From contig NZ_CP147012.1 in assembly GCF_037126285.1 (NCBI RefSeq), positions 3,116,676 to 3,180,675 of the forward strand: a stretch of DNA of 64,000 nucleotides, in the 5' to 3' direction. Position 1 is the first letter of the stretch; every line of letters starts with the position of its first letter. Position numbers and translations under genes: made by a program. Below, one piece after another: positions 1 to 64,000 of the stretch. The notes under the pieces were generated by a model that had not been told where the DNA came from, searched no databases, and saw nothing but the letters and a program-made list of their open reading frames with translations. The DNA is from Bernardetia sp. MNP-M8 (GTDB lineage: Bacteria > Bacteroidota > Bacteroidia > Cytophagales > Bernardetiaceae).

Positions 1-17
1 CTAATTTCAAATTTATT

Positions 18-485
18 ATGGAACGTACAAAACGTATGCTCGTTGTGATGCTGGCTTCATTTGGCATCTTTGCTCTTCTTACATTTTTAACTTTTTCTAG
101 TTATGGACAAACTACCAACTCTCTAGACAATGCCGAAAAAGCATTAGTAGGTGCATGGGAAACAGAACTGAATGGAGAAACTAATTATTTTACTTTTAAT
201 GAAGATAACTCTCTAATAGTTCGTTCTGATGTTTTTTCAAATTCAAGTGCAAATACGAATGATAAGCAAGTAGGAGAAATGTCTTATAAGATAAACGCAA
301 GTACAACTCCTAATCAAATAACTATCTACAGAGCAAACTCTGTAATGAAAGGTGTTTTCAGAATTGACAATAGTGAAAAAATTTCTTTATGTTTGAATAT
401 GGAAGATAATGACTATCAACCTACTACATTTACAGATGATTATCTGACAATGACACTATATAAAGTAAAAGAAGAAGATAAATAG
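18..485 (+). CDS. secreted hypothetical protein
   Basis: 155-aa ORF with N-terminal hydrophobic signal-like segment (MLVVMLASFGIFALLTF). No catalytic motif recognised. Confidence 0.4.
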   Translation: MERTKRMLVVMLASFGIFALLTFLTFSSYGQTTNSLDNAEKALVGAWETELNGETNYFTFNEDNSLIVRSDVFSNSSANTNDKQVGEMSYKINASTTPNQITIYRANSVMKGVFRIDNSEKISLCLNMEDNDYQPTTFTDDYLTMTLYKVKEEDK

Positions 486-621
486 AAAAGATATTAAAAA
501 GAAATAAAGTTGATTTTCTAAAAATACTAAAAGCAAAAATAATCAACATATTTGCTTACCCAAAAGAAACCTGCTATATTTGGTATAGACAGGTTTTTTT
601 TGTTCATTATGAAGCAAAAAA

Positions 622-1062
622 TTATACATCAATAAATAAAACTTTTTGATTTGTAACTTCATCATTTTTCCATTCTAATCTGTATGTTTTTAAGGAAGGA
701 GCATTTCCACGAGTAGAATTTCCTGTTTTAAGGTTAAAACAATAACTATGAAGAGGACAAACTATTTCATTTTGCTCGTTTATAAAACCTTTGTGTAGGT
801 CTGCTCCTGCATGAGAACAGTTATTTTGTACAGCAAAAAATCCGTCTTTGGTATGAGAAAGACAGATTTTCTCGTCTTCATTATTTGCATCAGAAACTGT
901 CAGCAAAATTGAGGTTCCTAATGCAATTTTTTGTTTAGCCTCCTGTTCTGAATCAAATAATTTTGTCAAGGTATAAGTAATTAAAAGAATTTGTGAAAAT
1001 ACTAATTTAGTTTTTTCCGATAGCATGATAATAAGGTTCATTTGGAGATATAACAATCTCAC
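622..1062 (-). CDS. Rieske [2Fe-2S] domain protein
   Basis: CxH...CxxH Rieske signature (CSHAGADLHKG...CPLHSYCF). The real start is probably an internal Met. It overlaps the 3' end of the upstream methyltransferase gene on the same strand. Confidence 0.55.
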   Translation of the reverse strand: MRLLYLQMNLIIMLSEKTKLVFSQILLITYTLTKLFDSEQEAKQKIALGTSILLTVSDANNEDEKICLSHTKDGFFAVQNNCSHAGADLHKGFINEQNEIVCPLHSYCFNLKTGNSTRGNAPSLKTYRLEWKNDEVTNQKVLFIDV

Positions 1063-1930
1063 TTAATCCTGCTTTTTGCATCATTTCAGTAATCTCACTT
1101 CTAGAGAATCGTTGTTCAAGTGAAGTACCAAATCTATCTAAGGCATCATTACGAACTACAAAGAAAGATTGATTTTGATAAAAACTTAAAGGTAAACTAA
1201 GAGCAAGTTTCTTCAAACCCAAGAACTTAAAGAATCGTCCTAACAAAATTGTAGGCATATAAACAAAGATAGCTATTAAGTCACAAACAAACTTTTTCAA
1301 TGTAGAAGGTAAGCTACTTACAACTTTGCGAATGACAGATACAATAGATAGAATCAGTTTAAAAAAAGAAGACTTATCTTCTAAATTATAATAGAGATAG
1401 ACATAAAAATAACCTCCTTTTTTGATTTTTTTGACGCAATTGCTCATAGCTTTCTGTGTATCAGGAATATGGTGTAATACACCTATACTCATACCAAAAT
1501 CAAATGTCTCGTCATCAAATGGAATATTATCTGTAGAAGCTCTAGAAAACCGTACATTTTCTTTTTCTGCAATTAGCTTATCAGCAGTATAAATAGCTTC
1601 ACTAGGATCTATAGCTTCCATAAACCCTATTTTGTCTAATAAATATTTTGTCCATCTTCCAGTACCACACCCTATATCAATTCCATAAGTATTTTTATTG
1701 ACTATATTCTCATCAATTATATCAAAATACATTTTGCCTAACTTATCAATTTCTTTATCCTCAAAAGAAGCAAATTTTTTCCATTCTTCTCCAAAAGATT
1801 CCACTACTGAATGGTCTATATTTTCTTCTTCAAATTCAGTATTGAAGCAAAAAATTTCTTTAAATCTACCCTTTGTTATTTGTAGAGGAGTTTGATTGAA
1901 TTTTTTTGTCATGCTACTAGTATGTATCAT
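1007..1930 (-). CDS. class I SAM-dependent methyltransferase
   Basis: Gly-rich SAM-binding motif GIDIGCGTGRW and an acidic residue after beta2. About 300 aa. Confidence 0.65.
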   Translation of the reverse strand: MIHTSSMTKKFNQTPLQITKGRFKEIFCFNTEFEEENIDHSVVESFGEEWKKFASFEDKEIDKLGKMYFDIIDENIVNKNTYGIDIGCGTGRWTKYLLDKIGFMEAIDPSEAIYTADKLIAEKENVRFSRASTDNIPFDDETFDFGMSIGVLHHIPDTQKAMSNCVKKIKKGGYFYVYLYYNLEDKSSFFKLILSIVSVIRKVVSSLPSTLKKFVCDLIAIFVYMPTILLGRFFKFLGLKKLALSLPLSFYQNQSFFVVRNDALDRFGTSLEQRFSRSEITEMMQKAGLSEIVISPNEPYYHAIGKN

Positions 1931-1976
1931 TTTGAGTTTTAAATTAATATTGTCTTTTTATACATTTTTCTCTGTT

Positions 1977-2495
1977 TTAGCCTTTAATAATTACTCCTGT
2001 TGCCATAAAAGAAATTTTGACTTCATCTTCTGTAATTTTTTCAATTTCTTCTTTCGTTTTTCCCGCATCTTCTGCATAATGACGAAGTTGTGCTACAGAA
2101 ATGACTTCTTTTTTTACTTTTCCTTCCATCACAATTTCTTTTCCTTCTGAATCCATAGGAACAAAAAAGCCATAATCTTTAAAACGGACAAACATTTCTT
2201 GATTATCTGAAATAGGAACTTTCATCCAACAGCCTTTTTTCTGGCAACATTCGCCTATTTTTCCAATGACTTTTAGTTCAGCAGAATCTTGTTTGTCTAA
2301 TAGAGCAGGAATTTCACTTACAGCAATAGCATTTTCTAGTGTTATTTCTGCACCATATTTTTCTTCTTTATTATCAGTATCAGTTTCTGACATAGAGTTT
2401 ACTTCAGTTGTGTTTTTTTCTTTGTTATCAGTATTGCAAGCAGATAGAGATACAAAACAAAATAAAATTAAAAGGAGTTTGAAAGTGATTTTCAT
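1977..2495 (-). CDS. lipoprotein with CxxC/CC metal-binding-like motif (DUF4920-like)
   Basis: Signal peptide plus lipobox LSAC. Motif GKIGECCQKKGCWM. Confidence 0.45.
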   Translation of the reverse strand: MKITFKLLLILFCFVSLSACNTDNKEKNTTEVNSMSETDTDNKEEKYGAEITLENAIAVSEIPALLDKQDSAELKVIGKIGECCQKKGCWMKVPISDNQEMFVRFKDYGFFVPMDSEGKEIVMEGKVKKEVISVAQLRHYAEDAGKTKEEIEKITEDEVKISFMATGVIIKG

Positions 2496-2543
2496 AAAAA
2501 ATAGAATTTAGATAAAAAGATAAAGATTTTCAAAAATACGAAA

Positions 2544-3884
2544 TTAGACTTTAATTTTTCTTAGTTTTTTAGGTTTAGGAGGTTTATATGCCAAAATAAT
2601 CAATGCAATCATATAAAAAGGTAAAATAGGAATACGATAACGAACAAGAGTTCCAAAATTACTACTTACAATTCCTATAATTCCACTAAAGAATAAAGTG
2701 AATATAAGACAAACTACTACCATTTGATGAGTTTGCAAACGTTTGAGGATTATTTTCCATTTTTGATTTTTAAATACACGAATAGTAAGAAATAAAATAA
2801 CAAGATTTTCTAGTCCAGCCAAAGCCATATTAAAATTCTTTATTTCCCAAATAAAAGGACGAAAAAGAGTAATAAATATTCCTTTTGGATAAAGTTTTAA
2901 TAAACCACCAATTGTTCCATCCATCTGATCAAGACCTATATCATAGGCACTTCCTTGTTCACTCATTTGATGAATCCAATCAGCTGTAATGTATGCCTCT
3001 TGAGCTACTTTATCTAAGTCATATTCTGTCCCTCTGATGAGATTAGAAAAAGCATAATAGGCAATACCAATACCTAGAACTAATAAAATAGGAGCAAAAA
3101 CTACTCTTAAAAACTGAGACTGAATCTGTTTAGTATATTGAGAATAAAACCACCAACCACAAGCAGGAATAAAACAAAGCAAAATGTAAAGTTTAATTAA
3201 ATACATCGTATAACAACACACTGCAAATAAAAGCAAGTTGATATAAACTTTTCTTCTGCGTATTACACCAAAATGAAAGGCTGCAAAAGCAAAACATAAT
3301 GCAGAAAAAGTAACAGAGTCTTTTACAATGCCTGACGCCCAAAAAAATATAGAAGGAATAAAAAAAATGGCCCAAGCAAGTTGTTTTTTTAACATAGGAT
3401 AAATATCTACCCAAGCTTTATACATCTGCCAACTTCCTGTAAAACTCATTAGTGCAAAGAAAAGACAGTTTACCGTATAAGTATTAAAGGAAAGAATAGA
3501 GAAAATAGAACCAATTTTATTAACAGCAAATGAACCTTTATCTCCATAGTAAGGCATACGATAAGCATAATAATAGGTGTGTGGTGTGCTGTATTCATCC
3601 ATATTTTGAAACATGATTTCCCAATAGCTTAGTATATCATTCAAAAATGCTTCTCTTGCTATTCTTGCCCCCTCAAAATAAAAAAAAGTATCTCCATATC
3701 CGTACACAAACTGAAATACCAATCCAAAAAAAATAGCTCCAACTACTTTTACACTATATCCTATAATAAAAAAATTTCGCATTTCTTTATCTACAATACT
3801 TGTACGCATAAAAAATAATACTCCATAAATAAGAAGTAGATATATAGGCGTAAGAAAAAGATCTTGAAGGTTTATATAATTCAT
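2544..3884 (-). CDS. polytopic integral membrane protein
   Basis: 446 aa with at least 10 hydrophobic helices and many aromatic residues. No soluble domain recognised. Confidence 0.45.
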   Translation of the reverse strand: MNYINLQDLFLTPIYLLLIYGVLFFMRTSIVDKEMRNFFIIGYSVKVVGAIFFGLVFQFVYGYGDTFFYFEGARIAREAFLNDILSYWEIMFQNMDEYSTPHTYYYAYRMPYYGDKGSFAVNKIGSIFSILSFNTYTVNCLFFALMSFTGSWQMYKAWVDIYPMLKKQLAWAIFFIPSIFFWASGIVKDSVTFSALCFAFAAFHFGVIRRRKVYINLLLFAVCCYTMYLIKLYILLCFIPACGWWFYSQYTKQIQSQFLRVVFAPILLVLGIGIAYYAFSNLIRGTEYDLDKVAQEAYITADWIHQMSEQGSAYDIGLDQMDGTIGGLLKLYPKGIFITLFRPFIWEIKNFNMALAGLENLVILFLTIRVFKNQKWKIILKRLQTHQMVVVCLIFTLFFSGIIGIVSSNFGTLVRYRIPILPFYMIALIILAYKPPKPKKLRKIKV

Positions 3885-4004
3885 AAAATAATTTCTCCTT
3901 TTGTATCATTACTGTTTTAAATAACAGCAGAATCCTAACAAATTTACAAAAAACAAAGTTAGTCTATTTTACATTTATCAAAATCTACTCATTTTTATCA
4001 CTTA

Positions 4005-4718
4005 ATGAAATCTAAAACCATTTTTTTATTCGAATCAATTCGTTTTTTTGTTCAAGATAATATCAATTTCTTTAATGGATTAATATTGGTTATGTATTTT
4101 GCAGGACTTTTAGGACTTTGGTTTGAACCTACTCGTGAGCTTTTTGAACTGGCTACACCCTTCAATTTGGTTACAAGTATTGTACTTCTTTTCTTGGCAC
4201 AACGTAAATACTCACCTTCTTTTTGGATTTTTGTGAGTATTACTTTTTTAGTAGGTTTTTTTATTGAAGTAATTGGTGTGAAAACAGAAGCTATTTTTGG
4301 AACATACAATTATGGCAAAACACTTGGCTTTAAAGTGTTAGAAGTGCCTCTCTTGATAGGAGTAAACTGGATAATGATTACTTTCATTGTTAATTATTTT
4401 GTTTCTACATACCTTATTTTTTATATTTTTACTTCCAAGGTAACACTATTTTTTAAATCTGTTTTTAGTGCTGCTTTGATGGTAATGTTGGATTATTTAA
4501 TAGAACCTGTTGCTATAAAACATGATTTTTGGAGTTGGCAGGGAGATGTTATTCCTCTTCAAAATTATATCGGATGGTTTTTGGTGGCTCTGCCATTGTG
4601 TATGCTTTTTCAGTATTCTAGGTTTGAGAAAATAAATAAATTTGCTTATTTCTTATTACTGGCTCAATTACTTTTTTTTGGTGGTTATAATGTCTTAATG
4701 CGTCTTTTCGAACACTAA
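4005..4718 (+). CDS. integral membrane protein (about 7 TM, possibly carotenoid-biosynthesis-associated family)
   Basis: 237 aa with multiple TM helices. The family assignment is tentative and rests on recall only. Confidence 0.35.
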   Translation: MKSKTIFLFESIRFFVQDNINFFNGLILVMYFAGLLGLWFEPTRELFELATPFNLVTSIVLLFLAQRKYSPSFWIFVSITFLVGFFIEVIGVKTEAIFGTYNYGKTLGFKVLEVPLLIGVNWIMITFIVNYFVSTYLIFYIFTSKVTLFFKSVFSAALMVMLDYLIEPVAIKHDFWSWQGDVIPLQNYIGWFLVALPLCMLFQYSRFEKINKFAYFLLLAQLLFFGGYNVLMRLFEH

Positions 4719-4755
4719 AGTATTCGGTACAGTGGCACTCACGCTAAAGCATAAA

Positions 4756-5844
4756 CTACAGTTTTATTTGATATACAAAGTGAGAAAAAGCCTTTGCTCC
4801 AAATTCTTCTTTCCATTTAAAAAGTCCTTCATTGATTGAGTCTTTATTTTCTGTATTATTTCTTATCTCACTTACTCCCAAACTCAAAAAATCAAAACTT
4901 CCAGTAGGAGAGGTTTTGATGATTTTATCAAAATGAATAACATGGTTTTCTATAAGATGATTAATCAAGAAATCTAATGCACAAATTTCTTTTCCCTTTT
5001 TTGTAGCTGACATATACTGTAAATGAATCGTAGATTGATAAACAAAAGAAACACTACAAGCTACAATCTCATTTGTTGAATTTTTTGCTAAAGAAAAAAG
5101 AATGTTATTAGGAAATTTATCTTTTAATAACTGAATTTCATCCACCGAATGAACAGGAAGAAGATTATGACGAGTTTTTAAATTGTCTTCTAGTATATTC
5201 CAAAAATCAGTCGCTAGTTCTGTCTTTTCTATTCTCAAGTTAGATTGATAGGCTTTTTTGAGATTTCTTTTTTTTCTTGTAGAATAATTTTTATAGTTTA
5301 TTTCTTGATAATCTACTTCACTCTTGGGCAAAGTAATTACAGAGTTTGCCTCCACTCTCAGAATTTTACTTTCAATCTCATTACTATTAAAGTTATCATT
5401 CAAAATTCTGTGAATACTTTCATCTTTATCTATAAAAAAATAAGAGGGCAAAGGTTTTATAATCAAATCAGTAAATTCATTTTTTTTCAAAAACTCAAAA
5501 CAAGAAAAAACAATTTTTCGTTTTTCTAAAAAACTCAAATTATCTTTAAAAATAAATCCTCCAAAGGTTAAGCCTTTATGAGAATGAAGAATTTTTTGAT
5601 TATTGTCGTTGGTGGGGATACCAACAACAGCAGGAGATTTTTTTGTAATTTCACAACAAGCTGGTAAAACACAAATCAACTCTTTTTTTCTATCGTAAAT
5701 CATCAATGAAAAATCCTCAAAACGTTCCTTGTGATAAAATAAATAATCTGTTTCAAAGAAAAAATGTCCTTCTGAATTTGTTCTTATAAATGAATTCCAT
5801 TCTTTATTATTTTCTTTAAAATTAAATTTTTTGATAGAATACAT
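4756..5844 (-). CDS. hypothetical protein (possible acyltransferase/FemAB-like fold)
   Basis: 362-aa ORF with coding-like composition. No clear motif. Confidence 0.35.
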   Translation of the reverse strand: MYSIKKFNFKENNKEWNSFIRTNSEGHFFFETDYLFYHKERFEDFSLMIYDRKKELICVLPACCEITKKSPAVVGIPTNDNNQKILHSHKGLTFGGFIFKDNLSFLEKRKIVFSCFEFLKKNEFTDLIIKPLPSYFFIDKDESIHRILNDNFNSNEIESKILRVEANSVITLPKSEVDYQEINYKNYSTRKKRNLKKAYQSNLRIEKTELATDFWNILEDNLKTRHNLLPVHSVDEIQLLKDKFPNNILFSLAKNSTNEIVACSVSFVYQSTIHLQYMSATKKGKEICALDFLINHLIENHVIHFDKIIKTSPTGSFDFLSLGVSEIRNNTENKDSINEGLFKWKEEFGAKAFSHFVYQIKL

Positions 5845-5966
5845 TTTATACTAATTTGATTTTGAGTATTTTATGAGTCATTTTAAATTAAATCCTAACA
5901 ATAGTTATTCTGAAAAGTTAAACTAAAAACAAAATCAAATACATTTTTTAAACTACACTTTTAGAC

Positions 5967-7379
5967 ATGAAAAAATACGACGCAATCATTATTGGTACAG
6001 GACAAGCAGGCGTTCCACTCGCTGCAAAATTAGAAAAAGAAGGAAAAAAAGTAGCGATTATTGAAAAAAATAAAATTGGAGGCACGTGTGTAAATGATGG
6101 TTGTACACCTACTAAATCGTATGTAGCTAGTGCTAGAAGGGCTTTTGTAGCCAAAAATAGTGAAGGTTTTGGAATAGAAATAAAAGATGTAAAAGTAAAT
6201 CTCAAAAAAATAAAGAAACGAAAAGATAAAATCGTTTCAGATTCTCATGATAATATTCAAGGTCTTTTTGATAAATTAGAAAAACTGGATTATTATAAAG
6301 GAGAAGGCACTTTTTTAGATGAAAATACGATTGAAATAAAAACAAAAGATGGAAAGACGCAGAAAATAGAAGGTAAGCAAATTTTTATTAATGTAGGTGC
6401 AAAAACTATTATTCCAAAAGAATATCAAGATTTAGATTATTTGACTAACACAAGTATTTTAGAACTTGATGAAACACCAAAACACTTAATTGTGATTGGT
6501 GCAGGTTATATTGGTTTAGAGTTTAGTCAAATGTTCTCTCGTTTTGGAAGTAAAGTAACTATTTTAGAACAAAACGAACGCTTTTTACACAAAGAAGACA
6601 AAGATGTAGCTGATGAAATAAAAAAAGTATTGGGAAAAGAATCAATAACAATTCATACCAACGCAAAAAATATAAAAGTAAATCAAGAAAGAAAAGAGAA
6701 AGAACAAGAAAAAACTAAAATTTCGTTTGAAAAAGATGGAAAAAAACATTCTATAAATGGTTCTCATATTCTGATTTCGGTAGGCAGAAAGCCAAATACT
6801 AAAACTCTAAACTTAGAAAAAATAGGTATAAAAACTGATAAGAGAGGATATGTAAAAGTAAATCAGCATTTTCAAACCAACAAAAAACATATTTTTGCTT
6901 TAGGAGATTGCAATGGTGAAGGAGCTTTTACACACACAGCTTATAATGATTTTGAAATTGTAAGTGATTTTCTTTTTGGAGAGAAAAAACGAAAATTATC
7001 GGATAGAATTCAATGTTATTCTATGTTTATTGACCCACCACTTTCAAGAGTAGGAATAAATGAAGAACAAGCAAAAGAAAAAATGAAAGAAGATAAATCG
7101 CTGAAAATTGTACAGGCTTTTCGTAAGATGGAAAGGGTTGCTCGTGCTACCGAAAAAGGTGAAACAGATGGAATGATGAAGATTTTGATAGATGAAAAAA
7201 CAGAAAAAATATTGGGTGCAACATTTTTCGGAATTTCAGCAGATGAAACTATTCATGCAGTTATTGATATGATGTATGCTAAAAAATCCTATAAAACTAT
7301 TCGTGATGCTGTTCATATTCATCCAACAGTTAGCGAACTTATTCCTACAATGCTTGGGAATTTGAAAGAATTGAAATAA
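5967..7379 (+). CDS. FAD-dependent pyridine nucleotide-disulfide oxidoreductase (class I, CxxxxC)
   Basis: N-terminal FAD motif IIGTGQAG. Redox-active GGTCVNDGCTPTK. Second dinucleotide motif VIGAGYIGLE. C-terminal dimerisation region with HIHPT. Confidence 0.8.
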   Translation: MKKYDAIIIGTGQAGVPLAAKLEKEGKKVAIIEKNKIGGTCVNDGCTPTKSYVASARRAFVAKNSEGFGIEIKDVKVNLKKIKKRKDKIVSDSHDNIQGLFDKLEKLDYYKGEGTFLDENTIEIKTKDGKTQKIEGKQIFINVGAKTIIPKEYQDLDYLTNTSILELDETPKHLIVIGAGYIGLEFSQMFSRFGSKVTILEQNERFLHKEDKDVADEIKKVLGKESITIHTNAKNIKVNQERKEKEQEKTKISFEKDGKKHSINGSHILISVGRKPNTKTLNLEKIGIKTDKRGYVKVNQHFQTNKKHIFALGDCNGEGAFTHTAYNDFEIVSDFLFGEKKRKLSDRIQCYSMFIDPPLSRVGINEEQAKEKMKEDKSLKIVQAFRKMERVARATEKGETDGMMKILIDEKTEKILGATFFGISADETIHAVIDMMYAKKSYKTIRDAVHIHPTVSELIPTMLGNLKELK

Positions 7380-7416
7380 GGGAATAACTTATAACTCAAA
7401 GCAGTTTTTTTAATTG

Positions 7417-7440
7417 AACAGGGTTTTAACCCTGTTTTTA
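7417..7440 (+). terminator. rho-independent terminator hairpin (AACAGGG-N6-CCCTGTT + T-run) between convergent genes
   Basis: Perfect 7-bp GC-containing stem followed by TTTT. It sits immediately after the stop of the oxidoreductase gene. Confidence 0.55.
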
Positions 7441-7444
7441 TAGA

Positions 7445-8431
7445 TTAATCTCCAAAAATAGATTTTCTAAACTCACTAGGCGATTGGTCTGCATATTTTT
7501 TAAATAAAACACTAAAATAGCTCAAACTATTAAAACCAGCTTTGTAACAAACATCAGTTATACTCAATTTCATATTGGTTAATAATTTTTTTGCAAGGCT
7601 AATTCTCTGTTTCAAAATGTATTCTACAGGCGTAATTCCAAATTCTCGTTTGAAGGCTTTATAAAAATTAGATTCGCTCATACAAGCTAGTTTACTCAAT
7701 TTTTCTACTGTTATTTGTTCTTCCAAATGTGTTTCTACATATTCTATCACAAAAGCAAAACGATTTTGAGAACTGTATTTTTTGTATTCTTCAAAAATCA
7801 AATTACGTGCTTGTGTTTGCATAATTCGGATTAAAAGTTCTTGTAAGGCAAGGTCAGCCAATAAATTTTTAGCTTCACTTTTTCCTAGTGAAATATGCGT
7901 AATTCTATCAATGACATTCTTTAATTCTGCATTATTTTTTAAATGATAATCTGGATTTTCTAGTGTCCAATTTCCGTTTTTATTTTGTGGTGTTTCTAGT
8001 TTTGGAAACTGATTATTAAGAGTTTCTAAAGTAGATTTTATTTTTTCATTATCAATTGCAATTGCCAAACACTGAGTAGGATTTTTTTCGTTTGCTTCTG
8101 GAAAATCAATTATCATTTCTTCATTTGCAGGAACAATCACACTTTCTCCAGGTAAATAATCAAATTCTGTTTTGGTATTTTTTATTTCTTTATAATGATT
8201 AATATTTTCAAAAGATTGCATTACTTTTTTTCCACGAATCATTGCAGTTACTGTCAAAGTATCAAAAATTAGACTTACTTTTTCGCTTTTTTGATGCGTT
8301 TCAAAAAGATTGAGTTCAAAGTTGGGAAGATTAAAACTTGAACGATTTTCGACAAGCGTTTGAAGATTATTATAAGAAGTAAGAGCCTGCTGTTTTGGAA
8401 TAAATAAAGATGATTTTAAGGAATTTTCCAT
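7445..8431 (-). CDS. AraC family transcriptional regulator
   Basis: C-terminal double HTH region typical of AraC/XylS (…ITDVCYKAGFNSLSYFSVLFKKY…). Divergent from the aldehyde dehydrogenase gene. Confidence 0.75.
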   Translation of the reverse strand: MENSLKSSLFIPKQQALTSYNNLQTLVENRSSFNLPNFELNLFETHQKSEKVSLIFDTLTVTAMIRGKKVMQSFENINHYKEIKNTKTEFDYLPGESVIVPANEEMIIDFPEANEKNPTQCLAIAIDNEKIKSTLETLNNQFPKLETPQNKNGNWTLENPDYHLKNNAELKNVIDRITHISLGKSEAKNLLADLALQELLIRIMQTQARNLIFEEYKKYSSQNRFAFVIEYVETHLEEQITVEKLSKLACMSESNFYKAFKREFGITPVEYILKQRISLAKKLLTNMKLSITDVCYKAGFNSLSYFSVLFKKYADQSPSEFRKSIFGD

Positions 8432-8759
8432 AATTGATAAGATAAATTAGATAGTTGTTTGTGTGCTTTTATTGGAGTGGTGTTTTAAATATAGTACAAG
8501 ATAATCAATTCTTGACAAATTTTATTTGTTGGAATGATTGATAGAATACTATAAAGTTTTGATAGAATATTAAAAGACAGTTGATTATTTATGTTTTAAA
8601 TTTGTAAAAGAAAATAAGACTTTTTAAGGAACAATTACGAATTAAAAATTACAAATTACGAATTTAGTATATTCAATATCAATAAATTATTATTTCAAAA
8701 TAAGTAATTTAGTTCTATTCCTAAATAAATTTTTACACACAAATAATCATTTTTTAATT

Positions 8760-10280
8760 ATGGAAACTACCACAAAAGCAACTGATAAATTAGCTTTTCC
8801 AAAGTTTAAGGAACGCTATGATAATTTTATAAATGGAGAATGGACTTCTCCTGTTAAAGGACAGTATTTTGATAATATTTCGCCAGTAAGTGGAGAAGTT
8901 ATCACAAAAATAGCTCGTTCAACAAAAGAAGATGTAGATTTGGCTCTTGATGCAGCTCACGAAGCATTCAAAACTTGGTCTAAAACATCGGCTACTGAAA
9001 GAAGTAATATTATGCTCAAAATAGCTGATATTATGGAGAAAAATTTAGAGTATTTAGCAATTATTGAAACGGTAGATAACGGCAAAGCTGTCAGAGAAAC
9101 AAAAGCTGCTGATTTACCACTTTGTATTGACCATTTTCGTTATTTCGCTGGTGTGATTCGTGCCGAAGAGGGAAGTGTTGCAGAACTAGACCAAAACACA
9201 GTTTCAATGAATATTGATGAGCCATTAGGTGTGGTGGGTCAGATTATTCCTTGGAATTTCCCTCTTTTAATGGCGACTTGGAAACTTGCGCCTGCTTTGG
9301 CTGCTGGTTGTTGTGTCGTAATGAAACCTGCCGAACAAACACCTGTCGGAATTTTGATTTTTATGGAACTTATCAAAGATGTCTTGCCTAAAGGTGTCGT
9401 TAATATTGTTTCTGGTTTTGGTGTAGAAGCAGGAAAACCATTGGCAAGTTCCCCACGAGTAGCAAAAGTTTCTTTCACAGGAGAAACAACAACAGGACGT
9501 TTAATTATGCAATATGCGTCTGAAAATATTATTCCTGTAACTATGGAATTAGGTGGAAAATCGCCAAATGTATTTTTCCCAAGTGTAATGGATGCCGACG
9601 ACGAATTTTTTGATAAGTGTTTGGAAGGTGCTGTTATGTTTGCCTTAAATCAAGGTGAAATTTGTACGTGTCCTTCAAGATTGCTTGTACACGAAGATAT
9701 TTATGATAAATTTATAGAAAGAGTCATTGAAAGAACCGAAAAAATCAAAATGGGACATCCATTAGATGATTCGACGATGATGGGCGCACAGGCTTCAAAA
9801 GATCAGTACGAAAAAATATTATCGTACTTAGAAATTGGAAAAGAAGAGGGCGCAGAAGTCTTGACAGGTGGTGCAGCCAAATATGTCGACGGACTAAAAG
9901 ACGGATATTATATTCAACCAACTATATTAAAAGGACACAATAAAATGAGAGTTTTCCAAGAAGAAATTTTTGGACCTGTTCTTTGTGTTACAACATTCAA
10001 AAATACCGAAGAAGCCATCGAAATTGCAAATGATACGCTTTATGGACTTGGTGCAGGTGTTTGGACGAGAGATGCTCACGAACTTTATAATGTTCCTCGT
10101 GCGATACAAGCAGGTCGTGTTTGGGTAAATTGTTACCATAATTATCCTGCTCATGCTCCGTTTGGAGGTTACAAAAAATCTGGTTTTGGCAGAGAAAATC
10201 ACAAAATGATGTTAAGTCATTATCGCCAAAACAAAAATATGCTTATTTCTTATGACAAGAAAGCATTAGGTTTCTTTTAA
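8760..10280 (+). CDS. NAD(P)+-dependent aldehyde dehydrogenase
   Basis: ALDH motifs ELGGKSP and EEIFGPV, with the catalytic Cys in GEICTCPSR. 506 aa. Confidence 0.9.
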
Positions 10281-10313
10281 AATTGTAAAGTAAAAAATCA
10301 ACCAGTTATATCA

Positions 10314-10347
10314 AACCCTAAGGGACTATGAAGACCCTTAGGGTTTT
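10314..10347. repeat. REP-like palindromic element AAACCCTAAGGGACTATGAAGACCCTTAGGGTTT (copy 1 of 3)
   Basis: Near-identical copy at 40934..40966 and an inverted variant at 34851..34886. All three sit just downstream of gene ends. Confidence 0.7.
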
Positions 10348-10489
10348 GCTATAAAATGTAGGTAGTTTTTTGTCGTCGGTAGGGACACCGACAACGGCTC
10401 AATGTAGCTTACTCTTTAGAGTGAGAAACAATGTACCGAAAACTTTAGTTTTTGTATAAAATAGACAACCAATTAAAATAAAAACAATT

Positions 10490-10891
10490 ATGAAAAATAC
10501 GCAAAGAGTAGTTGCAACAGATGCAGCCAAAAAAATTATTGATGAGCTAAGAGAAGAAAATGGAGAACTTATGTTCCATCAAAGTGGAGGGTGTTGTGAT
10601 GGTTCACAACCGATGTGCTTTGCAAAAGGAGAATTTAAAGTTGGTTCAAATGATGTTTGGGTGGGAACGATTCACGGATGCGATTTTTTTATGAACCAAT
10701 CTCAATTTGATTATTGGAAACATACGCATCTTACGATTGATGTTACAGAAGGGCGAGGTTCTAGTTTTTCGTTAGAGATTCCTTTGGGTTATCGTTTTAT
10801 TGTCAAGTCCAGACTTTTTACGGAAGAAGAAACCAAAAATTTGATTCCTGTCAAAAATGGAGAGGAATATTTGGAGGAAACAGCTTTATAA
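10490..10891 (+). CDS. DUF779 family protein (aldehyde-dehydrogenase-associated)
   Basis: Motif QSGGCCDGSQPMC. Its position just downstream of the ALDH is the usual context for this family. Confidence 0.55.
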   Translation: MKNTQRVVATDAAKKIIDELREENGELMFHQSGGCCDGSQPMCFAKGEFKVGSNDVWVGTIHGCDFFMNQSQFDYWKHTHLTIDVTEGRGSSFSLEIPLGYRFIVKSRLFTEEETKNLIPVKNGEEYLEETAL

Positions 10892-11010
10892 ATTATTCTT
10901 ACCTCAACGACGGCAACACCTCGTTGACGGTTGAAAACAGAATAAAACTAATAACTAACCGTCGTTGAGGCTCAAATGAAGCCGTCAACGAGGTTTCTTT
11001 ATTAAAAATA

Positions 11011-11223
11011 TCAGCCTTTATACAAACTTCCATCTACTTCCAAGGCAAAAACATTTAGGGCTTCTTTAAACTCCTCATTTTTTATTCCGGCTACAAAAAA
11101 ACCTTTGAGTTCTTGGTAATTTGTGCTCATAGAAGAAGGAATAATTATATCCATTTCTTCAAAATATCCTCTGTAATTGTTGGAATTTAACTGATTTAGG
11201 GCTTTTTGGATTAGTGGGTGCAT
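11011..11223 (-). CDS. small hypothetical protein
   Basis: 70-aa ORF in an otherwise empty region. Weak. Confidence 0.25.
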   Translation of the reverse strand: MHPLIQKALNQLNSNNYRGYFEEMDIIIPSSMSTNYQELKGFFVAGIKNEEFKEALNVFALEVDGSLYKG

Positions 11224-11386
11224 GTTTTTTGTGATTTAATTTTTGTAGATAGATTATTGAACAAAACCAAAAATAATTGTATTACTATTTTTTGTATCTT
11301 AGCTTATCAAAATTACAAAATATATAGATTAAGAAAACACTTGTTTTACAGACTGATAGTTCAAGAAAAAGGAATACAAACCAATT

Positions 11387-12019
11387 ATGAAAAATAAAAT
11401 TCCAAAACCAAAGAATGAAATTCAGTATTTGTACGAAGACATAAAAGAAATTGCAGAGCAGTTTCCTACTGACTATAAGTGGAATTACGAAGAGTTGTGT
11501 AATCATTTTCCTGAAGACCTTTTAGTAAAAGTAGAAATTATTGAAAATAGTCTTTTTGTTTATCCAAGTCCTACTCTAGAACATCAAAGTATTTTAGAAA
11601 ATGTACTCGTAAAATTTCATCGTTTTATCAAAGATGATAATTTAGGACAACTCCTACTTGCTCCTTTAGATGTGCAACTTGACCAAAATAATATTTCACA
11701 GCCTGATATTTTGTTTGTTGCGAAAGATAATCGCAAAATTCTAGGAGAAGCAAGTATTGAAGGCGCACCTGATTTAATTATAGAAATTTGGTTGCCAATG
11801 GAAAGTTCAAAAATAAGAGAAGCAAAAAGAGAACTTTACCAAAAAAATAAAGTAACAGAGTTTTGGCAGGTTTATCCTAAGAGAAAACAAGTTTTTGTAG
11901 AGGTTTTGAATGAAAAAGGAAACTATCAAACCTTTTCAGAAGCAGAAAAAGAAGGAATTATAAAATCGAAGGTATTGACAGGTTTTGAAATAAACATTAC
12001 AGATATTTTTGAAGATTAA
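11387..12019 (+). CDS. Uma2 family (DUF820) putative restriction-endonuclease-like protein
   Basis: PD-(D/E)xK-like region …PDILFVAKDN…APDLIIEIWLP… typical of Uma2. Confidence 0.6.
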   Translation: MKNKIPKPKNEIQYLYEDIKEIAEQFPTDYKWNYEELCNHFPEDLLVKVEIIENSLFVYPSPTLEHQSILENVLVKFHRFIKDDNLGQLLLAPLDVQLDQNNISQPDILFVAKDNRKILGEASIEGAPDLIIEIWLPMESSKIREAKRELYQKNKVTEFWQVYPKRKQVFVEVLNEKGNYQTFSEAEKEGIIKSKVLTGFEINITDIFED

Positions 12020-12022
12020 TTT

Positions 12023-12113
12023 CTCGCACCATTGGTGCGAGTTTTATAAAAACTAATTGTGTCACCACTGGTGACAGTATTTGAAAAGCCGTTGTCGGTG
12101 TCTCACCGACAAC
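12023..12113. repeat. cluster of three GC-rich hairpins (CTCGCACCATTGGTGCGAG; TGTCACCACTGGTGACA; GTTGTCGGTGTCTCACCGACAAC) between convergent genes
   Basis: Perfect palindromes read directly from the sequence. They probably act as bidirectional terminators. A relative of the third hairpin is at 10372..10397. Confidence 0.6.
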
Positions 12114-12124
12114 ACAAAAACAAC

Positions 12125-13744
12125 TTACTCAAATCCTTTAGGTTCAACCATTACCACATCTTCTCTTTCCACGACAACTGCACCAAGTGCTGCTCCTTTT
12201 GGTTTTCTGACATATTTTTTAGGTGTTACGATGACAGGACAAAGCGAATCTGTTTTTCGCTTGGAATAATAGGCTGCTAAACTGGCAGCTTTTTCGATGA
12301 CCGATTTTGGAAATGGTTTTCCTGCTCTATATTTTATCACGACATGCGAACCTGCAACACCACGAGCATGAAGCCACAAATCTTCCTTATAAGCATATTT
12401 TTGAGTAAGTAAGTCGTTGTTTTTAGAATTTTTACCTACCAAAATCTGAAAATCTTGATATTCAAAAACTTTAAATGGAAGTTCATCAGGTTCGCTTTCT
12501 TGTAAATTGGTTACCTTAATTTTATTTTCCTTCAAAAATTTTCGCATTTCTTTGAGTGAATCAAAATTATTTATTTCGTCCAACTGACTTTCAAAAAGGT
12601 GTAATTGCTCTTCTTTTTTCTCTAAATTTTGATACAAATTATCAATTTCTAGTTTTTGATTTTTGCCTTTTCTATAAAAAAGTTCTGCATTTTTTTGTGC
12701 TGATAAATGGTCTTTTAATGGAATTGTGATTTGCTCGTTGGTATAAAAATCAAAAAGTTCTACTGATTTTGAGCGAGGTTCTACAGCGTGAAGATTTGCC
12801 ATCAGAATATGTCCAAATTCTTCGTAACGCATTGTATTTTCTACTTTTTCTATCTTTTTGAGTGTCTTGTCTATGTAGTTTTGAGTTTGGCGATGACGTT
12901 TTTCTATGGCTTTAAGTGCTGCATTTTTTTCTTTGCCTAAATAATAACGCCTTGAAAACTCCATGTAAAACAAATTACAGGCTTCAATGGCATTGTCTGT
13001 TTTGTGTAGAATTTCAGCATCTTTAATAAACTCTTTTGGATTAAGAATCGATAATTTTACTTCATTTGTTTTTAAGAAAACATAAAAATCTAAATTTTCA
13101 ATCTCATCAAAATAAGTAATTAATTTTTCGGTTTCTTGCCAATATTTTTCTCTGTCTTCTGTATTTTCTACTTTATTGTTGATATATTTTAATACATCTT
13201 TTCCAAAAGTAGGAAAGGTTTTCTTGATTCCATTTTCTATAAAATCCTCTTTTTCCTGTTCTATACTTCTATCCAAATCTTCATAAATTATCTCCCAATC
13301 GGCTTGTAGCTTATGTTGAAAAATAGCTTCAATTTCTTGTTCTGAATTTTCACTTTTTGAACTCTCATCTTGAGAAAATAAAATAATATTTGAGCGATTA
13401 CCAAATAATTTGAATAGCAAAGTAAAATTTTCTTCCAATTCTATTCCAAAAGCTCGTTCATTATTAAACTGACGAATACTCGTTATTTTCTTTCCAATAA
13501 TAGAATCAAAAAGATCAATGCTATTTCGCTTTGCTCGTGCAAAAGATTGAGGAAAAGAAAGTGTTGTGAGTTCAGGTGTAAAGGTAGCACGAATCCAAAA
13601 TTCAGTTTCTGGATTGTTATTATCAATAAGTCCTATCAATAATTCATCTTTATTTTGCGAAAAAATAGTCGCAATTTCAAATCCTATAATCTGTTTGGAA
13701 AGTTCGTTGGAAAGACTTCGAATAAAATAATAATTGTTTTGCAT
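12125..13744 (-). CDS. NFACT-family RNA-binding protein (FbpA/RqcH-like)
   Basis: 539 aa. N-terminal NFACT-N-like region, a central coiled coil, and a C-terminal DUF814-like segment (…WLHARGVAGSHVVIKY…). Confidence 0.65.
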   Translation of the reverse strand: MQNNYYFIRSLSNELSKQIIGFEIATIFSQNKDELLIGLIDNNNPETEFWIRATFTPELTTLSFPQSFARAKRNSIDLFDSIIGKKITSIRQFNNERAFGIELEENFTLLFKLFGNRSNIILFSQDESSKSENSEQEIEAIFQHKLQADWEIIYEDLDRSIEQEKEDFIENGIKKTFPTFGKDVLKYINNKVENTEDREKYWQETEKLITYFDEIENLDFYVFLKTNEVKLSILNPKEFIKDAEILHKTDNAIEACNLFYMEFSRRYYLGKEKNAALKAIEKRHRQTQNYIDKTLKKIEKVENTMRYEEFGHILMANLHAVEPRSKSVELFDFYTNEQITIPLKDHLSAQKNAELFYRKGKNQKLEIDNLYQNLEKKEEQLHLFESQLDEINNFDSLKEMRKFLKENKIKVTNLQESEPDELPFKVFEYQDFQILVGKNSKNNDLLTQKYAYKEDLWLHARGVAGSHVVIKYRAGKPFPKSVIEKAASLAAYYSKRKTDSLCPVIVTPKKYVRKPKGAALGAVVVEREDVVMVEPKGFE

Positions 13745-13913
13745 TGATTTTTTTATAAAATTTGGTACTAATCAGACTTAGAATTTTTACTTTGTAATCT
13801 ATAGTATGTATTTCAGACTTCCTAGTCTGAACAAAATGATTTTTTATTTTCAAACAGACTGGAAAGTCTATCATACGTAATTTCTCCTATACAACCCCAA
13901 AAATCACAAAAAG

Positions 13914-15017
13914 ATGCGACAATTTATTTTATTTTTTCTATTCCTTTCATTTTCATTTACTGTTTTGGCTCAAAATGACACTATAAAGGTAGAAAATTTG
14001 GATAAACCACTATCAAAAGTCAAATTTAGTGCGTATTTAGAAACCTATTATATTTATGATTTCAATGAACCTGAAAATCATGTTCGTCCAAACTTTTTTT
14101 ATGCATATCATCGTCATAACGAACTGGCTTTAAATTTAGGATTGATTCAAGCTGATTATGAAACTGAAAAAGTTCGTGCAAGACTTGCGCTTATGACAGG
14201 AACGTACTCAAACATAAATCTAGCAGCAGAAGAAGGTGTTTTGAAAAACATTTATGAAGCATATGCAGGAGTGAAAATTTCAAAAACAAAGAATATATGG
14301 ATTGATGCAGGTATTTTTAGTTCACATATTGGTTTTGAGAGTGCGATTGGAAAAGATTGTCCAACTATGACACGTAGTCTGTTAGCTGAAAATTCGCCTT
14401 ATTATGAAAGTGGAATCAAAATTTCTTATACTTCAGATAATGAAAAATGGTTTCTATCAGGACTTTTACTCAATGGTTGGCAACGCATTCAGCGAGTAGA
14501 AGGAAATCAAACGCTTGCTTTTGGACATCAAATTACTTTTACACCAACCAAAAAAATCACTTTTAATAGTAGTTCTTTTATAGGAAATGACTATCCAACA
14601 GCAGAAAAAAAGATGCGTTATTTCCATGATTTTTTTATGAAAGTTGATTTTTCAGACAAATTTGAAATTATTGCAGGATTTGATATTGGCGCAGAGCAAA
14701 AACAGAAAGAAAGTTCGGAATACAATGTGTGGTATTCGCCTATTTTGATAGCAAAATATAATTTTAATGAAAAAATTTCTTTAGCTGTACGAGCAGAACA
14801 TTATAACGATGAAAATGAAGTTATTATAGTCACAGAAACTCAAAATGGCTTTCAAACCTCAAGTTATTCTATTAATCTGGATTATAAAATAACAGAAAAT
14901 ATACTTTGGAGAATCGAATACCGTAGTCTGAAAAGTAAAGATGACATTTTTATAAAAAATGAAAATTCAGTTTCTACTAACTTATTTTTAGGCTCTTCTT
15001 TAGCTGTTGGTTTTTGA
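13914..15017 (+). CDS. outer-membrane beta-barrel protein (porin-like)
   Basis: Signal peptide, alternating amphipathic beta strands, and a C-terminal aromatic residue (…LAVGF). Confidence 0.45.
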   Translation: MRQFILFFLFLSFSFTVLAQNDTIKVENLDKPLSKVKFSAYLETYYIYDFNEPENHVRPNFFYAYHRHNELALNLGLIQADYETEKVRARLALMTGTYSNINLAAEEGVLKNIYEAYAGVKISKTKNIWIDAGIFSSHIGFESAIGKDCPTMTRSLLAENSPYYESGIKISYTSDNEKWFLSGLLLNGWQRIQRVEGNQTLAFGHQITFTPTKKITFNSSSFIGNDYPTAEKKMRYFHDFFMKVDFSDKFEIIAGFDIGAEQKQKESSEYNVWYSPILIAKYNFNEKISLAVRAEHYNDENEVIIVTETQNGFQTSSYSINLDYKITENILWRIEYRSLKSKDDIFIKNENSVSTNLFLGSSLAVGF

Positions 15018-15146
15018 AACGTATAAATTGTTTGTAATAGACAAAAAAAATAAAAATTTGCTTTAATAGTTGTATTTTGCTTAGATATAGAAATAGTTTT
15101 TTATATTTACTAACATGAAACTTTTAACTTAAACCCCAACGAATAT

Positions 15147-15548
15147 ATGATTATCTATGAAAGTGATTATTCAGTTTTTGATTACGATGAAGAAAATTCT
15201 ATCTTTTCACACATTTTTAAATCAGGAAGCGAAAATTTAAATGCTGAAAAATTTAAGAAAGAAATGCTCACCTATCTTGAGTTTTTTGAAAAATACAGAC
15301 CTAAAAAGGCTTTAGTAAATAATCAGAACATGGAGTATATTATTGTACCTGAATTGCAGGAATGGCATGCTCAAAATATCTTTCCTAAGTGCATTGAGCT
15401 TGGAGTGGAAATGGCTGCCATAGTAGAAACACCTGATTTATTTGCTCAAGTAGCTATGGAACAACTCATGGAAGAAGAAACTACAGGAGGATTTGCAGTT
15501 CGTTTTTTTGATGATGTTGATAAAGCAAAAAATTGGCTAGTATCATAA
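15147..15548 (+). CDS. hypothetical protein
   Basis: 133-aa ORF upstream of the GNAT gene. No motif recognised. Confidence 0.3.
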   Translation: MIIYESDYSVFDYDEENSIFSHIFKSGSENLNAEKFKKEMLTYLEFFEKYRPKKALVNNQNMEYIIVPELQEWHAQNIFPKCIELGVEMAAIVETPDLFAQVAMEQLMEEETTGGFAVRFFDDVDKAKNWLVS

Positions 15549-15612
15549 GTTCTTTATATGTTATCAATCTATTTTTAATAAAAAAAATCTATTATTTTAA
15601 TTTTTAATCAAC

Positions 15613-16326
15613 ATGAATAATCGTAAATCCATGAACAGTCTTTGGTTAGATATGCCTGAAGATGTACAGGTACGCCAAGGTTGTGAGCCAATAGACTGGG
15701 CAAAACTAGAGCAAAAAACAATTTTAGACGGCAATTTTATTGTTCGTGAAGCAACAGAAGCTGACTTAGAAGGTGCATCAGAAGCCTATAAAACAGGATT
15801 TCCAGCTCTAAAAGGCTGTGATTTTGAATTGCTGTTTACACCTGATGGTTTTGCTCCTTTTGTTGGGCAAGGTGAGACATTTAATAAAGGAAATAATTTT
15901 CTTATTGTTATTGAAGAAGTAGCAACCAAAAAAATTGCCTCAGCTTTAATAATTACGATGTGGAAAATGTTGCGTAGAGGCGAGTTATTAGTTATTGCTA
16001 CTCATGAAGATTATCAAGCTGCTGGCTTAGGAACTGAAATCTTGAATGCAGCCGACAAATTATTTGAAGATTCAGGTGTTGAAATGGCTTATGGCTGGTG
16101 TGCAGGTATGCACACAGTTACACAGACTATTTTGAAAGATATGGGTTATGTTCCTAGAGCTGTTGTACCAGGTTTGTATAGACTTTGGGCAGGCGAAGGT
16201 GAGCAATATCGTAGAACAGTAGAAGTATTTTTTCAAAAATTCTATGGGGGTGCAGAAGAAATGTGTACAGCCGATTTGAATCTTTTACCAGAAATAGAAA
16301 AATTACTTATTCCTTGGCGTAAATAA
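15613..16326 (+). CDS. GNAT-family N-acetyltransferase (putative)
   Basis: Motif-A-like segment ...YQAAGLGTEIL... Slightly higher GC than its neighbours. Confidence 0.4.
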   Translation: MNNRKSMNSLWLDMPEDVQVRQGCEPIDWAKLEQKTILDGNFIVREATEADLEGASEAYKTGFPALKGCDFELLFTPDGFAPFVGQGETFNKGNNFLIVIEEVATKKIASALIITMWKMLRRGELLVIATHEDYQAAGLGTEILNAADKLFEDSGVEMAYGWCAGMHTVTQTILKDMGYVPRAVVPGLYRLWAGEGEQYRRTVEVFFQKFYGGAEEMCTADLNLLPEIEKLLIPWRK

Positions 16327-16444
16327 TTTATTCTTCAAAATTATCTCTCAAAAACTCACTTGTTTCATAAAATGAGTGAGTTTTTTATACAACGAACTGA
16401 TAATCCAAAACAAAAAACTCAAACATTTCTGCTTGAGTTTCTTT

Positions 16445-16490
16445 AATTTAACTTGTTCAAGTGTCGACGCTTGAACAAGTTAAATTTATT
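16445..16490. terminator. bidirectional terminator: perfect 17-bp inverted repeat AATTTAACTTGTTCAAG-(TGTCGACG)-CTTGAACAAGTTAAATT
   Basis: Read directly from the sequence. It lies between the convergent GNAT gene and the caspase gene. Confidence 0.65.
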
Positions 16491-18222
16491 TCCTAACAGC
16501 TCCAATCGGCATATTTGGGTCAAAAAGTCCATATAATTCTGGATTCTGACGGTAGTTTGTATACTGGCGAGTTTGTGTTTGGACATAATCAAAAAGTTCT
16601 CTTACCGAAACTATATTATCAGCATTAAAATCAGCTTCGCCTTTCAAGCCACGAATCAAATAATAACTAAAGACTCCTTGACGAATTGTCTTGTTTTCAA
16701 GTGAAGTTTCTTCTGCTTTTGATGACATCATAAGTGCTGTTCCTCCAGAAGTTTTGGCAAGAGCTTGATAATACTTATCCATTGTTGCTTTTACATTTCC
16801 TCTCAAATTTTCACTACTACTTCCCGAATGACAGGCATCTGCAATAAATAATTTGTTTTTTGCTTTGCAGCTTGTAAAAATATCTTGAACGTCTTTGTGC
16901 AGGAGTTTAGTGCTTTCTGTTCCATTGTAATCGTAAGGAATAAAACTACCTTCCAAACCGTGTCCAGCATAATAAAAAATAACTAAATCATTTTCAGAAG
17001 CAGCACTAAACTTTTGACTTAAAGAATTAGTAATTTGTGATTTTGTAGCATTCTCATCTACTAAAAGTGTAATTTGATTGTCAGAAAGTGCGCCACCCTC
17101 TGGGCTTTTCAAAAAGGCATACATTTGATACGCATCATCATCTGAATAACGCAGTGTTGGCATTGCTGTATAACTTGCCACACCTACTACAACTGCCCAA
17201 ACTTTTGGCATTGAAGCGATAGCATTTTCTGCACGAGTGGGAGTAGTAAAGATAATATTTGCTTTATCTGAAAAAAAAGTTCCTTGTGCTGTTGTTGCTT
17301 CCAAACGAATTTCATTAGTTCCGTTTTGCAGTGGAATTTTGCGTTTTATAGTAATAGCACACATAGTGCTTGGGGTGACGGTAAGTCCTCTAATTGGGTC
17401 TTGTTCTTTATTATTCACAAAAACTTTTACTTCATTTACCATCAGTTCGGATTCCAGACACACTTCTAAATCAAAAAAAGAATTTGAAACGGTTGCTGTA
17501 AGTGAAGATGGGTTTTGAAAATGAAATTTTACATTTTTTTGTTCGTTTGCTTTCTTTTCTTCTGCAATAAGTTTGTCAAGAGTTACAATTTTCTTTGCAA
17601 TTTCTGCACGGTTTGGGTGTCCTAATTGTCTTGCTTTTTGGAGGTTTTTTAGGCTTTCTTCATAATTTTTATTCAAATAATTAATGGTAGCCAGTTCATA
17701 ATTTATCTCTGCTGATTTTGTACTTCCTTCTCCCAAAGCCAATCTAAAATTTTCAACTGTTTTATCAGAATTATTTAATTTTTGATACGCATATCCTTTA
17801 AATTCATAAATTTCTGTATTAATTTGAGAATCTTTTTTGGTATTGGATTTTAACGCTTTATCAAAATAAGTAATAGCTTCTTTGTAAGAATCCATTGAAT
17901 AATAACTTTTACCTTTCCACAGATTTGCTTCTGCCAATTTATAATTAAATAAAATCGTTCTGTCCAAATCTGAAATTGCATCTTTATACTTTTCTAAATG
18001 CCATCTAGCTATTCCTCGTTGAAGATAGGCTTCCATATTTCGGCTATTATGTTTCAGAGAAGTTGTATAATCAGTTTCTGCTTGTACATAATTTTTTTGT
18101 TCTAATGCTTGATTTCCACTTTTTAGATAATGTGTATCATACTGAGCAAATACCAAGGTTTGACAGCAAAATAAAAATAAAAAAGTAAGTGTAGTAGTTG
18201 ATATAAAGGAAAAAGTAGGCAT
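16486..18222 (-). CDS. secreted TPR-repeat protein with C-terminal caspase-like peptidase C14 domain
   Basis: Signal peptide. N-terminal TPR-like repeats. C-terminal His/Cys dyad motifs YYAGHG and IADACHSGS. Confidence 0.75.
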   Translation of the reverse strand: MPTFSFISTTTLTFLFLFCCQTLVFAQYDTHYLKSGNQALEQKNYVQAETDYTTSLKHNSRNMEAYLQRGIARWHLEKYKDAISDLDRTILFNYKLAEANLWKGKSYYSMDSYKEAITYFDKALKSNTKKDSQINTEIYEFKGYAYQKLNNSDKTVENFRLALGEGSTKSAEINYELATINYLNKNYEESLKNLQKARQLGHPNRAEIAKKIVTLDKLIAEEKKANEQKNVKFHFQNPSSLTATVSNSFFDLEVCLESELMVNEVKVFVNNKEQDPIRGLTVTPSTMCAITIKRKIPLQNGTNEIRLEATTAQGTFFSDKANIIFTTPTRAENAIASMPKVWAVVVGVASYTAMPTLRYSDDDAYQMYAFLKSPEGGALSDNQITLLVDENATKSQITNSLSQKFSAASENDLVIFYYAGHGLEGSFIPYDYNGTESTKLLHKDVQDIFTSCKAKNKLFIADACHSGSSSENLRGNVKATMDKYYQALAKTSGGTALMMSSKAEETSLENKTIRQGVFSYYLIRGLKGEADFNADNIVSVRELFDYVQTQTRQYTNYRQNPELYGLFDPNMPIGAVRK

Positions 18223-18477
18223 AGAAGTAAAATTTAATATTTAATTAAGCTGGTATTTATTCAGAATTACTCATCTGTATTCTTTATTTTAACGAATAAA
18301 ATTTGGTATTCGTCTATCAAAAAAGAGTATTCATCTATTCTTATTTATACGTACGCAAATAATATGCAAAAAGGTGTCTGAAAAAATATTAGTCTTTCTC
18401 TCAGAGTTTTTTTAACACAAAAAACTCATTTTTTAGGTGTGATTTCTAAAAAATGAGTTCTATAAAACGTAAAAGAA

Positions 18478-18888
18478 TTAAACTACTGTTTCTTTTAGTA
18501 ACCATTCCATTGCAGTTTCCATATCATTAGAAGTTGCCCCCTCTAAATTAGGAGTGTTACCACCTATTTCATTAATTACTTTTTGAGAAGAAAATTTTCC
18601 GAAGACATCACTTGGAAGAATATAGGCATATCTATTATAACCAGCCATTACTGCACGAGGCATCCAATCTTCAAATATCCATTTTTGGTCATCAGGAGAA
18701 GCTGATTTCGTACGAGCAGCATCAAATAATACTTTTCCACTTTGTGTTTCTTCAATAGCCGTAATGATAGCATTGGAGGCTTCTCTAAATATTTTGCTAG
18801 GACAAAAGCCTTCCCAGTTTGTATGTATGTAGCCTTTTTCTTCGTCATAATAAACTTGACAGGCTGGAGTATCATAATAATATTTCAT
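18478..18888 (-). CDS. hypothetical protein
   Basis: 136-aa ORF immediately downstream of the oxygenase-like gene on the same strand, with a 38-nt gap. Confidence 0.35.
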   Translation of the reverse strand: MKYYYDTPACQVYYDEEKGYIHTNWEGFCPSKIFREASNAIITAIEETQSGKVLFDAARTKSASPDDQKWIFEDWMPRAVMAGYNRYAYILPSDVFGKFSSQKVINEIGGNTPNLEGATSNDMETAMEWLLKETVV

Positions 18889-18926
18889 AGAGGTAAGAAT
18901 ATAGTAAGGTTGAATATAAAATAAAG

Positions 18927-21224
18927 TTATTTAAAATGAGGATATATATTTTTGTCAAAAATTTCTTGAATCTGTTCTCTTTCCTTTCTAAATAAAAGCC
19001 CTCCCATAAATTTTCCCAAAAGAGAATCATCTATCAAATGTTGATAATCTGATTTGACAGGAATATTATAGTATGAGTTTGTAGTTTTTGCTTCTGATAA
19101 CCATGCTGAATGCAAAGTAGTGTTTGCAATCCATTTTGGATGAGTTAGTTTACAAATAGCACCTTTTTTAAGATTTTGAGCATCAAAAATCCATAATTGA
19201 GTTTGGTACTCTATGCTTTTGGTCGATTTATTTAATTTTTCTACAGTAACTACACAAGTCATATAGCCTTCATTATCATCTTTATTGGTAGGGTTTTTCT
19301 TAGGCACAAACTGCATTGCTCTGTATGATATTCCTTTTTCAAATTGATAATAATCTTCAAATTTCATAGTTTCGGTATTCATCCTGCTGATAACAAATGG
19401 AATCCCTTGTTGAGTGTATTTTTTCATATCTTCTACAGATATTTTGCGATTTGGATACTCTTTATACAAATTAAAAATAAAACGTGTGAGAAAATCTTTG
19501 TCTAAACCAAATGACTGCCAATAAATATTCTTGATTTTTGGAACTATCTTACTGGCATCTACCATATTTGGATAAGTAAAAAGTGCAATACCCCAAGTAT
19601 GCGCTCCTATATCCTTTTTAGGTAAGTCTTGACTATTATTGTCATCTTTAGTATCAATATTTCCTTTTTCTGTAATAATAGTCTGTTCGATTATATTTCC
19701 AGTCTTAGCATCAATCAAATATTTTCCTATTCTGCTAATATCTAAAATGCCTGTTGGTGGAATTCCTGTTATATTTTCTTTTACAGGTTCATTTGTAAAC
19801 TCATTTACATCAAATAATCGTATCCATTCAGCCAAACAAGCTGTTGCATTATGAGCTGCATGTAGCGTAATTTGGTCATCAGGGTTTTCATAATCTGCTG
19901 TCAAATGTATAGTTTCGAAAGGCAAAGAAACGGGCAATTTTTTTACTACAATAGATTTCAATTCATCTTTCATATCTGCTCTATTTACAATATATGTATC
20001 TGTTGTAGCAAGCATTGGAGCTGTCAATATTTTGCGAAAAAAATTATCTATTTTAGAATTATGAGGAAAAGGATTATTAAACATAATATCTAATGTGAGT
20101 TTAAAACCAGCATCAACCAAAATAATATAATCTCTTGTCACAGCAATTTGATGCATGCATTGTTGAATGCGTAATGGCTTTTTTGTTGTATTATCTATCA
20201 AATTCCATTTCTTCCATTTTCCTGTTCCTTTCCAATTCATCAAAAATACAGCATCTTCTACAGTAGTTTCTTCTTTTATATGTTTTTCTAAGGCTTCTTC
20301 TAGTGTTTTAAGTAGATTTTTCCACCATTTAGATTTTATATGTACATGATTTTCTATGCAATCAAAAAAGTCATTTGTTTTTTCTACGAGATAATGTTTG
20401 TGTGTCAGTTCAGAGGTAGCAAGTCCTTGTCTAGCCGATTCTGCCTCTAGTTTGTCAATATATTCCTCAAATTTCTTTTCTACTTCATCAGGGCGATTTT
20501 TCAAAAGTTCAATTAATTTTATCTGACTTGCCATCGTCTTCATAGACTTTGTAAAATTAACTGAAATCAATTCTTGTGTTACAGGATCAAAAAATGGATG
20601 TGCTGTACTTTGAACTACACCAAAAGGATATACCAAGAAAGGAGGTGTAGAGGTAGCCCATTCTGAATTAGCACCAATAGGAGTTTTTATTTTTAGTGTT
20701 TCAGCATCAAACTCATAGGGTCTTCCTGCATCATAATTAGCTAAAATTCGTGGAGAAGTATCATTTTTAAATTGAAAAGGAGTTACAGCTGTACACAGTT
20801 CGTTTCTAACTCCCATTGTAAAGGACATACGAGTAAGTCCTAAATTACGAAAACCATAAATATTGAAAAGAGGATTTTTTTTATTCTCTTTTTCTAAATA
20901 ATAACGAGTAGCTTCATCAGCATAATAACAAGGCGTTTTGAGTAAGCGAGATGTTAAATTTATACTACTAATTTCGTTTTGAGTTGCACTAAAGTCTAAT
21001 TTATAAATCATTGAATCACCTCCTAGAAGTGGACTTCCTAGTTCTCTGTTGTATGTTCCATCAGGACGAGTTGTTGGAAAAGGAATGCCATCAGAGTTTA
21101 TAGTTCCAACTGAAGAATTGATATAAACAACTCCATCCATATCTTTAGGAAGTTCTCCTTCAATAATTTTTAATTCTATATCTAGTTCTTCTCTGCTTGC
21201 TGCTGTGAAAAATGATGAGTTCAT
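18927..21224 (-). CDS. carotenoid-cleavage-oxygenase (RPE65/CCO) family protein, unusually long
   Basis: The N-terminus resembles the CCO entry motifs (IEGELPKDMDGVVYIN… and GGDSMIYKLDF…), with several conserved His downstream. It is about 250 aa longer than typical CCOs. Confidence 0.45.
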   Translation of the reverse strand: MNSSFFTAASREELDIELKIIEGELPKDMDGVVYINSSVGTINSDGIPFPTTRPDGTYNRELGSPLLGGDSMIYKLDFSATQNEISSINLTSRLLKTPCYYADEATRYYLEKENKKNPLFNIYGFRNLGLTRMSFTMGVRNELCTAVTPFQFKNDTSPRILANYDAGRPYEFDAETLKIKTPIGANSEWATSTPPFLVYPFGVVQSTAHPFFDPVTQELISVNFTKSMKTMASQIKLIELLKNRPDEVEKKFEEYIDKLEAESARQGLATSELTHKHYLVEKTNDFFDCIENHVHIKSKWWKNLLKTLEEALEKHIKEETTVEDAVFLMNWKGTGKWKKWNLIDNTTKKPLRIQQCMHQIAVTRDYIILVDAGFKLTLDIMFNNPFPHNSKIDNFFRKILTAPMLATTDTYIVNRADMKDELKSIVVKKLPVSLPFETIHLTADYENPDDQITLHAAHNATACLAEWIRLFDVNEFTNEPVKENITGIPPTGILDISRIGKYLIDAKTGNIIEQTIITEKGNIDTKDDNNSQDLPKKDIGAHTWGIALFTYPNMVDASKIVPKIKNIYWQSFGLDKDFLTRFIFNLYKEYPNRKISVEDMKKYTQQGIPFVISRMNTETMKFEDYYQFEKGISYRAMQFVPKKNPTNKDDNEGYMTCVVTVEKLNKSTKSIEYQTQLWIFDAQNLKKGAICKLTHPKWIANTTLHSAWLSEAKTTNSYYNIPVKSDYQHLIDDSLLGKFMGGLLFRKEREQIQEIFDKNIYPHFK

Positions 21225-21464
21225 GTAATAGTAAAGTGAGATTTTGATGTAAATTTCTTATTACTAGCAAAATACAAATTTTCATTTATTAAAAAAATCT
21301 AATTTTCATAAAAAAATATTTCTTCCAAAAAAGTTTAACAGGACATTAGAATGTTTTTTTAGCAACAAATTTTAGTAAGGATATTGTTTGAGTAAAATGC
21401 TTTTCTAAAAACTTTTGAGTAATTTTAGGCTGAATCAACTAAACAAACATAAACAAGTAAAAAT

Positions 21465-22715
21465 ATGCTTACAGAAACACAAAACGTATCAGCAGGTCAG
21501 CAAAAATTCATAGACTTAGAAGATAATTATGGAGCGCACAATTACCATCCACTTCCAGTAGTGTTAGAAAAAGGTGAAGGTGTTCATGTTTGGGATACAG
21601 ATGGGAAAAAATATTACGATTTTCTTTCAGCATATAGTGCTGTAAATCAAGGACATTGTCATCCCCATATCATAAAAGCTCTTACTACACAAGCTCAAAA
21701 ATTGACACTTACTTCTCGTGCATTTTACAATAATGTATTGGGAAATTATGAAAAATTTATGACAGAGTTTTTCGGTTATGATAGAGTTTTGCCAATGAAT
21801 ACAGGAGTAGAAGGAGGAGAAACAGCAATCAAGCTTTGTCGTAAATGGGCATATAAAGTAAAAGGAATAGAAGAAAATAAAGCAAAGATACTTTTTGCAG
21901 AAAATAACTTTTGGGGAAGAACACTTGCAGCCGTTTCTTCTTCGACAGACCCAAGTGCGTATAGCGATTATGGTCCTTATTTACCAGGTTTTGAAATCGT
22001 AAAATATAATGATTTGTCTGCTTTGGAAAAAGCATTGGAAGATCCAAATGTGGCTGGTTTTATGGTTGAGCCAATCCAAGGAGAAGCTGGTGTAGTTGTT
22101 CCTGATGAAGGATATTTGAAAAAGGCTTATGAATTATGTAAATCTAAAAACGTTCTTTTTATTGCAGATGAAGTGCAGACAGGAATTGCACGTACTGGAA
22201 AGTTAGTATGTTGTGACCATGAAGGTTTTCAACCTGATATTTTGATTTTGGGTAAAGCTCTTTCGGGTGGTGTTTTTCCTGTTTCGGCAGTTCTTTCTAG
22301 TCACGAAATTATGCTTACCATCAAACCAGGTGAACACGGTTCTACTTTTGGTGGAAATCCATTGGCTTGTGAAGTAGCAATGGCAGCTTTGGAAGTTGTA
22401 AAAAATGAAAATCTTTCAGAGCGAGCAGAAGAATTGGGTAAAGTTTTCCGTCAGAAAATGAGTGAATTGGCTGACAAATCAGACCTAGTAAATTTAGTTC
22501 GTGGAAAAGGTCTTTTGAATGCAGTAGTAATAAATGATTCGCCAGATAGCTCAACGGCTTGGGATTTGTGTGTTGCTTTGAAAGAAAATGGATTGCTTGC
22601 CAAACCTACACACGGAAATATTATTCGTTTTGCTCCACCACTCGTAATGACAGAAGAGCAATTACTAGAATGTTGTCAGATTATTGAAGATACAGTTTTG
22701 AATTTTAAGAAATAA
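21465..22715 (+). CDS. rocD: ornithine--oxo-acid aminotransferase
   Basis: Class III aminotransferase with the typical OAT N-terminus ([11 protein letters not shown]…[26 protein letters not shown]) and PLP-lysine region. Confidence 0.88.
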
Positions 22716-22740
22716 TTTTTCCAAAATAGTAATTTAATAA

Positions 22741-22778
22741 AAAACGAATTTCATTTTTTTGAAATTCGTTTTTTTATG
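22741..22778. terminator. hairpin terminator AAAACGAATTTC-N8-GAAATTCGTTTT + T-run between convergent genes
   Basis: 12-bp perfect stem read directly from the sequence. Confidence 0.6.
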
Positions 22779-22782
22779 AATC

Positions 22783-25482
22783 TTAAACTGTAATTCCAAT
22801 GATACAAATGTCATCAATTTGTTTTTGTTCTGTTCCAATCCAATCCATCAAAGTCATCTTTAAAGCTCTACGTTGGTGTAACATAGATGAAGTAGAAGTT
22901 TCATAGAGAAGGCTACGGAAGCGTTTTGACATAAATTTACGTCCTTCTTCTCCTCCAAATTGGTCTTGGTAGCCATCAGAGTACAAATAGAATGTTTCTA
23001 CTTCTTCTAAATCAATAACATGATTGGTATATTTTTTATCTTGTACCTTTTTATTTCTTCCTCCTATCGAAACAGCATCTCCTTTAATAACGGTCATATT
23101 TTTTTCTTCTCCTCCTCGTTGTCTTTTCTTGTGCATATAAACGAGAGGATTTTTTGCACCTGCAAACTCTAAAATTTTTCTCTCACTATCTATAACAGCA
23201 ATAGAAATATCCATTCCATCTTTATTTCCTGTTGTTTTTTGCTTTAAAATATCTATGATTTCTCGTTGTAATGTATCTAAAATCTCACTTGGTTTAGTTA
23301 TTTTATGGTGTTTTACAATTTCATTGAGAAGTGTAATTCCTAATAAAGACATAAATGCACCTGGAACGCCATGTCCTGTACAGTCAGCTACAATAATAAC
23401 CTTTCGATTATCTACTTCTGCATACCAAAAGAAATCTCCTGAGACAATATCTTTTGGAGTAAAAAAGACAAACGAATCTTTAAAAATAGATTTCATTTCT
23501 CTAGTACTCCCTAATAGTGCAAACTGAATTCGCTGTGCATAATTTACACTGGATACAAAATTATCATTTTGTTGTTTTATCAGTCTTGATTTTTGTTCAA
23601 TATTAAGCCTAAAGATTTCAGATTTAGTAATGTCTTGTAATGTACCTCGTTTTCCTATCAAGATGTCATTTTCATCAAATGAAGGATAGGCTTTTTCTTT
23701 TATGTAAAGTGTCGCTCTTTTAGGTACATGTATTCTATATACTTCGCTAAACTTTTCTTTATTTTCTATAGCTTCTTCCCATTTTTTTACGACTCTTTTT
23801 AAATCTTTGGGTTCTATCCAACTTCTAAACTCTTCCAAGGAATTAGGGAAATCTTTTTTATCAATTTGAAAAATTCCTTCAAAACTTGCTGACCATTCTA
23901 TTTCCTCAGATTCAATATTCATATCATAACTCACTATTTTTGCTAAAAGTTGAGATTCTTCTAATCGTTCTTTGTTCTTTTCTACATTATCAAAAAGAAT
24001 TTTTACTTTTTCATTTTGTACAATTTCTTGTGTAACATCTTGAGCTGTTCCTATCAGTAAATAAGGTTCGCCTTCATTATTGTAGTTAATCAAAGAAAAA
24101 GCACGGTAATGCTTCCAATCTTCTTTTTCAGATAAATGAGTTGGTCTTGCTCTATAATGCGTCAAGAGTTCTTTTTGATTTCTTGTTGCAGCTTCTGCAA
24201 GAGCTAGTTGATTAATCTTGTAATCTTCAGGATGGACAATTTCTCTGAAAGTAGCTGAATTAAATTTCTGACCTTTTTCTAATCTATAAATAGATGGCAA
24301 ATTATCTGAATGAGTGATGAGTTCTGTTTCTAAATCCCAGACAAAACTGCCCATTTTTGCCATTTTTTCAGCACGATTGAGCAAATCTTGTTTTTGTTCG
24401 ATTTCGTCTTGAGCAGATAATAAATTATCGTTAATCGAACGCAATTCCTCTGCATTCATTCTTAACTCTTCTTGTGATGCTTCTAATCTTTCATTTTTCA
24501 ATATTGATTTTGCATTGGCTTCTTCTACATCAAAAAATGCTTGTTTTACTCTTTCTATCATTGGTTTTAAACCAAATACTGATAAAGCGATTACAAAAAT
24601 CATGATAACTACCACAACTACAAACTGTACAATTTTCAAATTTGTAACCTTATCTTTTGCCTCTTGCTCATAATTATTAATAATAGATTGCATACGGGAA
24701 GAAAATTCTTCTTGATTTTTTTCTAATGTTCTTACTGTTTTGGCTTCGTGATTCTGAAGGCTTAAAGAATCTACATTTTCGATAGCAAAAGTAGGATTTA
24801 AAAGCTCATCAATTCCTATAACTATATTTTCATAACTACTTGCCAAAGTATCAAAGGCATCACGAACAGATTGAGAGTTTTGATGTTCTTTACTGATTCC
24901 TAATGTAAATGACTTTTGAGTGAGGTTTTCGTGTCCTTCTTTGAAATTTTTTAAGGCAATAAGTAAAGAATCTATGTGTCTTATTCTTTCCTTTTCTAGT
25001 GTAACAGGTATTCTACTAGAATGATAAAGAATTTTCTGACTCAGTGTAGACTGATTGCTTCCAATTTTAATTAGATGTATATCATCTTGTTCTTTATAAG
25101 AAAAATCTTGAAGCAACAAAAAACCTGCAACTAATATCAATCCAATCAGTATAGGAAAGAAGGTGTTTGCAAGGCGCATTCGCTGTATAATTGCCTTATT
25201 TTTTGCATTATATTTTTCAATGTTACTATGACGTAAATCACTATTTTCTTTTAGTCTATCTATATAAAAACCAATTGTCCCAAAAGCACCTCCCAAAACA
25301 AAAGGAGCAGAATCAATTACAAAATGGATAGGATTAATACGGTGAATCTGAACAACTGTTTCTAAACTTAATGACATTTCATGAAAAAATAATCCATCAA
25401 GAATCCAAGAAAAGAAAGGAAAAAGAAGTCCAAATAAAAATCCTCCTAAAGTATAGCGTTGTGTGTTTGAAATAGGAGTCAT
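22783..25482 (-). CDS. membrane sensor PP2C-type serine phosphatase (SpoIIE/RsbU-like) with PAS-like domains
   Basis: N-terminal TM helices and a periplasmic loop, then a coiled coil and PAS-like repeats. C-terminal PP2C motifs GDFFWY…ADCTGHGVPGAFMS…DGMDISIAV. Confidence 0.75.
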   Translation of the reverse strand: MTPISNTQRYTLGGFLFGLLFPFFSWILDGLFFHEMSLSLETVVQIHRINPIHFVIDSAPFVLGGAFGTIGFYIDRLKENSDLRHSNIEKYNAKNKAIIQRMRLANTFFPILIGLILVAGFLLLQDFSYKEQDDIHLIKIGSNQSTLSQKILYHSSRIPVTLEKERIRHIDSLLIALKNFKEGHENLTQKSFTLGISKEHQNSQSVRDAFDTLASSYENIVIGIDELLNPTFAIENVDSLSLQNHEAKTVRTLEKNQEEFSSRMQSIINNYEQEAKDKVTNLKIVQFVVVVVIMIFVIALSVFGLKPMIERVKQAFFDVEEANAKSILKNERLEASQEELRMNAEELRSINDNLLSAQDEIEQKQDLLNRAEKMAKMGSFVWDLETELITHSDNLPSIYRLEKGQKFNSATFREIVHPEDYKINQLALAEAATRNQKELLTHYRARPTHLSEKEDWKHYRAFSLINYNNEGEPYLLIGTAQDVTQEIVQNEKVKILFDNVEKNKERLEESQLLAKIVSYDMNIESEEIEWSASFEGIFQIDKKDFPNSLEEFRSWIEPKDLKRVVKKWEEAIENKEKFSEVYRIHVPKRATLYIKEKAYPSFDENDILIGKRGTLQDITKSEIFRLNIEQKSRLIKQQNDNFVSSVNYAQRIQFALLGSTREMKSIFKDSFVFFTPKDIVSGDFFWYAEVDNRKVIIVADCTGHGVPGAFMSLLGITLLNEIVKHHKITKPSEILDTLQREIIDILKQKTTGNKDGMDISIAVIDSERKILEFAGAKNPLVYMHKKRQRGGEEKNMTVIKGDAVSIGGRNKKVQDKKYTNHVIDLEEVETFYLYSDGYQDQFGGEEGRKFMSKRFRSLLYETSTSSMLHQRRALKMTLMDWIGTEQKQIDDICIIGITV

Positions 25483-25682
25483 ATAAAGATTAAAAAATGA
25501 AACACTTAGAGCATTACTAACCCGTAAAAGAGAGTTATGTTTTGAACTACAAATCTAATTAATTTTTATGAATTTTTATTACTTGAGACATATTTGTTTT
25601 ACGAAATTCATTTTTTTTAATAAATAGCTGTTTAACTATAGAGTTGAGTTTCCAGAACTACTAGTTAAAATCAGTTTTAGTG

Positions 25683-28301
25683 TTAAATTTTAATTCCGAT
25701 TATACAAATATCATCAATTTGCTTTTGATGTCTTCCTATCCAATCTCTCAAGTTATTTTTTAATGCTCTACGTTGTTGAGACATAGAAGAGTTATAGGTA
25801 TCATAAAGAAGACTTCTAAATTGTTTGGACATAAATTTTCGTCCGTTCTCTCCCCCAAATTGATCTTGATAACCATCAGAATACAAATAAAATGCTTCTA
25901 CTTCATTTAAATCAATGATATGATTGGTATATGTATTTGATTCTACTTTTTTACTTCTTCCTCCTATAGACACTGGATCTGCTTTGATAACCGTCATATT
26001 AGATTTTTCGTCTCCTTCTTTTCGTTCTTTGTGTATATAAACAAGAGGATTTTTTGCTCCAGCAAATTCTAATGTCCCTTTTTCCTTATCAACAACAGCA
26101 ACAGAGACATCCATTCCATCTCTATTCTTAGTTGTTTTTTGTTTTAATATATCTGTAATCTGTATTTGTAATCCTTCTAAAATAAGACTTGGAGTAGTTA
26201 TTTTACGATATTCGACAATTTCATTCAAAACCATTGTTCCTAATAAAGACATAAAAGCACCTGGTACGCCATGCCCTGTACAGTCAGCTACTACAACAAT
26301 TTTACGATTATCTACTTCTGCATACCAATAAAAATCTCCTGAAACGATGTCTTTTGGTACAAAAAAGATGAAAGAATCTTTGAAGATATTCTGTATTTCG
26401 TTCGTTCCTCCAAGTAAAGCAGACTGAATACGTTGAGCATAATTAACACTTGATACAAAGTTGTCATGCTGATTTTTTATTTGCTTTGATTTCTGTTCAA
26501 TATTAATTCTAGCTATTTCAGACTTAGTAACATCTTGTAGTGTTCCACGTTGCCCTATCAAATTTCCCTCTTTATCAAAAGAAGGATACCCTTTTTCTTT
26601 TATGTAAAGTACATGGTTGGAAGGAGTATTTATTTTATATATTTCATTAAATTTATTTTTTGATTCTACCACTTCTGCCCATTTATTAGTTACTCTCACC
26701 AAGTCTTGAGGGTCTATCCATTTTCTAAAATCAGCTAGAGAACTAGGAGTGTCTTGTTTGTCTATATAAAAAATATTTGCAAAACTATCTGACCAATTTA
26801 TACTTTTGGATAGTATATCTATATCATAGCTTGCTATTTTAGCGAGTTGTTGTGCTTCTTCCAAATGCTCTTTATTTTTTTCAGCATTCTCAAAAAGGGA
26901 TTTTACTCTCTGATTTTGCTTTATTTCTTCAGTAATGTCTTGAACTGTACCGACAACTTGATGAGCTTCATCCTTATCATCATAGTTAATCATAATAAAA
27001 GCACGATAATGTTTCCACTCTACCATATCAGCAAGATAGGCAGGTCTTGCTCTATATTCTGTAAAAAACTCTTTTGTGTGTGTAGATATAGCTTCAGAAA
27101 GTTGATTTTGACTGACCTCAAAATCATCAGGAGCTACATTTTCTTTAAAGACATTAGGAGTAATTACATTTCCTTCTTCTAATCTATATATATAAGGTAA
27201 ATTATCTGAGTGTTGGATTGTTTTTTCCTTCAAATCCCAAATAAAACTACCCATTTTTGCCATTTTTTCGGCTTGGGAAAGTAAATTTTGTTTTTGTTCT
27301 ATTTGCTCTTGGGTGGCTAATAAGTTTTCATTTTTCTCTAAAAATTTAGCATTAGCTTCTTCAACATCAAAGAAGGCTTGTTTTACTCTATCTACGGTTG
27401 GCTTGAGTACAAAAACAGCTAAACTAGATATAAATAAAATAATCACTACTACTAAGGCAAACTGTATGGTTTTAAAATTTTCGTTTTTATTATCTACTCT
27501 TTTTTCATAGTTAGTAATAATAGATTTCATAAGAATGGAAAACTCCTCTTGATTTTTTTCTACTTGCTTTATTGTTTTTGTAGTATTATTTGTAAGGTTT
27601 AAAGAATCAAGGTTTTTGATTGGAAACGGAATCAAAAGTTTATTGCCATTCGTAATTACATTTTGATAGCTTCTTTTTAAGGAATCAAATAAATTTTGAT
27701 TTTTTTGATTTGCTCCTACTAGTTCAAATTGTTGTATGAAATTTTGGTGTCCTTCTTTCAAATTTTTTATTGCAAGACGTAGCGAATTGGTATGTTTTGT
27801 TTTTTCATCAGCTTCTGTAATGGGAATTTTAATAGCATTATAGAGTATGTTTTGACTAATTATACGCTGATTATTTCCAATTTTAATTAAATAGAGGGCA
27901 TTTTGCTCTTTACTTGAAAAGTTTTGTAATAGCAAAAAGGATGTTATCAGCATTGTAGAAATTAGGATAGGAAAAATGCTATTTGCAATTCGCATTCTTC
28001 TTATAATAGCTTTGTTATCTTTATTGTATTTATCAATATTGGTATGATGCAACAAACTATTTTCTTTCAATCTATCAATATAAAAACCAATTGTACCAAA
28101 GGAACTTGCTAAAATCAAAGGAACAGAATCTATGACAAAATGTATAGGATTATTTATATGAAGACGAACCACCATATTCCAACCTAAAGTCATTCCATTA
28201 AAAAATAACCCATCTAAAATCCAAGAAAAAAAAGGAAAAAGAAGTCCAAATAAAAAACCTCCAAGTATATAACCCTTTGTGTTTGAGATGCTATTCTTCA
28301 A
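25683..28301 (-). CDS. membrane sensor PP2C-type serine phosphatase, paralog of 22783..25482
   Basis: Same architecture as its neighbour. Near-identical N-terminal TM segment (GGFLFGLLFPFFSWILDGLFF) and PP2C C-terminus. The periplasmic and linker region is divergent. Confidence 0.75.
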   Translation of the reverse strand: MKNSISNTKGYILGGFLFGLLFPFFSWILDGLFFNGMTLGWNMVVRLHINNPIHFVIDSVPLILASSFGTIGFYIDRLKENSLLHHTNIDKYNKDNKAIIRRMRIANSIFPILISTMLITSFLLLQNFSSKEQNALYLIKIGNNQRIISQNILYNAIKIPITEADEKTKHTNSLRLAIKNLKEGHQNFIQQFELVGANQKNQNLFDSLKRSYQNVITNGNKLLIPFPIKNLDSLNLTNNTTKTIKQVEKNQEEFSILMKSIITNYEKRVDNKNENFKTIQFALVVVIILFISSLAVFVLKPTVDRVKQAFFDVEEANAKFLEKNENLLATQEQIEQKQNLLSQAEKMAKMGSFIWDLKEKTIQHSDNLPYIYRLEEGNVITPNVFKENVAPDDFEVSQNQLSEAISTHTKEFFTEYRARPAYLADMVEWKHYRAFIMINYDDKDEAHQVVGTVQDITEEIKQNQRVKSLFENAEKNKEHLEEAQQLAKIASYDIDILSKSINWSDSFANIFYIDKQDTPSSLADFRKWIDPQDLVRVTNKWAEVVESKNKFNEIYKINTPSNHVLYIKEKGYPSFDKEGNLIGQRGTLQDVTKSEIARINIEQKSKQIKNQHDNFVSSVNYAQRIQSALLGGTNEIQNIFKDSFIFFVPKDIVSGDFYWYAEVDNRKIVVVADCTGHGVPGAFMSLLGTMVLNEIVEYRKITTPSLILEGLQIQITDILKQKTTKNRDGMDVSVAVVDKEKGTLEFAGAKNPLVYIHKERKEGDEKSNMTVIKADPVSIGGRSKKVESNTYTNHIIDLNEVEAFYLYSDGYQDQFGGENGRKFMSKQFRSLLYDTYNSSMSQQRRALKNNLRDWIGRHQKQIDDICIIGIKI

Positions 28302-28551
28302 TTCATATAAAAGTTTAACAATGAAATACTTTGGCTACTACTAGATTCACAATAATATTGCTAATTCATAAATATAGCTACTTTTCATGAAATTTCATAT
28401 TTAGAAAATGAAATTAAGTCATTTGAAATTATTTCTTCGACAAATCAGTCTGATTAAGATGTATTCAAATATAATTTTTGTGATTCAATTTAAACAATGC
28501 AAAAAGATTTGTACTTTTGCACCGTTAAATTTTTACACAAAATTAAAGAAA

Positions 28552-30900
28552 ATGAATAAGTTTTTTTCTATACTTTCTGTTTTGGCAACGTTATTTTTTA
28601 TTGCGTGTTCGCCAAAAACAGTTTCTAATAAGGTAAATTACCCACAATCGCCAACGCTTCTAAAAATAGATGACCAAATTGTTTCGGCTGATGAATTTGA
28701 ATATCTCTATCAAAAAAATAATTCTACAGAGGAAGACAGCCTTTGGAATAGAGAAAAAATTCAAGAATACTTAGATTTATATATCAATTTTAAACTCAAA
28801 GTAGAAGAAGCTAAAGAGCTGGGAATGGATACTTCTCAGGCTTTCAAAAAAGAATTTGAAATTTATAAAAATCAGCTTGCTGAGCCGTATCTTACACCTA
28901 AAAATGTAAGTGAAAAATTGGTAAAAGAAGCCTATTCTCGTCTGACTGAATCAGTGCGTGCTTCTCATATTCTGATAATGGTAGAGCAATATGCAAATCC
29001 AGAAGATACTTTGGCAGCCTACAAAAAGATTCAAGATGTTAGAAAAAAAGCTATAGCAGGAGAAAATTTTGCAGAATTGGCTAAAACGTATTCTGATGAT
29101 CCATCAGGTAAAATAAATGGAGGAGATTTGTATTATTTTTCTTCTCTACAAATGGTTTATCCTTTCGAAACAGCAGCATATAATACTGAAGAAGGTAAAG
29201 TTTCAGAGATTGTTCGTACTCGTTTTGGGTATCATATCTTAAAAGTTACTAACAAACAACCTTCTTTAGGAAAAGTACAGTTAGCACATATTATGATTCG
29301 CTCATCTGATGGAATGATTGCAGAAGATACATTGAAGGCATATCGAAAAATTCAAGAAATTTATACGCAATTAGAAAAAGAAACTGATGAAGCCAAACAA
29401 AAAGAATTATTCGAAAATTTAGCAAAGCAGTTTTCAGAAGATTATCGTTCAAGAGAACGTGGTGGACAGCTTACCAATAATGGAAATCCAGAGTTTACTT
29501 CAGGAACGCTTGTACCTCCTTTCGAAGAAAAAATTTCTACTCTCAAAAAAGGAGAAATTACAGCACCTTTCAAAACTGCTTTCGGATGGCATATTGCTAG
29601 ATTGATAGAAAAAGATGCTATCGAACCTTTTGAAGAGTTGCAGCCTATTCTGCAACAAAAAATAGCCAAAGATTCTCGTGCTGAAATTCAACAAGCTGTT
29701 TTGATTGATAAATTAAAAACTGAAAATGGTTTTTCTCAAAACAAAAAAGCAGACGATTTTTTAACACAAATGGCTGCCGATTCAGCTATTCAAAAAGCAA
29801 ATATGTGGACGGTAAAACGTTTTGAAAGTCAGAATCCGAAATTAATGAAGGATAAAAATTTATTTATGGTTGGAACAAAAAACTATACTTTAGATGATTT
29901 TGCATCTTATTTGGAAGAAGGGAATAAATTGCCTGCTCCTGAAAAAGCATTGCCATTTTTGAGAGAGGAATTTCAAAGTTTTGTAGCTCAAAAGATTATT
30001 GATAATGAAAAAGCATTGTTATCAAATAAATATCCTGACTATCGTTTCTTATTACAAGAATATTATGATGGTATTTTGCTTTTCAAAATAATGGAACAAA
30101 AAGTTTGGGCAAAAGCTCTAGCTGACCAAGAAGGTTTAATGGGTTTTTACGATGAAAATAAAGAAAATTACCGTTGGCAAGACAGAGCAAAAGTTACTAT
30201 CTATAATGCAGCTGATAAAAAAACACTTTCAATGTTGAAAGATAGTTTGAAGTTAGGTTACTATGAAACAGATAATTTCAAGCCTTTACAACTTGAGTTT
30301 TCTAGAAAAAATACGAATTTATCAGAAAGTCAAATAAAAAAATTAGGTCCTTTTGCACTTGCAGCCAAAACAAATCCTTCTTATGTTCTTACTATTGAAG
30401 CAGCAAAAGCAATAGGAGAAACTGATGCGATTATGCAAAGCCGTATTGATGCCATAAAATCATACTTCAAAAGAGAAAGCGTGGATAATGTTCGTTTTGT
30501 AGCTCAAAAAATAGGTAATGCAAATGCTGCAAAAGCAACTATCCAACTCAAAATTTTCACAACAGATTATAAGGTTTTGGAAAAACGCTTTAATAAAGAA
30601 AATGCACTTCGTTTAGAAATTACAGAAGGACTTTTTGAAAAACAAGCACAACCAGTTCTTGCAAAAGTAGATTTCAAAAAAGGAGATTATACTGTTGAAG
30701 AAAATGGAAGAATGTACTATGTAATTGTTGAAGAAATTGAGCCAGCTAGAGTGAAAAAATTAGACGAAACTCGTGGTGTTGTTATTTCTGATTATCAACA
30801 ATTCTTAGAAAAAGAATGGATTGAAGAACTACGTAAAAAATACGAATTCAGTACAGATGAAAAAGTAATGCAAGCTATTTTGGAGAAGAATAAAAAGTAA
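28552..30900 (+). CDS. peptidyl-prolyl cis-trans isomerase, SurA/PpiD-like lipoprotein with parvulin domains
   Basis: Start refined to MNKFFSILSVLATLFFIACSP (lipobox). Parvulin motifs (…SHILIMVE…, …FGYHILKV…, …GWHIARL…). Confidence 0.7.
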   Translation: MNKFFSILSVLATLFFIACSPKTVSNKVNYPQSPTLLKIDDQIVSADEFEYLYQKNNSTEEDSLWNREKIQEYLDLYINFKLKVEEAKELGMDTSQAFKKEFEIYKNQLAEPYLTPKNVSEKLVKEAYSRLTESVRASHILIMVEQYANPEDTLAAYKKIQDVRKKAIAGENFAELAKTYSDDPSGKINGGDLYYFSSLQMVYPFETAAYNTEEGKVSEIVRTRFGYHILKVTNKQPSLGKVQLAHIMIRSSDGMIAEDTLKAYRKIQEIYTQLEKETDEAKQKELFENLAKQFSEDYRSRERGGQLTNNGNPEFTSGTLVPPFEEKISTLKKGEITAPFKTAFGWHIARLIEKDAIEPFEELQPILQQKIAKDSRAEIQQAVLIDKLKTENGFSQNKKADDFLTQMAADSAIQKANMWTVKRFESQNPKLMKDKNLFMVGTKNYTLDDFASYLEEGNKLPAPEKALPFLREEFQSFVAQKIIDNEKALLSNKYPDYRFLLQEYYDGILLFKIMEQKVWAKALADQEGLMGFYDENKENYRWQDRAKVTIYNAADKKTLSMLKDSLKLGYYETDNFKPLQLEFSRKNTNLSESQIKKLGPFALAAKTNPSYVLTIEAAKAIGETDAIMQSRIDAIKSYFKRESVDNVRFVAQKIGNANAAKATIQLKIFTTDYKVLEKRFNKENALRLEITEGLFEKQAQPVLAKVDFKKGDYTVEENGRMYYVIVEEIEPARVKKLDETRGVVISDYQQFLEKEWIEELRKKYEFSTDEKVMQAILEKNKK

Positions 30901-30920
30901 AATTATTTTAACCAGCTCAA

Positions 30921-30970
30921 AAAAACACCTTATTTTATTCATTTTTTTGGATAGAAGGAGGTGTTTTTTT
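30921..30970 (+). terminator. putative terminator hairpin (AAAAACACCTT…AAGGAGGTGTTTTTTT)
   Basis: Imperfect stem followed by a T-run downstream of the PPIase gene. Confidence 0.4.
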
Positions 30971-31079
30971 GTAAATCTTTTCTAGTACAAGAATATCAAA
31001 TACACGGCTACAATAAATCACTTATTAAAAACGAGCGATAACCTGCTGTTTTGTGAGCCATATAAGGAGTAATCTGCTT

Positions 31080-32287
31080 TACAGTACTGGACATGAGTTA
31101 AATTTTTGACAAAGAAAGGACAGAAAGAGTTAATTTAGAAGTGTGAAAACCAAAAAGCTCTATTCCGTCCTGTTGAACAAATATACAAAGGAATTTTCAG
31201 ATATTCCTATTCATCATGTTCATACTACTTTGTTGCTTATTAGCTGTATTCTGATAAAAGAAACAGTTAATTTAAACAAGTTAAAAAACCAAGTAGGTAT
31301 TTTTTTAAATTCTCCTACTGTTCAAATTAATTCTCATTATAAGCGTCTTACTCGCTATTTTTTGGATGTTTATGTCCAAAAAACACTTTGGAAGTTGATT
31401 TTAGTTTTTAGTATAGGTTCTTTTTTAAATAGGAAGAAGGTAAAAAAAGAAATTTTCTATCTAGCTATGGATGGTAGTGTTTGGCAGTTAGGCGAATATA
31501 CGTATCACGTTTTGGTATTAAGTGTTATTTATAGAAAAATGGCTATTCCTATTTTTTGGATAAATTTAGAACGAAAAGGCAGTTCTACTTTGGCTCATCG
31601 TAAAAGTTTATTAGCATCAGCTTTACTGTTATATCCTTTTTTGAAAAGATTTACAATTTTAGCTGATAGAGAATACAAAGGTAGAGTTTGGTTTAGGTAT
31701 TTAGAAGAACAAGGATATACTTATATTATTCGGCTTTGTAAAGGAGATTATCAATTAGAGGTTAAAAAGTACCACAGTTTGCTTAAAAAAGCTAAATTAG
31801 GCAAATTAGTAAGTCAAGAATTTGAAACTGACTTTGCAAAAAAACTAAAAATAGTTATTTCTTATAATGGGCAAGCAGCAAAAGAAAGTGAAAAATTTGT
31901 CATTTTATTAACCAACAAATATCGTTTAACAAAAGAAAAGATTAGTGCTATCTATTATTTAAGATGGAAAATAGAGTGTTTATTTAAACATTTGAAAACA
32001 AATGGATTTCATTTAGAGGAGGTAGGAATGGTAAATCCAAGAAAAATTCGTGTTTTAATGGCATTAGTAATTGCATCTTTTTTACTCTGTATCTTAGAAG
32101 GAGTAAAAACAAAACAGAGAGTAAAAAAAGACAATGAATCTTTTTATGAATCTGTATTTAGAATGGGGTACGGAAAAGTAGTATTTTACGCTACTTCCAT
32201 AGACCAAATAATAAAAAAAATAGTTCAATTATCGAAAAACTACAAAATTCAAAATACAACCTAAATTAAACCATGTCCAGTACTGTA
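31080..32287 (+). mobile_element. insertion sequence, IS4/IS5-superfamily. 16-bp perfect terminal IR TACAGTACTGGACATG and 9-bp TSD AATCTGCTT
   Basis: IRL at 31080..31095. IRR at 32272..32287 is its exact reverse complement. Direct repeats AATCTGCTT at 31071..31079 and 32288..32296. One DDE transposase ORF inside. Confidence 0.75.
31143..32264 (+). CDS. DDE transposase (DDE_Tnp_1, IS4/IS5 superfamily)
   Basis: C-terminal motif YYLRWKIECLFKHLK. 373 aa. GTG start. Confidence 0.75.
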   Translation: MKTKKLYSVLLNKYTKEFSDIPIHHVHTTLLLISCILIKETVNLNKLKNQVGIFLNSPTVQINSHYKRLTRYFLDVYVQKTLWKLILVFSIGSFLNRKKVKKEIFYLAMDGSVWQLGEYTYHVLVLSVIYRKMAIPIFWINLERKGSSTLAHRKSLLASALLLYPFLKRFTILADREYKGRVWFRYLEEQGYTYIIRLCKGDYQLEVKKYHSLLKKAKLGKLVSQEFETDFAKKLKIVISYNGQAAKESEKFVILLTNKYRLTKEKISAIYYLRWKIECLFKHLKTNGFHLEEVGMVNPRKIRVLMALVIASFLLCILEGVKTKQRVKKDNESFYESVFRMGYGKVVFYATSIDQIIKKIVQLSKNYKIQNTT

Positions 32288-32294
32288 AATCTGC

Positions 32295-32600
32295 TTACTG
32301 TATTTTTTTTGTCTCTGAAGCAATAAACGTAATTCCAGCAGCTAGAAATGTATAGGTTAATATATTTAGAATGAGAGCTACATAAAAAAGTGAACCATTT
32401 AATAGATTATCATTTTCTGTAAACTCTTCAACGAGGAAAAAAGGATACTTGAAGGACAAAAATATTCTTTGAGAAAGCTCACCTAGCCAAGTTATTTCTA
32501 GTGTTCCCTCATCATGAGCAAAGGCTAAAACAAAATTTGCAATACACAAAACAAACAAAACAAGAAAATATAGCAGAAAAAACTTTGTGAATTTGTTCAT
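32295..32600 (-). CDS. small membrane protein
   Basis: 101 aa with two hydrophobic segments. Its stop codon is 1 bp from the IS target duplication. Confidence 0.3.
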   Translation of the reverse strand: MNKFTKFFLLYFLVLFVLCIANFVLAFAHDEGTLEITWLGELSQRIFLSFKYPFFLVEEFTENDNLLNGSLFYVALILNILTYTFLAAGITFIASETKKIQ

Positions 32601-32724
32601 TTATAATAGTTTTACTATCTGTTTATTATCTCACTACAAATCTAAATGTATTTAGGCAGCTTACTTGTATTGTAGAAAGTACAAAGCAAGATATTTTATT
32701 CTTGACAGAGTAATTTCCCATTTC

Positions 32725-33771
32725 TTAATCCTCCAAAGCACTAACCAAAAACGTATTTTTCAAAGCAAGCCAAATAATCAAGAATACAAATGCCCACGTT
32801 AAATAGATTTCATAAAAATCTCTCGTCAATGTAAATTTGTTTTCTTTGATTTCAGAACGTTCTAATTTATCAATCGTAGAAAAAATCTCTCCCAAAGAAG
32901 CATTATTGGTAGCTCGGAAAAATTTCCCCTCACTTATTTGTGCAATCTGACGCATAACAGTTTCATCAAGCGTATTATCAATATATTGAACCTGTCCAAA
33001 ACGGTTTCTGTAAGGTACTTTTCCTTCTTTACCTACACCAATAGTGTAAATTTTTATATCATATTTTTTTGCTAGTTTGGCTGCCGTAATTGGGTCAATT
33101 GTTCCTGCGTTGCTTTCGCCATCTGTCAAGAGTATCATTACTTTTGATTTGGTTTCGCTCTCACGCATTCTGTTTGTTCCTACTCCAATAGCACTTCCGA
33201 TGGCTGTTCCTCCTTTTTGTATCATTCTGAAATCTATTTCATTCAAATACCCATAAAGAAGTTCGTAATCTGTGGTAAGTGGAGCAAGACTAAAAGCATC
33301 GCCAGCAAAAACTACAATTCCGATTCGGTCTTGCAAACGTCCTTTTATGAAGTTATTAGCTACCATTTTGGCTGCTTCTAAACGATTTGGCTTGAAATCT
33401 TCAATTTGCATAGATTCCGAAATATCCATTACAATCATAATATCAATACCTTCTGTATAACGTTCAGGAGGCTGTTCAGATGTTTTTTGAGGGCGAGCAA
33501 GTGCAATCAAAACAAAGATTAAAAATAGACTGAAAAATACTTTTGGAACGTGTCTCAAAATTGTCCAAAAATCTGATTTCAAACTTTTATCTGGAAAGGC
33601 AACTTCTAATTTTTGACGAAAACGCACAAAAATAAGCCATTTCAGTAAAAATAAAAATGGAACTCCAATAAGTGCATACAACCAAAATGGACTTTGCCAA
33701 TCAAAACTACGAAGCGTTTCAAGACTAAACCATTTAAAATCTAACCATTCAAAACTTGATTTATCAAACAT
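32725..33771 (-). CDS. VWA-domain protein, BatA-like (aerotolerance-operon type)
   Basis: Two N-terminal TM segments, then a VWA MIDAS-like DxSxS (IMIVMDISESM). Confidence 0.65.
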   Translation of the reverse strand: MFDKSSFEWLDFKWFSLETLRSFDWQSPFWLYALIGVPFLFLLKWLIFVRFRQKLEVAFPDKSLKSDFWTILRHVPKVFFSLFLIFVLIALARPQKTSEQPPERYTEGIDIMIVMDISESMQIEDFKPNRLEAAKMVANNFIKGRLQDRIGIVVFAGDAFSLAPLTTDYELLYGYLNEIDFRMIQKGGTAIGSAIGVGTNRMRESETKSKVMILLTDGESNAGTIDPITAAKLAKKYDIKIYTIGVGKEGKVPYRNRFGQVQYIDNTLDETVMRQIAQISEGKFFRATNNASLGEIFSTIDKLERSEIKENKFTLTRDFYEIYLTWAFVFLIIWLALKNTFLVSALED

Positions 33772-34825
33772 TTTCTTCTTGATTTAATTTTCTATTTCTT
33801 TTTTCAACTTGTTTCTCAACAGATGAATTTTGTTTTTTTGCTTTTTTATTTAAGTCATCTTCGGAAGTTACTCTCAGCTCTGCCAAACGTTTTTCAAAGA
33901 TATTAATGGCATAATTCTTTAGATTTTGAAGTGCCAATTCTGTATTATTATCTATTTGTCCTCCATAAATGGCTCTATCAATTACTTTAAGATTTTGTCC
34001 TAAAGATTCATTTTTGGTAAGGCGAGAAATTTCACTTGATGTATAAGTAGTAAAAGGCTCATTTTTGAGCTTTTCGATATAGGCTTTCCACATTCCTAAT
34101 GTATGGTCGGTTGCTTCTGGATTTTCTATTCGTTTTAATTGGTTAGCATATTCTTGTATAAATTTTTCATGTTGGCTCTGCAAACGTTTCAAACGATAGC
34201 CTCTTCGAATGCTTTCGCCAAAAAACACAAAGAACAAAATAACTCCTGCTAATAAAACAACTACAATTAATCCATACAAAGGATAGTTTGTAAATCGTGG
34301 AATTTCCAAAAAAGTAGTATTTTGATAAAAAGTAATACTATCTTTTTGTAGCATATTTTGTAAAGCTGACTTTGATAAAACAAACTCAGTTTGTTTGGTA
34401 GAAACTTCTGTAAAATACTTGAGTGTGTCACCTGTCTTTTGGTCAAGAACAAAAACGGGTAGTTTAAGTGTTTGGGTAGTATCTAATTCAAAAGTTCGTA
34501 GCCAATAAATAGCACTATCAGTCGCTATACCTTTTGAGTCTGTTTGAGTAGGAAAGGCATCTGTTTTTACCCATTCAAAAGGCTCAAAATTATAGGTAGA
34601 ATCGGCAAAGATAACTTCTTTGTCATAATTATGAACAAAGACGACTTTGAAAGGAATGTGCTTGCCAACCTTCAAACTGTCTTTTGAAAAAGAGCCTGTT
34701 ATAGTTGGTAAATTATCTTTTTCATTATTATTTTGTGCAGAACTAAAAAAAGCACCAAAAATAAAATTTCCAAATAGAAAAGATAAAATTAGTAAAGGAA
34801 AAAAGTATTTTTTATTGATTTTCAT
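33764..34825 (-). CDS. membrane-anchored hypothetical protein translationally coupled to the VWA gene
   Basis: Signal or TM at the N-terminus, a central TM, and a C-terminal coiled-coil region. 8-nt overlap with the downstream VWA gene. Confidence 0.35.
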   Translation of the reverse strand: MKINKKYFFPLLILSFLFGNFIFGAFFSSAQNNNEKDNLPTITGSFSKDSLKVGKHIPFKVVFVHNYDKEVIFADSTYNFEPFEWVKTDAFPTQTDSKGIATDSAIYWLRTFELDTTQTLKLPVFVLDQKTGDTLKYFTEVSTKQTEFVLSKSALQNMLQKDSITFYQNTTFLEIPRFTNYPLYGLIVVVLLAGVILFFVFFGESIRRGYRLKRLQSQHEKFIQEYANQLKRIENPEATDHTLGMWKAYIEKLKNEPFTTYTSSEISRLTKNESLGQNLKVIDRAIYGGQIDNNTELALQNLKNYAINIFEKRLAELRVTSEDDLNKKAKKQNSSVEKQVEKRNRKLNQEENV

Positions 34826-34850
34826 ATTTTATCATTACTTTTCACGGTAT

Positions 34851-34886
34851 CGAAACCACGAGGGTCTTCAAAACCCTTAGGGTTTA
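34851..34886. repeat. REP-like palindromic element, inverted/variant copy (copy 2 of 3)
   Basis: CGAAACCACGAGGGTCTTCAAAACCCTTAGGGTTT. Its reverse complement aligns with the 10314 and 40934 copies. Confidence 0.55.
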
Positions 34887-35104
34887 AAATTCAAGATTTT
34901 TTTATTACAAACTTAACTTATAGAGTTCCTTTTTGCAATAGAACAGCTAAACTAATAACTTTTTTTGTGCAAATGCTTTGGGAAAGTTAGTCATTTTTTT
35001 TTATTCTTCTTCAACAGCTTATGCTTTATTCTCAAAAAGACTTTATCAAGATGCAACGCTAAGAATGTTTTTTGTATCTAAACCAAAAAATAACTTAACT
35101 AGCT

Positions 35105-35704
35105 ATGGCAGACAATTACTTTGATTTTGATTTGAAAAATAGAATCATTTTTCTTTTTTTCCTTTGTTGCATTGGAATTTCTCAAAATACAAATGCTTTA
35201 TCTTCTTTTGCTGATTCAGAATGTGTTGCTGAAAAAAGAGAGACAAAAGTATCCAAAACAGAATCTAACAGAAAAAATAAAGATGACTATCAAAAAAAAT
35301 CTACTAAAAAAACTATTTTTAAATCTAAAAATACAAAATCAAATACCAAAGTAAAAAAAATATCGTTTCGAAAAAAACTTTCTATCTTAAAGCTAGTTCT
35401 AAAAAACAAACCCTCCAATAAAAAATATTATAGATTTAAAGAAAGTAACAAATCTATAAAGAGGTCTACAAAATGGAATGGTCAGCATACAGCTGGTCTC
35501 TTAAGTTGGGCAAGTGTTCTTGTAGCTGTAATGGCTTTTTTTACAGGATATTTTTTGCTTGGGATTTTTGCTTCTTGCAGTGCAATTCTTTTTTTGTTTT
35601 TAATTTTTGTAGAAAAAGGTAATAAAGGAACAGTAGATAATGTACTTTGGCTTTTTTCGCAGATTATTAATATAATAGTTATTATAGGAACTATTTTTGA
35701 CTAA
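35105..35704 (+). CDS. Lys-rich hypothetical protein with C-terminal TM anchor
   Basis: Low-complexity K/S-rich middle and a C-terminal hydrophobic domain. Confidence 0.3.
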   Translation: MADNYFDFDLKNRIIFLFFLCCIGISQNTNALSSFADSECVAEKRETKVSKTESNRKNKDDYQKKSTKKTIFKSKNTKSNTKVKKISFRKKLSILKLVLKNKPSNKKYYRFKESNKSIKRSTKWNGQHTAGLLSWASVLVAVMAFFTGYFLLGIFASCSAILFLFLIFVEKGNKGTVDNVLWLFSQIINIIVIIGTIFD

Positions 35705-35776
35705 GTTTCTCACGTAATTTTGGATTTTTTTTATTGTGCATATATTTTTTTCAATTTAACCCTCAATTTTTATTTT

Positions 35777-36244
35777 ATGAAAACTACCTTTTTAACACTT
35801 GTTCTTTTAGTATTTGGATTTTCTTCTTTTGCTTTCATGCCTTCTTTCCCTGCTGAAAGCACTTCTACTTCAGAAAAAAATGTAGCTGTTGCTTCTGAGA
35901 AACCAAAAAGTGAATCAGAAAACAAAACAGAAACTAAAGAAGCTAAAACAGTTACAGCTAAAGAACTTACTCAGAAAATGGAAGCTAATTATGAAACCAA
36001 CAAAAAACAAATGAGCTTTAAAGAGCGTTTGGCTAGTAAATTACTTATCAAAAAACTTCAAAAAGCAGTAAAAAAAGATGCTAAAAGCCCAAATAAATCA
36101 AAAGGTTCAACAGAGTTGTTTCATATTTTAGGTATTTTATTGATTGTTTTGGGGGTTATTAGCCTTATTTTCCTAAATTTATATGGAGGCGTTGTTACTA
36201 TTGTTATTGGTATATTCATTTATTTATTACCAGAACTGATTTAG
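35777..36244 (+). CDS. small secreted protein with C-terminal TM anchor (paralog A)
   Basis: Start refined to MKTTFLT. Signal peptide ending FAFMP. Motif MSFKERLASKLLIKKLQK. C-terminal TM. Confidence 0.4.
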   Translation: MKTTFLTLVLLVFGFSSFAFMPSFPAESTSTSEKNVAVASEKPKSESENKTETKEAKTVTAKELTQKMEANYETNKKQMSFKERLASKLLIKKLQKAVKKDAKSPNKSKGSTELFHILGILLIVLGVISLIFLNLYGGVVTIVIGIFIYLLPELI

Positions 36245-36371
36245 TAATGACTGTTCAAGATTTTTAATATAAAATAAAGCAATGTATTTTTAATTGCATT
36301 GCTTTTATTTTAATTAAAATGTGCTCATTTTTTTAATAATTATATTTTTTCACCTTTTATTATTTACAAAT

Positions 36372-36818
36372 ATGAAATTTTTTTCAATCATATTGATTTC
36401 GCTTTTTATCAATTTTTCTTCTTTTGCTTTTATGCCTGCTGAAAGCAAATCTAATTCATTAATTTCTGAAAGAAGTAATTCTGAATCGGAAGCTAAAACA
36501 AAAGAAACTAAAACGCAGACAGCAAAAATAAACTCAACAGAACTTATTGAGAAACTGGAAGCTAATAAGTCAAAAATGAGTTTTAAAGAACGTTTAGCTA
36601 CTAAACTCATTACTAAAAAACTCAAAAAAATAGAAAAGAAAGAGTCTAAAAACATCAAGTCTACTAAAGATACTAGCCCATTAGGAGCTATTTTCAGAAT
36701 AGTAGGTGTTGTTTTGATTATTTTGGGTGTAGTAGGATTATTTACTGTTACTGTTACAGCAGGTGTTGGTGCAATCTTATTAGGACTTCTTTTATTTATA
36801 CTACCAGCATTGATATAA
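36372..36818 (+). CDS. small secreted protein with C-terminal TM anchor (paralog B)
   Basis: Start refined to MKFFSII. Same FAFMP, MSFKERLATKLITKKLKK and C-terminal TM as paralog A. Followed by a similar terminator hairpin. Confidence 0.4.
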   Translation: MKFFSIILISLFINFSSFAFMPAESKSNSLISERSNSESEAKTKETKTQTAKINSTELIEKLEANKSKMSFKERLATKLITKKLKKIEKKESKNIKSTKDTSPLGAIFRIVGVVLIILGVVGLFTVTVTAGVGAILLGLLLFILPALI

Positions 36819-37018
36819 AACTTTGTTTTTTGATTTTTTTCTAAAAAACAGTGCATTTTTAATTAAATTGCACTGTTTTTTTGTCGATTTTTATCAGTTT
36901 TTGTCAAACTATTTCATTTTTTTATTAGAAGCATTCAAAACAAAGTAGCCCAAAATAGATTTGTAAAAATAGGCATCATTAACTATAAAAAAGACCTTTC
37001 CCATAAAAATAATCAGTC

Positions 37019-38491
37019 ATGAAAATAATTGAATTACTCAAAAATCTAAAGACACAATCCATACAAGGAGATTTAGAAGGTGCAATAAATCAAATTCAAT
37101 TTGACTCTCGCAAGATACAGAAAGATGATATGTATGTCGCTCTAAAAGGAACAGTGGCAGATGGACATCAATTTATAAAACAAGCCATTCAAGATGGTGC
37201 AAAGGCGATTGTCTGTGAAAAATTGCCTGTTTATTTAGAAAGTCATGTTACCTATCTTGAAGTAGAAAATACAGCAAAAGCATTAGGAATAATAGCAGGT
37301 AATTTTTATGGAAATCCTTCTAAAAAACTCAAATTAATAGGTGTAACTGGCACAAATGGAAAAACGACAGTCGTAACAATTCTTTATAAATTATTTAAAA
37401 AATTAGGGTATAATGTAGGACTAATTTCTACAATTCATAACAAAATAAAAAGTCGAATTTATCCGTCTACACATACTACACCTAATCCAGTAGAACTCAA
37501 TCGACTGCTTGCTGAAATGGTGAAAAAACGCTGTACACACGTTTTTATGGAAGTAAGTTCGCATGCTGTTGTACAAAAACGAATTGAAGGACTTCACTTT
37601 AAAGGAGCTGTTTTTACCAATATTTCGCACGACCATTTGGATTATCATGGAACGTTTGCAGAATATATTAGAGCTAAAAAAGGTTTTTTTGATATGCTTC
37701 CTCATACTTCCTTTGCACTTGTCAATCAAGATGACAAAAGAGGATTGGTTATGCTGCAAAATTGCAAAGCCAAGCATGTTACTTATTCAATGAAATCTAT
37801 GTCTGATTATAAAGTCAGAATTATGGATAGTTCATTTGAAGGAATGCAATTACAGATAGAAGAAAGACATAATGGCAAAATTAATGGAAAAGAAACTTGG
37901 ACTAAACTGATTGGACATTTTAATGCCTATAATTTATTAGCTGTTTATGGCGTAGCTATGCTTTTGGAAGAAGATGAAGATGAAGTTTTGACAGAATTAT
38001 CTAATATAAAAGGGGTAAATGGTCGTTTTCAGCGTTATACATCGTCTTTAGGAGTTCATGCGATTGTAGATTATGCTCACACACCTGATGCACTTGAAAA
38101 TGTTTTGAAGACAATAAGTGAAATCAAAAAAACACATCAACATTTAATAACTGTTGTGGGTTGTGGGGGAAATAGAGACAAAACTAAACGTCCAGAAATG
38201 GCAAAAATAGCGACTAATTATAGTGACTGGTCTATTTTTACATCAGATAATCCACGAACAGAAGAGCCAGAAACAATTATAAAAGATATGTTAGAAGGCG
38301 TAAAAGAAGTAGAGCCTTCAAAATATCAAATTGTTACATTGCGAAAAGAAGCTATTGAAAGAGCATGTAGCATGGCAGGTAAAGATGATATTATTTTGGT
38401 AGCAGGAAAAGGGCACGAAACCTATCAAGAAATAAATGGAGAACGTTTTGAATTTGATGATAGAGTTGTTTTGAAAGAATCTTTGGAGTGA
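37019..38491 (+). CDS. murE: UDP-N-acetylmuramoyl-L-alanyl-D-glutamate--2,6-diaminopimelate ligase
   Basis: Mur ligase P-loop GVTGTNGKTT and central/C-terminal Mur ligase motifs. 490 aa. Confidence 0.88.
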   Translation: MKIIELLKNLKTQSIQGDLEGAINQIQFDSRKIQKDDMYVALKGTVADGHQFIKQAIQDGAKAIVCEKLPVYLESHVTYLEVENTAKALGIIAGNFYGNPSKKLKLIGVTGTNGKTTVVTILYKLFKKLGYNVGLISTIHNKIKSRIYPSTHTTPNPVELNRLLAEMVKKRCTHVFMEVSSHAVVQKRIEGLHFKGAVFTNISHDHLDYHGTFAEYIRAKKGFFDMLPHTSFALVNQDDKRGLVMLQNCKAKHVTYSMKSMSDYKVRIMDSSFEGMQLQIEERHNGKINGKETWTKLIGHFNAYNLLAVYGVAMLLEEDEDEVLTELSNIKGVNGRFQRYTSSLGVHAIVDYAHTPDALENVLKTISEIKKTHQHLITVVGCGGNRDKTKRPEMAKIATNYSDWSIFTSDNPRTEEPETIIKDMLEGVKEVEPSKYQIVTLRKEAIERACSMAGKDDIILVAGKGHETYQEINGERFEFDDRVVLKESLE

Positions 38492-38540
38492 TTTTGTTTT
38501 ACCTAAAAAATTAAATTATGGAGCATCATAAATTTGCCAT

Positions 38541-39797
38541 ACAGGGCATGTTCATAAAAATCTTTTATGTTCAAAGAGGTGATATACATTTCGTTCTTTG
38601 TAGGCTAATTCTTCTCTGAGTACTGTGAGATTTTCTACTTTTTGCACTTCCAATAGGTTTGTAGCTAGTATTATACAAACAGCTATAAACCTACTTTGGT
38701 TTTCATTTCTAGTTATCAAATTGTCTTCTCCCATTTGTTTATCTCTTGTATTATGATGTACTTCTATTGTCCAATGCTCTCTTATAGCCATAAATAATTC
38801 TAGGAAATTAATTTGGTTGAGAGGTAAATTGGTTACCCAGTAACTTTTTTCTTTACTTTTTTTCTGTGTTTTTGTAATTTTTCTTTCTCTTTCTACTACT
38901 ATCAGGGTTTTGACTTTCGTTTCTTTCCAACGTTTGGGTAATGATTCTGTATTCATTTCATATCCAAAACCGATTCGTATTTCTTCTCTTCCATGCGCTT
39001 TTTGGTAGGCTTCTTTTTTATAAGAAGTAGTTAAATTATCGTCAATATGTTTACAATCTTCTAAAAGAAGTTTTTGATTTGCCTTTACTTGCATCAAATA
39101 AATACCTCCTTTTTTTGCTATTAAAGCAGGTAATTCACTACTCAAATGAAGAGCATCTAACGTATATTTACCTAATAAGTAATCGTAGGAGTTAAAATAA
39201 TGAGATACAACAGTCTTTTCCGAGTCTTTACTTCCATTGTACCACCCTACAATACTACTTTGTTTAGTTGAATGAGAAGTACGAGAAACTACATTTTGAC
39301 CTCGTTTTTCTCCTGCTACATCATCAATACTACCACGAAGTTCTTTTCCATCTATGGCGTACCATTCTAAAGCATCTTTATAAATATATTGATGAAAGAA
39401 GGTTTCATTAATTGCATTAAAACCTTGATAATCAACTTTTTTTAGAATACGTTGAAGTTGAGTATAAGAAATACACGAAGAAACTTCTATATCTAAATCT
39501 TGAGCTACTTCTTTATAAGAACGGCACATAGAACGATGAATATAGGCGACTGTCAGTTTTTTATCAGAGCGTAAAATACAAAGCATAAACAGAACAATGA
39601 CAAATGCTAAAGAATGCTGTTTTCCACGGTTATCTCGGTGGTCTAAAAGACAAGTTTGTACTTCTTGATAATACTTTGTAAATTCGTTTTTTGGGGAGTA
39701 TGCATAGTTTTATATTTTGTAGGTTAGAATTACAAAAATAGAAAATTTAGCAAACGCCCCTTTTTTTTGGACATTATTTTTTATGAACATGCCCTGA
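38541..39797 (-). mobile_element. insertion sequence, ISAs1-family. 20-bp IR (A/T)CAGGGCATGTTCATAAAAA and 8-bp TSD TTTGCCAT
   Basis: IRL at 38541..38560. IRR at 39777..39797 is its reverse complement with one terminal mismatch. Direct repeats TTTGCCAT at 38533..38540 and 39798..39805. It interrupts a host ORF in frame. Confidence 0.7.
38552..39586 (-). CDS. ISAs1-family transposase. The reading frame extends upstream to 39709 without a start codon.
   Basis: Motif AIDGKELRGS. Upstream in frame: LLDHRDNRGKQHSLAFVIVLF, the H-repeat N-terminal signature. Confidence 0.65.
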   Translation of the reverse strand: MLCILRSDKKLTVAYIHRSMCRSYKEVAQDLDIEVSSCISYTQLQRILKKVDYQGFNAINETFFHQYIYKDALEWYAIDGKELRGSIDDVAGEKRGQNVVSRTSHSTKQSSIVGWYNGSKDSEKTVVSHYFNSYDYLLGKYTLDALHLSSELPALIAKKGGIYLMQVKANQKLLLEDCKHIDDNLTTSYKKEAYQKAHGREEIRIGFGYEMNTESLPKRWKETKVKTLIVVERERKITKTQKKSKEKSYWVTNLPLNQINFLELFMAIREHWTIEVHHNTRDKQMGEDNLITRNENQSRFIAVCIILATNLLEVQKVENLTVLREELAYKERNVYHLFEHKRFL

Positions 39798-39805
39798 TTT
39801 GCCAT

Positions 39806-40259
39806 AGTCTTTACATGTTTTGTCATTATATTTACAGGAGTACTAGGTTCTATTGCTTTGTACGTTGGTATTCAACAATATAATAAAACAAATTTTCTTG
39901 TTGAAAATGGCATAACTACTACTGCTGTGGTTATAGATGTAGGCAAAAAATATGTTCAAAGTCCAAAACGTGGTCATGGTAAGTATGTTGCCTATGCACC
40001 CATTCTACAATATTCTGATTTAGAAAATAACAAAATAACATTTACGCACAACGTACCTGCAAATTCTACATCTATTATTCATGAAGTTGGAGACTCTATA
40101 CAAATAATTTATCAGAAAAATAAACCATACAGAGAACGAGAAAATTCTTTTCAAGGACTATATCTGATTCCAACAGTTGGCTGTTGTATGGGACTTTTAG
40201 CTTTAAGTATTGCTCTATGGGGCGTTATTTCAATCTTTAGAAATATAAAAATGAGATAG
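39806..40259 (+). pseudogene. DUF3592-like membrane protein gene split by IS insertion. The 5' fragment is at 38518..38540.
   Basis: ATG GAG CAT CAT AAA TTT GCC AT at 38518..38540 continues in frame after the IS at 39806 as IVFTCFVIIFTGVLGSIALYVG…. The ORF track only finds the 3' remnant, from a TTG at 39858. Confidence 0.6.
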
Positions 40260-40283
40260 AAATGAAATTATTTTAAAGTAATT

Positions 40284-40928
40284 TTGTTCTACTTAAAAAA
40301 ACTACTCAAAATTAACTCTGCTTTTATGTATAATTTTCTTAAAAATATAGCTTTCTATTCAGCCTTACTTTTTTTTATACAATCTTGTTCCTCTGCTCAA
40401 AAAACAGGTTCGCCCATGAACGAAAGTATGGAAAGTACAGAAACTGCCACTAATCAAGATAAAAAAGAACGTGCAGAAGAAGATATTGCAGCAGGAGCTA
40501 CATCAGAAGAAGCAGAAGACCCAACCATGGTTGTAGAATCAAAACCTTTGAATCAACTTTCTATTCCAGAACAAAAGTTTATTATTGAAAGAATAATAAA
40601 AGTGAAGGATAATAAAAGCGAAAGTGATATTTCTAGTGAACTTACAAGTGAAAATGAGCAATTAAGCGTTTCAAATAAACATGCAAAAGTATTATTATTT
40701 GCCAAAAAACTAGAAAAAGGCACTTATCCGATTGCAAAAAATAATCTTCCTTATGCAAATGTACATGTAATGCTCACACAAGGTACAGAAAAGATTGAAG
40801 GAGATTTAGAAAATGGAACTGTAAATTTATTGCTTTTAGATTCAGCAGGAATAACAAAAGGAAGGTTTGAAGGAACGCTCATCAAAAATAATGAGCGTTA
40901 TTATATTGGAGGAAACTTTTCTAATTAA
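40284..40928 (+). CDS. hypothetical lipoprotein
   Basis: Signal peptide plus lipobox FIQSCSS. The real start is probably MYNFLKN at about 40329. Confidence 0.35.
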   Translation: MFYLKKLLKINSAFMYNFLKNIAFYSALLFFIQSCSSAQKTGSPMNESMESTETATNQDKKERAEEDIAAGATSEEAEDPTMVVESKPLNQLSIPEQKFIIERIIKVKDNKSESDISSELTSENEQLSVSNKHAKVLLFAKKLEKGTYPIAKNNLPYANVHVMLTQGTEKIEGDLENGTVNLLLLDSAGITKGRFEGTLIKNNERYYIGGNFSN

Positions 40929-40933
40929 TACAA

Positions 40934-40966
40934 AACCCTAAGGGACTATGAAGACCCTTAGGGTTG
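40934..40966. repeat. REP-like palindromic element (copy 3 of 3)
   Basis: AAACCCTAAGGGACTATGAAGACCCTTAGGGTT, identical to the 10314 copy. It sits between convergent gene ends. Confidence 0.7.
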
Positions 40967-40981
40967 AAAATTTATAATTGG

Positions 40982-41518
40982 TTACAAAACTTCAATCATA
41001 AAGTTATGATTTGTATAGATACAAATATCAGCAGCGATTGTTAAGGCTTCTTTTACCATTTCTTCGGCTGTCAAATGTGGGGCATGGCGTTTGAGAGCAA
41101 GAGCAGCCGATTTTGCGTACATACTTCCCGAACCAATTGATTCTACATCTTCATCTGGCTCAAGCACATCACCCGAACCCGAAATATTCAAGATTCCGTC
41201 TTTATTAACCACAATCATCATGGCTTCTAACTTGCGAAGATAACGATCTGTACGCCAGTCTTTTGCTAGTTCTATGGCAGAGCGTTTTACATTTCCACCA
41301 TATCCATTTAATTTTTCTTCGAATCGCTCTAAAAGTGTAAAGGCATCAGCTGTTGAGCCTGCAAAACCTGTTATTACTTTTCCGTCTGCAATCTTACGAA
41401 TTTTTTTGACAGTAGATTTGGCTACTGTGTTTCCCATTGTTGCTTGTCCGTCTGCTCCAATAGCAATTTGTCCGTTGTGAGAAACGGCAAGAACAGTTGT
41501 TGATTTTATTTTTTGCAT
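40982..41518 (-). CDS. hslV: ATP-dependent protease subunit HslV
   Basis: N-terminal TTVLAVSHNGQIAIGADGQATMGNTV (Thr-protease), collinear with E. coli HslV. No hslU in the window. Confidence 0.85.
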   Translation of the reverse strand: MQKIKSTTVLAVSHNGQIAIGADGQATMGNTVAKSTVKKIRKIADGKVITGFAGSTADAFTLLERFEEKLNGYGGNVKRSAIELAKDWRTDRYLRKLEAMMIVVNKDGILNISGSGDVLEPDEDVESIGSGSMYAKSAALALKRHAPHLTAEEMVKEALTIAADICIYTNHNFMIEVL

Positions 41519-41520
41519 TT

Positions 41521-42588
41521 TTAATTTGATTGAGTATTATTATTTTTAGTATTATTTTTACCATTTTTTACTATTTCTAGTAATGTAGTATGATGGTAAA
41601 AAGTCTTTTTAAAATCTTGTAATTGATAAGCTGTATTTTCTAAAACAATAAGACTTGTCTTTGTTTGAGGAAAATAAAAATTAGAAGAAACAAATCCTGC
41701 TGCAAAACCTAAAGCTCCAATCTGAATAGTTTGTTCATTTTTTTTGAAAGTAAGACCATACCCATAGTCTATTTCATCAAAAATAGGGTGTTTTCTCGTC
41801 TCATATCTTTGAACCATTAATTTGAAAGTATCTTTTTTTAGAATTTTTCCACTATGAAGAAGCTTATTCCATTTTACTAAATCATAAGCTGTAGAAATAA
41901 ATCCACCTGCTGCTACATAATTTTTGAATGTATTAGTTTCATAAATAATATCTCCATTTTCTTGTTCTGTATAACCTTTGGTCATTTTCTTTTGCTTTTT
42001 TAAGCTAGGATAAACTGTATTTTTTAAACCAATTCTTTGAAAAAAATCATTAGAAATGGTTTCAAAAGATTGCTTTTTGATACTTTCTAAGATATTTGAA
42101 AGTAATTCAAATCCTAATTGAGAATAATCAAATCTACTTCCTAGAGGAAAAGCTAAAGGTTGATTTAATTCTTTAATTCCGTGTGTATGCGTCAAAAGAT
42201 GATGAATAGTTACAGAATCTGCCCAACTTTGCTCTAAATTTGGTAGGTAAGTACGAATAGTTTGTTCAAGTTTTAAAGTCCCCTTTTCATATTCTTCCAA
42301 AATCATAACAGCCGTAATTTGTTTGCTTATCGAACCAATTACAAACTGATTTTTAAGGGTTAGAGGAATTTTTTTATCTCTATCAGAAAAGCCTTTTGTT
42401 TTAGAATAAATTTCTTTTCCTTCCCTAACTATCAAAACAACTCCATTAAAAGGCTTGACAGAATCAGATTCTATAACCGAATCAATAGCTAAAAGATAAT
42501 CATCATTCGTTTGCACTACTTTTTGATTTTTACAATTAGAAAAAATAAGGACAACAAAAATCAAGAGTGAAAAATAAGGTAGTTGCAT
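41521..42588 (-). CDS. serine hydrolase, beta-lactamase/PBP4*-like family
   Basis: SxxK motif SISKQITA near the N-terminus, and a signal peptide. Confidence 0.65.
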   Translation of the reverse strand: MQLPYFSLLIFVVLIFSNCKNQKVVQTNDDYLLAIDSVIESDSVKPFNGVVLIVREGKEIYSKTKGFSDRDKKIPLTLKNQFVIGSISKQITAVMILEEYEKGTLKLEQTIRTYLPNLEQSWADSVTIHHLLTHTHGIKELNQPLAFPLGSRFDYSQLGFELLSNILESIKKQSFETISNDFFQRIGLKNTVYPSLKKQKKMTKGYTEQENGDIIYETNTFKNYVAAGGFISTAYDLVKWNKLLHSGKILKKDTFKLMVQRYETRKHPIFDEIDYGYGLTFKKNEQTIQIGALGFAAGFVSSNFYFPQTKTSLIVLENTAYQLQDFKKTFYHHTTLLEIVKNGKNNTKNNNTQSN

Positions 42589-42606
42589 TGTTAAAATTTG
42601 TTTGTG

Positions 42607-43371
42607 TTAAAATTCATCATTAAAATCAGTATCAAAGTCAAATATTTTGCGTTTGTATTCATACTGACGACCAAAATAAACGTCTTTTACTCTATTATTT
42701 TGTGATACTTCTTCAGGAGTTCCATTGATAAGTGGGTTTCCTTCAAACATAATATAAACTTTATCACAAATAGATAAAGTTTCGTTGGCGTTGTGGTCTG
42801 TGATAAGCACACCAATATTTCTTTGTTTGAGCTTGGCAACGAGCATTTGTATATTTTCCACAGCAATTGGGTCTACACCAGCAAAAGGCTCATCTAATAA
42901 AATAAAATTTGGATTAGTTGCTACTGCCCTAGCAATTTCAGTACGACGACGCTCCCCACCAGAAAGTAATTTTCCTTGTGTTTTTTGGAAACGCTTCAAA
43001 CGAAATTCCTCAATAAGTTCTTCCATTCTTTCTTTTTGTTCTTGTTTGGTCAAATCTCGCATTTGTAAAGGAGCCATGATATTTTCCTCTACAGTAAGTT
43101 CTCTAAAAACAGAGGCTTCTTGCGCCAAATATCCAATGCCAAGTTGTGAACGGCGAAACATAGGAAGTTTTGTAATATCTCTATCATCAAGATAAATTTT
43201 ACCACTATTAGGCTTTACCAATCCTACAATCATATAAAAAGAAGTTGTTTTTCCAGCACCATTTGGTCCTAAAACACCTACAATTTCGCCTTGATTTACT
43301 TCTATCGAAACGCCATTAACGACAGTTCTGCCTCCGTAGCGTTTGATTAAATTTTCTGCTCTTAAAACCAT
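42607..43371 (-). CDS. lptB: LPS export ABC transporter ATP-binding protein
   Basis: Walker A GPNGAGKTT, signature LSGGERRR, Walker B ILLDEP. Collinear with E. coli LptB, about 250 aa. Confidence 0.85.
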   Translation of the reverse strand: MVLRAENLIKRYGGRTVVNGVSIEVNQGEIVGVLGPNGAGKTTSFYMIVGLVKPNSGKIYLDDRDITKLPMFRRSQLGIGYLAQEASVFRELTVEENIMAPLQMRDLTKQEQKERMEELIEEFRLKRFQKTQGKLLSGGERRRTEIARAVATNPNFILLDEPFAGVDPIAVENIQMLVAKLKQRNIGVLITDHNANETLSICDKVYIMFEGNPLINGTPEEVSQNNRVKDVYFGRQYEYKRKIFDFDTDFNDEF

Positions 43372-43561
43372 TTTTTTACAGTTATCAGTTATCAGTTACC
43401 AGTAATCAGTGAAATTCAATTTTATTTCCTTGAGTAACTTTGTACTTCTGTGTTTATAAAATATTTTTTTAGAATGAATTATGAAATTTGAGTATTGTCA
43501 TTTGTATTTCCCAATCTCTAATTTCCATTCCCTAATTCCTATTATTCAAACTTACGAATTA

Positions 43562-43873
43562 CTAATCGTTTTGATGTAATTCTGTTTTTAACAAAACCTT
43601 ATTTTGTGAATAAATAAGTATTTTATCTCTATTTATAGAATCTTTTAAGAATTTTGAAATAGCATTGTTGCTAATTAAATCAACATCAATATTCAATTCT
43701 TTTTCTAAATCTAATTGTAATTGAATCAAATCAAATAAAGAAAAATCAATACAATGTTCTATTAAAAAATCTATATCACTACTTGGATTTTGCTTATTAC
43801 GAGCATAAGAACCAAATAAATATACTTTTTTAAGTTTGTGTTTTTTCCAAATTGAATGTAAATTTTGCAGCAT
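43562..43873 (-). CDS. nucleotidyltransferase-domain protein (MNT-type, toxin-antitoxin-like)
   Basis: Motif LFGSYARN…SDIDFLIE (GS…D.D). 103 aa. Confidence 0.6.
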   Translation of the reverse strand: MLQNLHSIWKKHKLKKVYLFGSYARNKQNPSSDIDFLIEHCIDFSLFDLIQLQLDLEKELNIDVDLISNNAISKFLKDSINRDKILIYSQNKVLLKTELHQND

Positions 43874-43923
43874 ATGTATTAAACCGTCAACGAACTTAAA
43901 AGCGTCGTTGAGGTAATTTATCT

Positions 43924-44502
43924 CTATTCAAATAAAGCTAATTCTACCCATTCACACAAAATATGTCCTACCAAAATATGACTTTCTTGTATGCGTGGTG
44001 TATCGTCAGAAGGAACATTCAAAATTATATCACAAATTTCTTTTAATTTTCCTCCTTTATTTCCTGTCATTCCTATCGTAATCATTCCAATTTCTTTGGC
44101 TGCTTCGACGGCTTTTACAATATTTGGAGAATTTCCAGAAGTAGAAATCGCCACCAAAACATCGCCTTCTCGTCCCATTGCCTGTACCATTCTTTCAAAA
44201 ACAATATCATAACCATAATCATTTCCTACGGCTGTCAGGTACGACGAATTGACATGCAAGGCTTCGGCAAAAAGAGGTTTTCTATCCTTATAAAAACGAC
44301 CAGAAAGTTCGGCAGAAATATGTTGAGCATCAGCAGCACTTCCACCATTTCCACAAAAAAGAACTTTTCCACCTTTTTCAAAAGTCGTTTTCCAAGCCTG
44401 TGCAGCTTTTGAAATGCTTTCTAATAAAGGTTCATCTGTCAAAATTCGCTCTTTTGTAGCGATGCTTTCCTGTATGCGTGTGTTTATGAAATTTTTGTTC
44501 AT
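43924..44502 (-). CDS. gmhA: SIS-domain phosphoheptose isomerase
   Basis: GKVLFCGNGGSAADAQH…GNDYGYD…ISTSGNS, collinear with E. coli GmhA. Confidence 0.8.
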   Translation of the reverse strand: MNKNFINTRIQESIATKERILTDEPLLESISKAAQAWKTTFEKGGKVLFCGNGGSAADAQHISAELSGRFYKDRKPLFAEALHVNSSYLTAVGNDYGYDIVFERMVQAMGREGDVLVAISTSGNSPNIVKAVEAAKEIGMITIGMTGNKGGKLKEICDIILNVPSDDTPRIQESHILVGHILCEWVELALFE

Positions 44503-44657
44503 TTATTTCTTTTTATTGTTTTATCACAAATTTACCAAATAAAAATCTCAAAACTGTAATACTAGTTTTAAAGTTGCTACTAATAAAGGAAAAATGTAGC
44601 ATACGCTTTAGCGTGTGAAAATGTACTGTACACTTTAGTGTGCGAAAAAGCTAGTCT

Positions 44658-45386
44658 ATGAACGAAGTAATCCGTACCGAAAAAATATCAAGGCGTTATA
44701 AAATGGGAGATGAAATTATTCACGCTCTCAAATCAGTTTCTATTTCTATTAATTTTGGTGAATATGTCGCTTTTATGGGGCCTTCGGGTTCTGGAAAATC
44801 TACATTAATGAATATTGTGGGATGTCTGGATACGCCTACAAGTGGTTCGTATGTTTTGAATAAGCGAGATGTAAGCCGACTTTCAGAAGATGAATTGGCA
44901 GAAATTAGAAATAAAGAAATTGGTTTTGTCTTTCAAACTTTCAACCTTTTGCCTCGTGCTTCTTCGTTGGATAATGTAGCTTTGCCGTTGATTTATGCAG
45001 GATACAACAAAAAAGATAGAGATGCAATGGCAAAAAAAGCATTGGAAGATGTCGGTTTGGGCGACCGTTATCATCACAAACCAAACGAACTTTCGGGTGG
45101 ACAAAGACAGCGTGTGGCTATTGCAAGAGCTTTAATAAACAATCCAAGTATTATTTTAGCCGATGAACCCACTGGAAACTTAGATACAAAAACTTCGTAT
45201 GAAATTATGAATTTGTTTGCCGAATTGCATAAAAAAGGAAATACAATTATTATGGTTACCCACGAAGAAGATATTGCAAATTATGCACATCGTGTCGTTT
45301 TTATGCGTGATGGAAATATTGAGCGAGATGAAATAAATGAAAATCCAACACAAGTAAATTTGATTGATTTAGCTAAGAAGGAGTAG
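44658..45386 (+). CDS. ABC transporter ATP-binding protein (LolD/MacB/FtsE-like)
   Basis: Walker [25 protein letters not shown], Walker [12 protein letters not shown]. Confidence 0.85.
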
Positions 45387-45507
45387 AAATTTTGTATTTT
45401 TGCAGGAAGATTTTAATCAAAACAAAAATCTTTCTCAAAAGATTATAAAAAATATACTATCAACTATAAGTTGTCCGTAATTTTTAATTCGTAATTCCTC
45501 CCAAGCT

Positions 45508-45741
45508 ATGCAAACCACAAAAACAAATATAAACGATACAAATTCTGAAAAAATAGTTCGTGCAAAAAAGAATACATTAAAAGATTATTTTGCATTAATG
45601 CCTGTTTTAACGTATTTTTTTACAAAGAAAAATTCGGCAAACTTCAATATTCGTGCAATGCACACTATTAATAAAATTTCAATTACTGTTTTTTTATTAG
45701 GACTTATTTTTATCATTGTTAAAAAATTATTCTTGTCTTAA
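45508..45741 (+). CDS. small membrane protein
   Basis: 77-aa ORF with a C-terminal hydrophobic segment. Weak. Confidence 0.25.
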   Translation: MQTTKTNINDTNSEKIVRAKKNTLKDYFALMPVLTYFFTKKNSANFNIRAMHTINKISITVFLLGLIFIIVKKLFLS

Positions 45742-45792
45742 TTTTAACTATTGACAAGGTCAAGACCATTGTCAAAGTCAAAATTGAAAAAA

Positions 45793-47025
45793 ATGATATA
45801 CATTCATATTCCATTCTGCAAACAAGCCTGTCATTATTGCGATTTTCATTTTAGTACAAATCTCAAGCAAAAACAGGCTTTTTTATATGCCTTAGATAAA
45901 GAAATCGAATTGAAAAAAGATTTTTTTAAAGAAGCCGTTTTTCCTTCGTCGTTGTCAGTGCTTCCACCGACAAAAAAAACACTAAAAACTATTTATTTTG
46001 GTGGTGGAACGCCTTCTATTTTAGAAATTTCAGAATTAAAAGCAATTTTAGAAAAAGTAAAATCTATTTTTGAAGTTGATAAAGAGGCAGAAATTACACT
46101 GGAAGCAAATCCTGATGACCTTACTTCTTTAGAATTTTTGAAATCATTAAAGGAAATTGGCTTTAACCGTTTGAGTATTGGTATTCAATCTTTTGAAGAA
46201 TCTTTTTTGAAGTTTATGAATAGGGCGCACAATGCCGAAGAGGCTAAAAATTGTGTAAAATTATCTCAAAAAGCAGGTTTTGACAATATTAGTGTAGATT
46301 TGATTTATGGTATTCAATTACCAAAAAAAGAAATTGGATTCAATGCATTTGAAAATAATTTTGAAAAACAAAGTAATTATTTAAAATCAAATCCTCATTA
46401 TTTTTGGAAGAACGATTTAGAGTTTGCGCTTTCTTTGAATGTTCCTCATATTTCTGCTTACTGCTTGACTATCGAACCCAAAACGCCTTTTGGAAATAGT
46501 CTGAAAAAAGGAAAACTAAAACCGATTGATGAAGAATTTGCAGCACAACAATTTGAAATTCTGACCGAAACATTGAAAGAAAATGGTTATGTTCATTACG
46601 AAATTTCCAATTTTGCAAAACCCAATCAGTTTTCAAAACATAATACAGCCTATTGGAAAGATGAACCTTATTTGGGTTTGGGAGCTTCGGCACATTCTTA
46701 CGATGGAAAAAATCGTTTTATGAATGCTGCTAATAATAGAAAATACACTGAAAGTTTGAATAAAAATAGCTTACCTCAAATCATTGACGAGCTTTCAGAA
46801 AACGACCGAATAAATGAATATTTCTTGACTTCTCTGCGAACAATTTGGGGAATTGATTTGAATCATTTAATCAAAAAATATAAATATAATCTTCTGCAAA
46901 ATCAATCAAAAATTGTTTCAAAATTAGTTGAAAATCAAATGGTTGAATTAAAGAATGATACTGTTACTCTTACAGAGAAAGGAAAATTATTTGCTGATGG
47001 AATTGCTTCTGATTTGTTTGTGTAA
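45793..47025 (+). CDS. hemW: radical SAM heme chaperone / coproporphyrinogen-III-oxidase-like protein
   Basis: CxxxCxxC radical-SAM motif (IHIPFCKQACHYCDF) right after the internal Met. The upstream extension to 45751 is rejected. Confidence 0.78.
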   Translation: MIYIHIPFCKQACHYCDFHFSTNLKQKQAFLYALDKEIELKKDFFKEAVFPSSLSVLPPTKKTLKTIYFGGGTPSILEISELKAILEKVKSIFEVDKEAEITLEANPDDLTSLEFLKSLKEIGFNRLSIGIQSFEESFLKFMNRAHNAEEAKNCVKLSQKAGFDNISVDLIYGIQLPKKEIGFNAFENNFEKQSNYLKSNPHYFWKNDLEFALSLNVPHISAYCLTIEPKTPFGNSLKKGKLKPIDEEFAAQQFEILTETLKENGYVHYEISNFAKPNQFSKHNTAYWKDEPYLGLGASAHSYDGKNRFMNAANNRKYTESLNKNSLPQIIDELSENDRINEYFLTSLRTIWGIDLNHLIKKYKYNLLQNQSKIVSKLVENQMVELKNDTVTLTEKGKLFADGIASDLFV

Positions 47026-47119
47026 AAACTTAAATTGTGTATCACAGATTTCCTAGTCTGTGTGAATGATAGTGAAAAATGATATTTATTCAGAGTAGGA
47101 AGTCTGAGATACTTGTAAA

Positions 47120-48325
47120 TCACTTTTTAAATAAAATCAAAGTAATTTTCTCAGGTTTTCCACTCTCTCCATTTTCTTGTTTGTAGTAATAGTCTTCAAT
47201 GAAATCTTCAAAATCTACGATGAAATAAAATAGAAAATCACGTACTTGATAAAAATCAATATTTCCGTAAGTATGCTTCAAAAGTTCAGTCATTCTGTAG
47301 GAAACCTTTACTTTTTCTAAAAGAGAATTGATTTTTCGTACTCCTTGTGCTGCTTTGCTTGTTGCTTTTTCATCGATTAGAGAAAATGATTGGTTCAAAA
47401 TAAGAGCTTTATTTTTCTCTAATTTCATAAACTGACTTACAAAAGAAGAATAAGCCTTTTCTATAGGAAATTCAAATTCAAAATTGGTTTCAATATCGTT
47501 GCTTTCATATTTTTTTAATGCAGGGCGTTCTTTCTTATTATAGATTTTTCCTATTTCTATTCCGTTTGTTTTTTTATGAATGGTAAGTTCTGGTTTGTCG
47601 TATTTATTATGATAATGGTCAATTACAATTTTCTCCCACCCTTTTGGCTGTGCTAATGGATTGTTTGCTGCTGGATGCCATTGATGAAAAACAGGCGATT
47701 TTTCGGCATTAAGCCATTTCATTTCTAATTTTTCTTTATAATCATAATTCAATAAACGTCTATTCAAATCTTTGTCTTCTATTCCCCAAAGCCTGTAATA
47801 TTCGTCAAAAGCTCCTATTTCTTTTAGTTTATTGGTTGGAATAATTACAATTCCCATCGCAGATTCTTTACTGCTTTTTTCAAACTGACCTAGATTCTCA
47901 ATCTTCAAACTATGATTTTCTAAATATTTATCATATTCAAACCCTTCATTCAAATAAAAACATTGATAATGTAAAAGTGTATTTTGATTGATATTCTGAT
48001 TTACTTCTTCCAAAAAATTAGGAGAATAAATCATATCTACATCAGCAATGATACAATATTCTCCTTGCGCTAAATAAATTCCGTTGTTAATAGAAGCCGA
48101 ACGAGACCAAAACATTCCTCTTACTTCATTAAAAACATAGTTTATTTTATCCAAATCAGTACAAAAACTCTCTAATTCATTAGAAATAACTTTATCACTT
48201 CCATAGTTTATAAAAATTACTTCATAGTCTGTAATTACTTTCTGAGTCTGAAGAGAAAGCAAACAGCGTTTAGCTATTTTTGTGTCTCGGTTGCGATAAG
48301 GAACAATAAAAGAGAATTTTGTCAT
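47120..48325 (-). CDS. family 2 glycosyltransferase with C-terminal extension
   Basis: N-terminal FSFIVPYRNRD and DxD-like context. About 400 aa. Confidence 0.55.
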   Translation of the reverse strand: MTKFSFIVPYRNRDTKIAKRCLLSLQTQKVITDYEVIFINYGSDKVISNELESFCTDLDKINYVFNEVRGMFWSRSASINNGIYLAQGEYCIIADVDMIYSPNFLEEVNQNINQNTLLHYQCFYLNEGFEYDKYLENHSLKIENLGQFEKSSKESAMGIVIIPTNKLKEIGAFDEYYRLWGIEDKDLNRRLLNYDYKEKLEMKWLNAEKSPVFHQWHPAANNPLAQPKGWEKIVIDHYHNKYDKPELTIHKKTNGIEIGKIYNKKERPALKKYESNDIETNFEFEFPIEKAYSSFVSQFMKLEKNKALILNQSFSLIDEKATSKAAQGVRKINSLLEKVKVSYRMTELLKHTYGNIDFYQVRDFLFYFIVDFEDFIEDYYYKQENGESGKPEKITLILFKK

Positions 48326-48608
48326 CTGATAGAATAGATAAATAATTTAATCGAAAGATTTAATAAAAAAGTAAATCAATTAAAACGAAAGTAATAGTTT
48401 TTTGTTCTCTATGCTAGTTATAGATTGAAATTAGTCTAAAACTAAAACAGAATTATCAAAAATACTTATAAAATTTAGTTTTCTGTAAAAGGATGACCTA
48501 ATTTTGCTTATAGAATTACGACCTGCCAAAGCAGTGAAGCTAATTACGAATTTTTCTCATTAAAAAAACTCTCATTTACAATAGTTATCAAAGAAACGCA
48601 GTTTCGAA

Positions 48609-48650
48609 CTGATAACTGATAACTGATAACTGATAACTGATAACTGATAA
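48609..48650 (+). repeat. perfect 7-bp tandem repeat (CTGATAA)x6 abutting the start codon of the TamB-like gene
   Basis: Read directly from the sequence. Degenerate copies of the same heptamer lie at 43381..43408 and 58881..58908, each directly 5' of a start codon. Confidence 0.85.
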
Positions 48651-48659
48651 CTGAAAAAA

Positions 48660-51600
48660 TTGCAAAAGCTAAAAAAAATATATCATAATCTTGCTGTTTA
48701 CCTCCGATGGTTTATGATTCGGGTGGGCAGAACCATACGCTTTTCATTGAAGCTAATGGTAGGTATTTTGCTTTTTTTGCTTTTTCTGACACTTATAGGA
48801 CAATATTCGGGTACACAAACTTGGGCTGCCAAAATTGGAGCTACTTATTTGAGTGAGCGTTTGGGTTTTCCAATTACTATTGAAAGACTATATTTTTCTG
48901 ATATTGATAAAGTTACCCTGATAGGACTTAGAGTAATTGACCATACTGACCGTCTTTTTATAGATTCAGACACGTTGAATGCAGATTTGGGTTGGCGAGC
49001 TATTTTTGGAGGAGAAGTCATTCAGATTGATAATGTAGAGTTGCGTGGGACACAGTTTAATATGACTATGAATCCTGCCACAGAATCTTGGAATATAAAT
49101 GAGCTTGTACGAGCTATTTCTGCACTTTCTTCTACTAGTGATACTACTCAAAAGACAAAGGATATTCCCTTTAAAATTAGTAAAGCTAGTTTGCATAATG
49201 TACAGTTTTCGCTTCACAATCCTACTAGAGATTCATTAGAAACAGGACTTTTTGATTATAATCACTTTACAATTAGTAATATTTATGGAGAGTTAGATTA
49301 TTTTAGACTCTTTAAAGATACTGTCGAACTCAATGTTAGGAAAGGAAGCCTGATTGAGCCTTTTGTTGATTTTCCTGTCAGTAATTTGGATGTGTTTTTT
49401 CGTTATACCAACAATTCATTAGAATTTCTGAATCTTGATGCACAAATTGGAAATAGTCATTTGAAAGATACTCTTATTTTCAGGTATGATAGTACAGCTT
49501 ATCTTTCAGAAAATTTTATAGAAAAAGTAGATATTTATGCAAATCTCAAGAATGCTCAACTAGATTTTGCTGATTTGGCTCGTTTTGCCCCTTCTTTAAA
49601 AAAATATAAAGAAAGAGTAGTGGCTACTGGCTTAGTTCGTGGAACAGTTGATGATTTGCGTTCGAAAGATTTACGGATTGATTTTGCCAATCAAAGTTTT
49701 GTCGATGGAAAGTTTGCTATTCGTGGTTTGCCTGATTATGAAAGTTCCTTTCTTGATTTACGATTTAAAGATGCTCGTCTGACAATTTCTGACATCAAAC
49801 AATATCTATCTCCTTCTGATTATCAAACCATTTTGCCGTTAGGAATGGTAAATTTTTCAGGGGAATTTTTGGGCTTTCCTTCCGATTTTGTAGCGAATGG
49901 AAAATTCAAAACATCCATAGGAAATGCTGTAACTGATATTCACTTAAATACAACAAACAAAACTTATGAAGGAAAATTAAATTTAGTTCGTTTTCAAGCT
50001 GGAAAGATGGCAAAAAGTGATTTTTTAGGACAAATAACAGCAAAAGGACAAATAAATGGAAAAGGCTTTACAAAAGAAGAAGCTGATTTGGAAGTAAAAG
50101 CTGCTGTTGATAGTATTACATTAAAAAACAAGTTTAAATACTATTCCTATAAAAATATTATAGTAGATGGGCGTTTGAAATATCCATCTTTTACGGGAGA
50201 AATGACAATTAATGATGCCAACCTAGTCGCTGATATGCGTGGCAAAATTGACTTACAAGACAGTGTCATTAATGGAAGAATTCGTATCATAAAATCAGAT
50301 TTACAAAATTTAGGTGTGTCAAAAAAAATTGCTAATCTACAGGGAAATGGTAATTTTAATCTAAAAGGTCTTACTCTAAATTCTATTACAGGAACTGCCG
50401 AAATTCGTCAAGCTCAAATTGATTACAATAAAAATAAATTGGCTTTAAGTGTCATTTCATTAAATTCTACACTACAAAATGGTTTTCGTGATATTCATTT
50501 AGAATCTGATTATGTTGATTTGGATATAAAAGGAGAGTTTCAATTACAAGATGCTATCGATGATGCAATAAGCACTTTTGAAGAATATCAATTAGAGTTT
50601 TTAAACGATTCGGCTTCACAGGTGGCTTATTATGATAAAAAGAAAGAAAAAGTAGAGAAAAATCCTGCTGAAAAAATACCTTATAAAATTGATTATTCTA
50701 TTGATGTCAAAAAAATAAATCCTCTTGTACAGCTTTTCGAACCTAAATTTTATATTGCTTCTGACTCAAAATTTGATGGGATATTTGAGCGAGATATAGA
50801 AAAAAATCAAGTTAAATTTACACTAGATTCTTATATAGACTCACTCTCCTATCAAGATTTGGCATTATATAGAACCGATTTGAAAATTAATGCCATCAAA
50901 CCGTTAGATTCGATGGGAGTTGATGTTCAGACCAATATTTCCTCAGAAAGACAGTATTATACAAGCGCTCTTTCTGCTGAAAATCTGCGTATTGATGCAC
51001 AATGGTTTGGAAGAGAAATTTTATTTGATACCTACATAAAGAGACAAGAACATAATGATAATGTTTCATTAAAAGGCTCTTTAAATATTACAGATTCACT
51101 TTATGCGCTCAATCTTATCAATCCAGAATTTTTAGTGTTAGATAAAAAGTGGAAAAGTGATTCTTCTGTTAGAATAGGAATACGTAAAGATGAAATTCGT
51201 TTTGAAAATCAATTTATTTTACAAAGTGATAGCCAGCGAATAGAAATAATGGGTAGAGTCTCAAAAGACCCAAATTCTGTTTTGAATGTAGGTTTGGTAA
51301 ATGTAGATTTAGAACCCTTTGGGATATTTCTTGGACAAGACTTGGCAGGACGAGCAAGTGGAGAAGCATTTGTCAGTGGGGTTTATGATACACTAAAATT
51401 AGAAAATAACCTTAATCTTCAAAATTTAGTAATGGCATCCATTCCGATTGGAAACCTACATACAGAATCAGTTTGGAATAATGAAGAACAAAAATTAAAT
51501 ATTGAGGCTTATTTGGCATATGGACGTAGAGAAGTTGTCGATATTTCGGGATATTATTCACCAAAAGACAAAGAAAATCCATTGAATTTGGATGCAAAAA

Positions 51601-53264
51601 TTATTGGAATGAAACTCAATATTGTAGAACCATTCTTAAATGTGGTAGCTGATGGTTTTAAAGGAGATGTTTATGGAGCTGTCAAGATAAAAGGAAAACC
51701 CAATCAGATAAAATTGATAGGAGAGGCTTTTGTAAGTGGAGGAAGTTTTAGAGTAGATTATCTCAACACAATTTATCATTTTGATGATAAAATTACTTTT
51801 ACAGAAAATCAAATTGGTGTGGATAGGTTGCGTTTGTATGATGATGCTGATAATATTGCGTTTTTGGATGGTGGTATTTTTCATGATGGTTTTAAGGATT
51901 TTGTAATGCAATTGCGTGGAGAAATGAAAAAAATGAAGGTTTTAGATACAAAACCACATCATAACGATCTTTTTTATGGAACTGCCTTTGCAACTGGAGA
52001 TTTTGAGCTTTTTGGTGCTTTAGAGCAGTTAGGAATTACAATTAATGCAAAGAGTGAAGCAGGAACTCGTATTTATATGCCATTATCAAATCCTGAAGAT
52101 GTTGCGACACAATCCTTTATTCGTTTTGTCAATCATACTGACTCTACCAAGTTAGATTCTCTTCAAAGTCGTTTGAAAAAAGAAGATTTGTCTAGCTTAA
52201 AAATGGAATTTAACTTAGATATTACACCTGATGCTTATATAGAGCTTATTTTTGATAAAAAAGTAGGTGATGTAATCCGTGGAAACGGAAAAGGAAGGCT
52301 CAAAATGATTATTGATACAAAAGGTGATTTTAATATGTATGGCGATGTAGAAATTGTAAAAGGAGCATATAATTTTACTTTTATGAATGTCATCAATAAA
52401 GAGTTTAATGTCGATAGAGGAAGTCATATTACTTGGAGTGGTGATCCATTTGCAGCACAAGTAGATTTGACAGCAACTTATCAACAAATGGCTTCTCTTG
52501 CACCTCTTATTACTGTTTCGGATAGTAGTGTCTTGGCCAGTCAGGAGATAAAAAGACGTTATCCTGTTGTAGTAGATTTGTTTTTGAAAGGTGATTTGCT
52601 CACACCTGATATTCGTTTTGATATAAATATAACTCAATATCCTGCTTTGATATTGGCAGGAGGAACACCCATTTCCTTAGAATCTTATGTAGCAGCTTTC
52701 AAAACTCGTATCCAAAACGACGACCAAGAGATGAACAAACAGGTTTTTAGTTTGATTTTGCTACGGCGTTTATCGACACAAAATGCCTTTGAGGGAATCA
52801 ATCGTTCAGCAGGAAGTAGTGTAAGTGAGCTTTTATCGAATCAGCTCAGTAATCTCATTTCTCAAGTAGATGAAAACCTAGAAATAGATTTGAATGTACA
52901 AGGATTAGATGCACAAGCATTAAATACATTACAGCTTCGTTTGTCGTATTCTTTTTTTGAGGGTAGGATACGTGTAACTCGGGAAGGTGCGTTTACAAAT
53001 GTTCAGAATCAAGCTAATTTAGCCAGTATTGCAGGTGATTGGACAGTCGAATATTTGATTTTGCCAGATGGAAAATTGCGTATGAAAGTGTATCATAAAA
53101 ATAATGTAAATACGTTTAATACAGCACTTCAAAACAACTCTACAGCAGGCGCAAGTCTTCTGAAAATCTTTACTTTTGATAATTTTAAAGACCTTTTCAA
53201 AATCAAAAAGAAGAAAAAAGATGTTCCTTTTGTGCAGGATAATGAAATTCGGATTGAGGAATGA
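48660..53264 (+). CDS. TamB-like translocation and assembly module protein (AsmA/DUF490-like)
   Basis: 1534 aa with an N-terminal TM anchor and long beta-rich repeats. The C-terminal segment resembles DUF490. TTG start; an ATG start at 48708 is possible instead. Confidence 0.55.
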   Translation: MQKLKKIYHNLAVYLRWFMIRVGRTIRFSLKLMVGILLFLLFLTLIGQYSGTQTWAAKIGATYLSERLGFPITIERLYFSDIDKVTLIGLRVIDHTDRLFIDSDTLNADLGWRAIFGGEVIQIDNVELRGTQFNMTMNPATESWNINELVRAISALSSTSDTTQKTKDIPFKISKASLHNVQFSLHNPTRDSLETGLFDYNHFTISNIYGELDYFRLFKDTVELNVRKGSLIEPFVDFPVSNLDVFFRYTNNSLEFLNLDAQIGNSHLKDTLIFRYDSTAYLSENFIEKVDIYANLKNAQLDFADLARFAPSLKKYKERVVATGLVRGTVDDLRSKDLRIDFANQSFVDGKFAIRGLPDYESSFLDLRFKDARLTISDIKQYLSPSDYQTILPLGMVNFSGEFLGFPSDFVANGKFKTSIGNAVTDIHLNTTNKTYEGKLNLVRFQAGKMAKSDFLGQITAKGQINGKGFTKEEADLEVKAAVDSITLKNKFKYYSYKNIIVDGRLKYPSFTGEMTINDANLVADMRGKIDLQDSVINGRIRIIKSDLQNLGVSKKIANLQGNGNFNLKGLTLNSITGTAEIRQAQIDYNKNKLALSVISLNSTLQNGFRDIHLESDYVDLDIKGEFQLQDAIDDAISTFEEYQLEFLNDSASQVAYYDKKKEKVEKNPAEKIPYKIDYSIDVKKINPLVQLFEPKFYIASDSKFDGIFERDIEKNQVKFTLDSYIDSLSYQDLALYRTDLKINAIKPLDSMGVDVQTNISSERQYYTSALSAENLRIDAQWFGREILFDTYIKRQEHNDNVSLKGSLNITDSLYALNLINPEFLVLDKKWKSDSSVRIGIRKDEIRFENQFILQSDSQRIEIMGRVSKDPNSVLNVGLVNVDLEPFGIFLGQDLAGRASGEAFVSGVYDTLKLENNLNLQNLVMASIPIGNLHTESVWNNEEQKLNIEAYLAYGRREVVDISGYYSPKDKENPLNLDAKIIGMKLNIVEPFLNVVADGFKGDVYGAVKIKGKPNQIKLIGEAFVSGGSFRVDYLNTIYHFDDKITFTENQIGVDRLRLYDDADNIAFLDGGIFHDGFKDFVMQLRGEMKKMKVLDTKPHHNDLFYGTAFATGDFELFGALEQLGITINAKSEAGTRIYMPLSNPEDVATQSFIRFVNHTDSTKLDSLQSRLKKEDLSSLKMEFNLDITPDAYIELIFDKKVGDVIRGNGKGRLKMIIDTKGDFNMYGDVEIVKGAYNFTFMNVINKEFNVDRGSHITWSGDPFAAQVDLTATYQQMASLAPLITVSDSSVLASQEIKRRYPVVVDLFLKGDLLTPDIRFDINITQYPALILAGGTPISLESYVAAFKTRIQNDDQEMNKQVFSLILLRRLSTQNAFEGINRSAGSSVSELLSNQLSNLISQVDENLEIDLNVQGLDAQALNTLQLRLSYSFFEGRIRVTREGAFTNVQNQANLASIAGDWTVEYLILPDGKLRMKVYHKNNVNTFNTALQNNSTAGASLLKIFTFDNFKDLFKIKKKKKDVPFVQDNEIRIEE

Positions 53265-53278
53265 TTTTTTAATAAAAA

Positions 53279-53779
53279 ATGAAAATATATAAACTACTAT
53301 TTTTTTTAGTCTTGAACATATTTGCTGCTTCTTTTAGCTTAGTATCTGCACAAGGAGGCTGGGATATTGGGTATTTCCCCATACAACATTTGGATTCTAT
53401 GTATGAAGCCTTTAAGGGCAAGGAAATCAAATTAGATTTTAGAGAGGATTTAGGAGATACAGTAAAAATAACAGGTACTCTTATAGATAATATGCTACCT
53501 CTTTCTCGTAAGGATACTGTTGCAATAAGAATATTTGATAGTTTAGATGTATTTGTTGAACACTGGGAAACTTATGTTGATCAAGGTTATTTTAAAAAGC
53601 AATATCTTAAAGGAATAAATGAAAATTCATTTATAGAAATAAGAAATATTATTTTGAAAGCAATAGATGAGAATTATCTGTATCTTACTGTAGAAATAAC
53701 TGGAGTAGGATTTCAGCCCAATAAAGATATTATACTAGACAGAAAGTTAGTCAAAGGAATATTATATGAAATAGAATAA
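53279..53779 (+). CDS. secreted hypothetical protein
   Basis: Signal peptide. 166 aa. Downstream of the tamB-like gene. Confidence 0.35.
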   Translation: MKIYKLLFFLVLNIFAASFSLVSAQGGWDIGYFPIQHLDSMYEAFKGKEIKLDFREDLGDTVKITGTLIDNMLPLSRKDTVAIRIFDSLDVFVEHWETYVDQGYFKKQYLKGINENSFIEIRNIILKAIDENYLYLTVEITGVGFQPNKDIILDRKLVKGILYEIE

Positions 53780-53820
53780 ACCAAACGATTCACTTTGAGT
53801 AAACCGTTTGGTATATAAAC

Positions 53821-54732
53821 CTAACTCATCGGAACTTCCATCAATAATACTTCTGCATCTTGTGAGGCTTCAAGTTCAAAATTTTTGGTGTCCCAAATTC
53901 CAAAACCATCTTTTGTGTCTAACTCTTGTGTTTCATTGTTATTTTTCAAGATAACTTTACCTTTCAAGACAAAAATATAAACACCATTTTTTGCAGCATC
54001 TTTCAAATCATAATCTACTTTTGTTCCTGTTTCAAGACTTCCTAAATGAAACCACGCATTTTGATGAATCCAAACACCTGCATCATCAGCATTAGGCGAC
54101 AAAATCTGTTGTAATTTGTTTTTTCTATCTGCTGGATTTAGCTTAATTTGGTCGTAACGGGGTTTTACGTTTCGTTTATTTGGAATGACCCAAATTTGAA
54201 GAAATTTAGTCGTCTCTTGTGTGTCATTCACTTCGCTATGTTGCACACCAGTTCCTGCACTCATTACCTGTATCTCGTTTTTCCCTATGAATGAAGTATT
54301 ACCCATACTATCTTTATGACGTAAGCCATTTTCTATAGGAATACTGATAATTTCCATATTGTCGTGAGGATGCGTTCCAAAACCACTTCCACCTGCAATA
54401 ATATCATCGTTCATGACACGCAAAACACCAAAATTCATACGTTCTGGATTGTAATATGATGCAAAACTAAAACTATGTGCGCTTTTAAGCCAACCATGGT
54501 CAGCCATTCCTCTTGTATTTGCTTTGTGAAAAACTGTATTTGCCATAATAGATTGTGTTGAAGAGTTTGGTAAATGATTAAATCCTAAAAAAGTGTCAGA
54601 GTCTGTAACAGAATTTACTGTTTTTTTCTGAGTTTGTTTGCCAAAAACATTTCCCAAAACAGGTGTAGAAATTAAGAAACCTGTTCCAAGTGTTGTCTTT
54701 AAAGCTCGCTTTAAAAAATCTTTTCTGTTCAT
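53821..54732 (-). CDS. pirin-family protein with Tat-like signal
   Basis: Cupin His motif HPHDNMEIISI…E…RHKDSMGN. N-terminal RKDFLKRAL twin-Arg-like leader. Confidence 0.7.
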   Translation of the reverse strand: MNRKDFLKRALKTTLGTGFLISTPVLGNVFGKQTQKKTVNSVTDSDTFLGFNHLPNSSTQSIMANTVFHKANTRGMADHGWLKSAHSFSFASYYNPERMNFGVLRVMNDDIIAGGSGFGTHPHDNMEIISIPIENGLRHKDSMGNTSFIGKNEIQVMSAGTGVQHSEVNDTQETTKFLQIWVIPNKRNVKPRYDQIKLNPADRKNKLQQILSPNADDAGVWIHQNAWFHLGSLETGTKVDYDLKDAAKNGVYIFVLKGKVILKNNNETQELDTKDGFGIWDTKNFELEASQDAEVLLMEVPMS

Positions 54733-54918
54733 TACTGTATAAATTGCTAAAAATCAGTTTCAAATTTTTAATTGTATATACAATTATTGTACCTACATCT
54801 ATTTATATGTAAAAAATCATTCTAATACTTGAGATATAAATTCAACTTGATAAAATAGTACCTTCTTTTTAGTTTTTAAAATGCTTTTTTGTCAGTAACA
54901 AGAATTTTTTCGAATAAA

Positions 54919-55497
54919 TTAATCAGTCAGATTGGCAATACATTTTTCTCTTAACTGCCAAAGGGTGTCAAAATTAATTGCAAAATCAGATTTTTTATTT
55001 TGGTTTTCAATCCAATTTCTTAGAAAATTTTGATGATAGTTTACTTTAAATTCATTGACTTGATGTGTTTCGATTTCAATCTCTTCCAAAATATCATTTC
55101 TTAATTTCTCAAAGTCAGAATTATTATCCGTAAAATCCTGTTCTATTCCATTTATTTTGAGGTAACAATGTGCTTCTGGAATATAATCTAATCGATAATC
55201 AAATTCATTGTCTAATAAAATATTTCCAATCTTGGGCGTATTGGAGCTATTCATTTTATAAATTCCGATATATAGCTTTACATTTTCTATCTCGTTCAAA
55301 TCAGCTATCTTTTTGAGAAAAGCGTGTTTTGAGCTACATGTTCCTTTTTGTTCTGTCAAAACCAAACTCAAATCGTGGCGATTTTCATTTCTTCCATACG
55401 GTAAATTCTGAATATATTTTGTTAATTCATTCCATGTCTTTATTCCTAACTTTTTGATTTGTAGAGTTAAGTTATCTTTTGATTTTAGAAAAATCAT
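54919..55497 (-). CDS. hypothetical protein
   Basis: 192 aa. The last gene of a closely spaced same-strand cluster. Confidence 0.35.
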   Translation of the reverse strand: MIFLKSKDNLTLQIKKLGIKTWNELTKYIQNLPYGRNENRHDLSLVLTEQKGTCSSKHAFLKKIADLNEIENVKLYIGIYKMNSSNTPKIGNILLDNEFDYRLDYIPEAHCYLKINGIEQDFTDNNSDFEKLRNDILEEIEIETHQVNEFKVNYHQNFLRNWIENQNKKSDFAINFDTLWQLREKCIANLTD

Positions 55498-55547
55498 ATT
55501 TATCCAAAATTAAAATAGAGTCTATAAAATTTTTTTTTCAGTAAAAT

Positions 55548-55841
55548 CTAAATCAAAGGAATTAAAAAGAAAGCTAAAACTACTATTACAAATCCAACAG
55601 TATATAAAGTAGAGTGTACTAGGTTAGTTTTATTCAAAGCAGAAAGCACACTTCCAATAACTACCCCAGATAACAAAGAAGTACAGGCAGCCAGAATAAG
55701 CGTAATTAGCCAATTTGGAAATATCTGATGAGGATGAGCTACTGAGTTCATGCTCCAAATTAGTCCAACCACATAGCCTAATAAGGAAGAAATAAGTAGA
55801 GAAATTCCTACTGTTTTTAGAATGAAAATGAAATGTTTCAT
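55548..55841 (-). CDS. small membrane protein (3 TM)
   Basis: 97 aa, hydrophobic throughout. Confidence 0.35.
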   Translation of the reverse strand: MKHFIFILKTVGISLLISSLLGYVVGLIWSMNSVAHPHQIFPNWLITLILAACTSLLSGVVIGSVLSALNKTNLVHSTLYTVGFVIVVLAFFLIPLI

Positions 55842-55854
55842 AAAGTAATTATAT

Positions 55855-56466
55855 TTATATGTGTATTAACTGTTCAATTCCTAAAGTATCTTGTATTTCT
55901 TTTAATAGCTTTCCCATATTAGATTCTACTCTAGGGCAATATACCTTTCCTAGTTTTACTTTTCCATCAATGTAAGCTGCAAATATATGCTCTGTTCCAT
56001 CTAAATAGTAAACCTTCGGACATTCTCTTGCATCTTTTACGGCATTGAAAACTTTGTCCACAAGTAGTTGTGTTTCATCTGATTTTATAGGGCTAGGATT
56101 TGCGTAACTATTTAGATTTATTTTTTCTCCTTCATTATTAACAGCATTATATATAAACCCATCTCTACCTATTTTCAAATATTGACCAGTTTCTCCGTGC
56201 CAAGCAAATTCCATTATTACTACTTCATCTTCTTTAGGTTTTTCAACACCTAATTCTTTTTTCCAAAAGGGACGAATATGCGATTCAAAACTACTTTCTA
56301 TTGGAGTTAAGTATTCGGCAGACTTCATATTATTAACTACAATATCGTAATTGACTTTTACATTCATCATTATTTTATCGTAGTTTTCTCCCTTCCAAGT
56401 ATCTTTTTTTCCACATAGTTTTTCCAATAATTCTAAATTTTGGTCAATATATTCTTCAATAGTCAT
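55855..56466 (-). CDS. hypothetical protein
   Basis: 203 aa. 13-nt gap to the next gene. Confidence 0.35.
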   Translation of the reverse strand: MTIEEYIDQNLELLEKLCGKKDTWKGENYDKIMMNVKVNYDIVVNNMKSAEYLTPIESSFESHIRPFWKKELGVEKPKEDEVVIMEFAWHGETGQYLKIGRDGFIYNAVNNEGEKINLNSYANPSPIKSDETQLLVDKVFNAVKDARECPKVYYLDGTEHIFAAYIDGKVKLGKVYCPRVESNMGKLLKEIQDTLGIEQLIHI

Positions 56467-56494
56467 AAATAATATGTTGTTCTTGAAATTAATA

Positions 56495-57409
56495 TTATAC
56501 CTCTGGATTTATACCAAAAGGATACAAAGTATAATATCCATTCATTTTGGCGAAATATTTCTCTGCAATAAGGTGATTGTTTATAGTTTCGGCTACTATT
56601 GTAAGATAGCAATATAAAGTGTAACGATGAATTGAAGAGGGAGGGTTTTGAGATACACTTCTATCTATTTCATAAAGAATTTCATTTGCTTTTTTATCCA
56701 ACTCACTCATATTATTTCCAAAATAATTAATTTCAGCTTGATAAGCCTCTCCAATTATTTTTAGTAATGTTATTTGTCGACTAAGTTCATGATTTGGGAG
56801 GTTGGCTAATAATTCTCTAACCAACTCTTCATCTCCTCCCCATTTTGGCTGTATTAATTCAGAATAACGCAAGTAAATCCAAATATCATTAGGAGTTCTA
56901 TTTTTAGCTTTTTGGAAATAATCTATTGCTGTATCTAACTCACTTTCTCCCATGTGAAATTGCATCAAACGAGAATAGAGTTCTGTTAATAAAGAAGTGT
57001 TTTCTGAGACTTTATATAAAGTTTCTAAGCCTTTTTGTTGGTAATAAGAAAATGTTTTTCTGCCATCTTGACTGACTTCTCTGTATAAAGCATGAGTACG
57101 AGCTTTCCAGCCTTCATGATTGTAAAATACACCTAACATGAGTATAGGAATATCTCTTGAGTTACTATTTTCTATCCATTCCAATAGAATATTTTCATCT
57201 ACTGTAAGAGTAATAAAATCTATAACCGTCGACAAGTCATCACAATTAAGCCGTTGAATCTGCTCTTCTACCAAGTCATATTTTTCTAAAATAATATTAC
57301 TTCGTATGTGTCTATAAACTTCATTTCCATACGAATAATCTATTGTATTACCGTATAGTTTAGGAGTATTAAGAAATTGATTGGCTAGATTTTTTATGAA
57401 ATCAAACAT
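56495..57409 (-). CDS. hypothetical protein (helical repeat-like)
   Basis: 304 aa. 28-nt gap to the next gene. Confidence 0.35.
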   Translation of the reverse strand: MFDFIKNLANQFLNTPKLYGNTIDYSYGNEVYRHIRSNIILEKYDLVEEQIQRLNCDDLSTVIDFITLTVDENILLEWIENSNSRDIPILMLGVFYNHEGWKARTHALYREVSQDGRKTFSYYQQKGLETLYKVSENTSLLTELYSRLMQFHMGESELDTAIDYFQKAKNRTPNDIWIYLRYSELIQPKWGGDEELVRELLANLPNHELSRQITLLKIIGEAYQAEINYFGNNMSELDKKANEILYEIDRSVSQNPPSSIHRYTLYCYLTIVAETINNHLIAEKYFAKMNGYYTLYPFGINPEV

Positions 57410-57479
57410 AACAAATGAGGTTATTTAATTAATGCAAAAACAGTTGAGTTTTCATCAAATTCAAAAATCTAACTTTATT

Positions 57480-58877
57480 TTACCCTCCTGCATACACCCA
57501 TTCCATCAACCAAGCTGCTGCAATTGCTCCATACGTTCCGAGTGCATAACCCAAAACAGCCAATAAAACACCTACAGGTGCAAGTGCCGTACTAAAAGCC
57601 GAAGCTACCACAGGCGCAGAAGCAGCACCACCAATATTAGCCTGACTTCCTACAGCTACAAAAAAGAAAGGTGCTTTTATCAGGTAAGCCACAAAAAGCA
57701 AAATACTAACGTGAACAAGCATCCAAATAATGCCTAAGAAAAATAGACCTAAATATTGACCTATTTCAGCTAAATTCATGTGCATTCCGATTGTTGCGAC
57801 AAGAATATAAATACAAACACTTCCTATTTTTGATGCGCCTGCCCCTTCTAATTTACGAAGAGGAGTAAAAGAAAGCAAAACACCGATTGTAGTGGCAAAA
57901 ACTACCAGCCAAAAGAATCCACTTGTAAGGGAGTTAAGTCCAATATCATTTAATTGCTTTTCATATCCTTCCATGATTGGTGTAATAAGATCAGCAAAAA
58001 AATGCGCTCCTGCCGTTGCACCAAAACCAATTGCCAAAATAACAAATAAATCAGTTGTAGATGGAATACGGGCATGTTTGGCTTGAAAATCTTCCATTTT
58101 CTTCTTTAAAGCTGTGATAGAAGAAGTATCAGCTTTTAAAATTCTGTCTATTTTATCGCTCATATTTGCACCATATAATAAAAAGCCCATCCAAATATTA
58201 GCTACTATAACATCAATTACTATCATTGCACCAAACAAACTTCCACTTGGTTGATAAATTTCTTTCATGGCTGCTTGATTTGCCCCTCCACCAATCCAAC
58301 TTCCTGCAATGGTTGATAAACCTCTCCAAACAGCATTATTTCCTGTTCCTTCTACTGTTTCAGGACTTACTGCATGAACAATAAAAAGAGCAACAGCACC
58401 ACCGATAACAATTCCGACTGTTGCAGTCAAAAACATAACAATGGCACGCCAACCCAAATTCAAAACTCCTTTCAAATCAATGCTCAAACAAAGCAAAACC
58501 AATGCAACAGGTAATAAATAACGAGAAGCAACAAAATAAAGATGAGATTCTTTTATAAACCCTTTGTACTGACTTTTTTCGATTCCATTATCTGAAAAAA
58601 TCTGTTTTACTTCATTAAAATTAGCACCCTCTGGAATAGAAATATTGAGTGAGCTTGCAAATTCCAAAATATCTGAATCAAACCATTCTGCTGCAATAAG
58701 ATGCAATGGATAATTTAATAAAGCAGGAATAAAATAACACAAAAGCAAAGCAGGAACATATGTATAAAATTTTTGCCAACCTTTATTTTTACTATTTGAA
58801 GTAACAAAAATAATAGCCAAAACAATAAGTAAAATACCTAAAACAATAGCATCGTTTGTAAAAAGAGGAGAATTCAT
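57480..58877 (-). CDS. DUF819-family polytopic membrane protein (putative transporter)
   Basis: About 12 TM helices. The N-terminus resembles the YjcL/DUF819 family. Confidence 0.45.
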   Translation of the reverse strand: MNSPLFTNDAIVLGILLIVLAIIFVTSNSKNKGWQKFYTYVPALLLCYFIPALLNYPLHLIAAEWFDSDILEFASSLNISIPEGANFNEVKQIFSDNGIEKSQYKGFIKESHLYFVASRYLLPVALVLLCLSIDLKGVLNLGWRAIVMFLTATVGIVIGGAVALFIVHAVSPETVEGTGNNAVWRGLSTIAGSWIGGGANQAAMKEIYQPSGSLFGAMIVIDVIVANIWMGFLLYGANMSDKIDRILKADTSSITALKKKMEDFQAKHARIPSTTDLFVILAIGFGATAGAHFFADLITPIMEGYEKQLNDIGLNSLTSGFFWLVVFATTIGVLLSFTPLRKLEGAGASKIGSVCIYILVATIGMHMNLAEIGQYLGLFFLGIIWMLVHVSILLFVAYLIKAPFFFVAVGSQANIGGAASAPVVASAFSTALAPVGVLLAVLGYALGTYGAIAAAWLMEWVYAGG

Positions 58878-59142
58878 GTCAGTTATCAGTAAACAGTTAT
58901 AAGTTACCTGTTGAATTACAAATATGTAATTACTAAAAAAGGAATTTCAAAACTGAATGGATTAGGATTAAAATTAATAAAAATACTAAGGGGATTTCAA
59001 AACAATCTACAATATAGAATCTGTTTTTTGTGTTTACAACTGTTTGTTAAAATTTTATGTAAAAAATACTTAAACAAGTCGTATCAATAAACGTTGTTCT
59101 GTTTATAATCTCATTTTTTATTAGAATATAAAACAAAAAAAT

Positions 59143-59919
59143 ATGAAAGCAGCACTTATTACTGGCGCATCTAGTGGAATTGGTCTTGAACTAGCTCATG
59201 TGATGGCAAAAGAAAAACATAATTTGGTTTTGGTAGCTCGTAGCATTGACAAACTCAATGAGCTTGCTACTGAACTTACACAATCACACGGTGTAAAAGT
59301 TCAGACTTACAAAGCTGACCTAAGCAATACAAAAGAAATTGAAAATCTATATCAACAAACTCAAAATGATGATATTGAAATCAGTTATTTAATAAATAAT
59401 GCAGGTTTTGGGGAATATGGAAATTTTATAGAAAATGATTGGGAAAAGCTCAATTCGATGATGCAACTAAATATGATTTCATTAGTGCATCTGACCAGTT
59501 TGTTTTCAAAGGATATGATAAGTTCTAAGTTTGGTAAAATTATGAATGTGGCTTCAACAGCAGCTTTTCAACCTATGCCTTATTTTGCTGTCTATGCTGC
59601 TACAAAATCATTTGTGCTTTCATTTTCAGAAGCAATTGCAAGCGAGCTGAAAGACCATGGCATAACTGTAACAGCACTTTGCCCAGGGCTTACAGGAACA
59701 GGTTTTGTAGAAGCAGCCAATATGGGAGAGAGCAAATTTTTAGATAAAGCAAAGTCAAGTATGGCAACTCCAGAAGAAGTTGCAGAATATGGTTATGAAG
59801 CCATGATGAAAGGAAAAACGGTTGCTGTACATGGAATGATTAATTCCTTGATGGCACAGTCTGCAAGATTTTTGCCTAGAGATTTGGTAACTACAATTGC
59901 TAAAAAAGTACAGGAATAG
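59143..59919 (+). CDS. short-chain dehydrogenase/reductase (SDR)
   Basis: TGASSGIG cofactor motif, NNAG, and the catalytic YxxxK (YAATK). Confidence 0.85.
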   Translation: MKAALITGASSGIGLELAHVMAKEKHNLVLVARSIDKLNELATELTQSHGVKVQTYKADLSNTKEIENLYQQTQNDDIEISYLINNAGFGEYGNFIENDWEKLNSMMQLNMISLVHLTSLFSKDMISSKFGKIMNVASTAAFQPMPYFAVYAATKSFVLSFSEAIASELKDHGITVTALCPGLTGTGFVEAANMGESKFLDKAKSSMATPEEVAEYGYEAMMKGKTVAVHGMINSLMAQSARFLPRDLVTTIAKKVQE

Positions 59920-61630
59920 AACAAAGTTAGAAGTTAGATTTCAGAAGTTAGAATTAATGATAAATAAAATCAACTTAAAATTAATGTATAGAATAGGAGT
60001 AATATTGATTTTCTCAATTACTCCTTTTTTTTGTATGGAGATTTTTGGTTTTGAAAATTCAAATCCTCAACGACAGCTTTACGCCTCGTTGATGGTTCAG
60101 AAAGAATTTATTTCGAAAACAGAAACTCAAAAACTCTATGATGAAATTTTTGATTTAAAATTTAATTATGCTAATTATCAAATAAAGGAAGAAGATAATA
60201 AAACAAAAACACCTTTATATTTAGTTGTTGAAGATTTTAGAGATATGCTTTTTATTCTCCTGACAGAAGACAAAAAAAACTATGAAAATTTAGAAAAAAA
60301 TGAAGAAATTAGACTGGACGAATTAGAAAAATTTAATACCAAAAAAAGCAGTTATTATAAAGAATATAAATGGGCAAAAGCCGAAATAAAACTACATTGG
60401 GCAATAATAAAACTTAGTTTCGATGAAAAATGGGCTTCTGCGTGGCGAGTTAGACAAGCCTATAAACTACTTTTAGAAAATGAAAAAGAATTTCCAAATT
60501 TCATTGAGCAAAAAAAGTCATTAGCTTTGCTTCAAATTGTTTTGGCAAGTGTTCCTCAAAAGTACAAATGGGCATTGGATTTAATTGGAATGGAAGCAGA
60601 CTTGGAAAGTGGAATCAACAACCTTCAAAAAAGCACTTCGCAAATTCATTTTTTTCAAAAAGAAACTTTGCTTTGGCAGGCTTTACTTCAAACCTATTTA
60701 GTAGAAGATTTAATAAAAAGTGGAGATAGGTCAAAACAGATTGTTCAAAATTTAATAAAAAAACATCCTTCTGAAAGACTGGTTTTGGTGGCTTCTAGCT
60801 TAGTTTTGATGAAAAATGAATCACATAAAACAGCTCTTTTAGCTTGGCAGAATTACGCTAGAGTCTATCAAAATAATACATTGACTTTTGATAAAAAGGA
60901 ACATTTTAGTCAAGAGTATCTTTTGGCAGAATTATATTTTTATTCAGAAAAACCCAAAAAAGCAAAATTTCATTATCTTAATTTTTTAAAGAATCTTAAT
61001 TCAATTCAAAACCGAAATTTTATTAAAGACAGTTATTACAAATTATTTTTGATAGAATGGCTAAGGGAAAAAAAGAATACAATCAATGACTCAGATGACA
61101 TTGAAAATGTAAAAGAAAATAATTATTTTACTTCTATTTCAAGTAAAGGAAGTACAAAAACAGCAGTAGATAAAAATGCCAAAAAATTTGTAGAATTGGT
61201 AAACGAATCAAATCATTTACCAAATAAAGAATTGTATCAAGCAAGGATTTTGACAGATGGAGGAAATTATCAAAAAGCCTTAGAAACTCTAAACCAAATC
61301 ACTAATTCAGAATTTCAAAAGTGGGAACAAGAAAAGCAGTTTGAAATTATTTTAGAATATAAATATAGAAAAGGCAGAATTTTAGATAAGCTAAGTCAAT
61401 TAAATCAAGCTATTCCTTTTTATAAAAATGTAATTGAATACTCTACTTTGCACAATCAAAATGAAATTCATTATTTTGCTGCAAATTCGGCTCTTCAACT
61501 TGGTTTTATTTATCAAAACCAAGATAAAAAACTAGCTAAAATCTATTTTGAAAAAGCAATTAGTTTTGAAGGGCATCAATATGAAGAAAGCATTACACAA
61601 AAAGCCAAACTGGCTTTAAAAAAATTATAG
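59897..61630 (+). CDS. hypothetical membrane-anchored helical-repeat protein
   Basis: N-terminal TM, then a long alpha-helical TPR-like region. The real start is probably an internal Met at about 59957. Confidence 0.35.
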   Translation: MLKKYRNRTKLEVRFQKLELMINKINLKLMYRIGVILIFSITPFFCMEIFGFENSNPQRQLYASLMVQKEFISKTETQKLYDEIFDLKFNYANYQIKEEDNKTKTPLYLVVEDFRDMLFILLTEDKKNYENLEKNEEIRLDELEKFNTKKSSYYKEYKWAKAEIKLHWAIIKLSFDEKWASAWRVRQAYKLLLENEKEFPNFIEQKKSLALLQIVLASVPQKYKWALDLIGMEADLESGINNLQKSTSQIHFFQKETLLWQALLQTYLVEDLIKSGDRSKQIVQNLIKKHPSERLVLVASSLVLMKNESHKTALLAWQNYARVYQNNTLTFDKKEHFSQEYLLAELYFYSEKPKKAKFHYLNFLKNLNSIQNRNFIKDSYYKLFLIEWLREKKNTINDSDDIENVKENNYFTSISSKGSTKTAVDKNAKKFVELVNESNHLPNKELYQARILTDGGNYQKALETLNQITNSEFQKWEQEKQFEIILEYKYRKGRILDKLSQLNQAIPFYKNVIEYSTLHNQNEIHYFAANSALQLGFIYQNQDKKLAKIYFEKAISFEGHQYEESITQKAKLALKKL

Positions 61631-61653
61631 ACAAACATTTCCATCTTTTCATT

Positions 61654-62145
61654 ATGAAATTATTTTTATCATTTATTTTTTCTATTTCTTTCTTTTTCAC
61701 AGGTTTTTTTATGGTTCTAGTGGCTTCTCGCCCTGCTCTAAAAACGGATTATTATTCAGAAATGAAAAAATCATCTTTATCAGAAGATAAGATAAAACGT
61801 AAAATTGAAAATAAGAATATTTCTTTAAGAGATTCTGTTGAAACGAAAGTAGAAGTTCTCCCTGAAAAACCTAAAAAAAATGGGCTAGGAATGATAATTT
61901 GGGGAAGTTTTCTAAATCTTTTAGGAATTTTATTTGGTGTAACTCTGTTACTTACCTTTTTACTCGGTTTTTCTATTGGTTCAGGCTTTTACTTCAAAGA
62001 TATTTATGCAACAGCTGGCGTAATGTTAGCAGGACTAATTACTTTTGGAGTTGGTATTTATATGATTTCAAGAGGTAGAGAGCGTTGGAAAGCCTATAAA
62101 AGATATAAAAAGGCAATTAAGAAAATGAAGCAAAATAATAACTAG
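61654..62145 (+). CDS. hypothetical membrane protein
   Basis: N-terminal TM, two C-terminal TM helices, and a Lys/Arg-rich tail. Confidence 0.35.
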   Translation: MKLFLSFIFSISFFFTGFFMVLVASRPALKTDYYSEMKKSSLSEDKIKRKIENKNISLRDSVETKVEVLPEKPKKNGLGMIIWGSFLNLLGILFGVTLLLTFLLGFSIGSGFYFKDIYATAGVMLAGLITFGVGIYMISRGRERWKAYKRYKKAIKKMKQNNN

Positions 62146-62155
62146 AAATAAATAC

Positions 62156-62194
62156 AAAAACCGTTTTTAGATTTTTTCTAAAAACGGTTTTATT
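62156..62194. terminator. bidirectional terminator hairpin AAAAACCGTTTTT-N-AAAAACGGTTTT
   Basis: Read directly from the sequence, between convergent genes. Confidence 0.55.
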
Positions 62195-62204
62195 TGATAA
62201 AATT

Positions 62205-62432
62205 CTAAGCATATTCAATGCTCACAGTTTTATTTTCTACAAGATTAGGTTGTATATGATTTGCTAGAGTTACTTTCCATTTTTCCAAATCAAAGCCTCC
62301 TTTGTATCGTTCAGTTTTTTTTAAAATTGCAGTAACATGGTTGTCTTTTATTTCATAATTTACTGCAAAGCCTATTTTATTTATTTTAACAGACAAAATT
62401 TCAGCTTGCTCCTCATCTTTAAATATGTTCAT
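62205..62432 (-). CDS. small hypothetical protein
   Basis: 75 aa, downstream of the WGR-like gene. Confidence 0.25.
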   Translation of the reverse strand: MNIFKDEEQAEILSVKINKIGFAVNYEIKDNHVTAILKKTERYKGGFDLEKWKVTLANHIQPNLVENKTVSIEYA

Positions 62433-62537
62433 ATTATTTTGTTTTATGATGAATACGATTTTTAAATAGACGATTTTTTTAGTGAATAGGTTATACCAGC
62501 CTTTTTCATGGTTGTTATCCTCACCAACAACAACATA

Positions 62538-63440
62538 CTACAAAGTCAGCCAACGCACCAAAGGCAAAAGTTCGGTTTCCCATTGCCAATCATAAGCACT
62601 CAAATAAAGTGTTTCGCCATTTGGATATGATAATTCTATCTCATAAATATTCGAATTATCAATTTCCATAATTGGCTGTGAAAGGTCTTCTACTAATAAA
62701 GGTTCTTTGTGAGAAGTTTCTTCGTGATGCACATGGACAGTCTGAAAATTGACTTGTACGCTGTTCCATTCTTTTTTACGAAGCATTCTTTTGAGTTCTT
62801 TTTCTTGTTTAGGAAGTTCCCAACCCAAAACATAATTTCCCTGCATTTCTATCCACTGATTGCCTTTTGCCATATATTTTTTGGTATTTCTATATGAAAC
62901 AAGACAAGAAACAGGAGTTTGCATTCTATAATTTTGATACAACGAACGCAAACGCAGACGAGCAATAAATGGATTTTCGATAGATTTGAAACTATGTTGA
63001 TAATTTCTAGTAATAATCTGTTTCCAGTTTGCCCACGCAATACGACTTTTGGGAAAAGTATGTTCGTGAACAGTTCGGCTCTGCATCGTGCTTCCGATTG
63101 CACCATGAGTTACCCAAATTGTTTTTCCATGTAGTTCGCCTTCCCAAAAAGTATTTCCTTTTACCATATAAAGTGTTGCCGAATACTGCTCATCTTCACC
63201 CAAAGAATACATTCTGAATGTTCCGTTACACTCATAATCCCATTCTTCTTCTGTGGCAAGTTCGTCCATCCAAAGCGAAACTTCCGACTGAATGGCATGA
63301 AAACCTTTTTTTCGAAGTTCATTTTTTACATCTAAAGTAGTTGTAAAACCACGTTTTTTGAAATGCTCGTGTGCAACAAGCTGTATATCAATCAAAGAGA
63401 GTGTTTTCATTGTAGATTTATATTTAGAGTTTGAAATCAA
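62538..63440 (-). CDS. hypothetical protein with possible degenerate WGR-like segment
   Basis: 300 aa. The segment FRMYSL…IWVTHGAIGSTMQS…AWANW… loosely fits the WGR pattern (Y.lql…WGRiG..Gq…). Confidence 0.35.
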   Translation of the reverse strand: MISNSKYKSTMKTLSLIDIQLVAHEHFKKRGFTTTLDVKNELRKKGFHAIQSEVSLWMDELATEEEWDYECNGTFRMYSLGEDEQYSATLYMVKGNTFWEGELHGKTIWVTHGAIGSTMQSRTVHEHTFPKSRIAWANWKQIITRNYQHSFKSIENPFIARLRLRSLYQNYRMQTPVSCLVSYRNTKKYMAKGNQWIEMQGNYVLGWELPKQEKELKRMLRKKEWNSVQVNFQTVHVHHEETSHKEPLLVEDLSQPIMEIDNSNIYEIELSYPNGETLYLSAYDWQWETELLPLVRWLTL

Positions 63441-63548
63441 TTATGAACTGAAAGTCAGCGTAGCTAATTACGAATTAAAAATTACGATTGTAATAATGCT
63501 CTTGACTTTAAATAGTTAAGTGTAATTATCGTAATCCGTAATTATTTC

Positions 63549-64000
63549 CTAGTAATGCACTTCGACCAAATATCGAATTGTACATTGATTTTCTTTGTAG
63601 ATTATGAATTCATTATTGAATAAATCAATACCACCTTTTGCAAAAAGAGAATCAGCTTCTGAGTTTTGATTTTTTAGGTTTTCATAAGTCAGACCAGCGC
63701 ACCAATCTTCATATTCTTCAATTTTGAGCTGCCTGCCTGTATGTACTTCATAGATTGCTAAAAAGGCTTTTTTATCATTTCCTGATGTCCAAAAAGAACC
63801 TGCAAGAGATGTATAATTCAAAGATTTTCGGCATTTATCAGCAAAATAAAGTCCGTAGCCAAACATTTTTCCTGTAATAAGTGCATTAGTAGGACGTAAA
63901 ACCAAACCTGTTTTTAAGATAGAAAGCCAGTTTTCATTTCGACTTCCATGCCAGAGTAAATCTGTTGTTCTGTACTTGCTTTTTTTGAGAGCAGTAGCAA
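63549..64000 (-). CDS. poly/mono(ADP-ribose) polymerase (PARP) catalytic-domain protein, partial (5' end beyond window)
   Basis: The frame is open to the window edge. Translation …LLWHGSRNENWLSILKTGLVLRP…GKMFGYGLYFADKCRKSLNYTS…NEFIIYKENQCTIRYLVEV is collinear with the human PARP1 ART domain (LLWHGSRTTNFAGILSQGL…GKGIYFADMVSKSANYC…NEYIVYDIAQVNLKYLLKL). The H-G-S, Y, Y and catalytic E are all present. Confidence 0.8.
   Translation of the reverse strand, partial: ATALKKSKYRTTDLLWHGSRNENWLSILKTGLVLRPTNALITGKMFGYGLYFADKCRKSLNYTSLAGSFWTSGNDKKAFLAIYEVHTGRQLKIEEYEDWCAGLTYENLKNQNSEADSLFAKGGIDLFNNEFIIYKENQCTIRYLVEVHY

Follow-up and report, generated by a model that had tools for sequence, protein, structure and literature searches.

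The window analyzed here, that is, the whole 64-kb stretch of DNA (G+C content, 30.8%), carries a gene for a TamB-like protein whose start codon is preceded by a perfect tandem array of a heptamer, and two further genes, lptB and a gene for a DUF819 membrane protein, whose start codons are preceded by degenerate arrays of the same unit. The features concerned and their coordinates are summarized in Table 1. The TamB-like product, named as such in an earlier note on this DNA and confirmed by its Pfam match, has its closest relatives among Flexibacter/Bernardetia proteins (88-92% amino-acid identity). Its TTG start and first 18 codons are kept in six Bernardetia-clade loci, with changes that are mostly synonymous; upstream of the TTG, similarity among the six loci ends exactly at that codon, and an in-frame TAA (48648-48650) lies within the array, 12 nt 5' of it. 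We consider the predicted TTG start of tamB to be well supported.

Table 1. Coordinates of heptamer arrays, adjoining genes, and leader features in the window
Feature	Position	Strand	Basis or remarks
lptB CDS	42607-43371	-	ABC_tran family; sources name LPS export ATP-binding protein
Degenerate array before lptB	43378..43409	-	CTGATTA CTGGTAA CTGATAA CTGATAA CTGT, then A6 + ATG
Candidate Bacteroidetes-type -7 promoter motif TAATTTTG (TAnnTTTG)	48499..48506	+	Alignment of four syntenic loci
Inverse complement of one unit, AGTTATCA	48583..48590	+	16 nt upstream of the array
Perfect heptamer array before tamB	48607..48654	+	Tandem Repeats Finder (period 7, 6.9 copies, 100% matches, score 96); direct reading
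A5 spacer, array to start codon	48655..48659	+	
tamB-like CDS, 1534 aa, TTG start	48660..53264	+	Pfam PF04357 TamB, E = 1.3e-43
DUF819 membrane-protein CDS	57480-58877	-	
Degenerate array before DUF819 gene	58879..58906	-	TAACTTA TAACTGT TTACTGA TAACTGA, then C + ATG

The score of the tamB array was the highest among the tandem repeats detected in the window. The array can be written as (CTGATAA)6+CTGA or, in the other phase, as (TAACTGA)6, and its junction with the gene reads cgaa(CTGATAA)6 CTGA AAAAA TTG (window positions 48600-48662, cgaaCTGATAACTGATAACTGATAACTGATAACTGATAACTGATAACTGAaaaaaTTG). The perfect (CTGATAA)6 repeat that had previously been described at 48609-48650, ending 9 nt before the TTG, was recovered by the repeat finder inside this longer tract, and the distance from 48650 to the TTG at 48660 agrees. 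On the tamB strand the unit reads TAACTGA, with 5 nt between the last unit and the TTG; a near-unit, GAACTGA (48606-48612), heads six perfect TAACTGA units (48613-48654), giving an overall extent of 48606-48654. The array occupies the 334-nt intergenic gap between tamB (+) and a divergent glycosyltransferase gene (47120-48325, -). Matches to the 14-mer CTGATAACTGATAA with at most 2 mismatches numbered 12 in the window against 1.01 expected, a count reached in 0 of 100 dinucleotide-preserving shuffles, and were confined to three places, namely the tamB array, 43375-43409 (-), and 58876-58896 (-). When an array was defined as three or more in-phase units, each with no more than 1 mismatch, 100 shuffles of the window contained none.

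The A5 spacer places an A at -3, and the last A of the final unit is the A at -6; the A6 spacer of lptB likewise provides an A at both positions. An A-rich stretch from -1 to -6 is common to most genes of the window. No GGAG-type purine-rich motif occurs between the tamB array and the TTG, and the window genes lack Shine-Dalgarno (SD) sequences, as expected in Bacteroidota. By direct reading, ATG, GTG, and TTG are all absent from the array, and stop codons occur in every frame; because each unit holds both TAA and TGA, a tandem array shuts all three frames. The array RNA alone has a minimum free energy of 0 kcal/mol, and among the 54 genes of the window, tamB has the initiation region (-50 to +20) with the least structure. 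An Rfam scan of 48300-48720 at a permissive E-value returned two chance-level matches (a snoRNA and RybB; E = 0.26-0.52), both far below gathering scores, and thus no known RNA family in this interval.

A single block of the tamB intergenic region, AAAAYTTAGYTTTYT...TAnnTTTG, is conserved in an alignment of four syntenic loci, and no other part of the region is. TAnnTTTG is the -7 promoter motif of Bacteroidetes, and we infer that TAATTTTG is the tamB promoter motif, which would give a leader of approximately 150 nt that includes the array. A scan for sigma-70-type promoters gave 5 weak matches against 2.0 expected; as this model is inapplicable to the primary promoters of Bacteroidetes, we relied on the conserved TAnnTTTG block. 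Given the 5 nt that separate the array from the TTG and the promoter-like block approximately 150 nt upstream, the array is predicted to lie in the 5' leader of tamB and to be transcribed as (UAACUGA)n. Unless the tamB mRNA is leaderless, it must carry the array, because of the same 5-nt distance and because the array holds no promoter motif. The earlier note had proposed that a change in copy number would alter the spacing between promoter and start. The tract does lie between the likely promoter and the start, but since this 48-nt non-coding tract, 5 nt from the start, is not a promoter spacer, leader length alone would change.

The inverse complement of one unit found upstream of the array (AGTTATCA) could pair with any array unit. 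A hairpin of the upstream AGUUAUCA with the array was rejected, as its fold was no better than those of shuffles (z = -1.16).

Sister arrays and variation among Bernardetia strains and species

The LptB protein encoded in the window is 100% identical to a protein of Bernardetia sp. Wsw4-3y2. The junction at lptB had been likened to that at tamB; an array, A6, and ATG are indeed present there, but the likeness is partly that of the A-rich stretch found at most genes. The DUF819 array is a third set in the window, absent from the earlier note. Array orientation tracks gene direction at all three loci, with the tamB array on the forward strand and the lptB and DUF819 arrays on the reverse strand within 15 kb. 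A replication-oriented polar DNA motif was ruled out, given that arrays on both strands within these 15 kb follow gene direction, and a mobile-element footprint or target-site duplication was ruled out on the basis of 6-12 perfect tandem copies, clean 7-nt indels, and no element nearby. Ranked by poorness in structure, the lptB and DUF819 initiation regions stand 31st and 21st of 54; because both are mid-ranked, an unstructured leader is a property of the perfect tamB array only and not a general one.

Strain L246 (GCA_020630575.1) shares 96.9% nucleotide identity with the window over 18.8 kb and is conspecific. Its tamB array is (CTGATAA)7+CTGA versus (CTGATAA)6+CTGA in the window, a clean 7-nt indel with identical flanks, and its lptB array is the same as in the window strain. 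The comparison of copy number across strains that the earlier note had called for therefore returned 6 versus 7 units in two conspecific strains, and its description of the tract as slippage-prone is borne out by this one-unit difference and by a 7-nt difference at lptB between species. Slipped-strand mispairing is supported as the likely route by which array copy number changes. No further strains were found beyond the two conspecifics, neither the exact TamB protein nor two of its orthologues were on record, and when metagenomes were scanned with the conserved pattern of the tamB 5' coding region, a single contig was recovered, identical to L122.

Five further Bernardetia-clade tamB loci (L122-L126) have no TAACTGA array before the start. 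In L122, TTCCCTAA-type repeats adjoin the TTG; in L123, a perfect palindrome is found, and in L124-L126, unrelated sequence. Because it is absent from these five loci, the array is dispensable for tamB expression. The lptB array was found in all five Bernardetia lineages examined, with 3-5 units and lineage-specific substitutions. That of Bernardetia sp. ABR2-2B has one unit less than the window, and that of B. litoralis DSM 6794 reads CTGATAA CTGGTAA CTGATAA CTGGTAA CTGATTT ATG and was missed by the published criterion because no two perfect units are adjacent. DUF819 arrays comprise 4-5 units in three species (including those of L123 and L124), and their point changes keep the heptamer register. 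By the same definition of an array (three or more in-phase units, each with no more than 1 mismatch), 230 kb of Bernardetia DNA contained 9, all of which were forward and adjoined tamB, lptB, or DUF819 starts; no array lay away from these starts and none was reversed. From this comparative anatomy we infer that arrays arise anew (tamB), drift by whole units, and outlast speciation (lptB and DUF819).

The segment of the window downstream of tamB (53265-53820) contains an ORF of 166 aa that gave no Pfam match. At the same 3' flank, L246 (1-164) and ABR2-2B (L123 14606-18799) carry a gene for a NACHT/STAND-type NTPase (1368-1397 aa), and the tamB downstream flank is a variable region.

A perfect tract of 6.9 copies, a one-unit difference between conspecific strains with the same flanks, and a 7-nt lptB indel between species are also compatible with a phase-variable contingency locus, in which high-frequency slippage would switch or strongly modulate tamB; we judge this reading to be quite improbable. 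Repeats of 7 bp lie upstream of the hmw genes of Haemophilus influenzae. In Moraxella catarrhalis, the AGAT repeats of uspA2 and the poly-G tract of uspA1 are 5'-UTR phase-variation repeats, those of uspA2 being known to tune the gene (as summarized in PMC4679880). The tamB tract resembles the uspA2 and hmw repeats in lying between promoter and start, in its strain-variable copy number, and in its possible quantitative effect. The latter repeats, however, are locus-specific, belong to adhesin or surface genes of host-adapted pathogens, and have a demonstrated effect on expression, whereas the unit described here is common to many unrelated genes and phyla and keeps a fixed orientation and position. 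Bernardetia is, moreover, a free-living marine bacterium, the tract lies outside both the coding frame and the promoter spacer, and the repeat is not confined to genes for the cell surface or host interaction. Degeneracy leaves the lptB and DUF819 arrays poorly mutable, yet they are kept across species, and the lptB array is identical in both conspecific strains. Slippage alone also leaves unexplained the rule of orientation and start proximity across phyla and the presence of the repeat at housekeeping genes. Contingency control of an outer-membrane biogenesis gene, as put forward in the earlier note, is not upheld, for the unit also precedes lptB, DUF819, and housekeeping genes in several phyla.

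The TAACTGA direct-repeat class in other genomes

MacGregor (2015, Front Microbiol 6:1397, PMC4679880) described "TAACTGA direct repeats" in Beggiatoaceae, Cyanobacteria, and five Bacteroidetes. The genome of an orange Guaymas 'Maribeggiatoa' contains 169 TAACTGA sets, mostly intergenic and forward, the largest class of which ends 1 nt before a start codon, and a ribosome-binding site is usually absent (PMC4679880). Of the 22 intergenic sets mapped in Microcystis, only 6 lie forward of a start (PMC4679880). For Flexibacter (now Bernardetia) litoralis DSM 6794, the paper lists 14 sets; 12 of these are forward, at distances of 1-43 nt from the start codon, and show junctions like TAACTGAAAAATG, before dapB, trpC, accC, recR, rplB, and other genes; a reversed 7-copy array is found right after the rnhB stop codon (PMC4679880, Supplementary Table 5 for the junctions).

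The tamB tract almost certainly belongs to this class. CTGATAA is a rotation of TAACTGA, and the tract comprises six perfect units and GAACTGA where the class is defined by at least two tandem direct copies. It is intergenic and forward, lying in the 334-nt gap on the tamB strand, and is 5 nt from the start codon, as compared with 1-43 nt in F. litoralis, with no canonical SD sequence between repeat and start. Three sets, including 'split' or degenerate ones with related heptamers, precede unrelated genes in 64 kb, and the host falls within the reported taxon range, being a Bernardetia as judged by the TamB and LptB identities given above. The tamB, lptB, and DUF819 loci do differ from the published B. 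litoralis list in not being included in it. New relative to 2015 are the one-unit polymorphism within a species, the degenerate arrays kept genus-wide, a wider phylogenetic range, and reversed arrays on phage-like contigs.

A scan of a genome collection (GTDB) for (CTGATAA)3 yielded at least 120 loci. The matches listed were mostly from Cyanobacteria (Okeania, Microcystis, Scytonema, Calothrix, and others) and Beggiatoaceae, with some from Bacteroidota. Phyla beyond those of 2015 were, among the matches listed, Acidobacteriota, Planctomycetota, Verrucomicrobiota/Victivallaceae, Poribacteria, Nitrospirota, and Desulfobacterota, and large array-bearing records included a complete Pyrinomonadaceae chromosome and megabase-scale contigs of Poribacteria and Desulfobacula. 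The position of the arrays was re-tested on 110 listed arrays with at least 350 nt on both sides, taking ORFs of at least 80 aa and starts at no more than 30 nt. A start lay within this distance of the forward (TAACTGA-strand) end in 37 of the 110 listed arrays versus 3 of 110 for the reverse end (Fisher p = 8e-10). By taxonomic group, again among listed matches, start-proximal arrays accounted for 30/86 in Cyanobacteria, 6/9 in Beggiatoaceae/Gamma, 4/11 in Bacteroidota, and 6/19 in other phyla, the last being cases from Pyrinomonadaceae, Victivallaceae, and Planctomycetota (Thermoguttaceae and Pirellulaceae).

A slippage-expanded heptamer could be a functionless satellite that survives where it is harmless: forward arrays are barred from genes by their all-frame stops and would do no harm just upstream of a start, copy number drifts, and the downstream genes have no functional theme (PMC4679880). 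The tamB array is, in addition, lineage-specific and missing in five relatives, where other repeats fill the same slot (TTCCCTAA-type repeats in L122, a palindrome in L123). We nevertheless find this explanation rather unlikely, since tolerance leaves unexplained the rarity of reverse-facing arrays (3/110 versus 37/110 listed arrays), their lower frequency after stop codons, and the retention of degenerate arrays in five lineages (lptB) and three lineages (DUF819). The recurrence of one heptamer in distant phyla is likewise left without explanation.

Tandem heptamers can serve as protein sites, and TGATAAC presumably resembles the AT-rich half-sites of some repressors, so that the array could act as a DNA-level operator, its heptamers binding a double-strand DNA regulator or a nucleoid protein that represses or activates transcription. 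In Nostoc recF/recO constructs, deletion of heptamers other than TAACTGA altered recO/recF reporter output, the mechanism being undecided (bioRxiv 10.1101/2022.06.06.494920). The TAACTGA arrays, however, are anchored to the start codon, typically at 0-5 nt, and not to promoters; their strong bias toward the strand of the gene (37 versus 3 among listed arrays) points to the transcript; and the array has no dyad symmetry and no candidate regulator is known. An operator is for these reasons a decidedly unlikely account, and start-codon anchoring together with strand bias argues for a role or constraint at the RNA level over recognition of duplex DNA.

Inverted 8-mers, or whole inverted arrays, were found no more than 80 nt upstream in 9 of 130 listed arrays of other genomes (L025, L029, L067, L083, L087, L091, L109, L115, and L119) and downstream in 0 of 130 listed arrays, with 1.6% in control windows. 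A subset of TAACTGA arrays may thus form hairpins with upstream inverse copies.

On phage-like contigs, arrays were mostly reversed relative to the nearest start. In IMG/VR, 118 putative viral contig stretches (L128-L245), many of them related, carry (CTGATAA)3. In one of these (L134; 10702-10727 and 11400-11426), the arrays are reversed, reading UCAGUUA in the mRNA sense, and a gap of approximately 25 nt separates them from downstream small ORFs whose starts are preceded by AGGAG or AAAGG; genes with tail-fibre-like PHROG matches lie nearby. Viral arrays are a possible vehicle of horizontal spread, or could stand in an antisense relation to host leaders. An antisense scheme, in which (UAACUGA)n leaders would pair with trans-encoded (UCAGUUA)n RNAs that co-regulate the array genes, could draw on the reversed 7-copy array after the rnhB stop in B. 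litoralis, the reversed arrays 5' of small genes on phage-like contigs, and the inverted units that precede some arrays. The idea is purely speculative and no reversed array occurs in the window or in 230 kb of Bernardetia DNA; we hold it to be very improbable.

In Okeania and other cyanobacteria (L009, L035, L040, L065, L066, L071, L076, L081, L105, L110, and others), arrays have the common flanks gaggtACTGATAA...CTGAaATGAC, followed by short ORFs, which suggests a multi-copy small-gene or mobile family with its own array.

A possible role at translation initiation

The best explanation overall, and in our view a fairly probable one, is that the tamB tract is a TAACTGA-class 5'-leader element that probably acts on translation initiation. 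That the array has an RNA-level role in translation we advance more tentatively, as a nearly even matter; it would act, or be tolerated, at the RNA level when the ribosome initiates. A leader that is free of structure and of alternative starts and that has stops in every frame would suit ribosomes that do not use SD pairing, and the 7-nt period corresponds to the stretch covered by one OB fold in single-strand binders of the Csp or S1 type, proteins that may read the array. MacGregor hypothesized that the repeats are the binding site of a post-transcriptional regulator, with S1, Csp-type, or similar single-strand binders as candidates, and pointed out that each heptamer is bound by one CspB protein (PMC4679880). 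The suggestion in the earlier note that the tract could be a protein-binding array agrees with this published hypothesis. Copy-number slippage would tune expression quantitatively at most, with no on/off switching.

SD-less initiation in Bacteroidetes is tuned by adenines upstream of the start, by low structure, and by the avoidance of additional AUGs; in Flavobacterium johnsoniae, an A at -3 and one at -6 each promote initiation (Baez et al. 2019, PMC6847099). The tamB leader agrees with these signals in its A-rich -1 to -6 stretch, low structure, and lack of extra AUGs. It differs in that the published signals are single-nucleotide preferences of all genes (PMC6847099), whereas here a discrete repeated element is present.

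A bolder proposal, which we consider unlikely, is that TAACTGA arrays serve as the cis-acting sites of a post-transcriptional regulon that has spread horizontally across phyla and has a dedicated heptamer reader. A factor would bind (UAACUGA)n at the start codon and control initiation where SD pairing is little used; the reader would be an OB-fold protein (Csp or S1-like) whose domains each cover 7 nt, or else an antisense RNA, (UCAGUUA)n. Phages might exploit such a reader, and the gain of each gene would depend on how many binding units slippage has added or removed.

The tamB locus is one more case of the 2015 class and offers a practical entry point to its biology, Bernardetia being cultivable, unlike the giant sulfur bacteria in which TAACTGA repeats are most abundant. 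The one-unit strain difference, the retention of the lptB and DUF819 arrays, and the forward, start-adjoining rule in at least four groups of phyla constitute natural starting material, which could reveal how initiation is controlled without SD pairing.

Other repeats in the window and its relatives

Tandem intergenic heptamer families, known as short tandemly repeated repetitive (STRR) sequences, are abundant in filamentous cyanobacteria. The TAACTGA arrays are like STRR in being tandem heptamers in intergenic DNA and unlike them in unit sequence. We know of no start-codon anchoring described for STRR heptanucleotide repeats, and a literature search on the latter found nothing citable.

Direct or inverted intergenic copies of a second heptamer, the ATTACGA/AATTACGA family, are found at 8630-8664, 43549-43560, 45474-45497, 48513-48549, 58913-58933, and 63463-63490. 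Two copies of this family, split by 21 nt, lie in the tamB leader of the window, where L246 has four in tandem. In B. litoralis, ATTACGA is also found after stop codons that lie upstream of TAACTGA sets (PMC4679880). Directly 5' of the DUF819 array lies an inverted pair, AATTAC-6nt-GTAATT, which is kept in L123 and L124.

Between the lptB array and a nucleotidyltransferase gene, a block of approximately 75 nt (43469-43542) consists of TTCCCTAA/GGGAAAT-type repeats and is missing from L246 and L123. Similar TTCCCTAA-type repeats are found in L122 (880-925, at the tamB TTG) and, reversed, in L124 (about 9810-9850). As judged from these occurrences, TTCCCTAA/GGGAAAT is another putative mobile or expandable repeat family in leader regions.

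A near-identical palindrome, AAACCCTAAGGG-N10-CCCTTAGGGTT, is located at gene ends at 10311-10345, 34850-34885, and 40933-40965, and also just 5' of tamB in Bernardetia sp. ABR2-2B (L123, about 9950-9985); it looks terminator- or REP-like. Finally, a 27-nt tandem repeat of 2.1 copies (44591-44648), with a dyad, CGCTTTAGCG, in each copy, lies immediately 5' of an ABC ATPase gene that starts at 44658.

Follow-up and report, generated by a model that had tools for sequence, protein, structure and literature searches.

In Bernardetia sp. MNP-M8, a PARP gene that runs off the right edge of the 64,000-nucleotide stretch of DNA analysed here (the window) is followed on the same strand by a gene whose product begins with a winged-helix domain, and this second gene is very specifically linked to PARP genes in Bacteroidota and in phages. 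We see an even chance that the two genes form an ADP-ribosylation cassette, in which the PARP and a dedicated partner cooperate at nucleic acid. The enzyme has already been catalogued, and the new point is the PARP-linked winged-helix domain. A literature search found no description of a PARP-linked winged-helix or WGR gene, and we found no mention of a conserved PARP neighbour in the searched passages of the papers on the Cytophagales clade (PMC5966428, PMC4245714). PARPs have been on record in bacteria since around 2011, and activity in vitro has been seen for two of them; what they do in the cell, and to which targets, is still to be found (PMC8120803). A partner that stands beside the PARP in most sampled Bacteroidota lineages and in Cellulophaga phages is a concrete, testable lead, and gp030 and gp031 of phage phi17:2 offer a cultured phage-host pair that is open to genetics.

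The PARP gene at the edge of the window

The frame at 63549-63998 (minus strand) runs without interruption for 149 aa up to a stop codon at 63549-63551, and its translation is the C-terminal piece of a PARP catalytic domain. Together with the last letters of the window (63549..64000), it makes up the 3′ part of the gene, corresponding to residues 319-467 of 467, as established from the Pfam match and from an identical contig. Even alone, the fragment matches PF00644 over profile positions 45-198 of 199 (E 1.3e-23; 84 bits against a curated cut-off of 26.7), and the initial annotation was right to propose a PARP domain that retains its H-Y-E triad. The histidine is His335, in a WHGS motif (codon 63948..63950, minus strand; PARP1 H862), and it is followed by Tyr369 in GLYFAD (63846..63848, minus strand; PARP1 Y896), Tyr380 in SLNY (63813..63815, minus strand; PARP1 Y907) and the catalytic Glu448 in NNEF (63609..63611, minus strand; PARP1 E988). 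All four are invariant across 14 homologues, and the three residues of the triad (H335, Y369 and E448) also align with those of PARP2. The position equivalent to PARP1 Y986, two residues before Glu448, is occupied by an Asn that is invariant within the clade. The H-Y-E triad by itself does not tell poly- from mono-transferases, PARP3 being an example.

The remainder of the protein, that is, its WGR and helical parts, falls past the edge of the window, and was read from a Logan contig identical to the window DNA (L001), which encodes a 462-aa PARP with WGR (PF05406, E 4e-4) and PARP domains, and from the 467-aa protein of the same strain (P0001), which is 100 % identical to the window PARP. In both, a WGR domain fused at the N-terminal side precedes a helical region and the catalytic domain. 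The WGR carries the signature "YGR" (YGRVGQ) and scores 20.8 bits, just below the cut-off of 22, and many PARP homologues have a precomputed PF05406 match. A profile of the family matches human PARP2 at E 1e-25 over an alignment that extends from the WGR into the catalytic domain, and a separate stretch covers the catalytic Glu. As for the helical region, it has no match to Pfam PARP_reg (PF02877), and a profile search aligns it to the pre-catalytic stretch of PARP1 and PARP2 chains; PARP_reg is reported to go undetected by Pfam in the Cytophagales PARP clade as well (PMC5966428). The window PARP is thus of an already known type, with the WGR-helical-catalytic layout of that clade.

The initial annotation expected a rare, patchily distributed and horizontally acquired gene, an expectation at odds with what is seen in this lineage. 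The search scored over 2600 related protein clusters, and the PARP gene is shared by a number of Bernardetia species, with 78-100 % identity, as well as by many families of Bacteroidota. For instance, the protein of B. litoralis DSM 6794 (P0011), a species that was presumably once called "Flexibacter litoralis", is 84 % identical. GC content, which was checked as a sign of recent horizontal transfer, shows no anomaly at the locus.

The winged-helix partner and its linkage to PARP genes

The partner gene (62538..63410, minus strand), called on two identical contigs, encodes 290 aa. It probably starts at the ATG at 63410 (MKTLS...), which is kept in all Bernardetia orthologues and disfavours the TTG at 63440; with this start, the PARP stop codon and the partner ATG are separated by a spacer of 138 nt (63411..63548, minus strand) instead of the 108 nt given previously. 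An AF2 model built from a 29-sequence alignment has a mean pLDDT of 89.7 (44 with 3 sequences); the protein is made up of a winged helix, a WGR-like domain and a beta-rich domain. The winged helix (residues 1-72; 63195..63410, minus strand) is a three-helix bundle with a beta wing, and it is the part of the protein that is linked to PARP genes. Its invariant motif is TTTLDVKNxLR...Q..VS...W...NG.xR.Y, and the domain falls below threshold for every Pfam and NCBIfam family, yielding only weak matches to Arg_repressor/argR, with E 3e-4 for two of the 88 relatives and E 0.006-2 elsewhere. The net charge of its core varies from -5 to +8 across members (-4 in the window protein), so uniform DNA binding by this domain is not assured. 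The beta-rich C-terminal domain (residues 150-290; 62541..62963, minus strand) is confidently modelled, yielded nothing assignable among the PDB, Pfam and BFVD matches listed, and has no detectable relatives.

Between these two lies the WGR-like segment reported by the initial annotation (residues 77-140, pI 10; 62991..63182, minus strand), which stands as a fold and falls short as a signature. The family profile of the partner matches the WGR of PDB 2ra8 (E 2.5e-10), and 4 of 11 full-length homologues have a PF05406 match (best E 1e-6). The window protein itself has no Pfam WGR match at E <= 1 and reads H-G-A in place of Trp-Gly-Arg, and in the homologues the signature is xG(K/R/T)xG, with the Gly alone conserved. 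The downstream WGR is an extra, degenerate copy beside the one carried by the PARP.

A word-index search returned only two clusters related to the partner, which would have made it an orphan. An exhaustive HMMER search, combined with tblastn on PARP loci, revealed a family of 716 clusters, and about 28 full-length relatives of the 290-aa protein came from the HMMER search. Of 75 informative loci from Bacteroidota (plus one MAG labelled Rhodothermales), 63 have the winged-helix gene immediately after the PARP gene and in the same orientation, and no other copy was found in 1.25 Mb of DNA flanking the PARP loci. It is the sole neighbour of the PARP conserved beyond single lineages (79 loci). In about a dozen loci, the gap between the two genes is only 3-9 nt, which suggests co-translation, and synteny around the pair is conserved in five Bernardetia loci. 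What is constant in the partner is the winged helix of about 70 residues: in other genomes, the majority of partners lack a WGR altogether, and the long form with the WGR-like domain and the beta-rich extension is seen in Bernardetia and a few other lineages. Some proteins not encoded beside a PARP also carry the winged-helix domain (L083 and L086), and it is part of many other fusions.

Viral genomes carry the pair as well, namely six contigs from IMG/VR and Cellulophaga phage phi17:2, and their PARPs are only 28-38 % identical; for this viral scan, a consensus peptide of the winged helix served as the query. In phi17:2, gp031 is the PARP and gp030 the winged-helix protein (E 3e-12), the pair adjoins a DNA ligase gene, and the homologue of gp030 in phi4:1 is the best-named viral structural match of the partner. 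The partner is absent beside the PARPs of the proteobacterial phages RAS14, FBKp34 and Xoo-sp13, as it is in the remaining 12 of the 75 loci, which are mostly from Microscillaceae, with some from Cytophagales. Thus, the PARP can exist alone. Given that the linkage of the two genes extends over Bacteroidota and phages, the label "ADP-ribosylation module" given in the initial annotation is reasonable.

The spacer and the surrounding genes

The spacer between the two genes does hold the four motifs that had drawn attention to it, with ATTACGA at 63467 and 63481 on the plus strand and at 63529 on the minus strand, and ATTACGG at 63536 on the minus strand; the inverted copies (TCGTAAT, CCGTAAT) span 63529..63542 (minus strand). 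What did not hold is their specificity to this locus. Both forward motifs belong to a 20-nt unit, ATTACGAATTAAAAATTACG (63467..63486, plus strand), which has an exact copy at 45476-45495 (minus strand) and a one-mismatch copy at 8634-8653, with 4 matches against 0.08 expected. When six orthologous Bernardetia spacers were aligned, only the final ~35 nt ahead of the ATG were conserved, and the ATTACGA motifs were not kept, except for similar motifs in one of the loci (L007). Given the recurrence of the unit and the poor conservation of the spacer between species, we rejected the motifs as an operator and regard them as a dispersed intergenic repeat. A structured RNA or a terminator in the spacer was likewise ruled out, as the RNA fold z-score is -1.2, no Rfam family matches and the terminator scan found no terminator-like site. 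Such a site does occur in the window after both genes, in the form of a 15-pair hairpin with a T-rich tail after it (62157..62191, minus strand), and it is likely that this marks the end of the transcription unit. A 75-aa ORF that lies between the partner gene and the hairpin (62205..62432, minus strand) is strain-specific, with no relatives in the other loci, and homology to the Bernardetia OM2101 locus at the DNA level ends with a 60-nt stretch just past the hairpin.

Genes for PARG, macro-domain or NUDIX proteins, which the initial annotation advised looking for beyond the edge, were found neither among the 12 ORFs within 10 kb at the orthologous Bernardetia locus nor among the 7 window ORFs scanned at 55.8-62.4 kb, and no eraser gene is conserved next to the PARP in 79 loci. 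For F. litoralis, erasers have been reported elsewhere in the genome (PMC4245714). A comparison with PADLOC-DB 2.0 gave no match for the PARP and, at best, a borderline one for the partner (E 0.0096, 13 bits).

Possible roles of the partner and known systems

If the two genes form a cassette, binding of a DNA break by the WGR of the PARP would most likely switch the enzyme on, an analogy drawn from PARP2/3 and the enzyme of Herpetosiphon, and the activated PARP would then transfer ADP-ribose from NAD+. The partner may act as a subunit for targeting or co-sensing, be the preferred acceptor, or combine the two roles. The domain identities, the catalytic residues and the linkage of the two genes are observed; we infer the activation by breaks, the nature of what is modified and, from the gene linkage only, the physical interaction between PARP and partner. 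A stricter version, which we hold only tentatively, is that the PARP system of Bacteroidota and phages requires the winged-helix protein as its second subunit (a cofactor, a targeting factor or a dedicated acceptor), that the long form in Bernardetia adds a break-sensing WGR, and that the cassette is exchanged between Bacteroidota and phages and acts on DNA ends in infection or repair. If true, this would provide the first defined partner for bacterial PARPs, with a role comparable to that of the accessory factors of eukaryotic PARPs, together with a tractable phage-host system.

We consider such cooperation more likely than the action of a simple local repressor. Points against it are the varying charge of the winged-helix core, the missing W and R in the WGR of the partner, the loci and proteobacterial phages that have a PARP alone, and the occurrence of the domain away from PARP genes. 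It is rather unlikely that the winged-helix protein is a transcriptional regulator or autoregulator of the PARP operon, for instance a repressor released on DNA damage for which the WGR and C-terminal domains of the Bernardetia form serve as the sensor. A small winged-helix protein encoded inside an operon, with the fold class of the Fur, BlaI, PadR, ArsR and ArgR repressors and a weak sequence similarity to the ArgR N-domain, would suit such a role, but its gene lies downstream of the enzyme, often at the very short distances noted above, and not upstream or divergent from it. Moreover, the pair is kept in phages despite the great divergence of their PARPs, and a private one-gene regulator would be unusual there; no conserved operator is present in the spacer or the upstream DNA among Bernardetia species, and many members have an acidic winged-helix core. 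It is hardly credible that the 290-aa gene is an unrelated one placed beside the PARP by accident: this idea drew on the meagre result of the word-index search, and it is countered by the same-strand arrangement in most informative loci, the lack of copies elsewhere in the flanking DNA and the recurrence of the pair in phages.

A role in conflict, as a toxin-antitoxin or abortive infection system, is improbable in our view. Here, the PARP would use up NAD+ or modify targets once its WGR senses foreign DNA ends, the partner would restrain or license it, and the phage copies would be a counter-measure or a weapon. The presence of the pair in hosts and phages alike is in keeping with this, as are the pPIWI_RE_Z-domain genes and the WYL regulator that flank the PARP locus in Spirosomataceae and are typical of conflict loci, the downstream flank that varies between Bernardetia species, and the frequent use of ADP-ribosyltransferases as conflict effectors (PMC8120803). 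On the other hand, PADLOC gives no significant match for either of the two proteins, the GC content is ordinary, the flanking genes in Bernardetia are of housekeeping type, and the PARP gene is present in most sampled species of several families, with the five syntenic Bernardetia loci, whereas defence islands are patchy. The split enzyme proposed in the initial annotation, in which a WGR protein encoded apart makes up in trans for the WGR that the catalytic protein lacks, is refuted by the full-length sequence: a WGR-like domain is truly present in the downstream protein, but the full 467-aa PARP carries its own fused upstream WGR (YGRVGQ), and most partners elsewhere do without one.

As for known systems, the enzyme itself shows no difference from the Cytophagales PARPs of Clade 1.1 (Garcia-Saura et al. 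2018, PMC5966428), sharing the WGR-helical-PARP_cat order, the YGR signature, the absence of a Pfam-detectable PARP_reg and the intact H-Y-E; Perina et al. 2014 (PMC4245714) list a PARP for Flexibacter litoralis. The domain order and the conserved H, Y and E are also those of human PARP2 and PARP3, from which the Bernardetia PARP differs in a short N-terminal tail with no detected domain, an insertion in the helical region, the Asn at the PARP1 Y986 position and a partner that is a winged-helix protein. Human PARP2 and PARP3 (WGR-HD-ART) are switched on by 5′-phosphorylated DNA breaks, and we know of no HPF1-like factor for the Bernardetia PARP. [quoted passage not shown] From stand-alone bacterial WGR proteins (PF05406), such as Q64V53 of Bacteroides fragilis (PDB 2ra8), the partner differs in the winged helix in front, in its C-terminal domain and in a WGR that lies below Pfam detection and lacks the W and the R. 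The gene pair has a parallel in Cellulophaga phages phi17:2 and phi4:1, in which gp031 and gp030 occur in the same order as in Bernardetia, although the phi17:2 PARP is only 28 % identical and gp030 has a different C-terminal domain in which a WGR goes undetected; in these phages, the pair is accompanied by genes for a CCA-adding/poly(A) polymerase-type enzyme, a DNA ligase and a DNA methylase.

The PARP gene and its downstream partner

The minus-strand frame at the right edge of the window (63549-63998; 149 open codons, with the stop at 63549-63551) encodes a canonical PARP, and the claim that its catalytic domain is genuine, with the H-Y-E triad intact, holds. The fragment matches PF00644 in Pfam (E = 1.3e-23, profile positions 45-198 of 199), and its NAD-site residues, numbered on the full protein, are His335 in WHGS (codon 63948-63950), Tyr369 in GYGLYFAD (63846-63848), Tyr380 in SLNY (63813-63815), and Glu448 in NNEF (63609-63611), all on the minus strand. 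They align with their counterparts in human PARP2 and do not vary among 14 homologues of 47-100% identity. The triad by itself does not separate enzymes that make polymers from mono-transferases such as PARP3. The residue equivalent to Y986 of PARP1, a position that influences chain length and branching, is Asn across the whole clade in our alignment.

The observations of the initial annotation are largely right, but its key interpretation, a PARP split from a WGR domain encoded by the next gene, is wrong. An exact-sequence look-up of the downstream protein returned a 3.3-kb contig (L001) whose DNA is identical to the window in the overlap. On this contig, the PARP frame extends to 462 residues, in which a WGR domain (residues 26-79, YGRVGQ; PF05406, E = 4e-4, scoring 20.8 bits where the cut-off is 22) is followed by a helical region and then the catalytic domain. 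A homologue search found more than 2600 related clusters. Those with names are almost all from Bacteroidota, and a WGR match had been precomputed for many. The search also found a 467-aa protein of Bernardetia sp. MNP-M8 that is annotated as "ADP-ribose polymerase" and is 100% identical. When the family profile is aligned to human PARP2, the match extends from the WGR to within the catalytic domain (E = 1e-25), and a separate second stretch covers the catalytic Glu. The layout is the ordinary WGR-helical-catalytic one.

The longest downstream ORF opens at a TTG at 63440. Because all Bernardetia orthologues begin with MKTLSLIDIQ, corresponding to the ATG at 63410, and conservation of the spacer is limited to the ~35 nt preceding this ATG, we place the partner gene at 62538-63410 (minus strand, 290 aa), which makes the spacer 138 nt rather than the 108 nt first given. 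The full protein has no significant match in Pfam, NCBIfam, or PADLOC. Starting from a three-sequence profile, exhaustive HMMER searching brought up 716 related clusters, including about 28 full-length relatives of 280-330 aa, and a confident AlphaFold model built from 29 sequences (mean pLDDT 89.7) predicts three parts. Residues 1-72 are shown by the model to adopt a winged-helix fold (Foldseek probability ~1.0), with a weak sequence resemblance to the N-terminal domain of ArgR. Residues ~77-140 have, in this lineage, a predicted WGR fold with profile evidence as well, so that the reported "WGR-like segment" is real: the family profile matches the WGR of PDB 2ra8 (E = 2.5e-10), and Pfam WGR is matched by 4 of 11 full-length homologues. 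In the window protein this segment is degenerate, with H-G-A replacing W-G-R, and Pfam does not detect it in the single sequence; hhalign places it in register with the WGR of the PARP at E = 0.004 and a probability of just 8.6%. It is a second WGR and not one missing from the PARP. The beta-rich domain of the model (residues ~150-290) has no assignable match among those listed.

The winged-helix domain is also fused to many other C-terminal modules of 140-385 aa, mostly without Pfam matches (P0151-P0271; L083-L091). Some of these are phage proteins in which the C-terminal segment "...W.V...Y......R.AF.K..G......R" recurs, and in P0158 the winged helix is joined straight to the long-form C-terminal domain, without WGR.

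Linkage of the two genes in Bacteroidota and phages

We fetched 80 genomic loci with PARP relatives (40-88% identical), all from Bacteroidota except one MAG labelled Rhodothermales; 75 had space for a downstream gene. A winged-helix domain profile found the partner directly downstream and in the same orientation in 63 of these 75, with a median of 100 nt between the PARP match end and the domain start, and no further matches in 1.25 Mb of flanking sequence. It is the sole neighbour conserved beyond single lineages. Most genomes carry a short form of 82-104 aa, a winged helix with a brief tail, and in about a dozen loci only 3-9 nt separate it from the PARP stop. The long form (winged helix, WGR, and C-terminal domain) occurs in Bernardetia and seven other loci. 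The tail of the short form often ends in "aFSxN"; this conserved ...(A)FSxN ending, seen in many members of the short-partner alignment A8 (e.g., L008:2108-2392 and L047:3384-3671), resembles a short linear motif.

The profile found no winged-helix gene in the other 12 loci, from Microscillaceae and some Cytophagales. Microscillaceae PARPs without the partner are followed by a 480-aa PolyA_pol/CCA-adding + HD protein (L043, L044, at about 11.7-13.1 kb, L049, and L050; L092:2247-2984), a candidate for a second recurring neighbour of the PARP. Two Fibrisoma loci have a tandem pair of winged-helix genes after the PARP (L059:11262-11935, L066:11229-11901). In 18 loci of Spirosomataceae (L054-L081; e.g., L066:12023-12478, L071:7618-8646), the PARP has genes of ~150 aa with a pPIWI_RE_Z domain (PF18155, E = 8e-17) on its flanks, in its own orientation, and a WYL-WCX regulator is encoded ~1 kb upstream, on the other strand.

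A search with the consensus winged-helix peptide found nine IMG/VR viral contigs, six with a PARP homologue of 30-38% identity immediately upstream. The cultured Cellulophaga phage phi17:2 also carries the pair, with a PARP of 28% identity: a CCA-adding/poly(A) polymerase-type enzyme (gp032) is followed by the PARP (gp031), a "hypothetical protein" with the winged-helix domain (gp030, E = 3e-12), a DNA ligase (gp029), and a DNA methylase (gp028). Of the viral structural matches to the partner model, the phi4:1 counterpart of gp030 is one of the best two, and gp032 is 36% identical to the 480-aa Microscillaceae protein. The winged-helix neighbour is absent beside the PARPs of Stenotrophomonas, Xanthomonas, and Klebsiella phages. 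The linkage is tight, specific, and deep; that it is retained down to 28% PARP identity and is shared by cells and phages speaks for a functional partnership.

The spacer and surroundings of the pair

The four ATTACGA-family motifs reported in the spacer are present, and the two forward ones fall inside a 20-nt unit, ATTACGAATTAAAAATTACG. This unit has 4 matches against 0.08 expected by chance. Its copies at 63467-63486, in the spacer, and 45476-45495 (minus strand) are exact, and one within 8634-8660 has a single mismatch; 48515-48549 is a further site of the AT-rich intergenic repeat built on the unit. ATTACGA itself is enriched across the whole window (22 matches against 6 expected). Because the unit recurs elsewhere and orthologous spacers have other sequences in its place, we rejected a locus-specific operator; it is a dispersed intergenic repeat, perhaps a small element of this genome resembling a REP or MITE. 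In two other Bernardetia genomes, the PARP-partner spacer contains another repeat, palindromic and GC-rich, CTCGTGAGGACACGAGC... (L004:5237-5415, L005:3111-3260); small repeats seem to use the spacer as a landing site. The fold of the spacer RNA is not unusual, and Rfam has no matching family.

No terminator-like site lies between the two genes in the window. After the partner come a 75-aa ORF (62205-62432, minus strand), which has no family match and no relatives in other loci, including orthologous Bernardetia loci, outside this strain's contigs, and a terminator-like hairpin of 15 pairs (62157-62191). DNA similarity with the Bernardetia OM2101 locus ends exactly at the partner stop codon and returns for 60 nt immediately past the terminator; thus, the pair has a different downstream context in this strain. 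GC content is close between the pair (0.32-0.37) and its flanks (0.26-0.36). Scanned ORFs within 10 kb of the orthologous locus, and those scanned at 55.8-62.4 kb of the window, included no PARG, macro-domain, or NUDIX gene.

Possible roles and relation to known PARPs

By analogy with PARP2/3 and the Herpetosiphon enzyme (PMC8120803), binding of DNA breaks by its WGR would activate the PARP. The partner could act together with the enzyme at nucleic acid, either to target it or to sense breaks alongside it as a subunit, as an acceptor, or both. We give this model as a whole about an even chance. Three observations weigh on it: the winged-helix core carries a charge anywhere between -5 and +8 among members, and of -4 in the window partner, the partner is missing from 12 of 75 loci, and the domain is also found away from PARPs and in other fusions.

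The partner might instead be a plain operon regulator, which we consider unlikely. It is more doubtful still that the pair is a conflict module of the toxin-antitoxin or abortive-infection type. What merits follow-up is the PARP-linked winged-helix protein, together with the long form that bears a WGR in Bernardetia. In the searchable literature, including the passages covered on bacterial PARPs, we found no description of it.

The species catalogued as "Flexibacter litoralis" is, we assume, Bernardetia litoralis under its former name. Perina et al. 2014 (PMC4245714) list a PARP for it, and PARG, ARH3-like, and macro genes at other places in its genome. The window PARP shares its layout, YGR signature, and missing Pfam PARP_reg match with the "Cytophagales clade" of bacterial PARPs, for which all three were already described (PMC5966428). 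Given these descriptions, the enzyme is of an already known kind.
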